Below, one piece after another: positions 1 through 64,000 of a stretch of DNA of 64,000 nt (the first letter of the stretch is position 1; the number at the start of each line of letters is the position of its first letter). Below the pieces are notes generated by a model. That model did not search any database. It had not been told where the DNA came from and saw only the letters and a program-made list of their open reading frames with translations. The stretch is from an uncultured Holophaga sp. (lineage in GTDB: Bacteria > Acidobacteriota > Holophagae > Holophagales > Holophagaceae): assembly GCA_963664825.1 (NCBI GenBank), contig OY761614.1, forward strand, positions 1,568,001 to 1,632,000. The letters are read 5' to 3'. Position numbers and translations under genes: made by a program.

Positions 1-745
1 CGAAGGAACCGTAGGTGATGCCCTCGTAGAGCCCGCCCTTATCCTTGCTGCCGGGATCCTCGGAGTAGGTCTTGGCCACGGCCTCCCAGGTTCCCCCGTC
101 GGCCAGGGCCTTGGCAGCCAGCGCGATGCGGGCCTTGGCTTCCTCTTCGGTGTAGCCCTTGGCGTCCTTGGGGGCGTCGGCGGCCTTGATGCCCACCAGG
201 ATGTGGCGGGCATTGAAGGATTCGGGAGTCTTGAACTGCTCCGGGTATTTCGCGTAGTAGGCCTTCACCTCCGCCTCGTCGACGTTGAGCTTGGACCGGA
301 GAGTCTCGCCGTCCCGCTGCAGGAGTTCCTGGACGAGGATCTGCATCTCCATGAGTTCCATCTTCCGGCGGAAATCGGGCTGCTTATCCATGCCCTGTTT
401 ACGCGCGGCGGCCTGCATCACCTTGGTGTCCAGGAACTGCTTCCGGTAGGGATCCTTGGCGCCTTGCACCATCTCGATCTGCATCCGCTGCTGGGGATTG
501 AGGGCCAGGGAGAGGAAGAGCTCGAAGTCGGATTCCCGCACCACCTGGCCTCCGATGGTGGCCAGGGCCTTGTCTTCCTTCTTCTTGGGAATGGCCTTGA
601 GGGCGGGTTTCTTGGCTTCGGGGGCAGGCGTCTTGGCCTCCACCTTGGGCGCGGGCGTGACCCCAGCGGGCTGCTTAGCCTCGGGGGCGGGAGTCTGGGC
701 GGCCAGGACGGCAGCGGTGAGCGTGATCAGGGCGTAACGGAGCAT
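1..745 (-). CDS. PpiC/parvulin-type peptidyl-prolyl cis-trans isomerase, exported (runs off the window edge)
   Basis: Manual translation from ATG at 745: signal peptide MLRYALITLTAAVLA, Pro/Lys-rich linker, then FNARHILVG...AVAKTYSEDPGSKDKGG rotamase motifs. RBS GAGGA upstream. Not in the ORF track because it is open-ended. Confidence 0.85.
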   Translation of the reverse strand, partial: MLRYALITLTAAVLAAQTPAPEAKQPAGVTPAPKVEAKTPAPEAKKPALKAIPKKKEDKALATIGGQVVRESDFELFLSLALNPQQRMQIEMVQGAKDPYRKQFLDTKVMQAAARKQGMDKQPDFRRKMELMEMQILVQELLQRDGETLRSKLNVDEAEVKAYYAKYPEQFKTPESFNARHILVGIKAADAPKDAKGYTEEEAKARIALAAKALADGGTWEAVAKTYSEDPGSKDKGGLYEGITYGSF

Positions 746-766
746 GTGATTCCTCGTGGTAGTTCG

Positions 767-1453
767 TTAGTTGCGGCGGCCGCCGAGCAGGTTCAGGAGG
801 TGAATGAAGATGAGGTAGAGACTCACGAAGAGGGACAGGGCGAAGCCCGCCGCATTGCCGTGATCGGTGGTGCGAAGCATGGCGCTGGTATCCCAGAGGA
901 TCTTGGCCGAACAGGCCAGCACGACGATCACCGAGATCAGAAGGCTGAGCATGGGCAGGTGGACGAAGAAACCCACCAGGGAACCGATGACGGCGATCAC
1001 CAGGCCCACGAGCACGAAGCTTTGGAGGAAGGAAAAATCCTTCCGGGTCACGAAGGCCGTGAGCGTCAGGGCCAGGAAGGCTCCGACGGTCATCCCGAAT
1101 GCCGTGAGCACCACGCCGATCCCGGTTTGGGCGGCGATGGCCAGGGAGAAGAGGCCCGCGATGGCCCCCGACAAGTAGGTGTAGACCCCGAAGGCGAGGC
1201 GGTTCTGGGAGGGGCGCCGACTCACGGCTTGGGCCCACAGGAGCGCGCCGAATTGTCCGAAGATCAGGATGTAGAAGAAAAAACGCCCCGTGAGGGCCGC
1301 CAGGGGGCGGAAGAGGAAGGGGGCCGTGATGGCTCCCAAGCCCGCCACCACGAAGCCGCCCATCAGCCAGAGATACACGCTGCGAAGGAAGGCCACACGA
1401 TCCTCGACGCCGGAGCGTCCCGTGATCGATCTGCCTTCGAATCCGTAGTCCAT
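767..1453 (-). CDS. Bax inhibitor-1/YccA family membrane protein
   Basis: About 7 hydrophobic segments; RVAFLRSVY, RKDFSFL, ILWDT and ALSLFVSLYLIFIHLL motifs. Confidence 0.85.
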   Translation of the reverse strand: MDYGFEGRSITGRSGVEDRVAFLRSVYLWLMGGFVVAGLGAITAPFLFRPLAALTGRFFFYILIFGQFGALLWAQAVSRRPSQNRLAFGVYTYLSGAIAGLFSLAIAAQTGIGVVLTAFGMTVGAFLALTLTAFVTRKDFSFLQSFVLVGLVIAVIGSLVGFFVHLPMLSLLISVIVVLACSAKILWDTSAMLRTTDHGNAAGFALSLFVSLYLIFIHLLNLLGGRRN

Positions 1454-1587
1454 TTCAGCCTCGAACGCCCCCGGAATGGGGGAACCTTGATCTTAACATC
1501 GGCACACCTTTGCCCGCCCGGCGGGTGCGGGGGCAGACGGGTCCTGATTCCAATGGCGCCCGGGGCCGGAAGGTTCCCCGGAGGGCC

Positions 1588-2910
1588 TCAGCGAGGGGCA
1601 GGCGAATCCGCCGGGTTTCCTGGCGCCTCCGCCCAGGCCTCCAGGCCCTCGATGACATCCCGGACCCCGGGGCCGAACCTGGCATTGGAAACCCAGTCCA
1701 GCTTGGGAGGCAGGGATTCGAGCGCTCTCCGTACCCGACCCCTGTGCCCCAGCTCCGCCCGGGGGATGGCATTGGGACTGGGCGCCTCCCGGGTCTGGGA
1801 AGGTGTGGATATGGCCGGGAGCCATTGCCTGAGGCGCCCCTCCGTCCAGGCCCAGTCCTTGGGCTGTTCGGGGTGGGGGTCCTCCCAGAGCGCCGAATCG
1901 CCGATGAAGCTGCGCAGCTGCATCTGATCTGCGGGAGCGCAGCCCTTGTCGATCCAGCTGGGCACCAGCGTTCCGAGATAGGGACGCCCCGAGGGGGGAT
2001 CGATGAGGAAACCGAAACCATCGTGGTAGGGCGGCAGGATGGCGTGTCGACTATGCCAGAGCGTCACCGAGGTATAGGGAATGGTCGCCAGAGCCTCTGC
2101 ACTGGAGCTTGATAGGGGCCCCAGCAGCTCCGCCGCCGCATAGGCCGGGAGGGCCAGTATCACGCGATCAGCTTCCGAGCTCTGCCCCTCGCCATATACC
2201 CGCCACCGGTCTCCGGGCAGGGCCTCCAGGCGCAGGGCCCGCAGGCCCAGCCGCAGCTGGGGTAGGAGGGCAGCCAGGCGAAGCGTGAGGGCTCCCATGC
2301 CGCCCTCGGGCACCTTCAGATGGCTGATGCCGCTCTTGCGTACGCCATTGAAGAGGCTGCCGTAGGACTCCCAGTGCCGCAGCATGGGGATGGCGTCGAC
2401 GCTCAGCAGATGGGGCGGCGCGGCCAGGATGCCGGCCACCATCGCTGGCAGCAGCTCCGAAGCCATGCCTCGTCCCGCCCGCCGGGCGATGAAATCGAAG
2501 AGCCCCTCCTCGGGTTCGGCGGGCCTCGGGGCCTGGAAGGGCTCCAGACACATGCGGAGCTTGGTGGACCAGCTCATCAGATCGCTGGTCAGGAGCCCCA
2601 CGGGATGAGCGGGCACGGGGATGAGGCGCCCCTTCTTCCCCACCCAGCGGGCGCCCTTGCCGGGGCTCTTGAGGGGCAGCTCGAGCTTGTTGAAGAGTCT
2701 TTCGGCGGGACTACCGGCCCTCACCAGGATGCCCTGGGGGCCCTTCTCCAGGTGGCCCGGGCGACCATCCTCCGTGGGCCAGGGGAGCGTCTGCACCCAG
2801 CCTCCGACCACCGGCTCGGCCTCCCAGACCTCCACGGCCTCCCCCCGTTCATGCAGGTGCCAGGCCGCCAGAAGGCCCGTGATGCCGCCGCCGAGAATGA
2901 GTGTGGTCAT
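1588..2910 (-). CDS. hemY: Protoporphyrinogen/coproporphyrinogen oxidase, HemY type (FAD)
   Basis: Start trimmed to MTTLILGGGITGL (GxGxxG FAD motif); WEAEPVVGGWVQT, LEKGP and GFGFLI motifs; overlaps the hemH stop. Confidence 0.85.
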   Translation of the reverse strand: MTTLILGGGITGLLAAWHLHERGEAVEVWEAEPVVGGWVQTLPWPTEDGRPGHLEKGPQGILVRAGSPAERLFNKLELPLKSPGKGARWVGKKGRLIPVPAHPVGLLTSDLMSWSTKLRMCLEPFQAPRPAEPEEGLFDFIARRAGRGMASELLPAMVAGILAAPPHLLSVDAIPMLRHWESYGSLFNGVRKSGISHLKVPEGGMGALTLRLAALLPQLRLGLRALRLEALPGDRWRVYGEGQSSEADRVILALPAYAAAELLGPLSSSSAEALATIPYTSVTLWHSRHAILPPYHDGFGFLIDPPSGRPYLGTLVPSWIDKGCAPADQMQLRSFIGDSALWEDPHPEQPKDWAWTEGRLRQWLPAISTPSQTREAPSPNAIPRAELGHRGRVRRALESLPPKLDWVSNARFGPGVRDVIEGLEAWAEAPGNPADSPAPR

Positions 2911-3881
2911 GATTTCGCTCGCTTCAATGCCTCCAGTGTCCTCCGAAGCAGGCACTGAATGAAGGCAGGATGCACACCCGGTGCGGGCACCCGCAGGTAG
3001 CGCGGGAGGCCCAGTCTTGCGGCCAGCCCTCGGTATTGGATATCGAGTTCGTGCAGGGTCTCCAGATGCTCACTCACGAAGCTCAGGGGCAGGACCACCA
3101 CTTCCCGCCCGGTGAGCTGCTCCAGCACCTTCCCCAGGGAGGGGGAGAGCCACTTCATGGGCCCCACACGGCTCTGGTAGCCCAGGCGGTATCCCCCGGG
3201 GATGGCGCCCAGGAGCGCCTTCAGGCCCTCCACCGTGGCGCCGATCTCCTGCTCGTAGGGATCCCCCGCCTCGATCAGCTTCAACGGCAGGCCGTGGGCG
3301 CTGAAGACCACGGTGGCCTCGGGGGCCTGGGCCAGTGTCTGGCGGAGATTATCCGCCATGGCCGAGAGGTATAGGGGGTCCGCGGCGTAGTGGAGGACGC
3401 CCGGCAGGACTTCCATGCCCGCGGCCCTGGCTTCTCGCGCCAACTCCCCCAGGCTGGAACCCGTGGTGGCGCGGCAATCGTGTGGATAGAGCGTGACGGG
3501 CAGGATGCGCTTCACCCCTTGAGCCTTCAGGGAGCGCAGGAGTCCCCTCGCCCGGGGGGGGGCGTAGCGGAAGCAGAGGACCACCTTCTCCGATCGTCCC
3601 TCTTCCCGCAGGGCCTTCCTCAGCGCCGTGGCCTGGGCCGCGGATTCCCGCAGGATGGGGCTGCCTCCCCCGATCTCTCCATAGCGCCTCTGAACCTTCT
3701 TGAGCCTCAAGGCAACGAGGAGGCGCGCCAGCAGGGGCTGCAGAAAGGCGGGCCCCAGGCTGATGAGCTCCCGGTCGTTGAAGAGATTGAGCAGGAAGGG
3801 ACGCACATCGTCCTGCCTCAGCGGACCGCCGAGGTTCATCAGGACGATGGCGGTATCGCTTGTGCTGGGCGTAGTGGTCAT
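2907..3881 (-). CDS. hemH: Ferrochelatase
   Basis: VLMNLGGP, IGGGSPI, FSAHGLP, GDPY, YQSRVGPMKWL and FVSEHLETLHELD motifs. Confidence 0.92.
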   Translation of the reverse strand: MTTTPSTSDTAIVLMNLGGPLRQDDVRPFLLNLFNDRELISLGPAFLQPLLARLLVALRLKKVQRRYGEIGGGSPILRESAAQATALRKALREEGRSEKVVLCFRYAPPRARGLLRSLKAQGVKRILPVTLYPHDCRATTGSSLGELAREARAAGMEVLPGVLHYAADPLYLSAMADNLRQTLAQAPEATVVFSAHGLPLKLIEAGDPYEQEIGATVEGLKALLGAIPGGYRLGYQSRVGPMKWLSPSLGKVLEQLTGREVVVLPLSFVSEHLETLHELDIQYRGLAARLGLPRYLRVPAPGVHPAFIQCLLRRTLEALKRAKS

Positions 3882-3885
3882 AGGT

Positions 3886-4762
3886 TCACTCGGTAGCCCT
3901 GAATGCCTGTCGCCACACAGGCTCACTTGGGAAGACATACCGAACCTCGATGGAATATTTCTTCCCTCCGAACCGCACGGCCGAATTTATAGGAAGTCGT
4001 TTCAAAAAAGCGCAGGAGTTTTTCGGGATCCTTTTGATCGACATAAGCTGAGATTCTATGTGGAAAAACACGAACAAATTTTGATCCAGGTTGAGGTAAA
4101 TCCGTAGGCCATGGCATGCCCTTCCCTTTAGCGTGTGGGAAAGGCCAGAGGACTGCTTCCATGTACAAGGGAACCCACACCTGGCTTGGTCTTCCAGACA
4201 CCTCTCTGAGCCTATTGAAGACTTTCCCGAGTTGCCCCGGAAGGACCGGCTCTGGTCTGTCGCTCTTGCTACTTTCAGGCTCGAGCCGTTCCATTTCTCT
4301 CACCATGGAGCTGGTAATGGAGGGCCCTTCCAGGGTCCAGGCATAAAGGCGAGTCACCATCGTCTGCTCCTTGGTCCGGAAGAAAACTCGGAGCTCTGGC
4401 TGATCTGTAATTTTCCAAGGGGCAAGGTCGTACCTTGCCTTGAAACCCCCAACAGGAACTGTCTCTCTAAACAAGTTGAGCAACGATTCCATGTCGTTAG
4501 CAGGGAGTTGGCTAGCTCGATACCGAAGAATGTCCTTGGCGCTGTGGTCCTGGAAGACGAATAGACCATTTTGGTATAAGACGTAAGCCGGGGTTTCTCC
4601 CTCCACAACCATGCCCCAAGGCTGAGTCTGAAGGACCACCAGGATGGGTGCAGGTCCCTTGAAGGGACCGAAGGCTTCGGCACCGCAGAGGGCAGAAAAG
4701 GTTCCAATGCAAAATGCTACCCATCGGATGGCCCACAGGATCGAAGATCTACTGGTGGGCAT
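3886..4762 (-). pseudogene. Exported hypothetical protein, apparently frameshifted at a T6 tract (4004-4009)
   Basis: ORF 3923..4762 has a signal-like N-terminus. Removing one T joins it to the frame of ORF 3886..4077 (...LRFLKRLPINSAVRFGGKKYSIEVRYVFPSEPVWRQAF), which ends 4 bp before hemH. Region is more AT-rich than the flanks. Confidence 0.55.
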
Positions 4763-4765
4763 GGT

Positions 4766-6136
4766 CTATACCGTCCTGCTGAACGCCGTATTCGGCGACA
4801 GGCGCTTGAGGTAGGCGTCGAAGGGCATGGCGAGATTGCGCACGAAGCGCTTGCCCAGTTCCGTCACGAAGACCCCCTCCTGCCGCAGTTCCACTGTGCC
4901 CAGGGGTACTTCGGCCTTCAGCTCTGCCAGGGCCTCGGCGAAGTGGGTGGGGCCGTCCACATCCCATTTCGCCTTCAGCTCGTCCCAGCGCACTTGAAAA
5001 CTGCCCATGAGGCGGTGGATGACCCAGCGGCGCAGTTCGTCCTCCCGGGAGAGTCGGCAACCCTTGCGGGTGGCGAAGTGTCCGCCCAGCACGGCGCGCT
5101 CCCACCGGGCGAGGTTCTTTTCGTTTTGGGCGTAGACGCCGCCGATATTGGAAATGGCCGTGGGCCCCAGGCCCAGGCTATCGCTCCCCGCCTGCACGGC
5201 GTAGCCCATGAAATTGCGGATGAGGCGGCCCTCCTGCAGGGCCTTGGCCAGGGCGTCGCCGGGGCGGGCGAAGTGATCCATGCCGATGGCGAGATAGCCA
5301 TGGGATTCTAGGATCTCGGTGGCCATGAGCAGCAGCTCCAGGCGCAGCTCCGGCGAAGGCAGGGTGGCTGGGGGAATGCGGCGCTGGCGGGCCATCAGCT
5401 TCGGCATGTAGGCGAAGCCGTAGATGGCCATGCGGTCCGGCGATAGCTCCAGCAGGGCCTCCAGGCTGCGCCGGAAGGTATCCAGGGTCTGACCCGGTAG
5501 GCCATAGACCAGATCCAGGTTGATGCCCTGGAATCCCAAGGCCCGGGCCTGCTGGACCGCGCTCCGGGTATGCTCCCAGGTCTGGCCCCGGCCGATGAGC
5601 TCCTGGACGCCTTCGTCCAGATCCTGCACGCCGCAGGAGACGCGGTTGAAACCGAGTTCCCGGAGCAACGGGAGCCGATCGGCCTCCAGGGAGGTGGGAT
5701 CGACTTCCAGGGCCACTTCCGCCCCCGGCAGCAGGGGGAAGCGCTCGGTGATGCAGCGGAAGAGGCGCCTCAGTTCAGGCGCCTTCAGATACGTGGGCGT
5801 GCCGCCTCCCCAGTGAAGCTGGATGACGTCTCGGCGCTGGGGCAGGCGATGGGCCCAAAGTCCCACTTCGGTCTCCAGGGCCGCCATGTAGGCCTCCACG
5901 GGACCGTAGCGCGGACTGGCCACCGCGCTGCACCCACAGTACGTGCAGCGCCGCTGGCAGAAGGGGACGTGGACATAGATGGAGAGGGGCCCTGTGCCTT
6001 CGTTGGCTCGACCGAGAGCGGCCTGAAGGTTCTCCTCCGGGAAGGGTTCGCTCCAGGCTGGAGGCATGGGATAGCCCGTGTACCGCGGGCCGGGGCGGTC
6101 GTAGTGACGGACGAGTTCGGAGAGTGTGGGCTGCAT
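4766..6136 (-). CDS. hemN: Oxygen-independent coproporphyrinogen III oxidase (radical SAM)
   Basis: GPRYTGYP N-terminus, YVHVPFCQRRCTYCGC, HWGGGTPT, IGMDHFA, RNFMGY and C-terminal FSRTV. Confidence 0.93.
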   Translation of the reverse strand: MQPTLSELVRHYDRPGPRYTGYPMPPAWSEPFPEENLQAALGRANEGTGPLSIYVHVPFCQRRCTYCGCSAVASPRYGPVEAYMAALETEVGLWAHRLPQRRDVIQLHWGGGTPTYLKAPELRRLFRCITERFPLLPGAEVALEVDPTSLEADRLPLLRELGFNRVSCGVQDLDEGVQELIGRGQTWEHTRSAVQQARALGFQGINLDLVYGLPGQTLDTFRRSLEALLELSPDRMAIYGFAYMPKLMARQRRIPPATLPSPELRLELLLMATEILESHGYLAIGMDHFARPGDALAKALQEGRLIRNFMGYAVQAGSDSLGLGPTAISNIGGVYAQNEKNLARWERAVLGGHFATRKGCRLSREDELRRWVIHRLMGSFQVRWDELKAKWDVDGPTHFAEALAELKAEVPLGTVELRQEGVFVTELGKRFVRNLAMPFDAYLKRLSPNTAFSRTV

Positions 6137-6177
6137 GGAGCCTGATTATCCCTCGAAGATCCCAGGGAGATGGGAAG

Positions 6178-6422
6178 AGCTTCCCGGAGTGCACCTTGCT
6201 GTCGGGCACTTCGGGACGCTGCCACTCGTGCTGGCGGGTCCCAGCTCCGGGCGCATGCGCCCTTCGCTACCCGCTTCAGCACTCGCCTCGGCAGCTACCC
6301 GGAGTGCACCTTACTGTCGGGCACTCCGGGACGCAAGGCGTTCCAGTTCGGGCTTTGCCCGAGCCTAGCCCGCCCTGCTTTACGCTGCCTCGTGCTTCGG
6401 CAGCTACCCGGAGTGCACCTTT
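6178..6422. repeat. Tandem REP/BIME-like palindromic repeats (2 full copies plus 1 partial)
   Basis: CCCGGAGTGCACCTTRCTGTCGGGCACTYCGGGACGC at 6183 and 6298, partial copy at 6407. Copies 2 and 3 are preceded by CGGCAGCTA. Internal 10-bp inverted repeat; the intervening sequences differ and are themselves hairpins. Confidence 0.8.
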
Positions 6423-6423
6423 T

Positions 6424-7851
6424 TTAGAACCTCAGGTCGCGCTCTCCGGCTCGGATGCGTGCGAGGAAGGCCTGGGCGGCTTCCCGGGCCTTGGGGTTGG
6501 AGATGGCCTCCAGTTCCCGGGCGATGGTCGCCTCCCCCATCTGCCGCAGCTCGGCGTCGCCATAGTCCTCGATGAATTCCTGGAGGGTGAGCATGGCGTT
6601 GGGCTGGCAGACATTGGAGATCTGCCCGGTCTTGGCCAGGCGCATGAAGCGGTCCCCCGTGCGCCCTTCCCGGTAGCAGGCCGTGCAGTAGCTGGGGATG
6701 TAGCCATCCCGCAGGAGTTCCTTGAGCACTTCCATGGGGGAGCGGTGGTCCTCAGGCTCGAACTGGGGCACGGTCTCCTCGAATCCCAGCTTGTGGGCGT
6801 GGGCATAGCCTCCCACTCCCGTGCAGGAACCGGCGCTCACCTGGGAAATGCCCAGGGCGATGACCTCTTCCCGGTATCCGACGGGCTCCCGGGTGGAGAG
6901 CAACATGCCCGTGTAGGGCACGGCCAGGCGAAGCACGGCCACCACCTTCTTGAAGTCGTCGTCGGAGACCAGATGGGGATAGTCCTTGGCGTTCACCCCC
7001 GTGGCGGCGCGGATGCGGGGCACGGACAGGGTGTGGGGCCCCACCCCCCGGGCCGCCTCCAGATGCTCGGCATGCATGAGCAGGCCCAGGGTGTCGTATT
7101 TCCAGTCGTAGAGGCCGTAGAGCACGCCCAGGCCCACATCGTCGATGCCTGCCTCCATGGCGCGGTCCTGGGATTCCGTGTGGTACTCGTAGTTCCGTTT
7201 GGGGCCGCCCTGGTGGACCTCCAGGTACGTGGGCTTGTGGTAGGTCTCCTGGAAGAGGATGTAGGTGCCGATGCCCACATCCTTCAGGCGCTTGTAGTTC
7301 TCCACCGTCGTGGCCGCGATATTGACGTTGACGCGCCGGATGGCGCCGTTATCGCACTTGAGGCTGTAGATGGTGCGGATGCACTCCTCGATGTACTCGA
7401 TGGGGCAGTTCACGGGATCTTCCCCGGCCTCCAGGGCCAGGCGCTTGTGACCCAGGCCCTCCAGCACCCGCACCTCCTCGGCCAGTTCCTGCTGGCTGAG
7501 GCGATGGCGCTTCATGCCGTTGTCGTGGTTGTAGCCGCAGTAGCGACAGCGGTTGACGCAGAAGTCCGAGAGATAGAGGGGCGCGAACATCACGATGCGC
7601 CGCCCGTAGATGTGCTCCTTCACCTTCCGGGCCAGGGCGAATATCTCCGCCAGGACCTCCGGGGCCTCCACGTTCAACAGGACGGCGGCCTCCCGGTGGC
7701 TGAGGCCCTTGAATTGGGCGGCCTTCTCAAGGATGGCCTGCACCCGGGCCGGGTCCTTCGCCTCGGTGGAGGCCTGGGCCAGGCTCTCCAGGATCTCGGC
7801 ATCATCAATGAAGGTGCCGGCCTTCGGGGATTTGGGATCGTAGGTCATCAT
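6424..7851 (-). CDS. hydG: [FeFe]-hydrogenase H-cluster radical SAM maturase HydG
   Basis: FAPLYLSDFCVNRCRYC, LFQETYH, GPHTLSVPR and the C-terminal CX2CX22C auxiliary-cluster motif (CTAC...NVC), which ThiH lacks. Confidence 0.9.
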   Translation of the reverse strand: MMTYDPKSPKAGTFIDDAEILESLAQASTEAKDPARVQAILEKAAQFKGLSHREAAVLLNVEAPEVLAEIFALARKVKEHIYGRRIVMFAPLYLSDFCVNRCRYCGYNHDNGMKRHRLSQQELAEEVRVLEGLGHKRLALEAGEDPVNCPIEYIEECIRTIYSLKCDNGAIRRVNVNIAATTVENYKRLKDVGIGTYILFQETYHKPTYLEVHQGGPKRNYEYHTESQDRAMEAGIDDVGLGVLYGLYDWKYDTLGLLMHAEHLEAARGVGPHTLSVPRIRAATGVNAKDYPHLVSDDDFKKVVAVLRLAVPYTGMLLSTREPVGYREEVIALGISQVSAGSCTGVGGYAHAHKLGFEETVPQFEPEDHRSPMEVLKELLRDGYIPSYCTACYREGRTGDRFMRLAKTGQISNVCQPNAMLTLQEFIEDYGDAELRQMGEATIARELEAISNPKAREAAQAFLARIRAGERDLRF

Positions 7852-8147
7852 GCCTCCTCGGCTGTCTGCTTGGATGCTGTGGGAGCGGGGCTGTGCATCT
7901 CCCGCGCGAGAGCGGTCTTCACGGAAGTGCCATGCACCCGCCCCAGGCGCCCGGTGAGGGCGCTGATCTCGTCGGTACTGCCGTCCACGATGAGGGACAT
8001 GATCGAGAGGCCGCGCTCCCGGTACGGGATGCCCATGCGGCCCACGATGATGCCGGCGAAATCGTGCAGGATGGCATTGATCTCGGAAGCGGCCTCGAAG
8101 CGCTCCACCACGATCCCCACCACGCCGACACGCTTCTGGTCTTCCAT
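7848..8147 (-). CDS. TM1266-family iron-only hydrogenase system putative regulator (ACT-like)
   Basis: RVGVVGIVVE...INAILH...IVGRMGIPY...ISALTGRLG; overlaps the hydG start, the usual arrangement for this family. Confidence 0.85.
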   Translation of the reverse strand: MEDQKRVGVVGIVVERFEAASEINAILHDFAGIIVGRMGIPYRERGLSIMSLIVDGSTDEISALTGRLGRVHGTSVKTALAREMHSPAPTASKQTAEEA

Positions 8148-8297
8148 GGACGCCCTCGATGTCTCCCCGTTTCCGCAGGTGGGAGGGCGCAAGCTGCCTT
8201 AGCGCTTCCTCCCGCTCGGGTCTTTCGAGCTTCGCGGTCGGGATATTTGTTGAAGGACCAGCGGCGGAACGGATCCCGGGGCCGGAACGCTTCGATT

Positions 8298-9317
8298 CTA
8301 GCCCCGGCTGGGGCGAGTGGGGGAAGAACCTTCCTTCACGGCCTCGATCACCGCGCCCACCACCTCGGGATCGGTCTCGGGTAGGAGACCGTGGCCCAGG
8401 TTGAAGATATGGGGATGGCCCGCCATGGCCTCCACGATGGTCCGGGCCTTGCGGCAGGCCACATCCTTTCCCGCCAGCAGGGCGCAGGGATCCAGATTCC
8501 CCTGGAGCACCTTGTTGGGGAAGCGCCTCCGGGCTTCCAGGATGGGCACCTGCCAGGGCACGGCCAGCCCCTCGCAGGGCAGGGCCTCCAGGGCCTGATG
8601 CAGGTAGCCCGTGCGGGCGTAGAAGAGCCGGGGGGCCCCTTCCACCTGGGCCAGGGCGCGCTCCGCGGCAGGCAAGGCGAATTCAGCGTAATCCTCGGGA
8701 TCCAGTTCCCCGGCCCAGGTGTCGAAGAGCTGGACGGCCTGGGCGCCGGCCTGGATTTGGAGATTCAGCAGCCGCGCGGCAGCGTCCGCCAGGCGATCCA
8801 GCCAGGCCTTGGCCCGGACGGGTTCGGCATGGAGGAAGGCCTTGGCCCGGGTCCAGTTCTTCGATCCCCTGCCCTCGAGGCCGTAGGCCAGCAGCGTCCA
8901 GGGCGCTCCGGCAAATCCCAGCAGGGCCACCTGTTCGGGCAGGGCGGCCTTCGTCTTGCGGAGGGCCGCCTGCACGGGTTCGAAGACCGATTCATCCAGG
9001 AGCCTATCCAGGGGGATCTGGTCGAGGGTCTTCCCCAGCCGGGGCCCCCCCTCGGGCACCGTGACCGCGCAGCCCAGGGCCTCCAGGATCACGAGGATAT
9101 CGCTGAAGATGATGGCGCCATCCAGTTGCGGGAAGCGCCGCAGGGGCTGGAGCGTGACTTCGGCGGCCAGATCGGAATCGTAGAGCAGCTCTTCGAAGGT
9201 GACCTTCGAACGCAGGGCCCTATATTCCGGCAGGAAGCGCCCCGCCTGGCGCATGAACCAGACGGGGGGCGTGGCCAGGGCTTCGCCCTGGAGGACCCGG
9301 ATCAGAGGCTGGGCCAC
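8298..9317 (-). CDS. hemE: Uroporphyrinogen decarboxylase
   Basis: PVWFMRQAGRFLPEYR, AIIFSDIL, GFAGAPWTL, QGNLDP and HIFNLGHG motifs. Confidence 0.95.
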   Translation of the reverse strand: MAQPLIRVLQGEALATPPVWFMRQAGRFLPEYRALRSKVTFEELLYDSDLAAEVTLQPLRRFPQLDGAIIFSDILVILEALGCAVTVPEGGPRLGKTLDQIPLDRLLDESVFEPVQAALRKTKAALPEQVALLGFAGAPWTLLAYGLEGRGSKNWTRAKAFLHAEPVRAKAWLDRLADAAARLLNLQIQAGAQAVQLFDTWAGELDPEDYAEFALPAAERALAQVEGAPRLFYARTGYLHQALEALPCEGLAVPWQVPILEARRRFPNKVLQGNLDPCALLAGKDVACRKARTIVEAMAGHPHIFNLGHGLLPETDPEVVGAVIEAVKEGSSPTRPSRG

Positions 9318-9335
9318 GGTCCTTCCCGCAGGCCT

Positions 9336-9584
9336 CTAGTTCTCTTCGTGATCCAGGGTGAAGGTGTAGGGGCCGGAGGCGCCCATCACTTCGCCCTCGG
9401 GCACCCGGAGGCTTGTGCGGCGCTGGGCGAGATGGACCACATGCCAGTGCCCGCCGCGCTGTCCGGCCTCCTTCATGGCGATGCGCGCGGCGCGGGTGCT
9501 ATCGCGATGGGCCACCTGGACCACCAGGTAGGCGCCTTCCTTCTCGGTGCGGTTCTCGAGGCCGATGGTGTAGATGCGTGTCAT
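9336..9584 (-). CDS. Small hypothetical protein
   Basis: ATG at 9584 with RBS CAGGAG; fills the hemL-hemE gap; host-like codon usage. Confidence 0.6.
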   Translation of the reverse strand: MTRIYTIGLENRTEKEGAYLVVQVAHRDSTRAARIAMKEAGQRGGHWHVVHLAQRRTSLRVPEGEVMGASGPYTFTLDHEEN

Positions 9585-9672
9585 GGCATTCTCCTGAAAA
9601 ATCCACCACCCAGGCGCGAAGGGCACCAAGGTTCACTAGGGAAAGGATACTGGGTGCCGGGGCATTCCGTCC

Positions 9673-10932
9673 TCATCGACTGAATGCGTCCTTCACGCTC
9701 TGGATGGCCTTCTCGAAATGCGCGAATTCCTTTTCCCCATGGGTGGCCGACAGGAAGGCCACTTCATAGCCGCTGGGGGGCAGGTAGACGCCCTGGTCCA
9801 GGAGGAGCTTGTGCATGCGATTGAACTGGAGGATGGCGCCGGATTCCACGCGATCGGCGCGCTTGACGCTGGGCTGGAAGAGGGGCCAGATCAGGCTGCC
9901 CAGATGGGGGGCGTGGAGGCCGGGGATCTCTTCGAAGGCCTGGGCCCAGCGCTCCGCCTGGGCTCCGAGTTCGGCATAGAGCGCAGGTGTCAGGCGCTCC
10001 AGCGTGGCGAGACCCGCGGCCATGGCCACGGGATTGCCCGAGAGGGTGCCCGCCTGGTAAACGGGACCATCGGGGCTCACGACGCCCATGATGTCCCTGC
10101 GTCCGCCATAGAGGCCCACGGGCATACCGCCTCCGATGATCTTGCCGAAGGTGACCAGGTCCGGCGCGATGCCGTAGCGTTCCGCCGCGCCCCCCGGGGC
10201 CACCCGGAAGCCGCTGATGACCTCATCGAAGATGAGCACCGCGCCGTGCTGGGTGCAGAGTTCCCGCAGGCGCTTCAGGAAGGAGAGATCCTGCAGCAGG
10301 AGGCCATTATTGGCCGGCACGGGCTCGATAATGGCCGCCGCCAGTGCCTTCCCGTGCTGGGTGAAGACCCGCTCCAGGCCTTCGGGATCATCCAGGCTGA
10401 TCACGAGGGTCAAATCGGCGAAGCCCTTGGGCACTCCCGCGCTGGTGGGTTCGCCAAAGGTCGCCAGCCCCGAGCCCGCCTTCACCAGCATGGAATCGGC
10501 GTGGCCGTGGTAGCAGCCTTCGAATTTCAGGAGGAGGTCCCGCTTGGTGAATCCGCGAGCGGTCCTGAGGGCGCTCATCACGGCTTCCGTGCCACTGGAG
10601 ACGAAGCGCATCTTCTCCACAAAGGGCACCATGGCCTTGATGCGGCGGGCCAGCGCGATCTCTCGCCGGGAGGGCGCGCCGAAGCTGAGGCCCTCCTGCA
10701 TGGCCTCCGAGACGGCGGCCAGCACATCCGGGTTCGCGTGTCCCAGGATCAGCGGCCCCCAGCTCATGCAGAGATCCAGGAAGGTCCGCCCGTCTTCGTC
10801 CTCAAACCAGGCGCCCCGGGCCTTGCGGAAGAACTTGGGCGTGCCCCCCACGGCCTTGAAGGCCCGCACGGGGCTGGATACGCCCCCCGGGAAGTGGGTG
10901 AGGGCTTCTTGAAACAGGGCATCGTTGTTCAT
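9673..10932 (-). CDS. hemL: Glutamate-1-semialdehyde 2,1-aminomutase
   Basis: PGGVSSPVRAF, SWGPLILGH, FEGCYHGH, FDEVISGFR, GKIIGGGMP and YQAGTLSGNP motifs. Confidence 0.95.
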   Translation of the reverse strand: MNNDALFQEALTHFPGGVSSPVRAFKAVGGTPKFFRKARGAWFEDEDGRTFLDLCMSWGPLILGHANPDVLAAVSEAMQEGLSFGAPSRREIALARRIKAMVPFVEKMRFVSSGTEAVMSALRTARGFTKRDLLLKFEGCYHGHADSMLVKAGSGLATFGEPTSAGVPKGFADLTLVISLDDPEGLERVFTQHGKALAAAIIEPVPANNGLLLQDLSFLKRLRELCTQHGAVLIFDEVISGFRVAPGGAAERYGIAPDLVTFGKIIGGGMPVGLYGGRRDIMGVVSPDGPVYQAGTLSGNPVAMAAGLATLERLTPALYAELGAQAERWAQAFEEIPGLHAPHLGSLIWPLFQPSVKRADRVESGAILQFNRMHKLLLDQGVYLPPSGYEVAFLSATHGEKEFAHFEKAIQSVKDAFSR

Positions 10933-10989
10933 GGGAGGGCTCGCAAAAAGAGCGGACAGGGAGCATGGCACCGGCAGGGCCGATGAGCC

Positions 10990-11469
10990 TCAGCCCCTGG
11001 CGAAGGGGACTTCATGGATGAGCGCGAGGATGCGCTGCAATTCCCGCGCGTCCGTGTCATCGAAATTGCCGGGCATATCGCTATCGATATCCAGCACGGC
11101 GGTGATGACGCCCTCCGGGTTGCGGAAGGGGATGGCGATCTCGGACTTGCTCCGGCTATCGCAGGCGATGTGGCCCGGGAAAGTCTCCACGTCTGGAACG
11201 ATCACGGGCGCCCCGCCGTTGAGGGCGGCCCAGCATACGCCCGTGTCCTTCTTGAGCTCCATGCAGGCGATGGGGCCTTGGTAGAGCTTCACGATCAGCC
11301 GGCCCTCCTTGAGGCCATAGAATCCCGTCCAGAAGAAGTGCTGCATCTTGTGGTGCAGCAGGGCTGCCACCGAGGCCATCCGGGCATCCGTATCCTCGCA
11401 TTTGGCCAGGAGTCCCGTCAGTTGGGTGTGGAGGCGCCCGTAGCGGGCTTGTTTCTGGGAAGTGTCCAT
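10990..11469 (-). CDS. GAF-domain protein, free methionine-R-sulfoxide reductase (MsrC/YebR)-like
   Basis: WTGFY, YQGPIAC, GVCWAA, VPDVETFPGHIACDSRSKSEIAIP and VLDIDS motifs. Confidence 0.8.
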   Translation of the reverse strand: MDTSQKQARYGRLHTQLTGLLAKCEDTDARMASVAALLHHKMQHFFWTGFYGLKEGRLIVKLYQGPIACMELKKDTGVCWAALNGGAPVIVPDVETFPGHIACDSRSKSEIAIPFRNPEGVITAVLDIDSDMPGNFDDTDARELQRILALIHEVPFARG

Positions 11470-11492
11470 TGAGGGCTCCGGCGAGGGAATGC

Positions 11493-11939
11493 CTAGCGGC
11501 CAGGGGCCGGGAGGGGACGATATTCGATGGTGATGCCCTGGAACGGGGTGATGCATTTTCCGGGTTTGTGGGGGTTCCGGTATTCGATCAGAAGATGATT
11601 GGGACTCAGCCATTGCACTCGAGGGTGAGCCCCCCCCTGGGATTTGATATTGAACACCACGGAACTGCCGCTGGCCCCATGCCTGCCCACGGAGGCCTCC
11701 GGCCCGTGGAGGTGGACCTCGTCGTACAGGGCGCCGAGGCCGAAACCAAGGCCGTTATCGATATGCTCCAGGGTGGCCTGCCAGCGGGAATCTGGAGATT
11801 GGAACAGGGTGGATTGCTGGACGATTCCCCCTTGAGTCTTCCGGGTGCCTTCCCAGAGGGCCCTGAGCCCGAGAAGAGCGCCCAGGGAGCCGCCCACGAG
11901 AGCGATGGCGATCAGTGATTTTCGGGTGGGAGTTTTCAT
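11493..11939 (-). CDS. Hypothetical membrane-anchored/exported protein
   Basis: N-terminal hydrophobic anchor, beta-rich body (SPDSRW, WLSPNHLLIEY). Confidence 0.55.
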   Translation of the reverse strand: MKTPTRKSLIAIALVGGSLGALLGLRALWEGTRKTQGGIVQQSTLFQSPDSRWQATLEHIDNGLGFGLGALYDEVHLHGPEASVGRHGASGSSVVFNIKSQGGAHPRVQWLSPNHLLIEYRNPHKPGKCITPFQGITIEYRPLPAPGR

Positions 11940-12011
11940 CAGACCTGGGCCTTTCTTGTTTCACTTCGGCAGGGCGAAGGACCGCCCAGCGCCTTAACCC
12001 GCGGCAGGGAA

Positions 12012-12920
12012 TTACGGGACGAACTTGTCCACCGTTCCCTTCCCGTTACAGGAGGGGCAGGCCTTGTGGTAGTGATTCTCGAATTTCCCGCACACGGGGC
12101 AGGCCCTGTTGCTGGCATCCCCGTGTCCGAAATTCGCCACGGAGGTGGGGATGGGATCCTTCCCCGTCCCCTTGCAGAAGGAGCAGGCCACCTTGGTCAT
12201 GTGCCCCGTGGCCGGACTCCCAAGGGCTGGCTGGATGTTCGAATGGGCGGGAGCCAGGGCCGTGTTCCCTGGCTGAATCCCTTGAAGGGCCTGGGACAAC
12301 TGCTGGGTGTCGGTAGTCATCAGGTAGCCGTCGCTGTGGTGCCACCACATCACATCGCTATTCGGAGAAGGGAAGCGACTCAGGATGACCTTGGTCACCG
12401 TATTGTCGCGCAGCTCCACCAGTTCCCCCAGGATGCCTCCCTCGTAGAGGAGGTAGTACCAGTTGTTGAAGGGATTCCACAGAGAATCCAGTTCGGAGCC
12501 TGTAACCCAGGTCTTCTGGGTTCTCACGTAGTACTTCCCCGCCGGCAGGTTCGTGAATTCGAAGGTGCCCTCCAGGTCGACGGTGGTGGTGCGCCTCGCC
12601 TTGAGGAAGAGGGGCGAAGGGTGTGTCAGGGCGCGATGGGCCCAGTGGGTCCCGGCCTTGCTCCACCATTCCTCCCCCACCGAGGTGGCGGGGTCGAGGG
12701 TGACTAGTTCTCCCGCGAGCTTGGCCACGGTGCCGTTCTTCTGCGCGAAAAAGGCTTGCCCATGGAGGGCCGCCGTGCCTGGCTTGAGATAGGGGGTATA
12801 TTCCTGCTCTCCGGCCACAGCATTCCAGACCGGTGGAGGGGGCACCGGCTCGGGCACCTGGCAGGCCGCCATGCACAATAGGACCAACGCCATCAAGGCT
12901 GCTTTCACGTTTTCCTCCAA
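12012..12920 (-). CDS. Putative lipoprotein with a prealbumin-like beta-sandwich and a C-terminal DnaJ-type CxxCxGxG zinc finger
   Basis: Lipobox-like LLCMAAC; GTFEFTNLPAGKYYV; CSFCKGTG...CPVC...CPSCNGKG. Confidence 0.65.
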   Translation of the reverse strand: MEENVKAALMALVLLCMAACQVPEPVPPPPVWNAVAGEQEYTPYLKPGTAALHGQAFFAQKNGTVAKLAGELVTLDPATSVGEEWWSKAGTHWAHRALTHPSPLFLKARRTTTVDLEGTFEFTNLPAGKYYVRTQKTWVTGSELDSLWNPFNNWYYLLYEGGILGELVELRDNTVTKVILSRFPSPNSDVMWWHHSDGYLMTTDTQQLSQALQGIQPGNTALAPAHSNIQPALGSPATGHMTKVACSFCKGTGKDPIPTSVANFGHGDASNRACPVCGKFENHYHKACPSCNGKGTVDKFVP

Positions 12921-12965
12921 GTTCCGGCCCTCGGCAGAGAGCCCACATTCACGCCCAGGGCGGCC

Positions 12966-13934
12966 TTATTTCACCCATCCCTTGCTCACGGCTTCGCGTC
13001 CCGCGTAGGTGATGATCATGTCGGAGCCCGCCCGGCGCAGGCTGATCAGTTGCTCGTACATGAGCTGGTCCCCGTTGAGCCATCCCAGCTGGTCCCCGGC
13101 CTTGACGGCGCTGTATTCGCTGGAGACGTGGTAGCTGCAGATGGGCAGGAGGCAGGCCTCCTTCAGGCGCCAGATGAGATCCAGGCTGTGGAGGCCGGGC
13201 TTGACCATGAGGATATCGGCCCCTTCCTCGATATCCATCAGGGCGTCCTTGAGGCCCTCCCGGGCATTGCGGGGATCCATCTGGTAGCTGCGGCGGTCGC
13301 CGAAATGGGGGGCGCTGTCGGCGGCCTCCCGGAAGGGGCCGTAGTAGGCGCCGTTGTGCTTGATGGCGTAGCTCATGATGGCCGTGTTCTGGAAGCCCTC
13401 CTCGTCCATGCGGACCCGCAGGGCCGCGACGCGGCCATCCATCATGTCGGAAGGCGCCACGACGTCGGCGCCCGCCTGGGCGTGGGTGAGGGCCATTTCC
13501 GCCAGGATCGCCACGCTCTCGTCGTTGACCACGTAGCCGTCCTTCACCACGCCGCAGTGGCCGTGGTCCGTGTAGGCGCAGAGGCACACGTCCGTCATTA
13601 CGATGAGGTCATCGCCGAAGGCCTTTTTCAGGGCCGCCACTGCCATGGGCACGGGGCCCTTGGGATCGCGGCTGCTCTTGGCGGTGGAGTCCTTCTCATC
13701 CGGCAGGCCGAAGAGCAGCACGCTGCGGAGGCCCAGCTTGAGATCGGCCTCCACCTGCTGCAGGGTGGCCTGGACGCCCGTGCGGGCGATGCCGGGCATG
13801 GCCTGGATGGGATCGCTCCCTTCGCCGCTCTTCACGAAGTAGGGCTGGATGAGCTGGCGGGCCGCCAGATCGGTTTCGGCCACGAGATCGCGAATGGCCT
13901 TGGTGCGGCGGAGACGGCGGGGACGCAGGAACAT
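12966..13934 (-). CDS. hemB: Porphobilinogen synthase (ALA dehydratase)
   Basis: RPRRLR, DVCLCAYTDHGHCG, APSDMMDGRV, YGPFREA, GDRRSYQMD and LMVKP motifs. Confidence 0.95.
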   Translation of the reverse strand: MFLRPRRLRRTKAIRDLVAETDLAARQLIQPYFVKSGEGSDPIQAMPGIARTGVQATLQQVEADLKLGLRSVLLFGLPDEKDSTAKSSRDPKGPVPMAVAALKKAFGDDLIVMTDVCLCAYTDHGHCGVVKDGYVVNDESVAILAEMALTHAQAGADVVAPSDMMDGRVAALRVRMDEEGFQNTAIMSYAIKHNGAYYGPFREAADSAPHFGDRRSYQMDPRNAREGLKDALMDIEEGADILMVKPGLHSLDLIWRLKEACLLPICSYHVSSEYSAVKAGDQLGWLNGDQLMYEQLISLRRAGSDMIITYAGREAVSKGWVK

Positions 13935-13955
13935 GGGATTCTCCTCAGATGGGGC

Positions 13956-14594
13956 TCAAAGATACGCTGCCAGGATACGCCCCAGATCCTCGGCCCTGGG
14001 CTCGCAGACGGCCTGGGCGGGCGCGCCCGCGGCCATGAAGGCCGCCGCTGTGCGTTCTCCCCAGGCGAAGCGCAGGACGTCTCCCGTGAGAGGGGCCATG
14101 ATCTCGGCCTGGAGGGGACTGAGGGCCAGGACGCCGTCCAGTTCGGGCCGTCGGGGCACCGGATTGAGGGAGGCCTCCTGGTGGGTGATCCAGGGATGGA
14201 GGCGCCAGGGGGTGCCTTGGGCCGCGTCTTCCAGATACCCGCGGCTGCGCTCGCCTCGCACCAGCAGGAAATCCCCGCCCTCCGGGTAGCGGTGGCGCAG
14301 GGATTCCCACATGCCTTCGGCCTTGGGCTCGGGGCTGATGTGGACTTCGTGGCCCACCAGGACTCGGCCCGTGGCCTCTCCCGTGACCAGACAGGGCATG
14401 CCCACCGGCAGACGAGCGGCCCGGGCCCCCGCGGGGCTGAGCACCAGGGCGGCCCGGGCGCGGGCGAAGGGGGAGGGCGAATCCACGGGCCTCAGTTCCG
14501 TGACGGGCCAGAACACCGCCTCCCAGCCGCTCTTGCGAACGGTTCGGCTCAGTGCGTCGTCGGTACCTCGGGCCAGACCCAAGCGGATTACCAT
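13956..14594 (-). CDS. hemD: Uroporphyrinogen-III synthase
   Basis: Directly downstream of hemC; LVLSPAGA, VTGEATG, LVRGERSR, LSPLQA and AWGERTA match the divergent HemD pattern. Confidence 0.7.
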   Translation of the reverse strand: MVIRLGLARGTDDALSRTVRKSGWEAVFWPVTELRPVDSPSPFARARAALVLSPAGARAARLPVGMPCLVTGEATGRVLVGHEVHISPEPKAEGMWESLRHRYPEGGDFLLVRGERSRGYLEDAAQGTPWRLHPWITHQEASLNPVPRRPELDGVLALSPLQAEIMAPLTGDVLRFAWGERTAAAFMAAGAPAQAVCEPRAEDLGRILAAYL

Positions 14595-15460
14595 CCAAGA
14601 CCTCTCATCACTTCCGCCAGGAGGCGGACATCTTCGGTTCCTTCGCTTTCGGCCCACCGGAGGCCGTCCTGGGCGGCATAAGCGGCCCGGAGATGCAGGC
14701 CGCCTCCGTCCTTGATTTCGGCCAGGGCTCCCAGGGGCTGCTGGCAGCCCCCGCCGAGATTGGCCAGCACCTGGCGTTCCAGCCGGACGCAGCGTTCCGT
14801 GGAGGCATCGTGAAAGCCGCGGAGGACCTCCACCAGATCGGCACGATCCCTCCGGGTTTCCGCCAGCAGCGCCCCTTGGGCCGGTGCGGGCAGCAGCTCA
14901 CAGGGACCCAAGGGCCGCACGCGAAAGCCGGAGAGATCCAGGCCCAGGCGCAGGAGGCCCGAAGCCGCCAGCACCGTGCCATGGAGGGGCTCCTCCCGCA
15001 GCAGGCCCTCCCGCACGCGCTGGAGCCGCGTGGGCACGTTCCCCCGAATCCAGGTGAAGGAGGCCTGGGGCAGGGCCTGCCTCAGGAAGCGGCTGCGTCG
15101 CTCGGAGCCCGTGCCGATGATGGGGTGTTTCGGGGCGTCAGGCCTCATCACGAGCCAGTCCGCGGGATCCTCCCGCCGGGGCACGCAGGCCTGAATGATG
15201 CCTTCCGGGCGCTCCAGGGCCACATCCTTGAAGGAGTGGATCAGCAGATCCACCTCCTGGGCCAGCAGGGACTCCTCCAGTTCCCGGGTGAAAAAGCCCG
15301 CGCCCACCTGCTTGTCCAGGGGCCCCGCCAGCCAGGCATCCCCGCGGGTGGTGAAGCGCTTCCAGGTGATTTCGACCCCCTGTTCGAGGAGGAATTGCAC
15401 CATGGGCTCCCCCTGGCGCACGGCCAGTTCGGATCCCCGGGTCCCGATCACGGCCCTCAT
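14588..15460 (-). CDS. hemC: Hydroxymethylbilane synthase (porphobilinogen deaminase)
   Basis: Start trimmed to MRAVIGTRGSELA; GFFTRELE, HSFKD, IRGNVPTRL, PAPAQGAL and LGGGCQQPLG motifs. Confidence 0.92.
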   Translation of the reverse strand: MRAVIGTRGSELAVRQGEPMVQFLLEQGVEITWKRFTTRGDAWLAGPLDKQVGAGFFTRELEESLLAQEVDLLIHSFKDVALERPEGIIQACVPRREDPADWLVMRPDAPKHPIIGTGSERRSRFLRQALPQASFTWIRGNVPTRLQRVREGLLREEPLHGTVLAASGLLRLGLDLSGFRVRPLGPCELLPAPAQGALLAETRRDRADLVEVLRGFHDASTERCVRLERQVLANLGGGCQQPLGALAEIKDGGGLHLRAAYAAQDGLRWAESEGTEDVRLLAEVMRGLGW

Positions 15461-16611
15461 AGGGCGTCGAGGTCGTGGCTGCCCTGATTCATGGCCCTGA
15501 ACGCCAGGGTGCGACCCCGCTTCAGGACAGCCCGGAGGGCTTCCGTTTGACTTTCCTCCAGGCGGCCCAGCACGCTCCCGGCCCCGAGGGCTTCCTCCTC
15601 CAGTTGATCCCAGGCTTCCGTGAGCCGATCCTGGGAGGTGCGCATGTGGCATTTGAGGGCGCGCTCTTCGGCTCGCTTGCGCAGCCGGTGGACGGCGCTC
15701 AGGAGCAAGGGGTCGGCCTCGTCGGCGGCGATCTTCCGCGCCTGTTTGGCTTGCTCGGTCTCGGCCAGGAAGGCCGAGAGGTCCACCCGATGGACCCAGG
15801 GCAGCTTGCCCAGGGCCGGTTCCGTATCCGGGGGCAGGCCCAGGTCCAGGATCCGGAGATGGGGCAGCCTGAGGTTCTCCCAGGCGGCCAGGGTGAAGAG
15901 GGGACGGGGAGCGGCAGTGGCCGTCACCAGGGCGTCGAAGCCCTCCGGGCTGCGCTGGACCTGGGAGAGGGGCACGGTGGGATGGCCCAGGGCTTCGGCC
16001 TTGGACTGGGTGCGATTGGAAATCGCCACGCGGAATCCGCGTTCTGGCAGGCGTTCGGCCAAGTAGCGGGTCATGGGCCCCACCCCCACCAGGAGCACGG
16101 CGGCCCCCTTGGGCAGGGCGTCCTCGATGTGGCGCAGGGCGCCGGTGGCCACAGAGGCGCTGCCATCGGCCAGGCCGATCTTCACCCGCAGGCGCTGGGC
16201 CTCCCGCAGCACATCCTCGATCACCGCCGTGGATTCGCCATAGGCGGCTCCCACTTCCCGGGCCTGCTCCAGGGCGTTGCGCAGCTGGTCGACGATCTCC
16301 CGGTCCCCCAGATTGGCGCTCTGGAGCCCGGTGGCCACTTCCAGCAGATGCCTCCAGGCGGATTCGCCCTCGTAGCGAGCCACGTCGGCCATGAGGCCGA
16401 GGTTTTCTGGATTGCCGCCCCAGAACATCCACATGGCCCGCTGGCAGGTGGTCAGGTAGACCATCTCGCAGGCCCCCGTGATGCGCCGCCAGCGGATCAA
16501 ATGCTCCGGCAGATGGTCCCGCACCACGTGCCGGGCCACCATGTCGAGGTCATGAACGGGAGAATGGAAGGCCAGGATTACGGGATCCATGCGGTAGGGA
16601 TCACCCTTCAT
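15457..16611 (-). CDS. hemA: Glutamyl-tRNA reductase (divergent)
   Basis: LTTCQR (catalytic Cys; canonical STCNR), HLLEVATGLQS, LVGVGPM NADPH motif, SNRT and LDLGLPPD; overlaps hemC. Start 16611 or 16590. Confidence 0.8.
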   Translation of the reverse strand: MKGDPYRMDPVILAFHSPVHDLDMVARHVVRDHLPEHLIRWRRITGACEMVYLTTCQRAMWMFWGGNPENLGLMADVARYEGESAWRHLLEVATGLQSANLGDREIVDQLRNALEQAREVGAAYGESTAVIEDVLREAQRLRVKIGLADGSASVATGALRHIEDALPKGAAVLLVGVGPMTRYLAERLPERGFRVAISNRTQSKAEALGHPTVPLSQVQRSPEGFDALVTATAAPRPLFTLAAWENLRLPHLRILDLGLPPDTEPALGKLPWVHRVDLSAFLAETEQAKQARKIAADEADPLLLSAVHRLRKRAEERALKCHMRTSQDRLTEAWDQLEEEALGAGSVLGRLEESQTEALRAVLKRGRTLAFRAMNQGSHDLDAL

Positions 16612-16622
16612 GGATCATGATA

Positions 16623-17849
16623 CTAGTCCCCTCCCTGCATGCCCAACCCCTGGCCCCGGAGATGCTCGGGTACGGGGCTGGAGCTGGAGGAGACCGGCGG
16701 CGGGGCCTGGAAGGTGGAATGCCGAGGCTCGGGACGAGTCCCCTTGAAGATCTGAGCCATCTGTTCGGGATTGGCGAAGACCTCCAGTCGCTCCAGTTGC
16801 TCGGCGGTGGGGAAGCCCTCGTAGCGCAGGCGCCTGGGCCCCCAGATATTGACGACACTCCCCTTCAGCTCCGGGATGCGGGGCAGGGTCTGGCGGAAGA
16901 AGATCCCCAGGGGCTGGCCGTTCTTGGAGACGAAGCCGATGGTGTCGCACTCCGGCACGAGGGCGGGCTTGCCCTCGGCCCAGAGGGCCATGCTCACGGA
17001 GCGGCCATTGTTGGTCTTCAGCAGGGTCATGGGTGTGGGCAGACCGAGTTCGGGATCCAGATCCTCGTCCTGGGCGCGGTAGGCCTCCAGGAGGTCTCCC
17101 AGGTGGAGCTCCCGCTGGGGCTGGGCGATGGGATGGGGATCCTGGAGGGTGGCCGCTAGGAGCTCCTCGTTGACGTACTGCAGGATGACGGCCTGGACCC
17201 GTGGGCCGCTCGGTGTGGCCAGGGATTGTCCAATGGCATCCACGAGTTTAGGGAGCAGTACCTGAGGTGCGGCCAGGAAGTGGCCCTCGCAGGGAATGGC
17301 GATGAAGGTGTTCTGACCCGGGAAGAGATTGGCCCAGAGCTCCGGCAGGAGAATCCGGGCGGCGTCGAAACCATCCCTGTAGGTGCTCCGGTAGATCCCG
17401 CTGGGCAGGCGCTCGAAGGGCTTGTCCTTGGAACAATCCCGGAGATGCTCCAGGGCCCGTTCCATCACGTTCTCCAGGCTCACATCCCAGAGGGCCAGCC
17501 AGGCCTCGGGCATGGCCTCATCGCCCACTCGCAGGCGCTCGCTGAGGCCTTCGATCACGGGGCGGTAGTAACGCTGCTCCCGTTCGGCTCGCCAGGTGGG
17601 CACGATTTCAGGCATGACCTCGAATTGGGCATCGACCCAGGGGGGAGGGAAGGCCCAGCCCTTGCGATGCAGTTCGGCCACCGCATCGGCCCAGCGCACC
17701 CGCTCCTCGGCCTGGAGGTTTTCAAAGATGCCCAGGAAGGGCTCCAGACCTGGAATTTCCTCGGGAAGCTCCCGTTCCCCGAAGAGCTCTCCGAGGCTCG
17801 GGAGAGGCGTCACTTCGGCATGGGCGAAAAATCGTGAAAGAAAACTCAT
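16623..17849 (-). CDS. Hypothetical protein, DUF1444/YtpQ-like central region
   Basis: Long ORF with host-like codon usage; DGFDAARILLP...FIAIP resembles DUF1444 proteins (from memory, unverified). Confidence 0.6.
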   Translation of the reverse strand: MSFLSRFFAHAEVTPLPSLGELFGERELPEEIPGLEPFLGIFENLQAEERVRWADAVAELHRKGWAFPPPWVDAQFEVMPEIVPTWRAEREQRYYRPVIEGLSERLRVGDEAMPEAWLALWDVSLENVMERALEHLRDCSKDKPFERLPSGIYRSTYRDGFDAARILLPELWANLFPGQNTFIAIPCEGHFLAAPQVLLPKLVDAIGQSLATPSGPRVQAVILQYVNEELLAATLQDPHPIAQPQRELHLGDLLEAYRAQDEDLDPELGLPTPMTLLKTNNGRSVSMALWAEGKPALVPECDTIGFVSKNGQPLGIFFRQTLPRIPELKGSVVNIWGPRRLRYEGFPTAEQLERLEVFANPEQMAQIFKGTRPEPRHSTFQAPPPVSSSSSPVPEHLRGQGLGMQGGD

Positions 17850-17917
17850 GGGCAGCTCGATTCCAGCCTCCCATTTTGCCCGAGAAGCCGGGCCGTGATT
17901 AGCCTAATCTTGAATCC

Positions 17918-18925
17918 ATGCGGGTCATAGATTCTCTGGAACGTCCTCTGCGAGCCCTTCGGGTCTCGGTGACGGATCGTTGCAATCTCCGATGCTCCTA
18001 CTGTATGCCTCGGGAGCGTTTCGGGGAGGGGCACGCCTTTCTTTCCCCGGGAGAGATCCTGGATTTTGACGAGATCGAGCGCCTGGCCCGTATCTTCGTG
18101 GGCCTGGGGGTTGAAAAGCTCCGGATCACCGGGGGCGAACCCCTGCTCCGTCCGGGACTGCCCTCTCTCATCGCTCGCCTGCGGAGGATCGAGGGCCTCC
18201 GGGAATTGGCGCTCACCACCAATGGCGTGCTCTTGGAGGGCCTCGCCCAGCCTCTACGGGAGGCCGGTCTGGACCGGATCACCGTGAGCCTGGATTCCCT
18301 GGATCCCGGGCGCTACGCGGCCATCTCCGACTCCAGGTTCCCTCTGGGCCGGGCCCTGGCCGGCATCCAGGCCGCCCGGGAGGTCGGCTTCTTCCCCATC
18401 AAGCTCAACTGTGTGCTGCAACGCGGCATGAACGAATCCGATATCCTGCCCTTGGCCGAATTCGCCCGGGAAGAGGGCCACACCCTGCGTTTTATCGAAT
18501 TCATGGACGTGGGCCCGGATAGTGCCTGGGCCCTGGATAGGGTCGTACCCGCCTCGGAAGTCGCGGAGATCCTCGCCTTCCGTTGGCCCATGGAGCCCTT
18601 CCATAGCGCCCACACCAACTGTGTGGCCCAGCACTGGCGCTACCTGGATGGCCGTGGCGACCTGGGGCTCATCGCCTCTGTCACCCAACCCTTCTGTGCC
18701 GGCTGCGACCGGGCAAGGCTCTCGGCGGAAGGCAGGCTCTACACCTGTCTCTTCGCCCACGAAGGCCTGGATCTCAAGGCGCCCTTGCGCGCCGAGGCCT
18801 CGGATGGGGAGCTGAAGGCCCTGGTGCAGTGCCGCTGGCAGCGCCGGAACGATCGCTATTCCGAACTCCGCTCTGAAACAACAACACCCCGGCCTAAAGT
18901 GGAGATGTCCCACATCGGTGGATGA
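17918..18925 (+). CDS. moaA: GTP 3',8-cyclase (molybdopterin biosynthesis)
   Basis: LRVSVTDRCNLRCSYCMP, RITGGEPL, FCAGCDRARLS...YTCLF and C-terminal MSHIGG. Confidence 0.95.
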   Translation: MRVIDSLERPLRALRVSVTDRCNLRCSYCMPRERFGEGHAFLSPGEILDFDEIERLARIFVGLGVEKLRITGGEPLLRPGLPSLIARLRRIEGLRELALTTNGVLLEGLAQPLREAGLDRITVSLDSLDPGRYAAISDSRFPLGRALAGIQAAREVGFFPIKLNCVLQRGMNESDILPLAEFAREEGHTLRFIEFMDVGPDSAWALDRVVPASEVAEILAFRWPMEPFHSAHTNCVAQHWRYLDGRGDLGLIASVTQPFCAGCDRARLSAEGRLYTCLFAHEGLDLKAPLRAEASDGELKALVQCRWQRRNDRYSELRSETTTPRPKVEMSHIGG

Positions 18926-18932
18926 GTCGCTG

Positions 18933-19379
18933 TCAGCTCTTCAGGCAGGCCAGGGCCTCCTGGAGGCAGGCTTCCCAGGTCTCGTCGGAGGTCTCCACCA
19001 GGTGGAATTCCACAGCGTTATTGGCCGGGTGCGCTTCTCCGTGGGCCGACCAAGCCTCGAAGAGGGCATCCAGGGGATTGCGGTCGAGCTTATTGGAGCG
19101 GTGCTTGTGGGATTTCCGCACCCGGTCGGGATCCGGCCCCCGCATGGAGAGGCCCTGGTTGGGGGCGGCATGGAAGCAGAAGACCTGGGACCAGACCGTG
19201 CCCACCCGCTGATCGAAGTGCAGGTAGTTACCGTGGTTGGAGGAGGTGATGGTGAGTCTGCGGGTGGGGCCCTGCCAGGCCGTGCCCCAGCGGAGGATCA
19301 GGGCCTGGGCCCGGCTCCGGTCCTGGGCGTGTCTGAGGGAGGCCCAGGCCGCGTCGAGAAAGGGTTCAAGGATCTCCAA
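18933..19379 (-). CDS. Hypothetical protein
   Basis: 148-aa ORF (TTG start) convergent with moaA; fills the gap; no motif recognised. Confidence 0.55.
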   Translation of the reverse strand: MEILEPFLDAAWASLRHAQDRSRAQALILRWGTAWQGPTRRLTITSSNHGNYLHFDQRVGTVWSQVFCFHAAPNQGLSMRGPDPDRVRKSHKHRSNKLDRNPLDALFEAWSAHGEAHPANNAVEFHLVETSDETWEACLQEALACLKS

Positions 19380-19484
19380 GAGGCACTCCGGCGGAAAATT
19401 CCCTCTAATAAGTTAACCCAAAGGGGGGGAATATCCGAGAGGATTAGGGTAGGCTCCATGGTCTGCCATTACTGAAAATACCGG

Positions 19485-21431
19485 ATGACCCTCAACCTGC
19501 TTCGCCATTTCCGACGCCCCCCTCTGTGGTGGATGATCCCGGCCTTCGCGGCTGCGCCGGTGGTGTGGGTGTTCGTAATCCTTCGCTGGGGAATGGGCTA
19601 CACGGGAGGAGGTCTCCTGATGGGTCTGCTCCTGGTGGGCCTGGGTGGACTCGGAGTCCTGGCCGCCTTGTTGATCCATGCCTATGTCCAGACCAGCCTC
19701 AGGGCGACGGCCCTGGCTGTGCGCAGGGATTCCGTGGGGGACTTCCAGGGATTTCTGGAAATGCTTCCCATTGGAACGGCCATCACCGATGGCCGGGGGC
19801 GCTTGGTCTGGTGCAACCAGAAGGCGCTGGATTTCTTCGGGGTCACTGAAGAAGAGGCCAAGCTCGCCGATGGGACCGATCCCCAAGCCCTGATCCTGAA
19901 GCCGGACGGGAACCCCATGGATCCTGCTGAGCGGCCCCTCACTAAGGCCCTCGCCACCGGACAGGCTGTGCGGGATATCACGCTGGGGCTGGAACGCAGT
20001 TCCGATGGCGTCTGGGTTTGGGCCTCGGTCTCGGCGGAGCCTCGCCTCAACCCCGATGGGGGCATCCGGGATGTGGTGGTCACCTTCGAGGATGTCACCC
20101 AGAAGCACACGACGGAAGCCGAGCTGACGATCCAGACTTTCCGGGATCGCCTGACTTCCCTGCCTAATCGCACGCTCTTCATGGAGCGGCTCACCCAGGC
20201 GATCCTCCGTACCGAGCGCCGCAAGCTGGCCACGGCCGTCCTCTATCTGGACCTGGACCGCTTCAAGGTGGTCAACGATAGTCTGGGCCACGAGGCTGGA
20301 GATCATCTCCTGATGCAGGTGGCAAGGCGGCTCCGGGGCTGTCTTCGACCCGTGGATACCGTGGCCCGGCTGGGGGGGGACGAATTCGTCATTCTTTTCG
20401 AGGATCTGCCATCTCCCAGCGAAGCGCTCCGGGTGGCCGAGCGCATCTTCGAGAGCCTGAAGGAGCCCTTTGTCCTCCAAAGCCAGGAGGTCTTCGTCAC
20501 GTGCAGCATGGGCCTCGTCCTCTGCAGCCTTGCCGAGACGATTCCCTCCGAGATGGTGCGGGACGCCGAGGTGGCCATGTACCGGGCCAAGGCCAAGGGT
20601 GAAGGCAGCATCGAGATATTCGACCCCAGCATGAATGCCCAGGCCATCACGCGCTTCCAGCTTGAAAGCGAACTGCGGCGGGCCTTGGAACGGGAAGAGT
20701 TCGTCCTCTTCTACCAGCCTCTCGTCTCCCTTCGCACGGGCCGGATCGAGGGCTGGGAGGCCCTGATCCGCTGGAAGCATCCCGAACGGGGCCTCGTGCC
20801 GCCCTTCGACTTCATCTCCCTGACCGAGGAAACGGGTTTGATCGTTCCCATCGGGAAATGGGTGCTCGAGGAGGCCCTGCGCCAGGCCAGCTCCTGGCAC
20901 GAGCGCTTCCCCTCAGATCCGCCCCGCCTCATGAACGTGAATATTTCGGGCCGTCAGTTCCAGCAGCGGGAACTGATCGCCACCGTCACCGAGGCCCTGG
21001 AAACCACCTCCTTCCCTCCCACCTGCCTCAAGCTCGAGATCACCGAGAGCGTGATGATGCGTGACCCCCAGGCCAGCCTCGAGGCCATGAATGTCTTCCG
21101 GGGCCTGAATATCCACCTCGTCATCGATGATTTCGGAACGGGCTACAGCTCCCTCAGCTACCTGAAGCGCTTCCCTGTGGACACCCTGAAGATCGACAAG
21201 AGCTTCGTGGATGGGCTGGGGAAGGATGCGGAGAGCACGGCCATCGTGGGCGCCATCATCTCCCTGGCCAAGTCTCTGGGCATGCGAGTGACGGCTGAAG
21301 GCATTGAGACGCAGGAACAATTGGAGCACCTCCGGCTTCTCCACTGCGATCAGGGCCAAGGCTATTTATTCTCTCGTCCTCTCGCAGCCGCGCAGGCAGA
21401 AGAACTCCTTGCGAAAAATCCGGTCTGGTAA
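19485..21431 (+). CDS. Membrane-anchored PAS-GGDEF-EAL diguanylate cyclase/phosphodiesterase
   Basis: Two N-terminal TM segments, PAS domain, RLGGDEF with RxxD (RPVD), WEALIRW and DDFGTGYSSLSYL. Confidence 0.92.
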   Translation: MTLNLLRHFRRPPLWWMIPAFAAAPVVWVFVILRWGMGYTGGGLLMGLLLVGLGGLGVLAALLIHAYVQTSLRATALAVRRDSVGDFQGFLEMLPIGTAITDGRGRLVWCNQKALDFFGVTEEEAKLADGTDPQALILKPDGNPMDPAERPLTKALATGQAVRDITLGLERSSDGVWVWASVSAEPRLNPDGGIRDVVVTFEDVTQKHTTEAELTIQTFRDRLTSLPNRTLFMERLTQAILRTERRKLATAVLYLDLDRFKVVNDSLGHEAGDHLLMQVARRLRGCLRPVDTVARLGGDEFVILFEDLPSPSEALRVAERIFESLKEPFVLQSQEVFVTCSMGLVLCSLAETIPSEMVRDAEVAMYRAKAKGEGSIEIFDPSMNAQAITRFQLESELRRALEREEFVLFYQPLVSLRTGRIEGWEALIRWKHPERGLVPPFDFISLTEETGLIVPIGKWVLEEALRQASSWHERFPSDPPRLMNVNISGRQFQQRELIATVTEALETTSFPPTCLKLEITESVMMRDPQASLEAMNVFRGLNIHLVIDDFGTGYSSLSYLKRFPVDTLKIDKSFVDGLGKDAESTAIVGAIISLAKSLGMRVTAEGIETQEQLEHLRLLHCDQGQGYLFSRPLAAAQAEELLAKNPVW

Positions 21432-21509
21432 GCGAAACCTGCGGATTCCCCTTCCTCCGCGCGCTTTGTCCTGCTAAACCTTTGAGACTCCCACAAGGCC
21501 GAGGCCGCC

Positions 21510-21785
21510 ATGATCAAGATCGATATTGCGAACGCCCTGATGCAGACGCTGCCCATTTCCAAGGCCACGGCCCTGCAGGTGGTGGATCTCCTCACGGACC
21601 GCATGAAGAACGCCTTGCTGGAGGGCGAACGCATCGAAGTGCGCGGCTTTGGCGTGTTTGAACCTCGTCCTCGCAAGCGGGGGATGGGCCGCAACATCAA
21701 GACGGGCCAGAGCGTGGAGATCCCCAAGGGGAAGAGCATCCGCTTCAAGCCGGGCAAGGATCTGCGCGATATCGACGTGGATTGA
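21510..21785 (+). CDS. HU/IHF family DNA-binding protein
   Basis: GERIEVRGFGVF...GRNIKTG...FKPGKDL. Confidence 0.9.
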   Translation: MIKIDIANALMQTLPISKATALQVVDLLTDRMKNALLEGERIEVRGFGVFEPRPRKRGMGRNIKTGQSVEIPKGKSIRFKPGKDLRDIDVD

Positions 21786-21816
21786 CCTATTCCCGGGCGC
21801 GCCCGGGGGCATTGGA

Positions 21817-21857
21817 ATCGAAAAGGCCGCAGAGGAATCCTCTGTGGCCTTTTCGAT
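21817..21857 (+). terminator. Long hairpin downstream of the HU gene, probable terminator
   Basis: ATCGAAAAGGCCGCAGAGGA / TCCTCTGTGGCCTTTTCGAT near-perfect inverted repeat. Confidence 0.65.
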
Positions 21858-21940
21858 AGAGTCCCGATTCCAGGCTCCCTTGACAGGGCAGGACCTGGCG
21901 GAGTAAGGGTGAAACATCCATTCTGGACAGTGTTCACCTC

Positions 21941-23323
21941 GTGAGGAAGGCCATGCGCGTTGCATCGTTGGTGGTCATGGGCTCCTTGAGCGCGAGTTGG
22001 CTGGGCGCTCAGAGTGCGATTGGGGATCTGGAGGCCGCGTCTCGCCAGAAAGTGCAGCGCTTCCAGAGCTCGGGCAGCATGAATATCAAACCCGTGCAAA
22101 GGCCCAGCCAGACCAGGACTCCTGTGCCCAATCCTTCCGCCAGGCTCATGACGGGCGTATTCGGACAGATGCTGTCCAGCGCCTTCCAGGCGACTCCGGC
22201 CAGCGTGACGACGACCTCGGCGGCCCGGGATTCAGCCCAGATGCAGCTGGAGGTTAAGCTCGAACAGCAGCGGCAGGATGATGCCGAGCGCGGTCAGCAG
22301 GAGCTTCGGAACTGGGCGGACAACTATTCGAGCCAATTGAACCGGGCCCTCGATGCCCAGCAGCGGGGGGATGCAACGCTGGAAGACGTGTCGGCGGCGG
22401 CTTCCGGTCCCTGGGATGGCCGCTCCGCTCCCAACCTTCGGGGTGAACTCCCCATCATGCTCGATGCACCGGCCGTCGTGGACCTGAGCCAAAGCAAGAC
22501 TCTCACCCCCAGCCTGCTTCGCGACGCCAAGGGGGCCAAACGCACCCAGGTCACAGCCGACGAGGTCCTGAAGCGGCGGGAGCTGGCCCAGGAAAAACTC
22601 AAGCGAATGATGGAAGAGAACAAGGACCTCAAGACCATGGGGAAGAGGTTCTACGAGTTGGAAGATGAGCTGAGCCGTCTCAAGCGGGAGGCCACCCATC
22701 TGGGGACGGAGGCCCGCACCCTGCAGCGGGATTTCGATGGATGGGGATGGCAGGTGGACAAGGCCGTGCAGGACGCCCTCCAGCGGGGCCTCAGCCTTTT
22801 GACGGGCACGATCGTTCCGGATGGGACTTCGGACGGGTTGAAGACGCTGCGGAAGAATCCCAAGCTCTGGGGCGAGACGATGGAATCCCTGGCTTCGATC
22901 CATGATTTTTCGGAATTCGTCAATGAGATGGGAGACCGCTTCGAGGCCGCCAAGCAGGCCATCGACTGGGCCCAGGCCAAGCGGAACCTCTCCAAGGACC
23001 TGGATTTCGTCGCCTCGAACCTGGGCAATGCTAACCCGGCCTGGAAGGCCATGAGCACGCAGTGGGAGCTAGGGAAGAGCATCGTGGGTTCGGGTCTGGA
23101 TGTGGCCCAGGAATTGGATGCCTGGGGCAACATGAACAATGCCCAGGGAGAACTCAAGCTGGTGAAGGTCGATCAGCAGATCGTCCAGAGGAAGATGGGC
23201 GTGCTGATCGGGGAGCTTCAGAAATCCCGCACCGCCATTGCCGACAAACTGGGCCTCAAACCCGAGGATCTGATTCCTGCCCCCAAGCCCACCGGCCTGG
23301 GAAGCAACGTGCCGCCCCTTTGA
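21941..23323 (+). CDS. Exported long coiled-coil hypothetical protein
   Basis: Signal peptide (SASWLGA-Q), extended heptad/helical regions; no catalytic motif seen. Confidence 0.7.
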   Translation: MRKAMRVASLVVMGSLSASWLGAQSAIGDLEAASRQKVQRFQSSGSMNIKPVQRPSQTRTPVPNPSARLMTGVFGQMLSSAFQATPASVTTTSAARDSAQMQLEVKLEQQRQDDAERGQQELRNWADNYSSQLNRALDAQQRGDATLEDVSAAASGPWDGRSAPNLRGELPIMLDAPAVVDLSQSKTLTPSLLRDAKGAKRTQVTADEVLKRRELAQEKLKRMMEENKDLKTMGKRFYELEDELSRLKREATHLGTEARTLQRDFDGWGWQVDKAVQDALQRGLSLLTGTIVPDGTSDGLKTLRKNPKLWGETMESLASIHDFSEFVNEMGDRFEAAKQAIDWAQAKRNLSKDLDFVASNLGNANPAWKAMSTQWELGKSIVGSGLDVAQELDAWGNMNNAQGELKLVKVDQQIVQRKMGVLIGELQKSRTAIADKLGLKPEDLIPAPKPTGLGSNVPPL

Positions 23324-23355
23324 AGGCGGATTCACCCTAGACCCGGAGAAGGACC

Positions 23356-24465
23356 ATGGCATCTCACCTCTCAGTGTCCCTGGCAGCAACCCTGCTTCTG
23401 GGGGTCCCCCTTCCCGCCCAGGCCCCAGCCTCGGGAGCCAAAGCCCAGGAGCGGGAGGCGGCTCCCGTGCAGAACGAGGCCAGGCGCTACATGGTCAGAG
23501 GTTCGGCCGCGCTCGAGACCGCCAAGAGCGACGGGGATCTGGTTCTGGCCGCAGAGCAGTTCCAGAAGGCCGTGGAGACCGCTCCCAACTGGGCTCTGCC
23601 CTGGTACAACCTGGGCATCGTGCAGTCCAAGTTGGGCCGGTTGGAAGCAGCCATGGCCAGCTTCAAGATGTACCGGAAACTGGCCCCGGATGCCCAGAAT
23701 GGCGGCTGGGTGGAGGACGAGATCATCAAGCTGGAATTCCGGATGGAGCAGCAGCATCTCTCCCAGAGCCGCACCGGCAGCTGGGTTGTCGACACAGGGA
23801 CCTCATACCAGGCCACGTTGAACGGCAACAAGTTGGAACTTGCGGCTTCCGTGAGTCTGGGGGAGGAGGAGGTGGAGACCAGCTTTGTCGACCGGGCGCC
23901 CGAGCGGACGACTCGCACCTTCCTGCTGGATCTGCACGGCGCTTCCGCCACGGGAACCATGCGGCGGGCCGAGACGCGAACGGCCGTATGCACGGTTCCC
24001 GAGGATGTCTCCGAGGTCACGGGAGTCTTCGACGATGCCAAGCACTGCCTGACCCTTCACTTTCAGAGGACCAAGTACCAGACCTCCGCCCGCTCGAGCC
24101 TCTTCCTGGACCCCGTCGAATGCTTGGGGGTGAGGAATCTGGGCCCCATCAAGACGACGTTTGTGCTCTGGGGCCCCCGGAAATCGGCGATCATCGACGC
24201 TTCTATTTTCTGTGAAGGCGATGATATCAAGGGCACGAAGGTGACGGAGGTCCAGAAGGATTCCCGCTCCGCAGCCGCGGGACTGCGCAAGAAGGACGTG
24301 ATCGTGGCCATCGATGGCGTGCCCTTGACGGCCCTCGCGAGCTGGGGGGAATTCAAATACCGCATCTGGGGTGAACCTGGAAGCGAGGTGGTCCTCACCG
24401 TCCTGCATCACAAGGAGCAGGTGCCTGTGGATATTCGCATCCGCCGAGCGATTCCCCGGGGCTAG
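23356..24465 (+). CDS. Exported TPR + PDZ domain protein
   Basis: Signal peptide; TPR (AAEQFQKAVETAPNWALPWYNLG); C-terminal PDZ (SAAAGLRKKDVIVAIDG...GEPGSEVVLTV). Confidence 0.75.
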   Translation: MASHLSVSLAATLLLGVPLPAQAPASGAKAQEREAAPVQNEARRYMVRGSAALETAKSDGDLVLAAEQFQKAVETAPNWALPWYNLGIVQSKLGRLEAAMASFKMYRKLAPDAQNGGWVEDEIIKLEFRMEQQHLSQSRTGSWVVDTGTSYQATLNGNKLELAASVSLGEEEVETSFVDRAPERTTRTFLLDLHGASATGTMRRAETRTAVCTVPEDVSEVTGVFDDAKHCLTLHFQRTKYQTSARSSLFLDPVECLGVRNLGPIKTTFVLWGPRKSAIIDASIFCEGDDIKGTKVTEVQKDSRSAAAGLRKKDVIVAIDGVPLTALASWGEFKYRIWGEPGSEVVLTVLHHKEQVPVDIRIRRAIPRG

Positions 24466-24472
24466 GGGTCGC

Positions 24473-25333
24473 CTACCTCTTCCGCAGCTGGGCTAGGATG
24501 ATCAGTTCCCGCAGGGTCTTGGCCATGGTGATGGCCGAGACCCCCGTGGTGTCATAGTGGGGGGCGAGTTCGAGGCAGTCCATGCCAATGAGCCTGCGGC
24601 CTTGGAAGCGCTTGAGGCCGGCGATGAGCAGATCCCAGGTGATGCCGCCGGGCTCGGGCGTGCCGGTGCCTGGATAGAGGCTGGGGTCCAGCACGTCCAT
24701 GTCCAGGGTGATGTAGACGGGCCGGTCGCCGAGCCTTGCCAGCACCTCGTCGATGGCTTCCACCGTGAAGGGGCGGATGGTCTGGTGGGCCTGGGCGATC
24801 TGCCACTCCTCCTGGGATCCGGAGCGGATGCCGAACTGGAAGAGATTCTCGTAGCCCAAGCGATCGGCGGCCCGGCCGATGATGGTGGCGTGGGAGAGGG
24901 TGTCCCCCCACATCTCGGGGCGCAGATCGGCGTGGGCGTCGAAGTGCACCAGGGCCATGTCCGGATGTTCCTCGAAGGCCGCCAGGATGAGGGGCAGGGC
25001 CACCAGATGCTCCCCGCCAAAGGCGATGGGGAACTGGCCCTTGGCGCGGATCTCCTTCACCGCCGATTCGATATCGGAGAGCACCCGCTCCTTCTGGCCC
25101 GGGGGCAGGAAGAGATCGCCGTAGTCGCAGAACTTGATATCCAGCAGGCTCTGCTGCTGGTAGAAACTGAAGTCCTCCAGGCCGAAGGAGGCCTCCCGCA
25201 CGGCAAAGCCCGCGAAGCGGGATCCCGCCTTGAAGGAGCTGGTTCCATCCCAGCAGACGCCGAAGAGGGCGATCTCGGCCTCCTCCGGCGCGCAGGAGCC
25301 GAGGAAGAGCGGCAGGATGAATTCGTGGGACAC
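24473..25333 (-). CDS. speB: Agmatinase (ureohydrolase)
   Basis: GGEH, HFDAHADLR, DMDVLDP, PGTGTPEPGG and ELAPHYD motifs. Confidence 0.9.
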   Translation of the reverse strand: MSHEFILPLFLGSCAPEEAEIALFGVCWDGTSSFKAGSRFAGFAVREASFGLEDFSFYQQQSLLDIKFCDYGDLFLPPGQKERVLSDIESAVKEIRAKGQFPIAFGGEHLVALPLILAAFEEHPDMALVHFDAHADLRPEMWGDTLSHATIIGRAADRLGYENLFQFGIRSGSQEEWQIAQAHQTIRPFTVEAIDEVLARLGDRPVYITLDMDVLDPSLYPGTGTPEPGGITWDLLIAGLKRFQGRRLIGMDCLELAPHYDTTGVSAITMAKTLRELIILAQLRKR

Positions 25334-25353
25334 AGGGGCTCCTTGTGGTTCAG

Positions 25354-26619
25354 CTACAGACTCATGTCTGCTGAAAACTTTTCAACCGAAGACATTGGGC
25401 TGGTGCGATGGATCATGCGGTGGCAGTTCGAACAGAGCACCGCCAGATCCTTGAGCACGGTCGTCATGGGCAGATCAGAAGACGACAGGGGAACCCTATG
25501 GTGGACTTCGCAGAATCCATCACCCAACTTCCCATATGTGGCAGAGAAATCAAAGCCACAGGCTTCACAGGCCAATTGCCCCTTTTCCTGGAGTACGGCG
25601 GCTTTTTTTGCTTTGACGAGTTTCGGATCTCGCTCACGCCGCAGATGAAGAACCAAGCGGGGTGAACCCTCTAGGCTGGGAAAAGGCAGGTCGATATCAG
25701 GCCAGCCGACTTCGGGTCGGGCCGCGACGGAGGATGACTCAAGATCCATCAGCGCGGAAAGGACCTGTGGGTCACTGATGCGATTGAACCCAAAGCTGAA
25801 ATTGCTTTGCGATTTGAGGAACCCGGGGAACCAAGCCATTTCATTCAGTTCCAGAGGTGGAAGGAATGCCATTCCATTCCCATGAATTCGGTACAACTGC
25901 GAAGACTCGTCCTCAAATTCAATGAGCGTGGCCGTGTAGACGCCCCGGAGTGAGTAACGAGTTCCGCCATTAGTTGGAGAACCGTTCACGACCCAGACTC
26001 TGTTCCCGATGGCCTTTTTGAGTAGTCCAACCTTTGCGCTGAGGAACTCAAATTTGCCCTGCGCCTCGTATTCGAAGCCCATTACCTTTGCACTATGGTA
26101 GGCAATGAAGTGCTCTGATTCTTGGGCGTGGGATGAAATGTGGCGGGCGTATGAGAGCAGTCCTGCGGAGTGGAACCTCGCGAAGGGGGTTCCTTTCCTG
26201 GGTTTCCCCGTGGGTGAGAGTGCTGCCAGTTTCACGAATTCGTGGTGAGGCAGCAGTATTTCGGATTCCCATCGCTGGAGATCCGAAGGTGAGCCGAAGA
26301 AGGCACATTGGGGTTGAGAAATGGATTTGTAATCGACTCCACGCAGGTAGGGCAGCAGCCCATCCGGGGCGAAGCCTCGTCCATGCAGGTTGAGATGCAG
26401 GATTCCGTCCTGGAAGACCAGAACCTCGACCTGCCCCACATTCAGACAAAACCCCTTAGGAGAAAGGGTCACCTCGGAAACTCCTGGTACGGCCGATTCT
26501 GCGCATTCCCAAGTCGCCATCAGACGGTTTAGGACCAGGGTCCGCTCACCCACATCGGGCAAGAGGGCGGCCATGACTGTTTCGGCTTTCCCTGCCTCAA
26601 GCGATGCGCTCATCAGCAC
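25354..26619 (-). CDS. HNH endonuclease with N-terminal extension (McrA-like, possibly EVE/PUA-HNH type IV restriction enzyme)
   Basis: EG...HLRRERDPKL...CEACGFDF..YG...EVHHRVPLS...LCSNCHRMIH; more AT-rich than its neighbours. Confidence 0.8.
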   Translation of the reverse strand: MLMSASLEAGKAETVMAALLPDVGERTLVLNRLMATWECAESAVPGVSEVTLSPKGFCLNVGQVEVLVFQDGILHLNLHGRGFAPDGLLPYLRGVDYKSISQPQCAFFGSPSDLQRWESEILLPHHEFVKLAALSPTGKPRKGTPFARFHSAGLLSYARHISSHAQESEHFIAYHSAKVMGFEYEAQGKFEFLSAKVGLLKKAIGNRVWVVNGSPTNGGTRYSLRGVYTATLIEFEDESSQLYRIHGNGMAFLPPLELNEMAWFPGFLKSQSNFSFGFNRISDPQVLSALMDLESSSVAARPEVGWPDIDLPFPSLEGSPRLVLHLRRERDPKLVKAKKAAVLQEKGQLACEACGFDFSATYGKLGDGFCEVHHRVPLSSSDLPMTTVLKDLAVLCSNCHRMIHRTSPMSSVEKFSADMSL

Positions 26620-26620
26620 C

Positions 26621-27067
26621 TCAGGCCTCTTCCAGTTCGATCCGCTCCCACTTCACGGCGAAGTGTTCCAGGATCGCCGTGCGTTCAGCCAGTTCCTGCT
26701 CGGCCATGCTGACGTAGGGGCGGAGGAAGACCACGCGGCGGGTGCCCCGGCGCACCAGGGCGCGGGTGCAGGTGAGGCAGGGTTCGTCGGTCACGTAGGC
26801 GGTGGCGATGGGGCCCTCGGAGAAGCCCAGGGCGTTCTCTTCGGCGTGGCTGGTGTGCAGACACCGCTGTTCGGGATTGCAGGTCCCTGGCGTGCAGTGG
26901 GGCATGCCGGGCAGGGCGCCGTTGAAGCCCCCCGAGGCGATGCCCCCATCGGGGCGCACCAGGATGCAGCCCACCTTCAGGCGGCAGCAGGTCCCCAGGC
27001 GGCTGATTTCCAGGGCCATGCGGAGAAAGACCTGGTCCTTGAGAGCGGAGCGCTGGGGGCTGGGCAT
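26621..27067 (-). CDS. dCMP deaminase (ComEB-like cytidine/deoxycytidylate deaminase)
   Basis: Start trimmed to MPSPQRS; TCCRLKVGC, GFNG, HAEENA and PCLTC zinc motifs. Confidence 0.85.
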   Translation of the reverse strand: MPSPQRSALKDQVFLRMALEISRLGTCCRLKVGCILVRPDGGIASGGFNGALPGMPHCTPGTCNPEQRCLHTSHAEENALGFSEGPIATAYVTDEPCLTCTRALVRRGTRRVVFLRPYVSMAEQELAERTAILEHFAVKWERIELEEA

Positions 27068-27155
27068 GGGCGGTTTCCAAGAGGACGGTGCTTCTGAGTT
27101 TTCATCTTTTGGACGGCACGTGGCCTCATGGTGAGGTCGGCGACTATCCAAGAGC

Positions 27156-28271
27156 TTAGATTCCGTCTGGGCGGGTGGGAAGGCCTGGGGCGGAATGAGG
27201 GAGGGCCGCGTCGATCCAGCCGCCGCCGATGAGCCGCTCCTCCTCGAAAAAGGCCACGGCCTGGCCGGGGGTGATGGCGCTCTGGGGGGCCTCGAAATGG
27301 ACAAGGGCCGTCGCATCCCACAGGAGTTCCAGGCGCGCCGGGGCGCCTGGGTGGCGGGAGCGGATCTGGGCGATGCAGCGCTCCGGAGGATCTGCGTACC
27401 AATGGACTTGGGAGGCCTTGAGGCCCCTGGAGAGCAGATGGGTTTCATCGGTGCTGAGGATCACGCTGGCGTCCTCTGCCCGCAGGCCGATGACATGGTT
27501 CCTGGCGCCCAGCGCGATGCCGAGGCCCCGACGCTGGCCGATGGTGTAGCGGTGGAAGCCTTCGTGGGGGCCCAAGACCCTGCCCTGGGGATCGACGAAA
27601 TGGCCCGGGCGGATGGGCTTCCCGAAACGCTGGCGCAGGGATTCCGGGAAACCCAGGCCCTCCATGGCCAGGCAGATATCCTGGCTCTCGTGGCGCTCGG
27701 CGGTCACCAGGCCCATTTCCCGAGCCATGGCTCGGACTTCAAGCTTGGTGAGGGTGCCCAGGGGCAGCTCCAGCCGGGCGATCTGTTCCTGGGTGAGATC
27801 GGAGAGGAAGTAGGATTGGTCCTTGGCGCGGTCCACGCCCCGCAGCAGGCGCACGTCGTCGCCCACCCGCTCGATCCGCGCGTAGTGGCCCGTGGCGATG
27901 CGTTCGGCGCCCATGCGCTCGGCGTACTGGCCCAGGTATCCGAACTTCATCTCCCGGTTGCAGTGGAGGCATGGGCTGGGCGTGCGGCCCCGTTCGTATT
28001 CGGCCCAGGCCGGACCCATGATGCGGTCCAGGAAGGTGTCTCGGCAATCCAGCACATAGTGCGGGATGCCCAGGGATCCTGCCACCGCTCGAGCCTGGGT
28101 GATGCCATCGGCGGAGCAGCAGGAGCGGCTGGCATAGCGGTCGTCGCAGCTGCGGAGCTGGAGCGTGACGCCGATGGCCTCCCAGCCTGCCTTCACCATG
28201 AGCGCCGCCACCACGCTGGAATCCACCCCGCCGCTCATGGCGATAACCATGCGCCCTCGGGCCGCGCTCAC
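27156..28271 (-). CDS. mnmA: tRNA 2-thiouridine(34) synthase
   Basis: AMSGGVDSS, GRTPSPCLHCN, ATGHYAR, KDQSYFL, ESQDIC, YTIGQRRGL and ITPGQ motifs. Confidence 0.93.
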   Translation of the reverse strand: MSAARGRMVIAMSGGVDSSVVAALMVKAGWEAIGVTLQLRSCDDRYASRSCCSADGITQARAVAGSLGIPHYVLDCRDTFLDRIMGPAWAEYERGRTPSPCLHCNREMKFGYLGQYAERMGAERIATGHYARIERVGDDVRLLRGVDRAKDQSYFLSDLTQEQIARLELPLGTLTKLEVRAMAREMGLVTAERHESQDICLAMEGLGFPESLRQRFGKPIRPGHFVDPQGRVLGPHEGFHRYTIGQRRGLGIALGARNHVIGLRAEDASVILSTDETHLLSRGLKASQVHWYADPPERCIAQIRSRHPGAPARLELLWDATALVHFEAPQSAITPGQAVAFFEEERLIGGGWIDAALPHSAPGLPTRPDGI

Positions 28272-29419
28272 TGGGCCTGCCTGGCGCGGAGGCGCGTGAC
28301 GGCGGCCTTCAGCACCTCTAGGGTGCGGAGGATCTCGCCTTCGGTATTGGATTCACCGAGGGAAAAGCGCAGGGCGGATCGGGCTTCCCGTTCCGTGCGG
28401 CCGATGGCCAGGAGCGCTGGGCTGGGCTTGCGGCTTTCGGAGCGGCAGGCGGAGCCAAGGGAGACCGCGATGCCCTCCAGGTCCAGGTTCAGGAGCAGGT
28501 CCTCGGCCAGGATGCCCTCGAAGCCGATATTGAGCGTGTTGGGCACGCGCTTTTCTGGATGGCCGTTGAGCCGCGTGCCCCCAATGCCCTCGAGGATGCC
28601 TCGCTCCAGCAGATCGCGGAGGCGGCGCGTGTGCCTGCTGCGTTCGGTCATGAGCGTCTGGGCCAGTTCACAGGCCACACCCAATCCCACGATGCCGGGC
28701 AGGTTCTCTGTGCCTGCGCGCATCCGGTGTTCCTGGGGGCCGCCGGTGAACAGCGGCGGAAGGGCCAGGCCTCGGCGCACGAAGAGGGCGCCGACGCCTT
28801 TGGGGCCATAGAACTTGTGGGCCGAAATCGAGAGCAGATCCACGCCCAGGGCGCGCACGTCCACGGGGATCTTGCCTGCGGCCTGCACGGCGTCGCTGTG
28901 CACGGGAATGCCCATGGCCCTAGCCTCTGCGGCGATCTCCCCCAGGGGCTGGAGGGTGCCGAGATCGTTATTGGCGAGCATGATGGAGACCAGGGCCGTG
29001 TCCTTGCTCAGCGCGGCTTCGGCCTGGCCAAGGTCGAGCCGTCCCTCGTCATCGACGCCCAGGGCCTGGAACGCGAAGCCCTGAGCGTCCAGGGCGCCGC
29101 AGGTGTCCAGCACGGCAGAATGCTCCAGGCTGGAGGTGAGGATGAGGCTTCCGCCGTTCAGGCTGGCCCCCAGGCGCAGCGCGTGGTTATCGGATTCGGT
29201 GCCTCCGCTGGTGAAGACGATCTCCTCGGGATCGGCTCCCAAGAGGGCCGCCACCTGGGCCCGGGCGAGGTCCAGCCTGCGCTTGGCGTCCTGGCCGAAG
29301 GCGTGAAGGCTCGAGGGGTTGCCCCAGGCTTCCTCCATACAGGCCTTCATGGCTTCCACCACGGCGGGATGAGGCTGGGTCGTCGCGTTGTGATCCAAAT
29401 AAATGCGCTTCAAGGTCAT
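28268..29419 (-). CDS. iscS: Cysteine desulfurase (IscS/NifS family)
   Basis: YLDHNATT, GNPSSLH, FTSGGTESDN, HSDAVQ, SAHKFYGPKG and SLGSAC motifs. Confidence 0.9.
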   Translation of the reverse strand: MTLKRIYLDHNATTQPHPAVVEAMKACMEEAWGNPSSLHAFGQDAKRRLDLARAQVAALLGADPEEIVFTSGGTESDNHALRLGASLNGGSLILTSSLEHSAVLDTCGALDAQGFAFQALGVDDEGRLDLGQAEAALSKDTALVSIMLANNDLGTLQPLGEIAAEARAMGIPVHSDAVQAAGKIPVDVRALGVDLLSISAHKFYGPKGVGALFVRRGLALPPLFTGGPQEHRMRAGTENLPGIVGLGVACELAQTLMTERSRHTRRLRDLLERGILEGIGGTRLNGHPEKRVPNTLNIGFEGILAEDLLLNLDLEGIAVSLGSACRSESRKPSPALLAIGRTEREARSALRFSLGESNTEGEILRTLEVLKAAVTRLRARQAQ

Positions 29420-29494
29420 GGCTCCCCGTCCATGATACCTGCCGTATTTTTGGGGAACTGCCCAGCGCTACAATGGGTCCACCCTGGAGAATCC

Positions 29495-30253
29495 ATGTTC
29501 AAGCACGCCATCTGCCGCAAGCCCGGTCTCAATTTCTCCCACGGCCTCACCACCGTGCAGGGTGGGGCTCCGGACTACGCGCTGATGATGACCCAGCACG
29601 ATGCCTACGTGGACACGCTGAAGAAGCTGGGCCTTCAGGTGGAGGTGCTGGAGCCCCTGGGCGAGTTCCCGGATGCCTATTTCGTGGAGGATGCGGCCAT
29701 CGTGATCCCCGAAATGGCCATCCTCACCCGGCCTGGCGCCAAACCCAGGCGGGGCGAGGCCGCGGCCATGGAACCGGTGCTGGCCAAATACCGTCCCCTG
29801 GCCCGTATCGAGGCGCCCGGCAAGCTGGATGGCGGAGACGTGCTCATCGTTGGGAAACACGCCCTCATCGGGATCTCCGAGCGCAGCAACCCCGAAGGCG
29901 CCGAACAGCTGGGTGAGATCCTCGAGGACCATGGCTACACTTGGTGCGCGGTGCCGGTGGCCGAGGGACTGCACTTCAAGTCCAGTGTCAATTGGGTGGG
30001 CGGCAAGAACCTGCTCGTCACGGAGGACTTCGTGGGGATGGAGGAACTGGAGGACTTCCATCAGATCCTGGTGGAGCCCGAGGAAACCTACGCCGCCAAC
30101 GTGCTCTGGGTCAACGGCACGCTCATCGTCCCCGCAGGCTACCCCATGACTCGCAACAAGCTGGCCTCCCTGAAGCTGCCCATGGTGGAGCTGGATACCA
30201 GCGAGGCCCGTCTCATGGATGGTGGGCTCACCTGCATGTCGCTGAGGTTCTGA
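29495..30253 (+). CDS. N(G),N(G)-dimethylarginine dimethylaminohydrolase (amidinotransferase fold)
   Basis: ATG at 29495 with RBS GGAG; FPDAYFVED, TRPG...RRGE, LDGGDV, LHFKS and DGGLTCMSLRF motifs. Confidence 0.88.
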   Translation: MFKHAICRKPGLNFSHGLTTVQGGAPDYALMMTQHDAYVDTLKKLGLQVEVLEPLGEFPDAYFVEDAAIVIPEMAILTRPGAKPRRGEAAAMEPVLAKYRPLARIEAPGKLDGGDVLIVGKHALIGISERSNPEGAEQLGEILEDHGYTWCAVPVAEGLHFKSSVNWVGGKNLLVTEDFVGMEELEDFHQILVEPEETYAANVLWVNGTLIVPAGYPMTRNKLASLKLPMVELDTSEARLMDGGLTCMSLRF

Positions 30254-30291
30254 GAGGCGACGCCGCTTCCCTTCTATCCCACACTGGAATC

Positions 30292-31254
30292 ATGGCAAAT
30301 GTCCTGATCCCCCTCCTGGCCTTCCTCTGTCTCTTGCCGGATATCCCAGTCCTGCACTGGCATGGCTGGCCCGCCTGGGTGGGACTGGTGTCAGGAGTCG
30401 CCGTGGCTCTCGGCTTCGGGAATCCCCACGCGGCTCGCACCCGGGCCCTCACGCCCAAGCTCTTGGCCTGGTCCGTGATCGGTCTGGGGGCTGCCATGAA
30501 CCTTCGGACCGTGGCGGTGGTGGGCCTCCAGGGCTTCGGCTACACCATGGTGGGCATCAGCCTCACCCTGACGCTGGGTTTCCTGCTGGGGCGATGGTTC
30601 AAGGTAGGGCGCAACACCTCGATTCTGGTGAGCGTCGGCACGGCCATCTGCGGGGGCAGCGCCATCGCCGCCGTGGCGCCTGTGCTGCGGGCCGACGATG
30701 ATGAGACGAGTCTGGCCCTGGCTACGGTCTTCCTCCTGAACGCCGCGGCGCTCCTGGTCTTCCCTCCCATCGGACACGCCCTGCATCTGGGGGAGCGGGC
30801 CTTCGGCCTCTGGGCTGCCCTGGCCATTCACGACACCTCGAGCGTGGTAGGGGCCTCCGCCGCCTACGGCAACCAGGCCCTGATCGTGGCCACCACCACC
30901 AAGCTTGCGCGGGCCCTGTGGATCGTGCCGCTCACGCTGGGGATGGGCGTCTGGATTTCCCGTCGGGAGCATTCCGAAGGAGAGCGCCGGAAGGCCAAGC
31001 GCCCCTGGTTCATCCTGGGCTTCCTGGCCGCAGCAGCCCTGGTGACCTTCCTGCCCGCCCTGAAACCCGCGGGCCGCCTGGTGGGCGAACTCGCCAAGCG
31101 CAGCCTTGTGCTGACCCTCTTCCTGCTGGGCCTGGGCCTCAGCCGGGCCAGCCTGCGAACTGTGGGTCCCCGCCCCTTCTTTCAGGGGTTGCTGTTGTGG
31201 GCCCTCGTGGGCGGCGGCACGCTGACGGCCATCCTGGTGGGGTGGATCCGCTAG
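30292..31254 (+). CDS. YeiH/putative sulfate exporter family membrane protein
   Basis: GTAICGGSAIAAVAP, FGLWAALAIHDTSSVVGA, KLARALWI and PWFILGF motifs. Confidence 0.85.
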   Translation: MANVLIPLLAFLCLLPDIPVLHWHGWPAWVGLVSGVAVALGFGNPHAARTRALTPKLLAWSVIGLGAAMNLRTVAVVGLQGFGYTMVGISLTLTLGFLLGRWFKVGRNTSILVSVGTAICGGSAIAAVAPVLRADDDETSLALATVFLLNAAALLVFPPIGHALHLGERAFGLWAALAIHDTSSVVGASAAYGNQALIVATTTKLARALWIVPLTLGMGVWISRREHSEGERRKAKRPWFILGFLAAAALVTFLPALKPAGRLVGELAKRSLVLTLFLLGLGLSRASLRTVGPRPFFQGLLLWALVGGGTLTAILVGWIR

Positions 31255-31262
31255 ACAGGCGA

Positions 31263-31282
31263 AGGCCCCGCTGCCGGGGCCT
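31263..31282. terminator. Hairpin between convergent genes
   Basis: AGGCCCCG-CTGC-CGGGGCCT. Confidence 0.45.
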
Positions 31283-31302
31283 CGCGCGTGGTCGTTCAAT
31301 TT

Positions 31303-31656
31303 CTACCTGGCGGTCTGGGCGTCGTGCTTTTCCCCGTGGATGCGCCGACTCTCTTTGTTTTGCTCCTTCTGGATCTTGGCGGCTTCCTTCTTGGTCACCT
31401 TGCCATCGGCTTCGGCCTTGGCAATATCCTTGTTGACCTTGGTCTCCTGGCGCTCCAGGCGAGTGGTCTCCTTGGGTGTGAGCTGGCCGCTCTGAACGCC
31501 CTTCCCGATGCGCTTCTGCTGGCGGTCGGCGCGCTGTTCGATACGGGCCTCGCGCTTCTGCGTGGGTGTGGTCGCTGGCGCAGGCGCCTGGGCCAGGAGG
31601 GCCGCTCCGGCGATGAGGAGGCCGCTCAGGGCTTGGGTCGTGCGTTTGATGTTCAT
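31303..31656 (-). CDS. Small exported helical charged protein
   Basis: ATG at 31656 with RBS; signal peptide; RQQKRIGKGVQSGQLTPKETTRLE and DGKVTKKEAAKI internal repeat. Confidence 0.75.
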   Translation of the reverse strand: MNIKRTTQALSGLLIAGAALLAQAPAPATTPTQKREARIEQRADRQQKRIGKGVQSGQLTPKETTRLERQETKVNKDIAKAEADGKVTKKEAAKIQKEQNKESRRIHGEKHDAQTAR

Positions 31657-31858
31657 GGTCTCACCGTGATGATGGGGGCAACCTCTCGGTTCCTGGATGC
31701 CCAGGTTGGAATAGATCCGGAACAGGATCTGGAAGTAGAGCTCCGCCACAACCCCACCCAGAGGCCCCCTCGGGCCTGACAGGGACGGCGGAGGCGGAAA
31801 TGCGCAGAGTCGGCCCTTGCGGGTGTGCGGGGCCTACTGGACTCCGCGACCCAACTAT

Positions 31859-31874
31859 TTCACGATTTGTGCCA
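31859..31874 (-). promoter_or_regulatory. Possible sigma54 -24/-12 promoter
   Basis: TGGCAC-AAATC-GTGAA on the minus strand; -24 box is perfect, -12 box deviates (GA instead of GC). Confidence 0.35.
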
Positions 31875-31964
31875 AGGGCTAAACGGCCTGTTTACAGTGA
31901 ACATGGCAGGCGGGGGCCCTCGATGCGTGGTTTTATGCTGCACTCCGTGGCGCAGCGCATCGCG

Positions 31965-32450
31965 TCATTCCAGCCAGGAGGGGACGTCCAGCTCGGCTCC
32001 AAGAGCCCGCAGCTCTCGGGCCAGGGGTGGAAGGTGGGAATCCTCGCCGCGATGGAGGATCACGTGGAAGGGGCGGGAGCCGTTCCAGGCCTCCGCGGTG
32101 GCCTTCAGGATTTCGGCCAGGGCCACGCGATCCGCGGGTTCGGCGCGATCCAGGACGTGTTGAGTCTCCAGCAGCAGGAGCGTGCAGGGCCCCACGGGCA
32201 GCCAATCCAGATCATTGAGGCACTCGTCGAGGGCGTCCCAATTCTCGCCAAAATAGCTCGGGAACTGGAGGGCCGCCGAGGTCTCATCGAAGAGGGCCTG
32301 GAGGGTGCGCATCTTGGTGCCCCGGAGATGCCTCAGGGAGGCGTGGGGCTCCGAGGCCAGGGGGCCGAGCCTTTCCAGGAGGGAAGCGGGGTTCCCTTGG
32401 GCGAGATGGAAGAAGGGGGGCGCCGCGACATGAAGGAAATCGAGGGTCAT
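31965..32450 (-). CDS. Barstar-family ribonuclease inhibitor
   Basis: ALQFPSYFGENWDALDECLNDLDWL barstar signature; 10 bp downstream of the RNase. Confidence 0.85.
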   Translation of the reverse strand: MTLDFLHVAAPPFFHLAQGNPASLLERLGPLASEPHASLRHLRGTKMRTLQALFDETSAALQFPSYFGENWDALDECLNDLDWLPVGPCTLLLLETQHVLDRAEPADRVALAEILKATAEAWNGSRPFHVILHRGEDSHLPPLARELRALGAELDVPSWLE

Positions 32451-32460
32451 GTGAGCTCCC

Positions 32461-32865
32461 TCACTCGATTTCCGTAAACCTGGAGTAGTGGTCCGCGGTA
32501 TACCAAGCCCGTCCGTCGCTGCCCGTCACCAGGCGCTCCGCGCCACGGTTGCGTCCGGGCACCTTCGGATGGATGTCCCACTCGCGGTACTCGATGGCCT
32601 TCCCCTGGGCGTCCAGCAGGGGCAGCTTCTGTTCTCCGTCCTTGCCGTAATTGCCGAAGCGCCTTCCACCTACGAAGCCTGCGGGCGCTTCATTATGGGC
32701 CCGCACGTAGGTCAGTATGGCGTGGGCCTCTCTGGGAATCTCCACGGCTGCGGCGCGTACAGGCGTGCAGGCCACCGGCGGCGGGGCCGCCATGGAAGCC
32801 GTGCCCACCAGCAGCGCGGCGGCTGTGGCGATGAGGATGCGAAACATGGAGCGGAGGAGGGACAT
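32461..32865 (-). CDS. Secreted guanyl-specific ribonuclease (barnase/RNase Sa family)
   Basis: Signal peptide; GGRRFGN...LP...YREWDI...RGAERLVTG...WYTADHY with catalytic Glu, Arg and His. Confidence 0.88.
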   Translation of the reverse strand: MSLLRSMFRILIATAAALLVGTASMAAPPPVACTPVRAAAVEIPREAHAILTYVRAHNEAPAGFVGGRRFGNYGKDGEQKLPLLDAQGKAIEYREWDIHPKVPGRNRGAERLVTGSDGRAWYTADHYSRFTEIE

Positions 32866-32909
32866 GGTTTTCTCCGGTGGTGTGGCCTCCAGCTTAGCCC
32901 TGACACGAC

Positions 32910-32933
32910 AGAGGGCCTCGCGGGAGGCCCTCT
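32910..32933 (-). terminator. Hairpin immediately 3' of tRNA-Gln
   Basis: AGAGGGCCTC-GCGG-GAGGCCCTCT, perfect 10-bp stem. Confidence 0.6.
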
Positions 32934-32938
32934 TGCGT

Positions 32939-33012
32939 TGGTTGGGGAACCTGGATTCGAACCAAGAAAGGCGGAATCAGAATCCGCTGGTTTACCGTTA
33001 GCCTATTCCCCA
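32939..33012 (-). tRNA. tRNA-Gln (anticodon CTG), CCA encoded
   Basis: Minus strand reads TGGGGAATAGGCTAACGGTAAACCAGCGGATTCTGATTCCGCCTTTCTTGGTTCGAATCCAGGTTCCCCAACCA: acceptor stem, anticodon stem GCGGA/TCCGC, GGTTCGAATCC T-loop. Confidence 0.95.
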
Positions 33013-33123
33013 AACGGCGAAGTCCAGAATAGCCAATCCGGTACGGAAAACAAGGGGTTCCGATGTTGGAAGGGCGCAGACGGGCCCTGGCAGCGCTATC
33101 CTGACCTCCAACGGGGATTCCAC

Positions 33124-33669
33124 ATGGCCGAGAGTCTGAAATTAGCTTACTTCGTGGCGATGAAGGAGGGCGGTAGCTATCTGGGGGGCCTGCTGCTGAC
33201 CGATACCTCCGGCATTCCCCTCGATTTCCGCTATACCGAGCCCATCACTCCCACCAAGCTCCAGTCGGTGCTCTACGGCAAGGCCCTGGAACCCCACCTG
33301 AAGGAGGAGGTCATCCAGAAGACCCTCTTGAAGGAACTCAAGGGTGCTCCCGATCTCTTCATCCTCCAGGCCAGCGAACTGGCCGGGGGGTGGAATGGCG
33401 ATACGCGCTGCCCGGCCCTGGCGGTACAGAAGACCCAGGAAGCCCCCCTTTCCAGGGTGGGCGAGGTGTTCCGGGCTTCCCAGCGGGAGGTCCTCCTCCA
33501 GATCAGTGAAGGGGCGGCTCCCCTGCGCGTCCTCTTCGCCAATGCGGTGGATCTCCCGGCCCAGGATGCGGCCGCCCTCCAGCTTCTGGAGGCGGGCTAC
33601 CACATGGATGTGGTGGAACCTTTGGAGCGGGTCACGGCCGCCCTCCAGGCCCTGGTACGACCCGACTGA
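33124..33669 (+). CDS. Conserved-looking hypothetical protein
   Basis: Start trimmed to MAESLKLAYF; YLGGLLLTDTSGIPLDFRYTEP...LYG...EPLERV looks like a family signature; first gene of the signalling operon. Confidence 0.7.
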   Translation: MAESLKLAYFVAMKEGGSYLGGLLLTDTSGIPLDFRYTEPITPTKLQSVLYGKALEPHLKEEVIQKTLLKELKGAPDLFILQASELAGGWNGDTRCPALAVQKTQEAPLSRVGEVFRASQREVLLQISEGAAPLRVLFANAVDLPAQDAAALQLLEAGYHMDVVEPLERVTAALQALVRPD

Positions 33670-33679
33670 GGAGCGCTGC

Positions 33680-34468
33680 ATGGTCTTCGGGAGATTCACG
33701 GAAGCGGTTTCCGATCTGAAGGAGACCCTCGCCCGCGTCTTCCGGGATCCTCCTTCCCACGGCTTGGCATTGGGACATCTGTTGGCGCGACCCCATGGAG
33801 AGCCCCCCCTACTGGCCATTGCCCAGGAACCGCCCTATCACCTGGGCGCCAGTGCCCTGGGGGTCCGCCTGGGGGTGGAGGCCGCCCTCATCGAGGCGCC
33901 CATGCGCTTCCAGGGTCGACTCCAGACCGAGGAAGGCTGGGCCCGTTGGGCCTCCGGGGCCAAGGTCTTCGAGATGCCCGTCTTCGCCCAGGGCGCTCAG
34001 CGCCGGGTGGAGGTGCCGCCCCTTCCGCGCCGACCCCTGTGTCACGCCATCCAAAGGGAAACCTTCCGGACTCTGAGTCGTAGCTTTCGCGATGCCTTCC
34101 TCCCGCCCCCTGTGCGAGGCATTCGGCCCGAGGTGGCCCTTCCCGTGGTGCAGGGGGGGCTGGACTTGGCCCTGGGCCTGCCCATCGCCATCCAGGGCCA
34201 GGATGTGCAGACTCTCCCCAGGGCCCAGTGGATGCGCTACAGCCTGCAACTGGTGAAGGCCACCGGCGACAACATCCGCAATCTGGAATTGCTTGGGCTC
34301 TACCGGATCCCCTCGCGAGGAGTGGTGGGCATGAGCCATGATGCCAAGACGGGCCGCCTTCTCCTGGCACTGAACCGGGAGGCCGTGGGAGCCTCCCGTC
34401 AGCCTTTCCTCTTGGCCCGCCGCCGGGATGACCGAACTCTCGTAAGCTGTCTATTGGAGGAAGGCTGA
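33680..34468 (+). CDS. Hypothetical protein
   Basis: ATG at 33680 with RBS GAGGAG; stop overlaps the next ATG (TGATG). Confidence 0.65.
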   Translation: MVFGRFTEAVSDLKETLARVFRDPPSHGLALGHLLARPHGEPPLLAIAQEPPYHLGASALGVRLGVEAALIEAPMRFQGRLQTEEGWARWASGAKVFEMPVFAQGAQRRVEVPPLPRRPLCHAIQRETFRTLSRSFRDAFLPPPVRGIRPEVALPVVQGGLDLALGLPIAIQGQDVQTLPRAQWMRYSLQLVKATGDNIRNLELLGLYRIPSRGVVGMSHDAKTGRLLLALNREAVGASRQPFLLARRRDDRTLVSCLLEEG

Positions 34469-35439
34469 TGGACTCCATGGCGAATTCTTGGCCCGAGGAT
34501 CCGGATGCGCCGGAACCCACGCTCCCGGCCAGCGCGTGGGCGGATTTCGAGACGACGCTCCGCAAGCGCAAGGAAAATGAACTGCCCCCGGAACCCTGCG
34601 GATGGGCCCTGGTGGTCTATGCCGGGACCCAGCTGGGGCGGGTATTTCCCGTGGTTCCCGGAGAGAACGTGATTGGGCGGTCGCCCACGGCAGGCATCAC
34701 CCTCCTCGATGAGGAGATCAGCCGGGTCCATAGTGCGCTCTGGCTGGAAATAGGCGTGGATGGGGACCGGATCACCCTCGAGGATCGGGGTTCCACCAAT
34801 GGCACCTTCGTGAACGGCCAGTCCATAGAAGGGCGGCGCCAGGTGTTCGCCGGGGACCGTTTCGCCATCGGCGGTCATGTCCTGAAGCTCGTGGCCATGG
34901 ACCCTTTGGAACGTTCCTTCCACGAGACCCTGCAGGACCAGAGCACCAGGGATCCTCTGACGGGTCTGGCGAATCGCGGCACGATCCTGGAAGAGCTGCA
35001 GAGCCGCTTCGATCTCAGCCGCCGTCATGGCCGTCCCCTCTCCGTGGTGATGTGCGACCTGGATTACTTCAAGCGGATCAACGACACCCACGGGCACGGC
35101 GCCGGAGATCTGGTGCTGAGCAGCTTCGGAGAGCTGGTGCGCCAGAACCTGCGGGGTTCGGATCTGGCCGGTCGGATCGGCGGGGAAGAGTTCCTCCTCG
35201 TCCTGCCTGAGACCGATCTGGAAGGCGCCATGTTCCTGGCAGAGCGGCTCCGTGGGGCCCTGGGGGGGACTCCTCAGGTCCTGGCGGATGCCGTCCTGAA
35301 TGTGACCTGCAGCCTGGGGGTTGCCCAAGGGGGCACCATGGACCGGGATGGCGGGATGTTGCTGGCCCGCGCCGATGGCGCGCTCTACCAGGCCAAGCAC
35401 CAGGGCCGGGACCGGGTGGTTTCCGCCTCGAAGGATTGA
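34468..35439 (+). CDS. FHA-GGDEF diguanylate cyclase
   Basis: FHA motifs IGRS, ISRVH and STNGTFVNG; DPLTGLANR, RGSD I-site and RIGGEEF. Confidence 0.9.
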   Translation: MDSMANSWPEDPDAPEPTLPASAWADFETTLRKRKENELPPEPCGWALVVYAGTQLGRVFPVVPGENVIGRSPTAGITLLDEEISRVHSALWLEIGVDGDRITLEDRGSTNGTFVNGQSIEGRRQVFAGDRFAIGGHVLKLVAMDPLERSFHETLQDQSTRDPLTGLANRGTILEELQSRFDLSRRHGRPLSVVMCDLDYFKRINDTHGHGAGDLVLSSFGELVRQNLRGSDLAGRIGGEEFLLVLPETDLEGAMFLAERLRGALGGTPQVLADAVLNVTCSLGVAQGGTMDRDGGMLLARADGALYQAKHQGRDRVVSASKD

Positions 35440-36392
35440 CCGTGGATCCTCTATTGCCGGACCCTCCCACCGAAACGAATCAGGCCACCCTCTATACCTA
35501 CCTGCCGGGCCCTCCCACCGAGGCCGGCCAGGAGGAATGGGCCCTCATCCGTTACGTGGGGGAGCCCATCGGCGAGGTGATCCTGCTTCAACGCGAGCAG
35601 ACCCGGTTGGGGCGGGCCTCGGATAGCGATCTCTTCCTGGCGGAGAGCGAAGTGAGCCGCCACCACGCCATTCTCGAGCGGGTCCAGGACGAGAGTGGCC
35701 AACCCATGGTGCGCATCGTGGATCTGGGATCCACCAACGGCACCTTCGTCAATGGCCACAGGATCGAGAGGCCCCATTCCCCCCAATGCCTTCATCCGGG
35801 CGATGTCCTGCGGGTGGGGAACCACGCCTTCAAGCTCAAGCATCTGGACGCCGTGGAGCGCCACTATCACGAATCGATACGGGTCCAGACCACGGTGGAT
35901 CCCCTCAGCGGCGTCAGCAACCGAGCCTCCGTGCTCAGTTTCCTGGAGAAGCAATCGGATCTGGCCTTCCGCCATCACCGTCCCCTTTCGCTGATCATCT
36001 GCGATCTGGACCAGTTCAAGCAGGTCAACGACCAGTGGGGGCATGCGGCGGGGGACGCGGTCCTGCGCTTCTTCGGCGCCTTCCTGCTGGGCCGCCTGCG
36101 CACGAGCGATCAGGTGGGCCGCATCGGCGGGGAAGAATTTATCCTCGTCCTGCCTGAGACCCCGGGGCGGGAGGCCGCGCGATTGGCCGAAGCCCTGCGG
36201 GAATCCCTGGATGGCGCGGTCATTCCCATCGAGACTTCCCCGGAGCCCATCGGGGTGACCTGCTGTTTCGGCGTGGCCCAATTGGCGGAGCGGGACGCCA
36301 ACGGCGGTTCCCTGCTGGCCAGGGCGGATGTGGCCCTCTACCGGGCCAAGGCCGCCGGGCGGAACCGGGTCGAATTCGACGAGCTGCCATGA
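35436..36392 (+). CDS. FHA-GGDEF diguanylate cyclase (second paralogue)
   Basis: FHA motifs LGRA, VSRHH and STNGTFVNG; RTSD I-site and RIGGEEF; TTG start overlaps the upstream stop. Confidence 0.9.
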   Translation: MTVDPLLPDPPTETNQATLYTYLPGPPTEAGQEEWALIRYVGEPIGEVILLQREQTRLGRASDSDLFLAESEVSRHHAILERVQDESGQPMVRIVDLGSTNGTFVNGHRIERPHSPQCLHPGDVLRVGNHAFKLKHLDAVERHYHESIRVQTTVDPLSGVSNRASVLSFLEKQSDLAFRHHRPLSLIICDLDQFKQVNDQWGHAAGDAVLRFFGAFLLGRLRTSDQVGRIGGEEFILVLPETPGREAARLAEALRESLDGAVIPIETSPEPIGVTCCFGVAQLAERDANGGSLLARADVALYRAKAAGRNRVEFDELP

Positions 36393-37822
36393 CCCTTCAG
36401 ATTCCCCGGCAGATCGGCTCCGTGCGCATCCTGGAGCGGCTCGGCGAAGGCGGCATGGCCTTCGTGCACCGAGCCGAGGATGCGTTTCGTCCCGAGCGCC
36501 AGCTGGCGATCAAGTTCCTGCGCCCGGAGACGCTCTCCGATGCCGAAACCGTGCGCCGCTTCCTGCGGGAAGGCGAAGTCCTCAAGCGGCTCCATCACCC
36601 CCACCTCGTGGAAGTGATGGATTTTGGCCGGGCCGGGGCGACGCCCTACCTGCTCATGGAACTGCTGCCAGGAGGCAGCATCAAGGGCTGCCGAGGGGAG
36701 GCTCCCGCCGGGGTCCTGCGCCGCCTGGTGCCCGTGGCCGATGCCCTGGCCTTCGCCCATGGATCCGGAGTCATCCATCGGGACCTCAAGCCTAGCAACC
36801 TGCTCTTTGCCGCCGATGGTCGACTCAAGGTGACGGATTTCGGCGTCTGTCTCTGGGAGGGCAGCGAGGGCACCCGGGTCACCCGTTCCCAGATGGTGGT
36901 GGGCACCGTGGGCTACATGGCGCCCGAACAGCACGGGGATCCCCGCAGGGTGGATGGCCGCTGCGATGTCTATGCCCTCGGCGCCATCCTCTACGAGTTC
37001 ACCACGGGCCAGCCCTACAGCCAGGTGCAGATGCCCCCGGCGGCCGTGCGCCCAGGCTTTCCACCGGGCCTGGCGGGCATCCTCATGCAGACCCTGACGG
37101 CCGATCCTGGGCGGCGCACTCCCTCCATGGAGGTGCTGCGGGATCAGCTCCAGGCCTGGCTCGAGAAGGCCGAGGCCGCGGGTTGGGGGGAGGAGCCCCT
37201 GCCGGGCTTCCGCCTGGAGGATCGAGAGGCGCCGACCCTCAGCCGGGCCCGCTCTCGGGAATCGGAAGAAGGCCCCGCTCAGCGCCTGGACCCCTACCTG
37301 GACGCGCTCCAGTCCGGGGGCGTGGGCAGCCGCCGGGCCGCGGCCGAGGGCCTGCGGAATTCCGTGCGGCTGGGCGACGAAGCCTATCTGCTGGAGGCGC
37401 TGGCCCACTGTCCGGAGGGCGCGCGCTTCGCCCTGGTGGCGGCCCTGGGGGAGGTGGGCAGCGGGGATTCCATGGCTGTCCTGCTGGGGATGCTGGGAGA
37501 CCCCTTCGCCCGGGTGGAGGCCGCCGAAGCCGCAAGTATGGTGGCCCTGCGCTCCGATCGCGGCGCCGAGGTGTTGGCGGCCCTGAGGGAACCCGGCCTG
37601 GGCGCTCCCTGGCGCTGGGCGGCCCGCGCCCGCCTGGGGGATGAAGGTTGGAGCGAGGCCTTCCGCACCGAGTGGTCAGTCCTCCCGGCTTCCTTGCGAG
37701 TTCAGGCCTTGGCGGCGGCCCAGCATCTGCCGGAGGCCCTGAGGGCTCACGTCAAGACGGCCACCAGCGCCGAGGTCCAGCGGGCCGGTGGCCATCTCAA
37801 ACAGGCCTGGGAATCCCTCTGA
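36389..37822 (+). CDS. Hanks-type Ser/Thr protein kinase with C-terminal HEAT-like repeats
   Basis: LGEGGMA, AIKFL, IHRDLKPSN, DFG and GTVGYMAPE motifs; helical C-terminus; no TM segment. Confidence 0.9.
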   Translation: MTLQIPRQIGSVRILERLGEGGMAFVHRAEDAFRPERQLAIKFLRPETLSDAETVRRFLREGEVLKRLHHPHLVEVMDFGRAGATPYLLMELLPGGSIKGCRGEAPAGVLRRLVPVADALAFAHGSGVIHRDLKPSNLLFAADGRLKVTDFGVCLWEGSEGTRVTRSQMVVGTVGYMAPEQHGDPRRVDGRCDVYALGAILYEFTTGQPYSQVQMPPAAVRPGFPPGLAGILMQTLTADPGRRTPSMEVLRDQLQAWLEKAEAAGWGEEPLPGFRLEDREAPTLSRARSRESEEGPAQRLDPYLDALQSGGVGSRRAAAEGLRNSVRLGDEAYLLEALAHCPEGARFALVAALGEVGSGDSMAVLLGMLGDPFARVEAAEAASMVALRSDRGAEVLAALREPGLGAPWRWAARARLGDEGWSEAFRTEWSVLPASLRVQALAAAQHLPEALRAHVKTATSAEVQRAGGHLKQAWESL

Positions 37823-38770
37823 TTACTCCAGGATTTCGCTGAGGCTTCGGCCGCCATGGATGCGCAGGATGGCGTCTCCGAAGAGCCTCGCAGTGGAGAG
37901 CACCTTCAGCTGAGGGATGGCCAGCAGCTTCTCCTGGGGGACGGGGATCGTATCGGTGACGACCAGTTCGTCCAGATCGGCGTTGGAGAGCACCTCCGAG
38001 GCGTTGCCGGAGAGGATGGGATGGGTGATGCCCACGCGCACCCTGGCGGCGCCGAATTCCCGCAGGATCCGGGCGGCCTCCTTGATGGATCCGCCGGTGG
38101 CGATCTCGTCGTCGAAGATGATGCAGTCCTTCCCGCGCACATCGCCGATGAGGGCCACGCTCTGGGCCTGCTCATTATCGTTGTAGCGGCGCTTGTCGAT
38201 GATGGCCATGGGGAGGCCCAGGCGCTTGGCCATGTGGCCGGCGAACTTGGCGCCACCGGCGTCCGTGGCCACCACCATGGAATTGGAGGTGTCCGAGTTC
38301 TTGAAATAGCTCACCAGGATGGGCGTGGCCAGGAGCTGGTCGGCCGGGATGCGGAAGAATCCGAGGATCTGCGGCGCGTGTAGCGTCATGGTGAGCACCC
38401 GATCGGCCCCGGCTGCCTGGAGGAGATCGGCCACCAGGCGCGCGGTGATGGAGATGCGGCTCTCGTCCTTCTTGTCGCTGCGGACGTAGGGATAGTAGGG
38501 CAGCACTGCCGTGATGCGCCCAGCCGACGCGAACTTCAGCGCGTCGATCATGATCAGCATCTCCAGCAGGTTGTCGCTCACCGGTGGGCAACTGGTCTGG
38601 ATAACGAAAACGTCCGCTTCGCGGACGTTTTCATCGATTTTCACCTTGATGTTCTCGTTGGTGAAGCGAGAAATCCGGGACTTCCCCAAGGGCATCCCGA
38701 TGTGGGCGGCGATGCCCGACGCCAGTTCTGGGTGGCTAGACCCCGCAAAGACCTTCATCTCACCGAACAT
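37823..38770 (-). CDS. prs: Ribose-phosphate pyrophosphokinase
   Basis: VFAGSSHPELA, ENVREADVFVIQ, ITAVLPYYPYVRSDKK, LHAPQILGFF and DDEIATGGS motifs. Confidence 0.93.
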   Translation of the reverse strand: MFGEMKVFAGSSHPELASGIAAHIGMPLGKSRISRFTNENIKVKIDENVREADVFVIQTSCPPVSDNLLEMLIMIDALKFASAGRITAVLPYYPYVRSDKKDESRISITARLVADLLQAAGADRVLTMTLHAPQILGFFRIPADQLLATPILVSYFKNSDTSNSMVVATDAGGAKFAGHMAKRLGLPMAIIDKRRYNDNEQAQSVALIGDVRGKDCIIFDDEIATGGSIKEAARILREFGAARVRVGITHPILSGNASEVLSNADLDELVVTDTIPVPQEKLLAIPQLKVLSTARLFGDAILRIHGGRSLSEILE

Positions 38771-38832
38771 ACCTACCCCCAAGACAAGTTTACCTGCCCT
38801 CGAAGGGGATTGCAGCGGATGTGGTCACAGTC

Positions 38833-40143
38833 CTAGACGCTGCCGCCGCTCACGCGCTGGATCCGGGCGCCCAGGGCCTGGAGCTTGCGCTCGAGTCCCG
38901 CGTAGCCGCGGTCCAGGTGATAGATCCGGTCCACGGTGGTCTGGCCCTCGGCCACGAGGCCCGCGATCACCAGGGTGGCGCTGGCCCGGAGATCGGTGGC
39001 CATGACCGTGCAGCCCTTGAGGGCGCTGGGTCCGGCCACGATGGCCGTGGGGCCGTCGATGCGGAGATTGGCCCCCAGGCGCTCCAGTTCCATGGCGTGC
39101 TGGAAGCGATTCTCGAAGATGGTCTCCTTGATCACGCTGATGCCTGAGGCCTGGGTGAGGACGGCCATGAGCTGGGCCTGGAGATCGGTGGGGAAGCCCG
39201 GGTAGGGCGAGGTGGCCATGTCCCTGGGCCTCAGCTTCTGGCCGGGCTCGCGCTGGATGCGGAGCTGCATGCCGTCCTGGCCCTGGCGTTCGGTGAAGGC
39301 GCATCCGCAGCGTTCCAGTAGATCGATGAGGCTGCGGAGATGTTCCGGGATCACCCGGTCCAGCACCACGTCTCCCCCCGCCGCAGCCACCGCGCACAGG
39401 AAGGTGCCGGCCTCGATGCGGTCGGCCACCACATCGTGCTGGCAGCCCCCCAGGCTCTCCACGCCCTGGACCGTCAAGACAGGCGTCCCGATGCCTTCGA
39501 TGCGAGCGCCCATCTGCACCAGTTCCTGGGCCAGGTCCGTGATCTCGGGCTCCTGGGCCGCGTTGCGGAGGATGGTGGTGCCCTGGGCCAGGCAAGCGGC
39601 CATGAGGATATTCTCCGTGGCGCCCACGCTCACCTTCTTGAAGGTGTGGTCCATGCCCTTGAGCTTTCCGCTTGGGACACGGGCCTCCACGTAGCCCTTG
39701 TCGATGATGATCTCGGCGCCCATGTGCTCCAGGGCCTCCAGGTGGAGGTTCACGGGCCGGGCGCCGATGGCGCATCCCCCCGGCAGGCTCACGGAGGCCC
39801 TGCCGAAGCGGGCCAACATGGGGCCCAGCACCAGGATGCTGGCCCTCATGGTCTTCACCAGCTCGTAGGGCGCGCGCAGGCCTCCCTGTTCCAGCCCCGC
39901 GGCGCAGAGGGTGGCCTCGATCTCGAAGCCCTCGGCGTCCTTTTGGATCTCTGCGGTGCAGCCCAGGGCCTGGAGCACCTTCACCATGGTGCGGATATCG
40001 GAGACCGCGGGCAGATGGCGCAGGGTCACGGGCTCGTCGCTGAGCAGCACCGCCGCCAAGCAGGGCAGGGCCGCGTTCTTCGCTCCCGAAACTGTCACAT
40101 GCCCCGCCAGGGGCACACCGCCTTCAATGACCAGCCGATCCAT
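38833..40143 (-). CDS. murA: UDP-N-acetylglucosamine 1-carboxyvinyltransferase
   Basis: SGAKNAALP, MRASILVLGP, LPGGCAIGARPVNLH, PYPGFPTDLQ and HLDRGY motifs. Confidence 0.95.
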   Translation of the reverse strand: MDRLVIEGGVPLAGHVTVSGAKNAALPCLAAVLLSDEPVTLRHLPAVSDIRTMVKVLQALGCTAEIQKDAEGFEIEATLCAAGLEQGGLRAPYELVKTMRASILVLGPMLARFGRASVSLPGGCAIGARPVNLHLEALEHMGAEIIIDKGYVEARVPSGKLKGMDHTFKKVSVGATENILMAACLAQGTTILRNAAQEPEITDLAQELVQMGARIEGIGTPVLTVQGVESLGGCQHDVVADRIEAGTFLCAVAAAGGDVVLDRVIPEHLRSLIDLLERCGCAFTERQGQDGMQLRIQREPGQKLRPRDMATSPYPGFPTDLQAQLMAVLTQASGISVIKETIFENRFQHAMELERLGANLRIDGPTAIVAGPSALKGCTVMATDLRASATLVIAGLVAEGQTTVDRIYHLDRGYAGLERKLQALGARIQRVSGGSV

Positions 40144-40168
40144 TGCCGCTCCACATGCAGAACCCAGC

Positions 40169-40624
40169 TTAGCGGAGAACGGCCTCCTCCATGCCGAGAA
40201 CCCGGCCCCGGAAGGCGCTCCGCGCCAGGGGCCCCCAGGCCCGGGAATCCCGGCTCTGGGGACGGTTGTCCCCCAGGAGCAGGTAGCCCTGGCCCGCTTC
40301 CCAGGGGCCGCCGTCCTGCCCTTCGAGATGCTGGACATAGGGTTCTGCGAGAAGGCTGCCCTGGCCGAAGAGATCCCCTCCCCTCATCTCCAGGTGCTCT
40401 CCGGGCAGGGCCATTACGCGCTTGAGGCAGGGGCCCTCGGGTCCTTCCACCATCCACACCTGCCCCCGGCGAGGCGCGCCCGCCGCCCAGCTTCTCAGGA
40501 CCCAGCACACCCCGCCATCCCTCAGGGTGGGTTCCATGCTCCGGCCCTGGACGCGCAAGGGGTGAACCACGGTCAACGGGGAAAGCGCCAAACCCAGGGC
40601 GAGGAGGGGGATCCAGGGCTTCAT
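40169..40624 (-). CDS. lepB: Signal peptidase I (S26)
   Basis: GRSMEPTL (Ser), LKRVMALPGE (Lys) and LGDNRPQSRDSRAWG motifs. Confidence 0.85.
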   Translation of the reverse strand: MKPWIPLLALGLALSPLTVVHPLRVQGRSMEPTLRDGGVCWVLRSWAAGAPRRGQVWMVEGPEGPCLKRVMALPGEHLEMRGGDLFGQGSLLAEPYVQHLEGQDGGPWEAGQGYLLLGDNRPQSRDSRAWGPLARSAFRGRVLGMEEAVLR

Positions 40625-40983
40625 GCGCGCAGGGCCAGCCGCCGTCCCGTGCCATCGGTCAAGGCCACCGAGACCAGGCGCGCCGGTGGCGGGACCTGGG
40701 GTACGAGCTTCTCCAGGAGGAGCCGAGCCAGATCCAGGGGGCAGGCCAGGCCCTGATCCGAGAGCAAATGCCCCTCCAGGGGCTCCAGCAGAGCGTCCAG
40801 GGCCTTTTCCAGGGCCCGGAAATCCATCACCACGTCGAAACCATCCAGGCCCTGGCGTTCCGTGAGCACCTCCACGCGGTAGTCGTGGCCCTCCCAATGG
40901 CCCTCGTATCCCCGGAAGACCACGGAGAGGGGGCGCTCCACGGCGGCCTGGAAATACAGGGAAGGCGGGACGGAATCGGCCAT
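40621..40983 (-). CDS. QueD/PTPS-fold protein (degenerate)
   Basis: GHDYRVEV...LDGFDVVMDFRALEKAL matches the 6-pyruvoyl-tetrahydropterin synthase fold, but several catalytic residues are missing. Confidence 0.6.
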   Translation of the reverse strand: MADSVPPSLYFQAAVERPLSVVFRGYEGHWEGHDYRVEVLTERQGLDGFDVVMDFRALEKALDALLEPLEGHLLSDQGLACPLDLARLLLEKLVPQVPPPARLVSVALTDGTGRRLALRA

Positions 40984-41033
40984 GCCTAGATTCTGACAGA
41001 GCCAGAGCCTGAAGGCCCGCTCCCCATGCCTTT

Positions 41034-41888
41034 TCAGTGCCTCAGCAGCATCGGGAACTTGTCCACCAGGAAGAAGACGATCTCCACGGCGATGAGGATG
41101 ATGACGATCCACTCCAGGCGGTGGTTCTTGCGGGTGGTGAGGAGATCGATCATCCGCGCCGCGGCGTCCGAGAGATAGGCCAGCTTCTGCTGGATGGCGT
41201 TCAGGCGCTCATCCAGATCGAACTGATCGAAGAGGGCGCTATCCAGATGGGCCAGGGATTCGCTCTCCCAGGTCTCCGGGGGATCGTCGAAGAGGGTGAG
41301 ATCCTCCAGCACCGTGGCCCGGGTCTCCATGGTGAATCCGATGATCTTCATGGCCTGGAGGTGGGTGAGGCAGAGGCGACCCCGGCTGGCCAGGCCCGCC
41401 ATCACGGGCTCGAACTTGGCCATGGCCCCCCGGACGGAACCCTCGATATGGTCCAGGGCCACGCTCTGGGCCAGGGTGAGGCTCACGATCTTGAGGCGGT
41501 CCAAGGTGAAATCCCGAAGCCACACCTCGGAGAAGCCGACATGCTCATCAAGAGCCCCCACATGCACCGTCAGCAGATCCCGGACTCCCTCCATCCGCGT
41601 GCCGAGGGTGGCCATATCGCGCAATTCCTCGTGGAGCGTGGCGATGACGCGCTCGGAGCAGTTCCAGAACACCACCGCCCCGAAGCGCGCCAGGAAGACG
41701 AAGCTGCCCTCTTCGGGTGCGATCACCAGCGGGTTGGCGCTGATGACCCGGTGGTGGGCGCAGCGGCTGCGGAACAGGCGGCCATCGATCTGGCCCTCGT
41801 AGTAGTCGGCCACCAGGCGAAGGGTGGCCTGGCCTTGGACCAGGAGGGCCGTGCGGGGATTGGGAGGCGCCGGCTGTATGTTGTCCAT
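41034..41888 (-). CDS. RMD1/DUF155 family protein
   Basis: FGAVVFWN, LAQSVALD, PPETWE, FDLDERL and RLEWIVIILIAVEI motifs. Confidence 0.85.
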   Translation of the reverse strand: MDNIQPAPPNPRTALLVQGQATLRLVADYYEGQIDGRLFRSRCAHHRVISANPLVIAPEEGSFVFLARFGAVVFWNCSERVIATLHEELRDMATLGTRMEGVRDLLTVHVGALDEHVGFSEVWLRDFTLDRLKIVSLTLAQSVALDHIEGSVRGAMAKFEPVMAGLASRGRLCLTHLQAMKIIGFTMETRATVLEDLTLFDDPPETWESESLAHLDSALFDQFDLDERLNAIQQKLAYLSDAAARMIDLLTTRKNHRLEWIVIILIAVEIVFFLVDKFPMLLRH

Positions 41889-41912
41889 GGGTGCTCCCGA
41901 GGGCCAGGGGCC

Positions 41913-42425
41913 TCAGGCTTCCGGGTCCGGAACCTGGAGGGGTATGGGCTGGGTCTGGCCCGTGCGAGGGGGCAGCAGGGGCTCGTCTTCGGCGGGGATG
42001 ACCCCCTTCTCCCTCAGGATGGAGGCGGCCTGGTAGGCGGCCAGGACGGCGGTGCGGATGCGCTGGTAGCTGGTCTCCGTGACCTTGGTGTTGAAGGCCA
42101 GATTGCCCACCACGTACCAGGATTCCCCATTGGGCAGGGCCTGGGGGGCCGAGACCTGGATCTGGGGGGGCATGATGGAACTGGAACTATCCTCCCGCAG
42201 CTGCACGGCCACGCGCTCGCACCAGGCCTGGAGCCGGGGCGTGATGGCCAGTCCCTCGGCCTCGTCCTTCACCGTGAGGCGGCCGTAGAGCGTGAAGAAG
42301 AGCCGCAGCTGGGGCAGATCGAAGCTGGAGTTCAGATATCCAGCCATGGAGGCGATCTGCTGGAAATCCTTCTGCAGCGCGAGCAGCTTGGGACTGGGAA
42401 CGGCTGGACCTCGGGCGGCTAACAT
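41913..42425 (-). CDS. Hypothetical protein
   Basis: 170-aa ORF filling the gap; CATAAT 6 nt upstream of the ATG. Confidence 0.6.
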   Translation of the reverse strand: MLAARGPAVPSPKLLALQKDFQQIASMAGYLNSSFDLPQLRLFFTLYGRLTVKDEAEGLAITPRLQAWCERVAVQLREDSSSSIMPPQIQVSAPQALPNGESWYVVGNLAFNTKVTETSYQRIRTAVLAAYQAASILREKGVIPAEDEPLLPPRTGQTQPIPLQVPDPEA

Positions 42426-42464
42426 GGCCCGATTATGCTCCCATTGCCAAGCACGAAGGGGCTT

Positions 42465-42687
42465 GCCTCCTCAGAGCCCCCATGGAACCCTGAAGCTTCC
42501 AACCGCCCCGGAAACCGGGAAGCAGGTGAAGGCTCCCCCGGGAACCGATTCCTGCGCTGCCCCGCAACGGTGAGCACCTCGGCCCTTGGGTCGGGAGACC
42601 CTGCCGGGGCCACTGGCGCGCTGCGCCGGGAAGGTCTCGGGGACCAGCAAGGTCCGTCGCGTGCGAGCCCGGAGACCGATCCGAGGC
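42465..42687 (+). ncRNA. Cobalamin riboswitch upstream of cobT
   Basis: AACCGGGAAGCAGGTG...CCTGCGCTGCCCCGCAACGGTGA...GCCACTG...CCGGGAAGG...GAGCCCGGAGACC (B12 box). Confidence 0.9.
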
Positions 42688-42723
42688 CAGCCCCTCGCCG
42701 TGGGAGCGAGAAGGAGCCCCTCC

Positions 42724-43758
42724 ATGCGATTGCCCCAACTGCCGGTCCTGGCCCCCGCCAGGAAAGTCCTCTTCCAGGCGCACCTGGACGATCTCACCAA
42801 ACCCAAGGGCAGCCTTGGACGACTGGAGTCCTTGGGTCTCCAGCTGGCCTGGATCGCCGACACCGAGCGCCCCGCCGATCCCGAGGCCTACATCCTCACC
42901 TTTGGGGGCGATCACGGCATCGTGCGCCGGGGGGTCAGCGCCTTCCCGGCCGAAGTGACGCCCCAGATGATGGCCAATATCGCAGCAGGTGGGGCGGCCA
43001 TCTGCGCCCTCTGCGGCGCCAACCGCATCACCCATCGCGTCATCGATGTGGGCGTGGCGGTGCCCTGTCCCTTCCCCGGCGTCTCCCAGCGCAACGTGGT
43101 GCGCGGCACGGCCGATCCCCTGGAGGGTCCCGCCATGACGCGCGCCCAGGCGGAGGCCTCCATCCAGGCGGGCCTGGACGAAGTGGCCGATCTGCCCAAG
43201 CGTCCCTTCGCCCTCCTGGGCCTGGGGGAGATGGGCATCGCCAATTCCGCCATCGCCGCGCTACTGGTATGTGCCTTCGGGGGCCTGACGCCTGAAGAGG
43301 CCGTGGGACCGGGGACGGGGGTCGAGGGCGAGGTGCTGCGCCACAAGATCCGGATCGTGCAGGAGGTCCTGAACAAGCACTGTCCGGATGCCACCGATCC
43401 CATCGGCGTATTGGCCTCCGTGGGCGGGGCCGAATTTGGTGCCATGGCCGGAGCCATGCTGGCGGGTGCCTCCCGGGGATGGGCCATCCTGGTGGACGGC
43501 TACATCGCCGGGGCCGCGGCCCTTCTCGCCATCGCCCTGGATCCGAAGATCAAGGACTTCCTCGTGTGGAGCCACCGCAGCGCCGAGCCCGGCGCCAAGC
43601 GCCTGCTGGAGAAGCTGGAGATCGAGCCGGTGCTGGACTTCAATCTGCGCCTGGGGGAAGGCACGGGAGCCGCGCTCGCCGTGCCCATCCTGCGCAGCGC
43701 CTGCGCCGTCATGCGGGAGATGGCCACCTTCAGCAGCGCCGGCGTGAGCAAGGGCTGA
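42724..43758 (+). CDS. cobT: Nicotinate-nucleotide--dimethylbenzimidazole phosphoribosyltransferase
   Basis: LTKPKGSLGRLE, DHGI...GVSAFP, GEMGIAN, GPGTG and LRLGEGTGA motifs. Confidence 0.93.
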   Translation: MRLPQLPVLAPARKVLFQAHLDDLTKPKGSLGRLESLGLQLAWIADTERPADPEAYILTFGGDHGIVRRGVSAFPAEVTPQMMANIAAGGAAICALCGANRITHRVIDVGVAVPCPFPGVSQRNVVRGTADPLEGPAMTRAQAEASIQAGLDEVADLPKRPFALLGLGEMGIANSAIAALLVCAFGGLTPEEAVGPGTGVEGEVLRHKIRIVQEVLNKHCPDATDPIGVLASVGGAEFGAMAGAMLAGASRGWAILVDGYIAGAAALLAIALDPKIKDFLVWSHRSAEPGAKRLLEKLEIEPVLDFNLRLGEGTGAALAVPILRSACAVMREMATFSSAGVSKG

Positions 43759-43771
43759 AGCCGGGATCACC

Positions 43772-44500
43772 ATGCGTTCACTCATCGCCGCCTTCCGCTT
43801 CCTGACGCGCGTTCCCCTGCCGGGGCCCGCGACCCGGCCCGAGGACATCTCCCGGGCCGTAGGCTGGTTCCCGCTGGTGGGAGCCTGCGTGGGCGCGGCT
43901 ACGGCCGGCGTCTTCCTGCTGGCACTCCGGCTATGGGCCCCGCCCGTGGCCGCCGTGCTGGCCATCGCCGCGGGCCTGATGCTCACCGGCGGCTTCCACG
44001 AGGACGGGGCTACCGATGCCACCGATGGCCTGGGGGGAGGCTGGACCCGGGAGCGGGTGCTGGAAATCATGAAGGACAGCCGCATCGGCGCCTACGGATC
44101 CATGGCGCTGTGGTGCCTGTTGATGCTCCGCTGGGCGACCCTGGTGTCCTTCGGGACGAAGGCCATCCTGGCCCTGCCTCTGGCCATGATCCTGGGCCGC
44201 TGGTCGGTGGCTTTCCTGCTGCGCATGCTGCCGCCCATTGGTCAGGGCCTGGCCAAGGAGGTCCACAAGGGCCTGGGCTGGGGCTCCTACATCGCCTCCA
44301 CCCTGCTGGCCGGGCTGCTCTGCCTGGTGGTCTGGCACCTGGGCCTGCCTCACGTGCTGCGCTCCGTATTCGCGGCGGCCCTCACGATCCTCCTCTGGAG
44401 TCTCTACCTGCGCCACCGGCTGGGGGGCCATAGCGGGGATCTCCTGGGAGCGGGTAACCAGTTGGTGGAGGCCGCCGTGCTGCTGACCCTATTGGCATGA
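43772..44500 (+). CDS. cobS: Adenosylcobinamide-GDP ribazoletransferase (cobalamin synthase)
   Basis: FLTRVP, LTGGFHEDGATDATDGL, IMKDSRIGAYG and GGHSGDLLGA motifs. Confidence 0.92.
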   Translation: MRSLIAAFRFLTRVPLPGPATRPEDISRAVGWFPLVGACVGAATAGVFLLALRLWAPPVAAVLAIAAGLMLTGGFHEDGATDATDGLGGGWTRERVLEIMKDSRIGAYGSMALWCLLMLRWATLVSFGTKAILALPLAMILGRWSVAFLLRMLPPIGQGLAKEVHKGLGWGSYIASTLLAGLLCLVVWHLGLPHVLRSVFAAALTILLWSLYLRHRLGGHSGDLLGAGNQLVEAAVLLTLLA

Positions 44501-45066
44501 CGCCCCTCTTCCTCCTCCGCCACGGCCCCACGGCCGCCTCTCAGTGCGGGGCCCCCCTGGGCCGTCTGGATCTGCCGGTGCTGCCCGAGGGCCAGGCCCT
44601 CTGGCCCCGGGTGAAGCAGGAGCTGCTGGCCCTCGGCCTCCAGCGGGTGCTCAGTTCGGATCTCCAGCGGGCGCGGCTTCACGCCTTGGATTTGGGCCTG
44701 CCCTGCCTGGTGCTGCCGGAGCTGGGGGAGCAGGCCTTCGGCCAATGGGAGGGCGTGCCCTGGGGTCAGATCCAGGGGACCGACGCCTTCTTCGCCAACC
44801 CGGCCCTCGCCACGCCTCCCGGCGGGGAGTCCTTCGCCCGCTGCGCCAGCCGGGCCCTCCTGGCCCTTCAGGGCGCTCTGGAAGGTGAGCAGCCTACCCT
44901 GGTCTTCTCCCACGGCGGTCCCCTGCGGGCCATCCTGGCTCACTTCCTGGGCCTGTCCCTGGAGCGGGCCCTGGACTTGGCCTGGCAGCCCTATGGTCTG
45001 ACCAAGTTGGAGGTTTACGCCCCCAATCGAGCGATCCTGCGTTTCCATAACCGTACCCTCCCATGA
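44497..45066 (+). CDS. cobC: Alpha-ribazole phosphatase (histidine phosphatase family)
   Basis: LLRHG, SSDLQRA, FGQWEG, PPGGES and SHGG motifs; follows cobS. Confidence 0.8.
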   Translation: MTPLFLLRHGPTAASQCGAPLGRLDLPVLPEGQALWPRVKQELLALGLQRVLSSDLQRARLHALDLGLPCLVLPELGEQAFGQWEGVPWGQIQGTDAFFANPALATPPGGESFARCASRALLALQGALEGEQPTLVFSHGGPLRAILAHFLGLSLERALDLAWQPYGLTKLEVYAPNRAILRFHNRTLP

Positions 45067-45155
45067 CGGGCTGCTCTGCCCCGGATCAGCAGGCTGCACT
45101 GCAGCCTGCTTCCCGCTCGCCCTTCGCCTTCGGTTCTGGGCTTGCGGACGGGGCA

Positions 45156-45233
45156 CCCTATGGACTGACCAAACTGGATGTCTACGCCTCCGATCGGGCT
45201 GTCCTGGGTTTCCATAACCGTATCCTCCCCTGA
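45156..45233 (+). repeat. Diverged duplicate of the last 78 bp of cobC (44989-45066)
   Basis: Aligns without gaps, with 13 mismatches, and includes the stop codon; separated from the gene by a hairpin-rich element. Confidence 0.85.
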
Positions 45234-45376
45234 GGTGAGCCCACGCTGGGCTGCGCGGCTGTCATACTGCGGCTTCGACATCCTCCGGCCTTGAGCTCAC
45301 GAATCTTGGATGGCCGTCCCCTGGGTGGGATGGCTTCCTCCAGGCGTCGAGTTCCCCAGCCTCCCTTGGTGGATCC

Positions 45377-46318
45377 ATGCAGCGACCTCCCTCCCTCCTT
45401 GTCTTTGCCCTCGCAGCCCTGATGTTGCCCTTGGGCAGCGGATGTCGCCGGAGGCCGAGGGTGGCCACCCTGCGCGTCAGCGGGGCCTGGGCCCTCTACC
45501 CGGCCATGGTCCACTGGGCGGAGGTCTATCAGCAGACCCACCCGGGCCTCCGGGTGGATGTGGCCGCGGGGGGAGCCGGCAAGGGGATGACGGATTGCCT
45601 GGCCGGCATGGTGGACCTGGGCATGGTGAGCCGGGATCTGCGTCCGGAGGAACTCCGGAAGGGCATTCTGCCCCTGCCCGTGGCCAAGGATGCCGTCTTC
45701 GCCGTGGTGAACGTGGCTAATCCCGCCACGCCGGCCCTCCTGCGTCGGGGCCTCTCTCGGCAGATGGCGGTGGAACTCTGGATCCAGGGCCAGGCCCTGA
45801 CCTGGGACCAAGTGGCTCCCGGAGGGAAGGGCGGTGTGCGCGTCTTCACCCGTTCCGATGCCTGTGGGGCGGCGGAGACCTGGGCCCAATACCTGGGAGG
45901 TCGCCAGGAGGACCTCAAGGGCTTGGCCCTCTACGGGGATCCGGGCCTCGCCCAGGGCGTCTGCAGGGATGTCCAGGGCATCGGCTACAACAATCTCAAT
46001 TTCGCCTTCGACGCCCGCACGGGCCTTCCGGTGAAGGGCCTAGCCGTCGTGCCCCTGGATGCCAATGGCAATGGCATCGTGGATCCTTCAGAAGATCTCT
46101 CCACCCGGGCCAAGGCCCTGGCCGCCATCCGTTCCGGCGCCTATCCCGCCCCCCCGGCCCGGGATCTCTTCCTGGTGGTGCGCAGGCCCATCTCCCCGGC
46201 TGTGCATGATTTCCTGGTGTGGATCCTCAACGAAGGCCAGGGGATGGCCGAAGAGGCGGGCTACGTCCCCGTCTCCGAGACCCAGCGCCGGGAAGCCCTG
46301 AGGGTGGTGGGTCCGTGA
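45377..46318 (+). CDS. PstS-like oxyanion ABC transporter substrate-binding lipoprotein
   Basis: Lipobox-like LGSGC; SGAWALYP, GGAGKG, DLGMVSR and TRSDACGAAETW. PstS fold, atypical ligand residues. Confidence 0.8.
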   Translation: MQRPPSLLVFALAALMLPLGSGCRRRPRVATLRVSGAWALYPAMVHWAEVYQQTHPGLRVDVAAGGAGKGMTDCLAGMVDLGMVSRDLRPEELRKGILPLPVAKDAVFAVVNVANPATPALLRRGLSRQMAVELWIQGQALTWDQVAPGGKGGVRVFTRSDACGAAETWAQYLGGRQEDLKGLALYGDPGLAQGVCRDVQGIGYNNLNFAFDARTGLPVKGLAVVPLDANGNGIVDPSEDLSTRAKALAAIRSGAYPAPPARDLFLVVRRPISPAVHDFLVWILNEGQGMAEEAGYVPVSETQRREALRVVGP

Positions 46319-47217
46319 AGGCTGGTTCCTCCCGAAGGGCCCGGATCCGGCACCTGGCCGACCTCCTCTTCCTGGGTCAGGCCCGGCTCTGCCTGGGGCT
46401 GGTGTTGGGCCTGGCGGCGCTCTTGGTCCTGGTGGTGACTCTCAGCGCGCGGCCCGTCTTGGGCGGGGGATTCGGGATACTGAGCTGTGCCTGGCGGCCC
46501 TCCCAGGGCCAGTTCGGCCTGCTGCCCTTCCTGGCCGGTTCCCTGGTGGTGACCGGGGTGGCGATGGTCCTGGCTGCGCCTCTCTGCATCCTGGCGGCCG
46601 CCTATCTCTCCGAACACGCCAGCGGCCGTCTCCGGGGCCTCCTGCGCCCGGCCATCGATATCCTGGCGGGGGTTCCTTCCGTGGTCTTCGGTCTGTTCGG
46701 TGTGGTGCTGGTGGTGCCCGCCGTGGCCCTTCTGGGGCGTCTCCTGGGCAGGTCCCTCCCTGGATTTTCCGTGCTGGCCGGGGGCATCGTGCTGGCCATC
46801 ATGATCATTCCCTTCGTCCTCTCCCTGAGCCTGGACGTGTTCCTGGCCATCCCCCGGGAGGCCCGGGAAGCCGCCATGGCCCTGGGGGCCACCCGCTGGG
46901 AGACCCTCCAGAAGGTGCTGTTTCGGGCCGCTCTGCCGGGCCTGGTGGCGGCCCAGGTGCTGGGTCTGGCCCGGGCCTTCGGGGAGACTATGGCCGTGGT
47001 GATGGTGGTGGGCAACGTGGCGCGGATGCCCTGGAACCTCCTGGATCCGGCTTGCCCGGTGCCGGCCCTCCTGGCCAACAACTACGGGGAGATGATGTCT
47101 GTCCCCCACTACGAGGCCGCCCTCATGCTGGCGGCGCTCCTGCTGATGATCGTGGTGGGCGGGTCGAGCTTGGCGGCCCGCTTGATGCTGCGCTACCTCC
47201 AGCGGGTGGGGGCATGA
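46315..47217 (+). CDS. pstC: PstC-like ABC permease
   Basis: GTG start overlaps the upstream stop; FGLLPFLAGS, LAGVPSVVFGLFG, EAAMALGATRWE and RAFGETMAV motifs. Confidence 0.85.
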   Translation: MKAGSSRRARIRHLADLLFLGQARLCLGLVLGLAALLVLVVTLSARPVLGGGFGILSCAWRPSQGQFGLLPFLAGSLVVTGVAMVLAAPLCILAAAYLSEHASGRLRGLLRPAIDILAGVPSVVFGLFGVVLVVPAVALLGRLLGRSLPGFSVLAGGIVLAIMIIPFVLSLSLDVFLAIPREAREAAMALGATRWETLQKVLFRAALPGLVAAQVLGLARAFGETMAVVMVVGNVARMPWNLLDPACPVPALLANNYGEMMSVPHYEAALMLAALLLMIVVGGSSLAARLMLRYLQRVGA

Positions 47218-48077
47218 TGGACCCTCGAGCCCTCCAGCGCCTGAAGCGGGATAGTCGGATGAAGGGGCTCATGGCCCTCTGCCTGGGGCTGGCCCTCATG
47301 CCCTTCGCGGCCCTCACCCTCCTTCTGGTGGTGAAGGGATTGCCGACCCTGAGCCTCGGGATGATCTTCCAGGCTCCCCGCAGCGGCTTCTACCTGGGGG
47401 GTGGGGGCGGCATCGCCCAGGCCATCCTGGGCACCCTGCTCCTGGGGGGAGGCGGCATCCTGCTGGCGACGATGCTGGGCTTCCCGGCCGCCATCGCCCT
47501 CCAGCGGGAAATGGCGCCCCCCGCCCTCATCCGCTTCGCCCGGCTGGTCCTGGATCTGCTTTGGGGCGTGCCCAGCATCGTCATGGGCGCCTTCGTCTTC
47601 CTGCTCATGGTGAGCCTGGGCGTCGGGGCTTCGCTATTAGCGGGCATGCTGACCCTGGCCCTGGTCATGCTTCCGATCCTGGTGCGGGGCATGGATCAGG
47701 CGCTTTCCTCGGTGGCCCTGGAACTCAAGGAGGGCGCCACCGCCATGGGCGCCACCCGCAGCGAGGTGTTTCGCCTGGTGGTGCTGCGCCAGGCTCTGCC
47801 GGGCCTCATGACCGCCCTGCTCCTGGCCCTGGGGCGAGGATTGGGGGACGCCGCCAGCGTGCTCTTCACGGCGGGCTATACCGACCGCTTGCCTAGCTCT
47901 TTGCTGGACCCGGTGGCCAGCCTGCCCCTGGCCGTGTTCTACCTGCTGGGCACCCCCGACCCGGAGGTCCAGTCCCGGGCCTATGCGGCGGCGCTGATCC
48001 TGTTCCTCATGGTCTTGGCTGTGAACCTGGGAGGTCGCCTCCTGGGCCGCCGCTGGTCCCGGCATTTGGTGGATTGA
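47214..48077 (+). CDS. pstA: PstA-like ABC permease
   Basis: GGIAQAILGT, LWGVPSIVMG, EGATAMGATRSE, GRGLGDAA and RAYAAAL motifs. Confidence 0.85.
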   Translation: MMDPRALQRLKRDSRMKGLMALCLGLALMPFAALTLLLVVKGLPTLSLGMIFQAPRSGFYLGGGGGIAQAILGTLLLGGGGILLATMLGFPAAIALQREMAPPALIRFARLVLDLLWGVPSIVMGAFVFLLMVSLGVGASLLAGMLTLALVMLPILVRGMDQALSSVALELKEGATAMGATRSEVFRLVVLRQALPGLMTALLLALGRGLGDAASVLFTAGYTDRLPSSLLDPVASLPLAVFYLLGTPDPEVQSRAYAAALILFLMVLAVNLGGRLLGRRWSRHLVD

Positions 48078-48082
48078 TTCCC

Positions 48083-48841
48083 ATGTCCCATTTGCAGATC
48101 CAGCATCTCAGCGTGGCCTACGGCGATCGGCCGGCCCTCCAGGACATCAGCCTGGAGATCCCGGATAGCCGCATCGTGGCCATCATCGGCCCCTCGGGCT
48201 GCGGCAAGACGACCCTCCTCAAGAGCCTGAACCGCCTGCTGGACCTCCAGGAGGAGGCGCGGGTGACGGGGCGGGTGCTCATCGACGACCAGGATATCTA
48301 CGCTCCCCATGCCGATCTGCTGGGCCTCCGCAAGAAGGTGGGCTTCCTATCCCAGCGCCCCTATCCGCTGCCCATGTCCATCTTCGATAACATCGCCTTC
48401 GGCCCCCGCATCCACGGCCTGGAGGGAGCCCAGGGGCCTCGTCTGGAGGCCAAGGTGGAGCACTACCTCCGGCTGGCGGGGCTCTGGGAGGAAGTCGCCG
48501 ACCGCCTGCACGGGCCCGCCGCCAGGCTTTCCATCGGGCAGCAGCAGCGCCTAGCCCTGGCCCGGACCCTTGCGGTGGAACCCGAAGTGGTGCTGCTGGA
48601 TGAACCCACCAGCGCCCTGGATCCCATCTCTGCCAAGCTGGTGGAGCACCAGTTCCAGGTGCTCAAGCAGGACTACACGCTGATCCTTGTCACCCATATC
48701 CTCCGGCAGGCCAGGCGCCTCGCGGATTACGTGGTCTTCCTCTACCTGGGGGAACTCATCGAACACGGTCCCGCGGAGGCCTTCTTCGCCTCGCCTTCCA
48801 CGGATCTGGCCCGGGCCTACGTCCAGGGCGAGATCAGCTGA
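48083..48841 (+). CDS. pstB: PstB-like ABC ATPase
   Basis: [31 protein letters not shown] and [11 protein letters not shown] motifs. Confidence 0.88.
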
Positions 48842-48848
48842 GAACCCC

Positions 48849-49742
48849 ATGAGCCGCTACAGCCTCACCCATCTCCAGCATCTCGAAGCCGAATCCATCC
48901 ACATCCTCCGGGAGGTGGTGGCGGAATTTCGCCATCCAGTGATGCTCTATTCCGTGGGGAAGGACAGCAGCGTCATGCTGCACCTGGTCCGCAAGGCCTT
49001 TCGTCCTGGGGCCTTGCCCTTTCCCTTGATGCACGTGGATACGGGCTACAAGTTTCCCGAGATGTACCGGTTCCGGGATGAGCAGGTGGAACGGCTCGGA
49101 CTGAGGCTGATCGTGGAGCGCAACGAAGCCTGGATCGCCAAGGGTTGTCACCCCCTGAAGCATGGCGTGGACCGCTGCTGTAGCCTGCTCAAGACCGGGG
49201 CGCTGCTGGAGGCTCTTCGCAAGCACGGCTTCGACGCCGCCCTGGGCGGCGCGCGCCGGGAGGAGGAAAAATCCAGGGCCAAGGAGCGGATCTTCTCCGT
49301 GCGGGATGCGCATGGCCAGTGGGATCCCAAGAACCAGCGTCCGGAATTGTGGGATCTCTACAACGGCCGCATCAACGAAGGGGAGAGCGTGAGGATCTTC
49401 CCCTTGAGTAACTGGACCGAGCTCGATATCTGGCATTACATCGCCCAGGAGCACATCCCCGTGGTGCCCATCTACTTCGCCCAGGAGCGCCGGGTGGTGC
49501 GCCGGGGGGGCATCCTCATCCCGGTGGGGGAAGCTGAAACCGAAGGTGTCGAAGTGGTGCGCTGCCGCTTCCGCAGCCTGGGATGCATGCCCTGCACGGG
49601 TGCCGTACCCTCCGAGGCCATCACCCTGGAGGGAATCATCGCCGAGGTGGCCGCCGCCAGGCGCTCCGAGCGGGAGAACCGGGTCATCGATCTCACCGGG
49701 GACGCCTCCATGGAGCAGAAGAAGAAGGAGGGGTATTTCTGA
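48849..49742 (+). CDS. cysD: Sulfate adenylyltransferase subunit 2
   Basis: [47 protein letters not shown] and [11 protein letters not shown] motifs. Confidence 0.95.
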
Positions 49743-51649
49743 TGGATTCAGCCCCCAAATCCCTCCTGCGTGTGGTCACAACGGGCAGCGTGGACGATGG
49801 TAAATCCACCCTCATCGGCCGTTTGCTCTTCGAGACCCGCGCGATATTCGAGGACCAGTTCGACGCCGTGCGCCGCACCAGCGAGCGGCGGGGGGATGTG
49901 GAACCGGATCTGGCCCTTCTCCTGGACGGCCTCTCTGCCGAGCGGGAGCAGGGCATCACCATCGATGTGGCCCATCGCTACTTCGAGACTCCTGAGCGGA
50001 AGTTCATCCTGGCCGATTGCCCCGGCCACGTGCAGTACACGCGCAACATGGTGACCGGCGCCTCCACCGCCGATTGCGCCATCATCCTCATCGATGCCCG
50101 CAACGGGGTCCTCACCCAGAGCCGCCGCCACGGATTCCTGGTGTCGCTATTGCGGGTGCCCCACCTGGTGGTGGCCGTCAACAAGATGGACCTGGTGGAA
50201 TACGACGCCTCCGTCTTCGAGGGGATCGCCCGGGATTACCGGGCCTTCGCCGAAAAACTGGATATCGGTGAGATCACCTTCATCCCCGTCTCTGCCCTCA
50301 AGGGCGATAACGTCACAACGCCTAGCGCACGCATGCCCTGGTACGAAGGTCCCACCATGCTCCAGTTCCTGGAGCGGGTTTCCCCCGTGCAGCACCGGAA
50401 CCTCATCGATTTCCGCTTTCCCATTCAGCTGGTGCTGCGCCCCCACCAGGATTTCCGGGGCTACAGTGGCCGGGTGGCCTCCGGCACCATCCGTCCCGGA
50501 GAGGAAGTGGTGGTCCTGCCTTCGGGGCGCAGTACCCGGATCCGAGAGGTGCTGGGGCCCGATGGGCCGCTGGATGAGGGTTTCGCGGGCCAATCCCTGG
50601 TGCTTACCCTGGAGGATGAACTCGACGTGAGTCGGGGGGATATGCTCGTCCGGCGCCTCAACCTCCCCCAGGTGGGGCATCGGATCCAGGCGACCCTCTG
50701 CTGGATGGACGGGGATCCCCTGGATCTTCAGACCCAGTACTTCCTCAAGCACACCACCCGCACTGTGCGCGCCACCATTGGGAGCTTGCACTACGCCATC
50801 GATGTGGACACGCTCCATCGCCAGAGCGCATCCACCCTGGCCCTCAACGAGATCGGAAGGGTGGAGATCCTCACGGCCTACCCCCTCTTCTTCGATCCCT
50901 ACACCCTGAACCGCGGCACAGGCAGCTTCATCCTGATCGATCCCCTCACGAACCGCACGGTGGCCGCCGGCATGATCCGGGGAGGGACCCAGGATCTGCG
51001 GGGCATTGCCGAGGTGCTTGAAGCGGCCCCCAAGGCCACCCATCTCCAGGAGAACGGCTGGACCATCTCCCGCACCGCCAGGGAAGCACGGAACGGCCAT
51101 TCGGCCGCCGTGCTCTGGTTCACGGGCCTCTCCGGCGCCGGGAAGACCACACTGGCCCGGGCCCTCGAAGCGCGGCTGCACGGCCTCGGATGCCAGACCA
51201 TGCTCCTGGACGGCGATCATGTGCGCCACGGGCTCTGCAAGGACCTTGGGTTTTCCCGGGAGGAACGCAGCGAGAATATCCGGCGCGTGGGGGAAGTGGC
51301 GCGGCTCTTCTTCGATGTGGGCCATTTGGTGCTCTGCACCTTCATCAGCCCCTTCGCGGAGGACCGGGAGCGGGCCCGGCACCTCATCCCCGAGGGACGC
51401 TTCCTGGAAATCCACGTTTCGGCGGGTCTGGAGACCTGCCGTCAGCGGGATCCCAATGGCCTCTACGGGAAGGCCATGAGGGGCGAAATCCTCGATTTCA
51501 CGGGCATCTCCTCGCCATACGAGGCGCCCAAGGCCCCCGATCTGGTCCTGGACACCGAATGTCGGGCGGCGGAGGAACTGGTGGAGGAGCTGCTGGAGGC
51601 ACTGGGAAAGCGGGGCCTGCTCAGCCCACCGAGTATCCCAGCTCCCTGA
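49742..51649 (+). CDS. cysNC: Bifunctional sulfate adenylyltransferase subunit 1/APS kinase (CysNC/NodQ)
   Basis: GSVDDGKSTLIGRLL, EREQGITIDVA and NKMD, then APS kinase WFTGLSGAGKTT, LDGD and FTGISSPYE. Confidence 0.95.
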   Translation: MDSAPKSLLRVVTTGSVDDGKSTLIGRLLFETRAIFEDQFDAVRRTSERRGDVEPDLALLLDGLSAEREQGITIDVAHRYFETPERKFILADCPGHVQYTRNMVTGASTADCAIILIDARNGVLTQSRRHGFLVSLLRVPHLVVAVNKMDLVEYDASVFEGIARDYRAFAEKLDIGEITFIPVSALKGDNVTTPSARMPWYEGPTMLQFLERVSPVQHRNLIDFRFPIQLVLRPHQDFRGYSGRVASGTIRPGEEVVVLPSGRSTRIREVLGPDGPLDEGFAGQSLVLTLEDELDVSRGDMLVRRLNLPQVGHRIQATLCWMDGDPLDLQTQYFLKHTTRTVRATIGSLHYAIDVDTLHRQSASTLALNEIGRVEILTAYPLFFDPYTLNRGTGSFILIDPLTNRTVAAGMIRGGTQDLRGIAEVLEAAPKATHLQENGWTISRTAREARNGHSAAVLWFTGLSGAGKTTLARALEARLHGLGCQTMLLDGDHVRHGLCKDLGFSREERSENIRRVGEVARLFFDVGHLVLCTFISPFAEDRERARHLIPEGRFLEIHVSAGLETCRQRDPNGLYGKAMRGEILDFTGISSPYEAPKAPDLVLDTECRAAEELVEELLEALGKRGLLSPPSIPAP

Positions 51650-52463
51650 GGGTTCCTCCGGCGAGGGCTTCGAAGCGCCGGATCTGGGCAGGGGTCAGCT
51701 GTTGCTTCCATTCGTAGGGATCGCCCTTGCGGAAGAAGGAGGCCTTGTCCTCTTCCCCCGCCTTGCGGCCCTGGCTGAGCTTCTCGAAGGAGGCCGCCTC
51801 CACACAGGCCTGAATGGTCTCCGGGGAGGCCTCGGCCCCCAGGAATTCCAGGATCTGCTTCATCCAGACCGTTGGCTCAGCCACCAGGTCCTCGTAGCGC
51901 ACTTCGAAGTAGCGCTTTCCCAGAGGCAGCGCGGCCTTCCGGGCCGCCTGCACCCGCTCGGCCCATTCCTTGGCCGTGATGGCCAGGAAGTCGTCGAAGC
52001 CCAGGCGCTTCAGGTTCTCGTCCTGGGCCCGCACATTGTGATGCCAGGCGGAGATGAAGACCCCGCGCCCATCCCGGATGATGTGGATGAACTTGGCCTC
52101 GGGGAAGAGGCGATCGAGGTTGGGGAAATGCACCGCATGCTCGGGATCCTTCTCCCCCACGAAGCGCAGCCCAGGCTTGTTGGGATCGGCGATGGCCTGC
52201 AGGCGCAGCAGGATGAAGGTGCGGATCAGCGTCAGCACATCGCTCCACTTCATGTCCGGGAAATCGTTGCTATCGGTCACCACCTGCCTGCGGCGCGCCA
52301 GCAGGGCCCGGTATTCCTGGACGGTCTTCACCAGCCCCAGGGCGAAGTGGTGCACGCAGGCCTCGCCCCGGCAGTTGATCTCCGGGTGGGCATCCAGCAG
52401 TTTGCCCAGCCAGGTGGTGCCTGATTTCGGGGCTCCGGTCAGGAAAAATGGTTCGAAGGCCAT
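51621..52463 (-). CDS. PAPS-dependent sulfotransferase
   Basis: GAPKSGTTWL (5'-PSB), HIIRDGRGVFIS (3'-PB), RYEDL and FFRKG motifs; 3' end overlaps cysNC. Confidence 0.9.
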   Translation of the reverse strand: MAFEPFFLTGAPKSGTTWLGKLLDAHPEINCRGEACVHHFALGLVKTVQEYRALLARRRQVVTDSNDFPDMKWSDVLTLIRTFILLRLQAIADPNKPGLRFVGEKDPEHAVHFPNLDRLFPEAKFIHIIRDGRGVFISAWHHNVRAQDENLKRLGFDDFLAITAKEWAERVQAARKAALPLGKRYFEVRYEDLVAEPTVWMKQILEFLGAEASPETIQACVEAASFEKLSQGRKAGEEDKASFFRKGDPYEWKQQLTPAQIRRFEALAGGTLRELGYSVG

Positions 52464-52562
52464 GAGCAACGCTCCCACGGAGGAGGGCCGGGGACAAGGG
52501 CAAGGTGGGCCCCGAGGACGCCTTGCTTCCCCGGGCCTGTTCATGGGAAGCTGGGCTTTTCG

Positions 52563-52740
52563 TGCTGGATGCACGGGAAGCAGGTGCGAATCCTGCGCTG
52601 CCCCGCAACGGTGTGCGCCTCGTTTCAAGACTCGATCGAAACGGGAGACTTCGCCGGGACCACTGGAGCGCCGCTTCGGGAAGGTTCCCGGGAATCCTGA
52701 AAGGGATTCGTCGCGCGCGAGCCCGGAGACCGGTCTGGCA
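52563..52740 (+). ncRNA. Cobalamin riboswitch upstream of btuB
   Basis: CGGGAAGCAGGTGCGAATCCTGCGCTGCCCCGCAACGGTG...ACCACTG...CGGGAAGG...GAGCCCGGAGACCGG. Confidence 0.92.
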
Positions 52741-52828
52741 TTTTCCCAACCGCCGAGGGAGCGGACCAGGGGCTGGAACTCCGTTCTCGTCCTCCACTTC
52801 CTTTTGGCGCCATGCGTGGAGGCATGCG

Positions 52829-54775
52829 ATGGAAGTGCAGCGAATCACCCTCATTCTCGCCCTGGGGGTCACCCTGGGGGCCGGTGAACCCGAGGCTGGG
52901 GCACCCCCCAAGCCCAAGTCCGAGACGGAGGCCACCGTTACTGTCACGGCGGAGGCCGCCAGCGTGGAGGTGGCCAAGACGCCGAATCCCGTCACCATCG
53001 TGACGGCGGAGGCCCTCCAGCGCCTGCCCTTCCGCACCCTCAGCGAGGTGCTCCAGGATATCTTCCCGGGCCAAGTGGCCCCCATGGGGGGTGTGGGCAG
53101 CCAGGCCTCCCTCTACCTCGGAGGCAGCCGTAGCGGCGACACGGTGGTGCTCCTGGACGGCCTGCGCATCTCGGACGCCTCGGGTCTGGGGCTGGACCTG
53201 AGCCAGATGGACATGTCCTCCGTGGACCGCTTAGAGGTGATCTCCGGGCCCTCCTCCTCCCTCTACGGATCCGACGCCCACGGCGGCGTGGTGGCCCTGT
53301 GCAGCCCGGGCAGCGCGCCGGAGGGCTTCAGCGGCAGCCTTGCGGGCCTGCTGGGCACCCGGGGGCGTGCCCAGGGGAACCTTGCTCCCGCATACGGCTG
53401 GAAGGGCGGCTGGGTGCGGGCCAGCCTGCGGGTGGAGGAGGAGGACCAGGCCATCAAGACCGACGAGCCCTTCCGCCAGAGCGCCGTCTTCGTGGGGCTC
53501 GGGCAGGCCCTCGGGGAGGACCACCTCCTCACCGCCACCTACCGCAACCACTGGCAGGGCACGCCCCTGCCCTGGGGCTGGGACTACAACAGCTGGCCGA
53601 TGGCGCGCACCTTCGATGCTAAACGCGAAGCCACCCTGCGCCAGGAGGTGGCCATCCTGAGCCTGCACTCCCAGTGGCGCCCGGATCTCCTGAGCGAAGT
53701 GGCCGCAGGCCGCGTGAACTATGACCGTCACTACTCGGATACGGGCTGGCAGGCCCACAGCCAGCGCGACCAGGCCTCCGCCACGGTCTCCTTCCGCCCG
53801 ATGGGATGGGGGGCGAGCCTCCTGCTGGACGGCAGCGAGGAGCATTACTGGGAGGCCAACCCGGACAAGAAGGCCATCGGACGCCACCTGGCCACGGCCC
53901 TGGAGCTCTCCGTCGAGCCCCTTTCCTGGCTGCGCCTGGTGGGGAGCGCCCGCCAGCAGTGGGATCGCACGGACCGGGAGGCAGACGGGTTCAATCCCGC
54001 CATCCACCGGAACGAGGACCAGTACACCTGGAAGGGGGGCGCGAACGTCCTCCTTCCCCAGGGTTTCAGGGTCTACGCCAGTGCGGGCAGCAGCTTCAAC
54101 GCGCCCAGCCTCTATCAGATGGGTTACAACTCCAGCCTCGGCAAGGCCCTTCCCGAGAACGAGGAGAGCCGCTCCGTGAACCTGGGTGCCGACTGGGCCT
54201 CGGGTCCCTGGCGGGTGGCCCTGGAAGCCAACCGCATCCGCTATGACCGGGTCGTCGTCTGGACCGGCCTCTACCCCAACGGCTACTACGTCAACCAGAA
54301 GGATGTGCGCGTGCAGGGCCTGGAGCTCCGGGGAGGCTACAAGAGCGAGGCCTGGGGTCTGGAGGCCCGCCTGCGCAACCAGGAGGGCCGGGATCTCTCC
54401 CTGCCCGAGGCCCAGCAGCTCAGCACCTTTTCCAGCCGTCCCTTCACTTCCGGAGGCGTGAACGGCTGGGTCTCGTTCGGGAAGTGGCGCATGGACGCCA
54501 GGACCAGCTACGTGGGGCATCGCTACGCCTACAGTGACGACGCGGGTGGCGTGTCCCCCGTGAAGAAGAGCTTCACGGACCTGGGGGCCTCCCTGCAGTA
54601 CCGGGTGTTGCGCGACCTGGACCTCACGCTGCGGGCCGAGCACCTTCTCACGGCCCCCGTCTCCCGATCCGAATGGCTGGCCCGGGAGGACCTGGACCGC
54701 TCCAACGCTTCCCTGATGCCGGGTTATCCTGCCCAGCCCCGGGCGGTTTCTCTCGAAGCGCGCTACCGTTTCTAG
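52829..54775 (+). CDS. btuB: TonB-dependent vitamin B12 receptor
   Basis: Signal peptide, TonB-box-like TVTVTA, plug (VLLDGLRI, LEVISGPSSSLYGSDAHGGVV), C-terminal ARYRF; preceded by a B12 riboswitch. Confidence 0.85.
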   Translation: MEVQRITLILALGVTLGAGEPEAGAPPKPKSETEATVTVTAEAASVEVAKTPNPVTIVTAEALQRLPFRTLSEVLQDIFPGQVAPMGGVGSQASLYLGGSRSGDTVVLLDGLRISDASGLGLDLSQMDMSSVDRLEVISGPSSSLYGSDAHGGVVALCSPGSAPEGFSGSLAGLLGTRGRAQGNLAPAYGWKGGWVRASLRVEEEDQAIKTDEPFRQSAVFVGLGQALGEDHLLTATYRNHWQGTPLPWGWDYNSWPMARTFDAKREATLRQEVAILSLHSQWRPDLLSEVAAGRVNYDRHYSDTGWQAHSQRDQASATVSFRPMGWGASLLLDGSEEHYWEANPDKKAIGRHLATALELSVEPLSWLRLVGSARQQWDRTDREADGFNPAIHRNEDQYTWKGGANVLLPQGFRVYASAGSSFNAPSLYQMGYNSSLGKALPENEESRSVNLGADWASGPWRVALEANRIRYDRVVVWTGLYPNGYYVNQKDVRVQGLELRGGYKSEAWGLEARLRNQEGRDLSLPEAQQLSTFSSRPFTSGGVNGWVSFGKWRMDARTSYVGHRYAYSDDAGGVSPVKKSFTDLGASLQYRVLRDLDLTLRAEHLLTAPVSRSEWLAREDLDRSNASLMPGYPAQPRAVSLEARYRF

Positions 54776-54776
54776 G

Positions 54777-55610
54777 ATGAAGACGTTTCACTGCCTCCTC
54801 GCCTTTGTGGCGGCTGCTTCCCTCTGGGCGGCGCCGCCCCGGCGGGTGGTGTCCCAGGCCGTGGGCACGGACGATCTGCTCTTGGCCCTGGCGGAGCCCG
54901 GACAGATCGCGGCCCTCTCCAGCCTCGGCCAGGACGAGCGCTATGCCCCGGCCTTCCTGGAGGCCAGGGGCTACCCGGCCCTGCGCAATTCCAGCGCCGA
55001 GGATATCCTGCGCTTTCGCCCCGATCTGGTGCTGGCCACCAGCTACTCCCCTCCGGAAAGCGTCGTTCTGCTGAAGCGGGCCGGTGTGAAGGTCTTCCTG
55101 GTGGAGCGCTTCGAGCGCCTGGAGGATGTCTACGCCTGCCTGCGCAGCCTGGGGAGGATCCTGGGGCGATCCCGACGGGCCGAGGAGCTCATCAATAACT
55201 GTCAGATGCGGGTGGCCGCCCTGGCCAAGCGCCTCCAGGGGGTGAAGCCCGTGCGGGTCCTGGCAGCCGGGGTCTACCCCTACGCTTCCGGGGCGGAGAC
55301 CTCCTTCCAGGATATCTGTGACCACGCAGGGGCCCTCAATGTGGCTGCCGAAGCGGGCCTGAAGGGCATCGTGCCCATGCCCGGGGAGAGGGCCCTGACC
55401 TGGAAGGCCGATGTGCTCATCGGTTCCCAGGACAAGGGCGAAAACCTGCGGGCCCAGTTGGCCGGACTCAGCCCCTACCGCTACATGCCCGCCCTCCGCC
55501 AGGGCCGGGTGGTGGTCCTGCCCGGCGCCCTCTTCGCCGCCACCAGTCACCGGCGCATCGAGGCCTACGAATGGGTGGCCCGGGCTCTCCATCCGGAGCG
55601 CTTCCGGTGA
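54777..55610 (+). CDS. btuF: Cobalamin ABC transporter substrate-binding protein
   Basis: PRRVVS, EDILRFRPDLVL and AGALNVA class-III SBP motifs; operon context. Confidence 0.75.
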   Translation: MKTFHCLLAFVAAASLWAAPPRRVVSQAVGTDDLLLALAEPGQIAALSSLGQDERYAPAFLEARGYPALRNSSAEDILRFRPDLVLATSYSPPESVVLLKRAGVKVFLVERFERLEDVYACLRSLGRILGRSRRAEELINNCQMRVAALAKRLQGVKPVRVLAAGVYPYASGAETSFQDICDHAGALNVAAEAGLKGIVPMPGERALTWKADVLIGSQDKGENLRAQLAGLSPYRYMPALRQGRVVVLPGALFAATSHRRIEAYEWVARALHPERFR

Positions 55611-56590
55611 AGGCCCGAACCGCCGGGCCCGTCCTGGTCTTTCTCGTCCTCACGGCCCTGGCCGCCCTGGCTTCGCTCGCCCTGGGGGACGCCCTCCTGC
55701 CTCCCCGGCAGCTCCTGGCCGCCCTCTGCGGTCGGGGGGATGACCTGGCGAGGACCGTACTCTGGGATATCAGAGTTCCCCGCACACTCGTGGGGCTGGC
55801 CGTGGGCGCGGGCCTGGGGGCCTCCGGCGCGGTCATGCAGGCCTTCTTCCGCAACCCACTGGCCAGCCCCGGCCTCCTGGGCGTCAGCAGCGGCGGCGCC
55901 CTGGGGGCCGTGGCGGCCATCACCCTCGGCAGCGGCGCCCTCAGCCTCTTCACGGTGCCGCTGGCATCGATCGCGGGCGCCTTCCTGGCCACTGGCGCCG
56001 TCATGCTCATGGCCCGGCGGGGCGCCTCCCCGGAGCATCTGCTCCTGGGGGGTGTTGCCCTGAACGCCCTCTTCGGCGCGGCCACCAGCTTCCTGGTGTT
56101 GATCTCCTCTACCAGCGTCCAGTCCAGCGGGCAGGTGATCTTCTGGCTCATGGGCGGCATCGAGAACCGCACCTGGGAACACGTCTGGATGGCGCTGCCC
56201 CTGATCCTGATCTCCTGCTTGGCTCTCCTGCCCCTGGGGCGTTCCATGAACCTCCTGGCCCTGGGCGAATCCGGCGCCCAGAGCCTGGGGGTGGATGTGC
56301 GGCGGCTCCGCTGGCAGCTGGTGGTGCTCTCCACAATCCTCACGGCCCTGGCCACGGCCGTGGGCGGCGTGGTGGGCTTTGTGGGCCTGGTGGTGCCCCA
56401 TCTCGTGCGGATGACCTTCGGCCCCGATCATCGCAGGCTGCTGCCCTTGTCCATGCTGGGCGGCGCCATCCTGGTGCTCGTCTGCGATCTGCCCACGCGC
56501 TTTCTGCCGGCAGGTGCGCGTTTGGGGGTCGTGACATCCCTGGTGGGAGGGCCCTTCCTGCTCTGGCTCCTGCGGAAGCGGCCATGCTGA
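55607..56590 (+). CDS. btuC: FecCD/BtuC-family permease
   Basis: IRVPRTL, FRNPLASPGLLGVSSGGALG, LGESGAQSLG and GFVGLVVPHLVR motifs. Confidence 0.85.
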   Translation: MKARTAGPVLVFLVLTALAALASLALGDALLPPRQLLAALCGRGDDLARTVLWDIRVPRTLVGLAVGAGLGASGAVMQAFFRNPLASPGLLGVSSGGALGAVAAITLGSGALSLFTVPLASIAGAFLATGAVMLMARRGASPEHLLLGGVALNALFGAATSFLVLISSTSVQSSGQVIFWLMGGIENRTWEHVWMALPLILISCLALLPLGRSMNLLALGESGAQSLGVDVRRLRWQLVVLSTILTALATAVGGVVGFVGLVVPHLVRMTFGPDHRRLLPLSMLGGAILVLVCDLPTRFLPAGARLGVVTSLVGGPFLLWLLRKRPC

Positions 56591-57294
56591 GCGCAACGGG
56601 ACTCACAGTGGACACGCGGCTGCTGGATATCCATCTGGAGGCCGGCCCCGGCGAGCACATCGCCATCCTGGGGCCCAATGGCGCCGGGAAATCCACCCTG
56701 CTCTCAGCCCTGGCGGGACTCCTCCCGGTGAGCGGACACGTGGCCTGGGAAGGACAGGAACTGTCCAGGATCCCCTTTCTTCAGCGGGGGCGCATGCTGG
56801 CCTGGCTGGGACAGGAGAGCCATGCGGAATTCGCCTTCTCCGTGCGGGATGTGGTGGCCCAGGGCCGCCACGCTTGGGGGGATGACGAGAGGGGGGCGGA
56901 GGAGGCCATGGCCCTTCTCGATATCACCCATCTGGCCACGCGGCCCATCACACAGCTCTCCGGAGGCGAGCGGCGCCGGGTCTTCCTGGCTCGGGCTCTG
57001 GCCACGGGAGCTCCTGTGCAGCTCTGGGACGAACCCGCCTCCAGCCTGGATGTGCGCCATGCCCTGGAGGTCTACGCCCTGGCACAGCGCTTGGCGGAGG
57101 GAGGTTCCACCCTCCTGGTGAGCCTCCACGATATCCGGGCCGCCTACCGCTTCAGCCGGGTGCTGGTCTTGGAGCGGGGCCGCCTGGTGGGGGATGGGCC
57201 CCCCCACGAAGTGCTCACCGCAGAGCTCATCCGGGATGTCTTTCGCGTGGAGGCCCGCTTCGTCACCTCCCTGGTGCCGGAACTGCCCCGCTGA
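56584..57294 (+). CDS. btuD: Cobalamin/iron-chelate ABC ATPase
   Basis: GPNGAGKST, LSGGERRR and DEP motifs. Confidence 0.8.
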   Translation: MLSATGLTVDTRLLDIHLEAGPGEHIAILGPNGAGKSTLLSALAGLLPVSGHVAWEGQELSRIPFLQRGRMLAWLGQESHAEFAFSVRDVVAQGRHAWGDDERGAEEAMALLDITHLATRPITQLSGGERRRVFLARALATGAPVQLWDEPASSLDVRHALEVYALAQRLAEGGSTLLVSLHDIRAAYRFSRVLVLERGRLVGDGPPHEVLTAELIRDVFRVEARFVTSLVPELPR

Positions 57295-57351
57295 AGACCC
57301 ATGGCCTCGCCCTGTCGACGGGCTGGTGGATCCTCACCGTTTTCCCCAGTC

Positions 57352-57957
57352 TCACCTCTGGAACTGTCGGATGTAGGTGGCCACGCCTCCCAGCAGCATC
57401 TCCACCGAAATTGCCGTGAGGACCAGGCCCATGAGGCGCTCCAGCGCCGTGATGGCCTGCTTGCCCAGCATCTTCTGCAGGCGGGTGGAAACGGAAAATA
57501 CGATTGCCGTGACGAGCATGGAGAGGCTCAGGGCGCCGATCCATTCGAACATCCGTCCCGGCTCTCGGCTGGAGAGGAGCAGCACCGTGGCCATGGCCGA
57601 GGGGCCGGCGATCAGCGGGATGGCGATGGGCACGATGAAGGGTTCTCCCACGTTCTCGTCATCGCCCAGGCGCAGGCCATGTTCGGGGAAGATCATCCGG
57701 ATGGCGATGAGGAGCAGGATCACACCTCCGGCCACCCGCAGGGCCTCGTCCGTGAGATGGAGCACGGAGAGAAAATGCTTTCCGAACACCATGAAGAGCA
57801 GGAGCGCGGCAAAGGCGATCAGGACCTCCCGGCAGATAACCAAGCGCCGACGCTCCGGCCGGACCTGCTGGAGGGCGGAGATGAACAGGGGGATATTCCC
57901 CAGGGGATCGGTGATGAGGATCAGGAGGATGGTCGCGGAGAGGAAGGAGGTTTCCAT
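57352..57957 (-). CDS. MarC family (YhgN/NAAT) membrane protein
   Basis: DPLGNIPLF, IVPIAIPLIAGP and LERLMGLVL motifs. Confidence 0.88.
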   Translation of the reverse strand: METSFLSATILLILITDPLGNIPLFISALQQVRPERRRLVICREVLIAFAALLLFMVFGKHFLSVLHLTDEALRVAGGVILLLIAIRMIFPEHGLRLGDDENVGEPFIVPIAIPLIAGPSAMATVLLLSSREPGRMFEWIGALSLSMLVTAIVFSVSTRLQKMLGKQAITALERLMGLVLTAISVEMLLGGVATYIRQFQR

Positions 57958-58000
57958 GCCCCCATCATGAGGCATCGCGCCGAGTCCCGGGTGATGGCCC

Positions 58001-58882
58001 TTACTTCACCTGGATCGAGACCATGCCGCCATTGGGGGCCAGGAGAGTGGCGTGGTCCTCGATGATCCCGGCCAGGGTGAAATCCTCCGTCACCCCTGTG
58101 GGGAGGAATTCGAGCGTCGATGCCGCAAAATCCATCCGGGCCAGCACCAGCCCCTTCTGATCCAAGCCTGCCACCGCGGAGGCTGGGAGGGCGCTGAAAG
58201 CCACGCTCTTGCCCCACCACCAGACCACAGGCCCCCGATCCCGTTCGCCCAGGGAAATGCGCGGCGGCATTCCGTCATGGTGGGTGAAGATCACCTGGCC
58301 CAGGAGGCTTCCCTTCTTGCCGTCCAGAACGGTGGCCAGTAGATCCTCCTTGCTGATCAAGACGAGATTGGATTCGTCGTTCCGGAGAATGCGGTGCAGC
58401 ACCCGGGAGGTGAGTTCCCCCTTCTTGGGTTTCTTCCCGAAGGTCCACACCACCGAGCCGCTCTTGATGTCCCTGCGCTCGACGAAGGGAGTGAGGGTGC
58501 GGTAGGAGATCGCGATGCCATTGGGGGGGAGGAAATCCGCATCCGCGACTTCCGCGGGCAGATTGGCGGTGTGCATGACTTGGCCTGTCTTGCTGATCTG
58601 CTTCAGGGTCGTCCCGGCCATGATCCAGATGTATTCATCATCGACGACCCAACGTTCGGGCACCATCTCGGCCTTGCGGAGGTCCACCCTGGCGGTGACT
58701 CCGCCATCCTTCATCCAGGTGACCAGCTGTTTGGTCGAGGGATCATAGAAGATCGCTGATCCCGTGGCATCGAAACGGGCCCATCCCTTGGCCAGTCTGC
58801 CGGCGTCCCAATCCTGGGCCCGGGCGACAACTCCAGGCAGCGTCACGGCGAGTATGGCGAATAGACCGATTCTGGTGAACAT
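58001..58882 (-). CDS. Exported hypothetical protein, probably beta-propeller-like
   Basis: Signal peptide (ARA-Q), RBS AGGAG, repeated beta-hairpin units (DPSTKQ, SKTGQV, DIKSGSVVW, DGKKGSLL). Confidence 0.65.
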   Translation of the reverse strand: MFTRIGLFAILAVTLPGVVARAQDWDAGRLAKGWARFDATGSAIFYDPSTKQLVTWMKDGGVTARVDLRKAEMVPERWVVDDEYIWIMAGTTLKQISKTGQVMHTANLPAEVADADFLPPNGIAISYRTLTPFVERRDIKSGSVVWTFGKKPKKGELTSRVLHRILRNDESNLVLISKEDLLATVLDGKKGSLLGQVIFTHHDGMPPRISLGERDRGPVVWWWGKSVAFSALPASAVAGLDQKGLVLARMDFAASTLEFLPTGVTEDFTLAGIIEDHATLLAPNGGMVSIQVK

Positions 58883-59004
58883 GGGCTCTCCTTGCGGACA
58901 AGGATGGAAGGTCAGCCGAGGGATGAGAAAAAGCGTATTAACCTGACTTTATACAATTGTCGACAGGTGGACAAGAAGGAATGAACCTTTTTTCTTTGAA
59001 AAGC

Positions 59005-60927
59005 TCAAGGTGTGCCTCGGAGTCTCTGGCTGAAAGCGGTGATCCGTCGGAAGAGCCCCTCGGGGCTGAGGCCCTCATCGTCCAGGATCCTTTTGGTATC
59101 CCCATGCTGCACGATCTTGTCCGGGACGGCACAGCACAGCCAGGGCTTCACCTGTTCGGCTCGGCCCAGGGCCTCGGCCACAGCGGCGCCGAATCCGCCG
59201 GGTCCGCAGCCTTCCTCCAGGGTCACCACGCCTCGAGTCTCCCGGGCCCAGTGGGCGATCAAGCCCTCGTCCAGGGGCTTCACAAAACGGGCATTGATGA
59301 CGGCACAGGAAAGGCCTTCCTCCCCTTGGAGTCGCTCGGCCAGGGCCTGGGCTGGGGCGACCATGCTGCCGAGGGCGACGATCAGGAGATCGCTGCCCTC
59401 CCGCAGTAGTTCGGCCTTTCCGATGGGCAGGGGCGTGATGGGATCCTCTAGGGAAACCCCCAGCCCGTTGCCGCGGGGGTAGCGCAAGGCCGCGGGCCCG
59501 TTGCAGTAGAGGGCCGTCAAGAGCATCCGCCGAAGTTCGTTCTCGTCCTTGGGGGCCATGAGGACCATATTGGGCATGCAGCGCAGGAAGGCCAAATCAT
59601 AGAGCCCGTGGTGAGTGGGGCCATCGGCGCCGACGATGCCGGCCCGGTCCAGGGCGAAGGTGACCGGCAGGTTCTGGAGGCATACATCATGGAGGACCTG
59701 ATCGAAGCCCCGCTGGAGGAAGGTGCTGTAGATGGCGCAGACCGGGCGCATGCCCTGCACTGCTAGCCCCGCCGCGAAGGTCACGGCGTGCTGTTCGGCG
59801 ATGCCCACATCGAAACAGCGTTCGGGGAAGGCCTTCTGTAGGAGATTGAGTCCCGTGCCATCGAGCATCGCCGCCGTGATGCCGACGATCTTGTCGTCCT
59901 GCCGAGCCAGATCCACCAGGGTGGAGCCGAAGACCTGCGTGTAACTGGGCGCAAGGGGCTTGGAGGGATCGGCCTTGATCATCTCCCCGGCTTCGGCGTC
60001 GAAGGCCGTCACGCCATGCCACTTCTTGGGGTCATTCTCCGCAGGCTTGTAGCCGTAGCCCTTCTGGGTCTGCACATGAAGGAGGACGGGGCCCTCCTTC
60101 ATGCGCTCCTGGGCCTCGGTGAGGGCCTTCAGGAGGGCGCCCATATCGTGGCCCTTCACGGGCCCCATGTAGCAGAACCCGAGATCCTCGAAGAGCAGGC
60201 CCGGTACCGCGATGCGCTTGAAGGACTCCTCGCTCCATTTGGCGGCCTTGGCCAGGCGCAGGCTCACGCTCTGGACGGGGATGGCCTTGATGGCCCCCTC
60301 GATGCGATCCCGCCAGCGCTTGTAATACTGGCCGGAGATCATCTGGTTGAGGTAGCCCTGGAGGGAACCCACATTGGGGTTGATGGCCATATCGTTGTCG
60401 TTGAGGATCACCATGAACTTCCGGGGTTCCAGGTAGCCGGTCTGGTTGAGGCCCTCGAAGGCCATGCCCGCCGTCATGGAACCGTCCCCGATGACGGCGA
60501 TGCTGGTGAAGTCCTGCTTCTGGAGATCCCGGGCCATGGCCATGCCCAGGGCCGCGGAGATGCTGGTGCTCGCGTGCCCGGCCCCGAAGTGGTCATAGGG
60601 ACTTTCCTCCCGCTTCAGGAAGCCGGAGAGCCCATCGTGCTGGCGCAGGGTGGGGAAGCGATCCTTGCGGCCAGTGAGAATCTTGTGGGGGTAGGACTGA
60701 TGGCCCACATCCCAGACGATCCGGTCCACCAGGAAATCGAAGTGATGGAAGAGGGCCACCGTGAGTTCGACGACGCCCAAGTTGGAGCTGAAATGCCCTC
60801 CGGTCTCGCTGACGGAATCGATGAGGAAGCCGCGTACTTCACTGGCGAGTTGCTCGAGCTGTCCAAGGGAGAAATGCCGAATCTGCTGAGGTGCGGTGAG
60901 GGAATCGAGAAGAGGATGGGAACTCAC
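59005..60927 (-). CDS. dxs: 1-deoxy-D-xylulose-5-phosphate synthase
   Basis: GGHFSSNLGVVELT, WDVGHQSYPHK, IGDG...NDN, DVGIAEQHA and DGPTHHG motifs. Confidence 0.96.
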   Translation of the reverse strand: MSSHPLLDSLTAPQQIRHFSLGQLEQLASEVRGFLIDSVSETGGHFSSNLGVVELTVALFHHFDFLVDRIVWDVGHQSYPHKILTGRKDRFPTLRQHDGLSGFLKREESPYDHFGAGHASTSISAALGMAMARDLQKQDFTSIAVIGDGSMTAGMAFEGLNQTGYLEPRKFMVILNDNDMAINPNVGSLQGYLNQMISGQYYKRWRDRIEGAIKAIPVQSVSLRLAKAAKWSEESFKRIAVPGLLFEDLGFCYMGPVKGHDMGALLKALTEAQERMKEGPVLLHVQTQKGYGYKPAENDPKKWHGVTAFDAEAGEMIKADPSKPLAPSYTQVFGSTLVDLARQDDKIVGITAAMLDGTGLNLLQKAFPERCFDVGIAEQHAVTFAAGLAVQGMRPVCAIYSTFLQRGFDQVLHDVCLQNLPVTFALDRAGIVGADGPTHHGLYDLAFLRCMPNMVLMAPKDENELRRMLLTALYCNGPAALRYPRGNGLGVSLEDPITPLPIGKAELLREGSDLLIVALGSMVAPAQALAERLQGEEGLSCAVINARFVKPLDEGLIAHWARETRGVVTLEEGCGPGGFGAAVAEALGRAEQVKPWLCCAVPDKIVQHGDTKRILDDEGLSPEGLFRRITAFSQRLRGTP

Positions 60928-61829
60928 GCCCTGCGCTCCGCCAAGAATTGCGCCCAGGCCACCAGGGAACGCGGGTTTGGAAGGGACTGAAGCTGTTCGA
61001 TGGCCCGCTGCGTGGCCTCCTGGAGGGCCGCGCGGGCGCCGTCCAGGCCCAGCAGCAGAGGATAGGTGATTTTCCCCTTCCCTGCGTCCTTGCCCACGCG
61101 TTTGCCCATCTGCTCGGCGGTGCTGGTGGCATCCAGGATGTCATCCTGGATCTGGAAGGCGAGGCCCAGGGCGGCTCCCCCCTCCCTCAGCGTGCTCTGG
61201 TGCGCGGGGGTGGCTCCGGCGGCCGCCCCGCCCAATTCGAGGGAGGCCCGCAGAAGGGCGCCGGTCTTGAGGCGATGGATGAGTTGGAGGTGATCCAGGT
61301 CGTAGGGCTCTCCGTTCCGGGTCCGCTCCTCCCCCTCGAGATCAAGGGATTGGCCAGCCACCATGCCGCGCCAGCCGGCGGCTTCCGAGAGGAGGCGCGC
61401 CGCCAGAAGCCGCCGTTCGGCCGGGAGAGCCTCATCGCCGAGAAGGATGGCGAAGGCTTCCGTGAGCAGGCCATCCCCGGCCAGGATGGCCTGGCCTTCG
61501 CCGAAGGCCACGTGGCAGGTGGGTTTTCCGCGTCGCAGATCGTCATCGTCCATGGCGGGCAGATCGTCATGGATGAGGGAATAGGTGTGGATGTATTCCA
61601 GGGCTGTGGCGCAGGAAAGGGCGGTTTGGGGGGGGCAGCCGAGGGATTCGGCGGCCAGCATGCAGATTACCGGGCGGACGCGCTTGCCCCCCGCCTCCAG
61701 GCTATAGCGCATGGCTTCGCCGACCCGCGGCGCTTCTCCGGCGCGCAGTGAATCCAGGAGCCGTGTCTTCAGCAGGGGCACGAGACGATCCAGATCTTTT
61801 CGGACTTGGTCTGAGGAATCGAGGTTCAC
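60924..61829 (-). CDS. ispA: Farnesyl/geranyl diphosphate synthase
   Basis: GGKRVRP, SLIHDDLPAMDDDDLRRG and FQIQDDILD motifs. Confidence 0.93.
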   Translation of the reverse strand: MNLDSSDQVRKDLDRLVPLLKTRLLDSLRAGEAPRVGEAMRYSLEAGGKRVRPVICMLAAESLGCPPQTALSCATALEYIHTYSLIHDDLPAMDDDDLRRGKPTCHVAFGEGQAILAGDGLLTEAFAILLGDEALPAERRLLAARLLSEAAGWRGMVAGQSLDLEGEERTRNGEPYDLDHLQLIHRLKTGALLRASLELGGAAAGATPAHQSTLREGGAALGLAFQIQDDILDATSTAEQMGKRVGKDAGKGKITYPLLLGLDGARAALQEATQRAIEQLQSLPNPRSLVAWAQFLAERRA

Positions 61830-62065
61830 GGGTTGGGTCCCTCCAGGGGCTCCGCTCGGTATTCGCCACCCAGGCTCTGCTTCAGGACCTCCACCCTCCG
61901 GTGGGCGTCCGCGAGCTGCTGTTGGAGTTCCTTACTGAGTTGGATGCCTTCTTCGAAGCGCCTCAGCGCCTCTTCCAAGCAGAGACCGCCCCCCTCGAGC
62001 TGCTGGACGAGGGCTTCGAGACGGTCGAGGCCATCGTCGAAGGAAGGGGAAGTCGGTGTTGCCAT
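61826..62065 (-). CDS. xseB: Exodeoxyribonuclease VII small subunit
   Basis: SFDDGLDRLEALVQQLEGG...LEEALRRFEEG; conserved xseB-ispA-dxs order. Confidence 0.9.
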   Translation of the reverse strand: MATPTSPSFDDGLDRLEALVQQLEGGGLCLEEALRRFEEGIQLSKELQQQLADAHRRVEVLKQSLGGEYRAEPLEGPNP

Positions 62066-62310
62066 GGGTCTCATTGTAGGTGAAAGGGCCTCCAGGGATC
62101 CCCTTTCCATGCAGGAATGGGCCTTTCCCTTTATTGTTGTGGGTGATGGTGAGGTCTCCCGCACGGAGTGCAGGGCGGTGAGGCCTGGGGCCAAAAGGAG
62201 TCTTGTTGCTTTTTTCATGTAACCATCCTGGGTCTACAGGATGAATCTCGCGCCTTGGAAGTGATGGCATCCCGATCATCCTGAAGTAGGCTTGTAAAAA
62301 AGGTGGAAGC

Positions 62311-63735
62311 ATGACCCGTGTGCTGGTGGTGGACGATAGCCGTGAGACCTGCGATCTCCTGGAGCTCCTGTTGAGCAAGGAAGAAGTGGGGATGGACCTG
62401 GAAGTCGTGAAGGCCACCCGCCCGGAAGAAGCCCTCGAACTGCTGCGGGGCGGCAACTTCGATCTGATGCTCTCCGATATCAACCTCGAGGCCAGCCTGG
62501 ATGGGGTGGATCTCTTGCGCGCCGCCAAGCCCCTGGGCGTCGAGACGATCCTGCTCACGGGCTTTGGCACCCTGGAAAAGGCCCTGGAGGCCGTTCGAGA
62601 GGGGGCCTTCGATTTTATCTCCAAGCCCTGGAACAACGAGGAACTCAAGACGCTCGTCAAGCGGGCGATCGTGCGCAAGGACGGGCATCGCGCCCCGGAG
62701 TCCGCGCCCCAGCTACCCCGCAGCGTGATGATCGGCTCGAGCCCCAAGATGATGGATGTCTACCGCACCATTGCTTCGCTGCAGAACAGCCGGACCACAG
62801 TCCTGATCGTGGGGGAGAGTGGCACAGGCAAGGAACTCGTGGCTCGCACCATCCACACCAGCAGTGATCGTCGGGATCATCCCTTTGTGGCCATCAATTG
62901 CGGCGCCATGACCGAGACGCTTCTGGAATCCGAACTCTTCGGTCATGCCAAGGGCTCGTTCACGGGGGCCATCAGTGACAAGAAGGGCCTCTTCGAGGAA
63001 GCCACCGGAGGCACCATCCTGCTCGACGAGATCGGTGAGACCTCCCCCAGCTTCCAGGTGCGCCTGCTGCGCGTGCTCCAGGAGCAGGAGGTCCGCCGGG
63101 TGGGCAGCAACAAGACCATCAAGGTGGATGTGCGCATTATCGCCGCCACGAATCGGGATCTGGCGGGGATGGTGAAGGCCGGCACCTTCCGGGAGGATCT
63201 CTACTATCGTCTGAGCGTGGTGGAGATCCGCGTTCCCCCCGTGCGCGAGCGTTGGTCCAGGGACGAGAACAGCGGCAAGATCATCTCGGATGTGCCCCTG
63301 CTGCTGAACCATTTCCTGACGGAGAGCAATCAGCGGGATTCCCAGAACTATTCGATCCGTGCCGATGCGCGGCAGATGCTCGAACGGTATAGCTGGCCGG
63401 GCAATGTTCGCGAAATGGCCAATGTCATCGAACACCTGACGCAATTGAGTCGGGGGCGCGAAATTACGCCGGAAGATTTCTCCGACAAGATCAAGGAGGA
63501 GCTGCGGGCCCACCCCGTGGAACTGCCCCACGCTCCTACGCCCCTCCTGGAACTCATTGAGGGCTGGGATCACCTACCCACCCTCGAGGAGCTGGAGCGC
63601 CGGTATATCCAGGTGCTTCTCAAACACCAACATAAGAAGAGCAGGATTGCGGAAATCCTCGGCAAGGACCGGACCACCCTCTACCGGAAATTGCGGGATC
63701 TGGGCTTGGGGGACGGGGCCGAGGAAGGGGTTTAA
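62311..63735 (+). CDS. Sigma54-dependent response regulator (NtrC/AtoC family)
   Basis: Receiver (VVDD, LSDINL), GESGTGKE, ESELFGH..GSFTGA, LDEIGE, FREDLYYRL, WPGNVRE and a Fis-type HTH. Confidence 0.93.
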   Translation: MTRVLVVDDSRETCDLLELLLSKEEVGMDLEVVKATRPEEALELLRGGNFDLMLSDINLEASLDGVDLLRAAKPLGVETILLTGFGTLEKALEAVREGAFDFISKPWNNEELKTLVKRAIVRKDGHRAPESAPQLPRSVMIGSSPKMMDVYRTIASLQNSRTTVLIVGESGTGKELVARTIHTSSDRRDHPFVAINCGAMTETLLESELFGHAKGSFTGAISDKKGLFEEATGGTILLDEIGETSPSFQVRLLRVLQEQEVRRVGSNKTIKVDVRIIAATNRDLAGMVKAGTFREDLYYRLSVVEIRVPPVRERWSRDENSGKIISDVPLLLNHFLTESNQRDSQNYSIRADARQMLERYSWPGNVREMANVIEHLTQLSRGREITPEDFSDKIKEELRAHPVELPHAPTPLLELIEGWDHLPTLEELERRYIQVLLKHQHKKSRIAEILGKDRTTLYRKLRDLGLGDGAEEGV

Positions 63736-63739
63736 GGTT

Positions 63740-63842
63740 TGTTGCGATTTGCATCCTGTGGCATTTTCCAACAGGAACTGGATCGGACCGGCCAAGCGAA
63801 GCTCTTCTTTTCCAATAAATACAAATTGGCCCCAAACGTGCT
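63740..63842 (+). promoter_or_regulatory. Sigma54 promoter with upstream enhancer-like sites
   Basis: TGTTGCGATTTGCATC and TGTGGCATTTTCCAACA (TGT-N11-ACA), an AT-rich tract, then TGGC-CCCAAACG-TGC (GG-N10-GC) at 63827-63841. Confidence 0.6.
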
Positions 63843-63891
63843 ACACCCAGACCGTCATCCGGCCGTGCCGGAATTCCAATAGGGAGAGTCC

Positions 63892-64000
63892 ATGAACAAG
63901 CTTGCCGCTCTGCTGGTGGCCGCTGCGCTGATCAGTCCTGCGTTCGCCCAGGAGAAGAAGGCTGAGCCTAAGAAGGCTGAGGCTACCAAGGTCGAGACCA
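63892..64000 (+). CDS. Small exported Lys/Ala/Glu-rich protein (partial)
   Basis: RBS GGGAG; MNKLAALLVAAALISPAFA-QEKKAEPKKAE; runs off the window edge. Confidence 0.7.
   Translation, partial: MNKLAALLVAAALISPAFAQEKKAEPKKAEATKVET

Follow-up and report, generated by a model that had tools for sequence, protein, structure and literature searches.

Four pst-like genes in the window, the whole stretch of 64,000 nucleotides analysed from an uncultured Holophaga sp., probably encode a Pst-derived sulfate ABC importer, that is, a transporter of phosphate-importer ancestry whose cargo is likely sulfate and which here would feed PAPS synthesis for sulfation (Table 1). With slightly less confidence, the pocket residues and gene neighbourhoods suggest that the whole PstSCAB clade to which it belongs has exchanged phosphate for sulfate through loss of its proton acceptors, and that it constitutes an undescribed, widespread sulfate uptake system of anaerobes lacking Sbp/CysTWA, including Syntrophia, Aminicenantes, Anaerolineae, Bacteroidales (gut strains among them) and ANME-1 archaea. 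In the locus described here, CysD and CysNC would convert the imported sulfate to PAPS, likely for use by the adjacent sulfotransferase. In Syntrophia, Aminicenantes and Anaerolineae the sulfate would similarly go to PAPS for glycan sulfation and in Bacteroidales to full reduction. If true, this would add a new family to the five sulfate-transporter families listed in Ref. PMC5840216 and give syntrophs, Bacteroidales and ANME-1, for which the identity of the sulfate transporter has been called uncertain (PMC6286981), a candidate sulfate importer. The binding-protein clade comprises thousands of proteins; hence, if the reading is true, thousands of 'phosphate transporter' annotations would be wrong and would skew phosphorus-versus-sulfur inferences from metagenomes.

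Table 1. Features of the pst-cys-sulfotransferase locus and its flanks (positions within the window).
Feature	Position	Strand	Remarks
cobC-like phosphatase, left flank	44497..45066	+	after cobT, cobS; family matches
Diverged duplicate of the 75-bp 3′ end of cobC (44992-45066)	45159..45233	+	
pstS-like binding protein, 313 aa	45377..46318	+	PF12849
pstC-like permease	46315..47217	+	GTGA overlap with pstS-like; TIGR02138
pstA-like permease	47214..48077	+	ATGA overlap with pstC-like; TIGR00974
pstB-like ATPase	48074 (TTG, overlaps pstA stop) or 48083 (ATG)..48841	+	TIGR00972
cysD, ATP sulfurylase small subunit	48849..49742	+	TIGR02039, 447 bits, above cut-off
cysNC, GTPase subunit fused to APS kinase	49742..51649	+	NF004035, 894 bits, cut-off 715
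PAPS-type sulfotransferase, 280 aa	52463..51621	-	PF13469 and PF00685, above cut-off
Cobalamin riboswitch before btuB-like receptor, right flank	52536..52752	+	RF00174, 67.3 bits

The gene order described in an earlier, sequence-only reading of this DNA agrees with the coordinates: the pstSCAB-like genes overlap or nearly so, cysD, the sole cysD of the genome, follows pstB after 7 bp, and a PAPS sulfotransferase gene on the minus strand converges on cysNC, the two overlapping by 29 bp at the 3′ end of cysNC. The cysD and cysNC genes are joined by a TGATG overlap. The same layout is found in contigs from public runs, with 0 differences over 44068-52617 (the run may be the source sample), and no joint skipping the cassette is present among the public-run contigs listed. 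A promoter scan of the locus returned 0 sites, and the one terminator-like hairpin, located inside cysD, scores below the shuffle mean. CysD and the fused CysN-APS kinase score above curated cut-offs, and both the G-motifs and the P-loop are found in CysNC; together, the two proteins would make PAPS. The absence of cysH and cysIJ from the window, also reported earlier, extends to the genome (96.6% complete), in which neither CysH nor sulfite reductase was found. Sbp and SulP were likewise not found in the genome. Against the sulfate reading, a DASS-type carrier, present in this and other genomes, could bring in sulfate. The sulfotransferase contains the PAPS-binding loop motif PKSGTTW, and its nearest homologues are named Holophagaceae sulfotransferases. 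However, it was found in none of the five related genomes tested, three of which carry the transporter, and it is a local partner rather than a fixed part of the system. The combination of CysD and CysNC with a PF00685/PF13469 sulfotransferase, in a genome in which no reductase was found, presumably resembles the NodPQ/NodH-NoeE and mycobacterial-type PAPS modules. In contrast to these modules, the feed here would be a Pst-like importer and not SulT or SulP, and the sulfotransferase matches NoeE at 30 versus 500 bits.

In family searches, the binding protein, the two permeases and the ATPase are all closest to Pst families, with the binding protein lying below both PstS cut-offs (86 vs 206.6 and 57 vs 205 bits). 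Its N-terminal hydrophobic signal ends near Cys23, from which it is likely a lipoprotein. The structure model (pLDDT 92) matches C. perfringens PBP-1 best (Z 27.0, rmsd 2.1 over 237-239 residues); ranks 1-38 of the fold search are phosphate binders, Sbp is absent among the best 50 matches listed, and an Atlas search returned solely PstS-named clusters. The pocket is formed by A37, W38, A39, A67, K69, S85, R86, D105, R159, C163, G164, A165 and R262, and the motifs GAWA, GA, SR and RSDACGA named in the sequence-only reading are all present. The phosphate ligands of PBP-1 are S11, T12, S13, S41, S59, S129, T131 and R125 (PMC5381212), which align to A37, W38, A39, A67, S85, C163, A165 and R159, respectively. 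At the seven hydroxyl/acid positions among these, 85/85 aligned subfamily sequences keep a single Ser/Thr/Asp, whereas 34/35 other PstS-like proteins keep 5-7. S85, A39 and A165 are invariant in the 85 sequences, as are Cys163 and Lys69. S13 and T131, which correspond to A39 and A165, are the proposed proton acceptors, and a T17A substitution in SphX abolishes phosphate binding (PMC13614923). The same three pocket motifs occur in 80/80 metagenome loci, found by patterns lying almost wholly outside the pocket, as well as in cultured Holophaga foetida (WP_158412946.1) and Bacteroides sp. OM05-12 (WP_369869583.1).

While the earlier argument from the replaced Ser/Thr hydroxyls stands, a second argument, based on loss of the Asp that recognises protonated phosphate, does not. 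This Asp had been aligned to Arg86, but the selectivity Asp of D-type PstS proteins aligns to Ser85 (rows GASDAP vs GMVSRD). A Ser at this position is found in 30/35 other PstS-like proteins and in C. perfringens PBP-1 (Asp59Ser; PMC5381212) and is the normal state of S-type phosphate binders. Since these lack the Asp too, its absence was rejected as evidence against phosphate; judged from the alignment, the real signal in the pocket is the Ser/Thr-to-Ala losses. A proton acceptor for HPO4(2-), be it the Asp of D-type or the Ser/Thr pair of S-type proteins, is missing from the subfamily. We hypothesize that the pocket offers hydrogen-bond donors only, namely the backbone NH groups of W38, A39, A67, G164 and A165, the Ser85 hydroxyl, Cys163 and Arg159, with Lys69 or the Trp38 indole perhaps as further donors. 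Such a pocket would take fully ionised SO4(2-) and reject HPO4(2-), because the proton of the latter needs an acceptor. The bonds to sulfate in Sbp are likewise generally described as all donated, mostly by backbone NH. There are seven of them, involving Asp11, Ser45, Ser130, Gly131, Gly132, Ala173 and Trp192 (PMC7177696). PstS, the textbook example of selectivity among anions, disfavours sulfate by some five orders of magnitude (PMC5381212). A natural clade in which both proposed acceptors are Ala offers a direct test of the rule that phosphate and sulfate are told apart by the acceptor rather than by size or charge. The invariant Cys163 is left unexplained by the sulfate reading: in Salmonella Sbp, replacing a sulfate-site Ser by Cys reportedly weakens binding.

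The PstC-like permease scores 231 bits to TIGR02138, above the cut-off of 196 (CysT, 44 bits), while the PstA-like permease (TIGR00974, 186 bits, cut-off 193) and the PstB-like ATPase (TIGR00972, 306 bits, cut-off 343; CysA-type, 131 bits) fall below theirs. The PstC-like protein retains the membrane-site residues Arg220/Glu224 and the PstA-like protein Arg208, where RxxGET reads RxxGDA; Asp212 of this motif is found in 73/73 subfamily members and Glu in 32/32 controls. The membrane-site arginines, mapped via the RxxGE motif onto E. coli PstA R220 and PstC R237 and described as phosphate determinants (PMC12976172), are kept in 73/73 PstA-like and 77/81 PstC-like proteins of the subfamily. The anion would cross this conserved two-arginine site, powered by the PstB-like ATPase, in which the signature LSGGQ is replaced by LSIGQ (LS[I/V/other]GQ across the subfamily). 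The system thus shares with PstSCAB of the D-type (E. coli) and S-type (PBP-1, Synechocystis SphX) the S-C-A-B order, the PstS fold, the pocket Arg, the Asp-Arg pair (D105 and R262 by alignment), the S-type Ser and both membrane-site arginines. It differs in six of the seven pocket hydroxyl positions (A, W/F, A, A, C, A), in the sub-cut-off PstS, PstA and PstB, in the two altered motifs, in the lack of phoU and in the linkage of the subfamily to ATP sulfurylases and Rrf2. SulT (Sbp/CysP-CysTWA) has the same ABC architecture, cys-gene association and proposed job, but the binding protein has no Sbp/CysP match, and CysT (43-44 bits) and CysW (34 bits) score far from the cut-offs of 246 and 329; sulfate use here would represent convergence with SulT on a PstS scaffold. 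CysP of Bacillus subtilis is a sulfate carrier within the Pit phosphate family that has lost phosphate-critical residues (PMC5840216) and hence a precedent for a phosphate-transporter family turned to sulfate, although CysP is a secondary carrier and not an ABC system with a binding protein.

The sequence-only reading had proposed a search for cys genes beside this subfamily, and these do recur. In a comparison of 80 GTDB subfamily loci with 40 further PstS-like loci of the same genomes, genes for ATP sulfurylase, APS kinase or APS reductase were found at 24/80 versus 0/40, any sulfur gene at 29/80 versus 0/40, an Rrf2 regulator at 31/80 versus 0/40 and phoU at 0/80 versus 23/40. The linkage between transporter and sulfate activation is not due to chance. 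In family-level relatives, cysD directly follows pstB in 4/4, and it is present in 21/22 of the metagenome loci that extend 1.5 kb or more beyond pstB. The linked ATP sulfurylases represent three separate CysD clades plus the non-homologous Sat, from at least six named phyla. The binding-protein tree, in which the clade may descend from either D-type or S-type PstS, connects two long branches and lacks a true outgroup. CysD is encoded in 24/50 carrier genomes, Sat in 25/50 and either in 47/50, Sbp above the cut-off in 0/50, and 46/50 have at least two PstS-like genes. In the order of genome G175, 21/23 carriers but 114/178 non-carriers possess an ATP sulfurylase (p 0.008; kin not independent). 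Conversely, the transporter is missing from the majority of genomes that encode an ATP sulfurylase: of 151 genomes class-wide, 72 are CysD-positive, and 5 of these 72 are carriers. No ATP sulfurylase lies within the DNA examined at 56/80 GTDB loci, some of them short, 26/80 lack both a sulfur gene and Rrf2, and 0/14 Chloroflexota loci have an adjacent ATP sulfurylase. Neither CysD nor Sat was found in 3/50 carrier genomes (MAGs), and the cysD of genome G158 contains a stop. An extra Sbp-like protein encoded at four Anaerolineae-type loci also counts against the sulfate reading, since a sulfate-binding PstS would not need one. In Bacteroidales, the genes next to the transporter include those for APS reductase, sulfite reductase and siroheme, and many subfamily loci lie in glycan clusters. 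Porin O/P genes adjoin 19/80 subfamily loci and 4/40 controls and, being found in both sets, were rejected as phosphate markers. A Na/Pi-cotransporter-like gene lies beside 5/80 loci, TauE-family genes at 2/80 and a sulfatase at one, and a molybdopterin-oxidoreductase-domain gene is located upstream at two loci (L004/L006).

It is unlikely, though the best of the alternatives, that the cargo is another fully ionised sulfur or group-16 oxyanion (thiosulfate, sulfite or selenate), a small sulfate ester, or several of these. The invariant Cys163 and Lys69 would then serve the ligand, the loss of bulky hydroxyls could fit a larger anion, and the TauE-family, Sbp-like and sulfatase genes fit this proposal, as does an alkaline-phosphatase-superfamily hydrolase encoded between pstB and cysD in 18/22 longer metagenome loci. 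However, this hydrolase is also encoded after sat at transporter-free loci, so that it travels with sulfate activation, and for the same reason it was rejected as a phosphate marker. Moreover, the recurrent partner of the transporter is ATP sulfurylase, the substrate of which is sulfate, and no sulfite reductase that could use thiosulfate or sulfite was found in the genome described here.

Very improbable is a second phosphate importer, of low affinity or different regulation, whose co-expression with cysDNC would, when phosphate is limiting, turn on the sulfation of glycans or lipids of the envelope. This was the second hypothesis of the sequence-only reading; the first, a sulfate importer feeding PAPS synthesis, is strongly supported by the pocket residues, the matched neighbourhood control, the genome co-occurrence and the separate pst-phoU locus. 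A phosphate cargo would agree with all four proteins scoring best to Pst families, and being called phosphate transporters by the sources, with the retained membrane arginines and with the glycan clusters. However, neither the two proton-acceptor positions nor the Asp position holds an acceptor residue of a known type (PMC13614923). As noted earlier, the locus lacks phoU; the phoU of the genome lies in a separate canonical pit-pstSCAB-phoU locus, a second system whose presence the sequence-only reading had suggested checking. Also, phoU occurs at none of the 80 subfamily loci, Rrf2 is the regulator that recurs there, and the genes for reductive assimilation at Bacteroidales loci do not spare phosphorus. 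Upstream of pstS, a single CTGTCATA at 45259-45266, which we take to be a Pho half-site, favours phosphate control, but there is no second half-site and the 8-mer has 15 copies in the genome. A Pho-box scan at ≥11/14, with a consensus that we assume, was uninformative, as canonical pst upstream regions (0/34) scored no better than subfamily regions (2/83). Pairs of OmpR-type two-component genes occur next to some Anaerolineae loci, yet 4/4 of the response regulators fall below the PhoB cut-off and score better to other families.

The Rrf2 neighbour in relatives has CymR as best equivalog in 7/7, albeit at 76-102 bits against the NF047409 cut-off of 195. AGTCTAT-N7-ATAGACT is found at ≥9/14 in 26/31 of the Rrf2 upstream regions. 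In five genomes, a search with this operator pattern returned the transporter promoters and four unrelated sites, and the reversed operator gave similar counts in 4/5. A regulon shared with sat was rejected, as scores at 20 sat loci lie inside the control range. The window contains neither an Rrf2 gene nor an AGTCTAT-N7-ATAGACT site.

Least probable of all is an importer of molybdate, tungstate or another non-sulfur oxyanion linked to cys genes by hitch-hiking on a mobile block: a donor-only pocket would suit MoO4/WO4 too, the molybdopterin-oxidoreductase-domain genes fit and the block is an insertion here, but the genome already encodes ModABC above the cut-off, ModB (59 vs 182.6 bits) and WtpB (27 vs 340 bits) match poorly and ModA not at all, and the linkage recurs with four unrelated ATP sulfurylase types on separate tree branches, for which a single hitch-hiking event does not account.

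The 7.5 kb pst-cys-sulfotransferase block is inserted in a cobalamin operon, and at 3/4 congener loci the site is empty and cobC joins the riboswitch directly. The cassette GC and GC3 (GC3 0.82-0.89) match those of the flanks (GC3 0.83-0.90), so that nothing in its composition points to a foreign origin. The duplicate of the cobC tail, identical at 62/75 positions at offset 167 (11-26 at other offsets), is likely an insertion scar.

The Pst-like ABC transporter of the block at about 45377–52463 of the window, together with its relatives, probably imports sulfate, a reading drawn from sequence and favoured because the chemistry of the pocket, the local linkage to cys genes and the genome content, three lines independent of one another, all fit it; of the two hypotheses in the sequence-only reading, the Pst-derived sulfate importer is thus preferred. 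A re-read of the window coordinates bore out the gene layout described for the block, with its overlaps and the 7 bp gap. Pfam and NCBIfam profiles assign its products as PstS-, PstC-, PstA- and PstB-like proteins, CysD, CysNC and a sulfotransferase; by NCBIfam, CysD and CysNC exceed their own cut-offs and PstC alone of the four transporter proteins passes the Pst cut-off. The block is flanked by cobT-cobS-cobC on the left and by a cobalamin riboswitch and btuB on the right. In three of four congener loci (G031, G095, G062) cobC is joined directly to the riboswitch, and in the fourth (G056) the cobC side runs into unrelated DNA. The binding protein is carried by 0/7 further genomes within the genus, which together with the three empty sites marks the 7.5 kb block as an insertion; its left edge carries a copy of the cobC end (62/75 identical). 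Upstream of the binding-protein gene stands a single CTGTCATA that is similar to half of a Pho box; a search for a second half-site beside it found none.

The predicted structure of the binding protein (pLDDT 92) matches phosphate binders best, and at least 6351 of 8000 scored candidates are homologues, more distant PstS included. A quick tree, with the orphan PstS-like gene L002 excluded, separates 86 subfamily rows from 34 other PstS-like rows by a branch with support 99. The ligand residues of C. perfringens PBP-1, S11, T12, S13, S41, S59, S129, T131 and R125 (PMC5381212), align with A37, W38, A39, A67, S85, C163, A165 and R159 of the window protein. A single Ser/Thr/Asp remains among seven pocket positions in 85/85 subfamily sequences (84 loci), an invariance partly built in by GTDB search patterns that included two pocket motifs; among 35 other PstS-like proteins, such residues fill seven positions in 29, six in 2, five in 3 and two in 1. 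The same pocket residues recur in the 120 best phmmer hits and in 80/80 metagenome loci retrieved with other patterns, and the distant fringe is looser (108 full-length representatives: A39 in 83, A165 in 73, C163 in only 37). In SphX, T17A abolishes phosphate binding and T148A weakens it; the equivalent acceptors in PBP-1 are S13 and T131, and S13A alone costs about 30-fold because the partner acceptor remains (PMC13614923). Both acceptor positions are Ala in the window protein. The earlier argument from a missing Asp does not hold, since S-type PstS proteins ordinarily have Ser there. Sulfate leaves Cys163 and Lys69 unexplained, the main point in favour of another sulfur oxyanion or ester as ligand, which we consider unlikely. 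In one natural protein, P0130 (651 aa), binding protein and PstC-like permease are fused; its cluster has a Bacteroidales-named member.

Sulfate import also accords with gene neighbourhoods. The 80 best of at least 596 confirmed GTDB loci (mean region 16.1 kb) were set against 40 control regions (16.6 kb, 11 without pstB) holding other PF12849 genes, very short contigs being avoided where possible. The controls came from 40 of 50 carrier genomes, the 50 having been drawn from the 80 by a fixed numeric rule; ten carriers yielded no control region. The proposed recurrent cys linkage was upheld, with any sulfur gene near 29/80 loci vs 0/40 controls, any sulfate-activation gene near 24/80 vs 0/40, cysD 22/80 vs 0/40, sat 2/80 vs 0/40, APS reductase 6/80 vs 0/40 and Rrf2 31/80 vs 0/40; the less common genes were searched for with sequences taken from test loci, which favours that set, and CysD and CysN are so well conserved that they would be detected in any region. 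Partners occur in Thermodesulfobacteriota (8/10), Bacteroidota (7/15), Planctomycetota (2/2), Methanobacteriota (2/3), Spirochaetota (1/2), Methylomirabilota (1/1) and unassigned loci (3/19), and in none of 14 Chloroflexota, four Bacillota or eight small groups among these 80. The ATP sulfurylases comprise three separate CysD clades and Sat, spread over separate branches of the transporter tree. Within 151 genomes of the class, cysD lies directly 3' of pstB in 5/5 carriers, with a CysD match in 72/151 overall; among 22 metagenome loci, close kin, with at least 1.5 kb beyond pstB, 21 hold cysD and 18 have a hydrolase gene between pstB and cysD. Bacteroidales loci also hold APS reductase, sulfite reductase, ThiF/JAB and siroheme genes, and others hold CysQ, TauE, Sbp-like proteins or sulfotransferases. 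The second earlier hypothesis, phosphate import coupled to phosphorus-sparing sulfation, is very improbable: phosphate import is at odds with the altered pocket and with phoU (0/80 best loci vs 23/40 controls), and sparing with the reductive Bacteroidales loci. Methionine-pathway genes, MetW and an alpha/beta hydrolase, lie upstream at L015 (G158). A PF01663 (alkaline-phosphatase superfamily) gene accompanies cysD at some loci and sat/APS kinase at others (examples L006, L019 and L158), and may be an unrecognised component of PAPS or sulfation modules.

Sulfate import is likewise consistent with genome content. Of 50 carriers, 24 encode CysD, 25 Sat, 2 both and 47 either; 46 have a second PstS-like gene. 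Sbp exceeds its cut-off in none, and a weaker Sbp-like gene is present in 4. As CysT over its cut-off was found in none of these 4 genomes, the Sbp-like protein of the Anaerolineae-type loci may also work through the Pst-like permease. Across the 201 genomes of the order that includes G175, ATP sulfurylase occurs in 21/23 carriers vs 114/178 non-carriers (p 0.008, with non-independent kin and a high background), and adjacency was not seen at the Chloroflexota loci examined. The sat loci of 20 carriers, judged from ORF starts with 8 ORFs profile-scanned, mostly have glycan genes around them, those for APS kinase, hydrolase and epimerase included. The window's genome has, as had been proposed for checking, a separate canonical locus, pit-pstSCAB-phoU, whose PstS, PstC, PstA and PhoU exceed cut-offs. 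It also encodes ModABC, which together with the repeated cys linkage makes molybdate or tungstate a most unlikely ligand. No SulP, Sbp, CysH or sulfite reductase turned up in the genome, which is 96.6% complete; as no reductase was found, PAPS-dependent sulfation would be the only outlet for activated sulfate. One DASS-like carrier (186 bits vs cut-off 198.6) could be an alternative sulfate route. A tblastn search of the genome gave one sulfotransferase homologue. The sulfotransferase stands as a plausible PAPS user and not as a fixed part of the system: it is a variable partner, found in 0/5 related genomes tested (3 of the five being carriers), and in G046 the same convergent position is taken by two different genes with weak similarity to sulfotransferases.

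Features with coordinates (window positions unless a locus or contig is named)
Feature	Position	Strand	Remark
tRNA gene	32942-33012	minus	
Cobalamin riboswitch	42516-42678		before cobT; overlaps longest cobT ORF call, true start likely 42751
CTGTCATA	45259-45266		
PstB-like gene	48083-48841		
Cobalamin riboswitch	52536-52752		before btuB
Carrier cluster	L273:823-7126 (G000:C1:1531823-1538126)		porin-like gene, DASS-like carrier, MgtC/DUF-like membrane gene, two related small proteins; profile scan covered the carrier only
Third PstS-like gene, orphan	L002 (G000:C1:3098517-3099533)		degenerate first motif, 2/7 hydroxyl positions; no adjoining permease by tblastn
Rrf2 gene (example)	L018:8425-8892		
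Anaerolineae-type genes	L041:7442-9665; also L059, L068, L071		extra Sbp-like protein, Na/Pi-cotransporter-like gene, Usp genes
PF01663 gene	L006:13601-14566		
PF01663 gene	L019:13451-14869		
PF01663 gene	L158:4257-5627		
Transporter-adjacent cysD	L015:13746-14622		in-frame stop

The membrane phosphate site consists of named permease arginines (PMC12976172); by alignment, subfamily permeases retain these, with clade-specific changes beside them, and they would also hold sulfate. The ABC signature is LS[I/V/L/T/A/M]GQ in 68/70 subfamily ATPases, the window's included, and LSGGQ in 27/28 control ATPases with the motif read (15 unread). The subfamily has Pst as its ancestor and is missing the phosphate-recognition hallmarks; its proposed role is that of SulT, and it is no SulT member. 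CysP inside the Pit family is a precedent for a phosphate-to-sulfate switch (PMC5840216). Public databases name the subfamily proteins phosphate transporters; a literature search, mostly of non-subscription journals, found no description of a PstS-family sulfate importer, and a transporter table in PMC6286981 possibly bears on prior notice of the ANME-1 copy.

An Rrf2 gene precedes the transporter at 31 loci between L007 and L078. The palindrome AGTCTAT-N7-ATAGACT, at 9/14 or better, lies upstream of 26/31 of these, often about 30 bp or less from the start. Most of the Rrf2 proteins have 3–5 Cys and possibly hold an Fe-S cluster, and five have 0–1.
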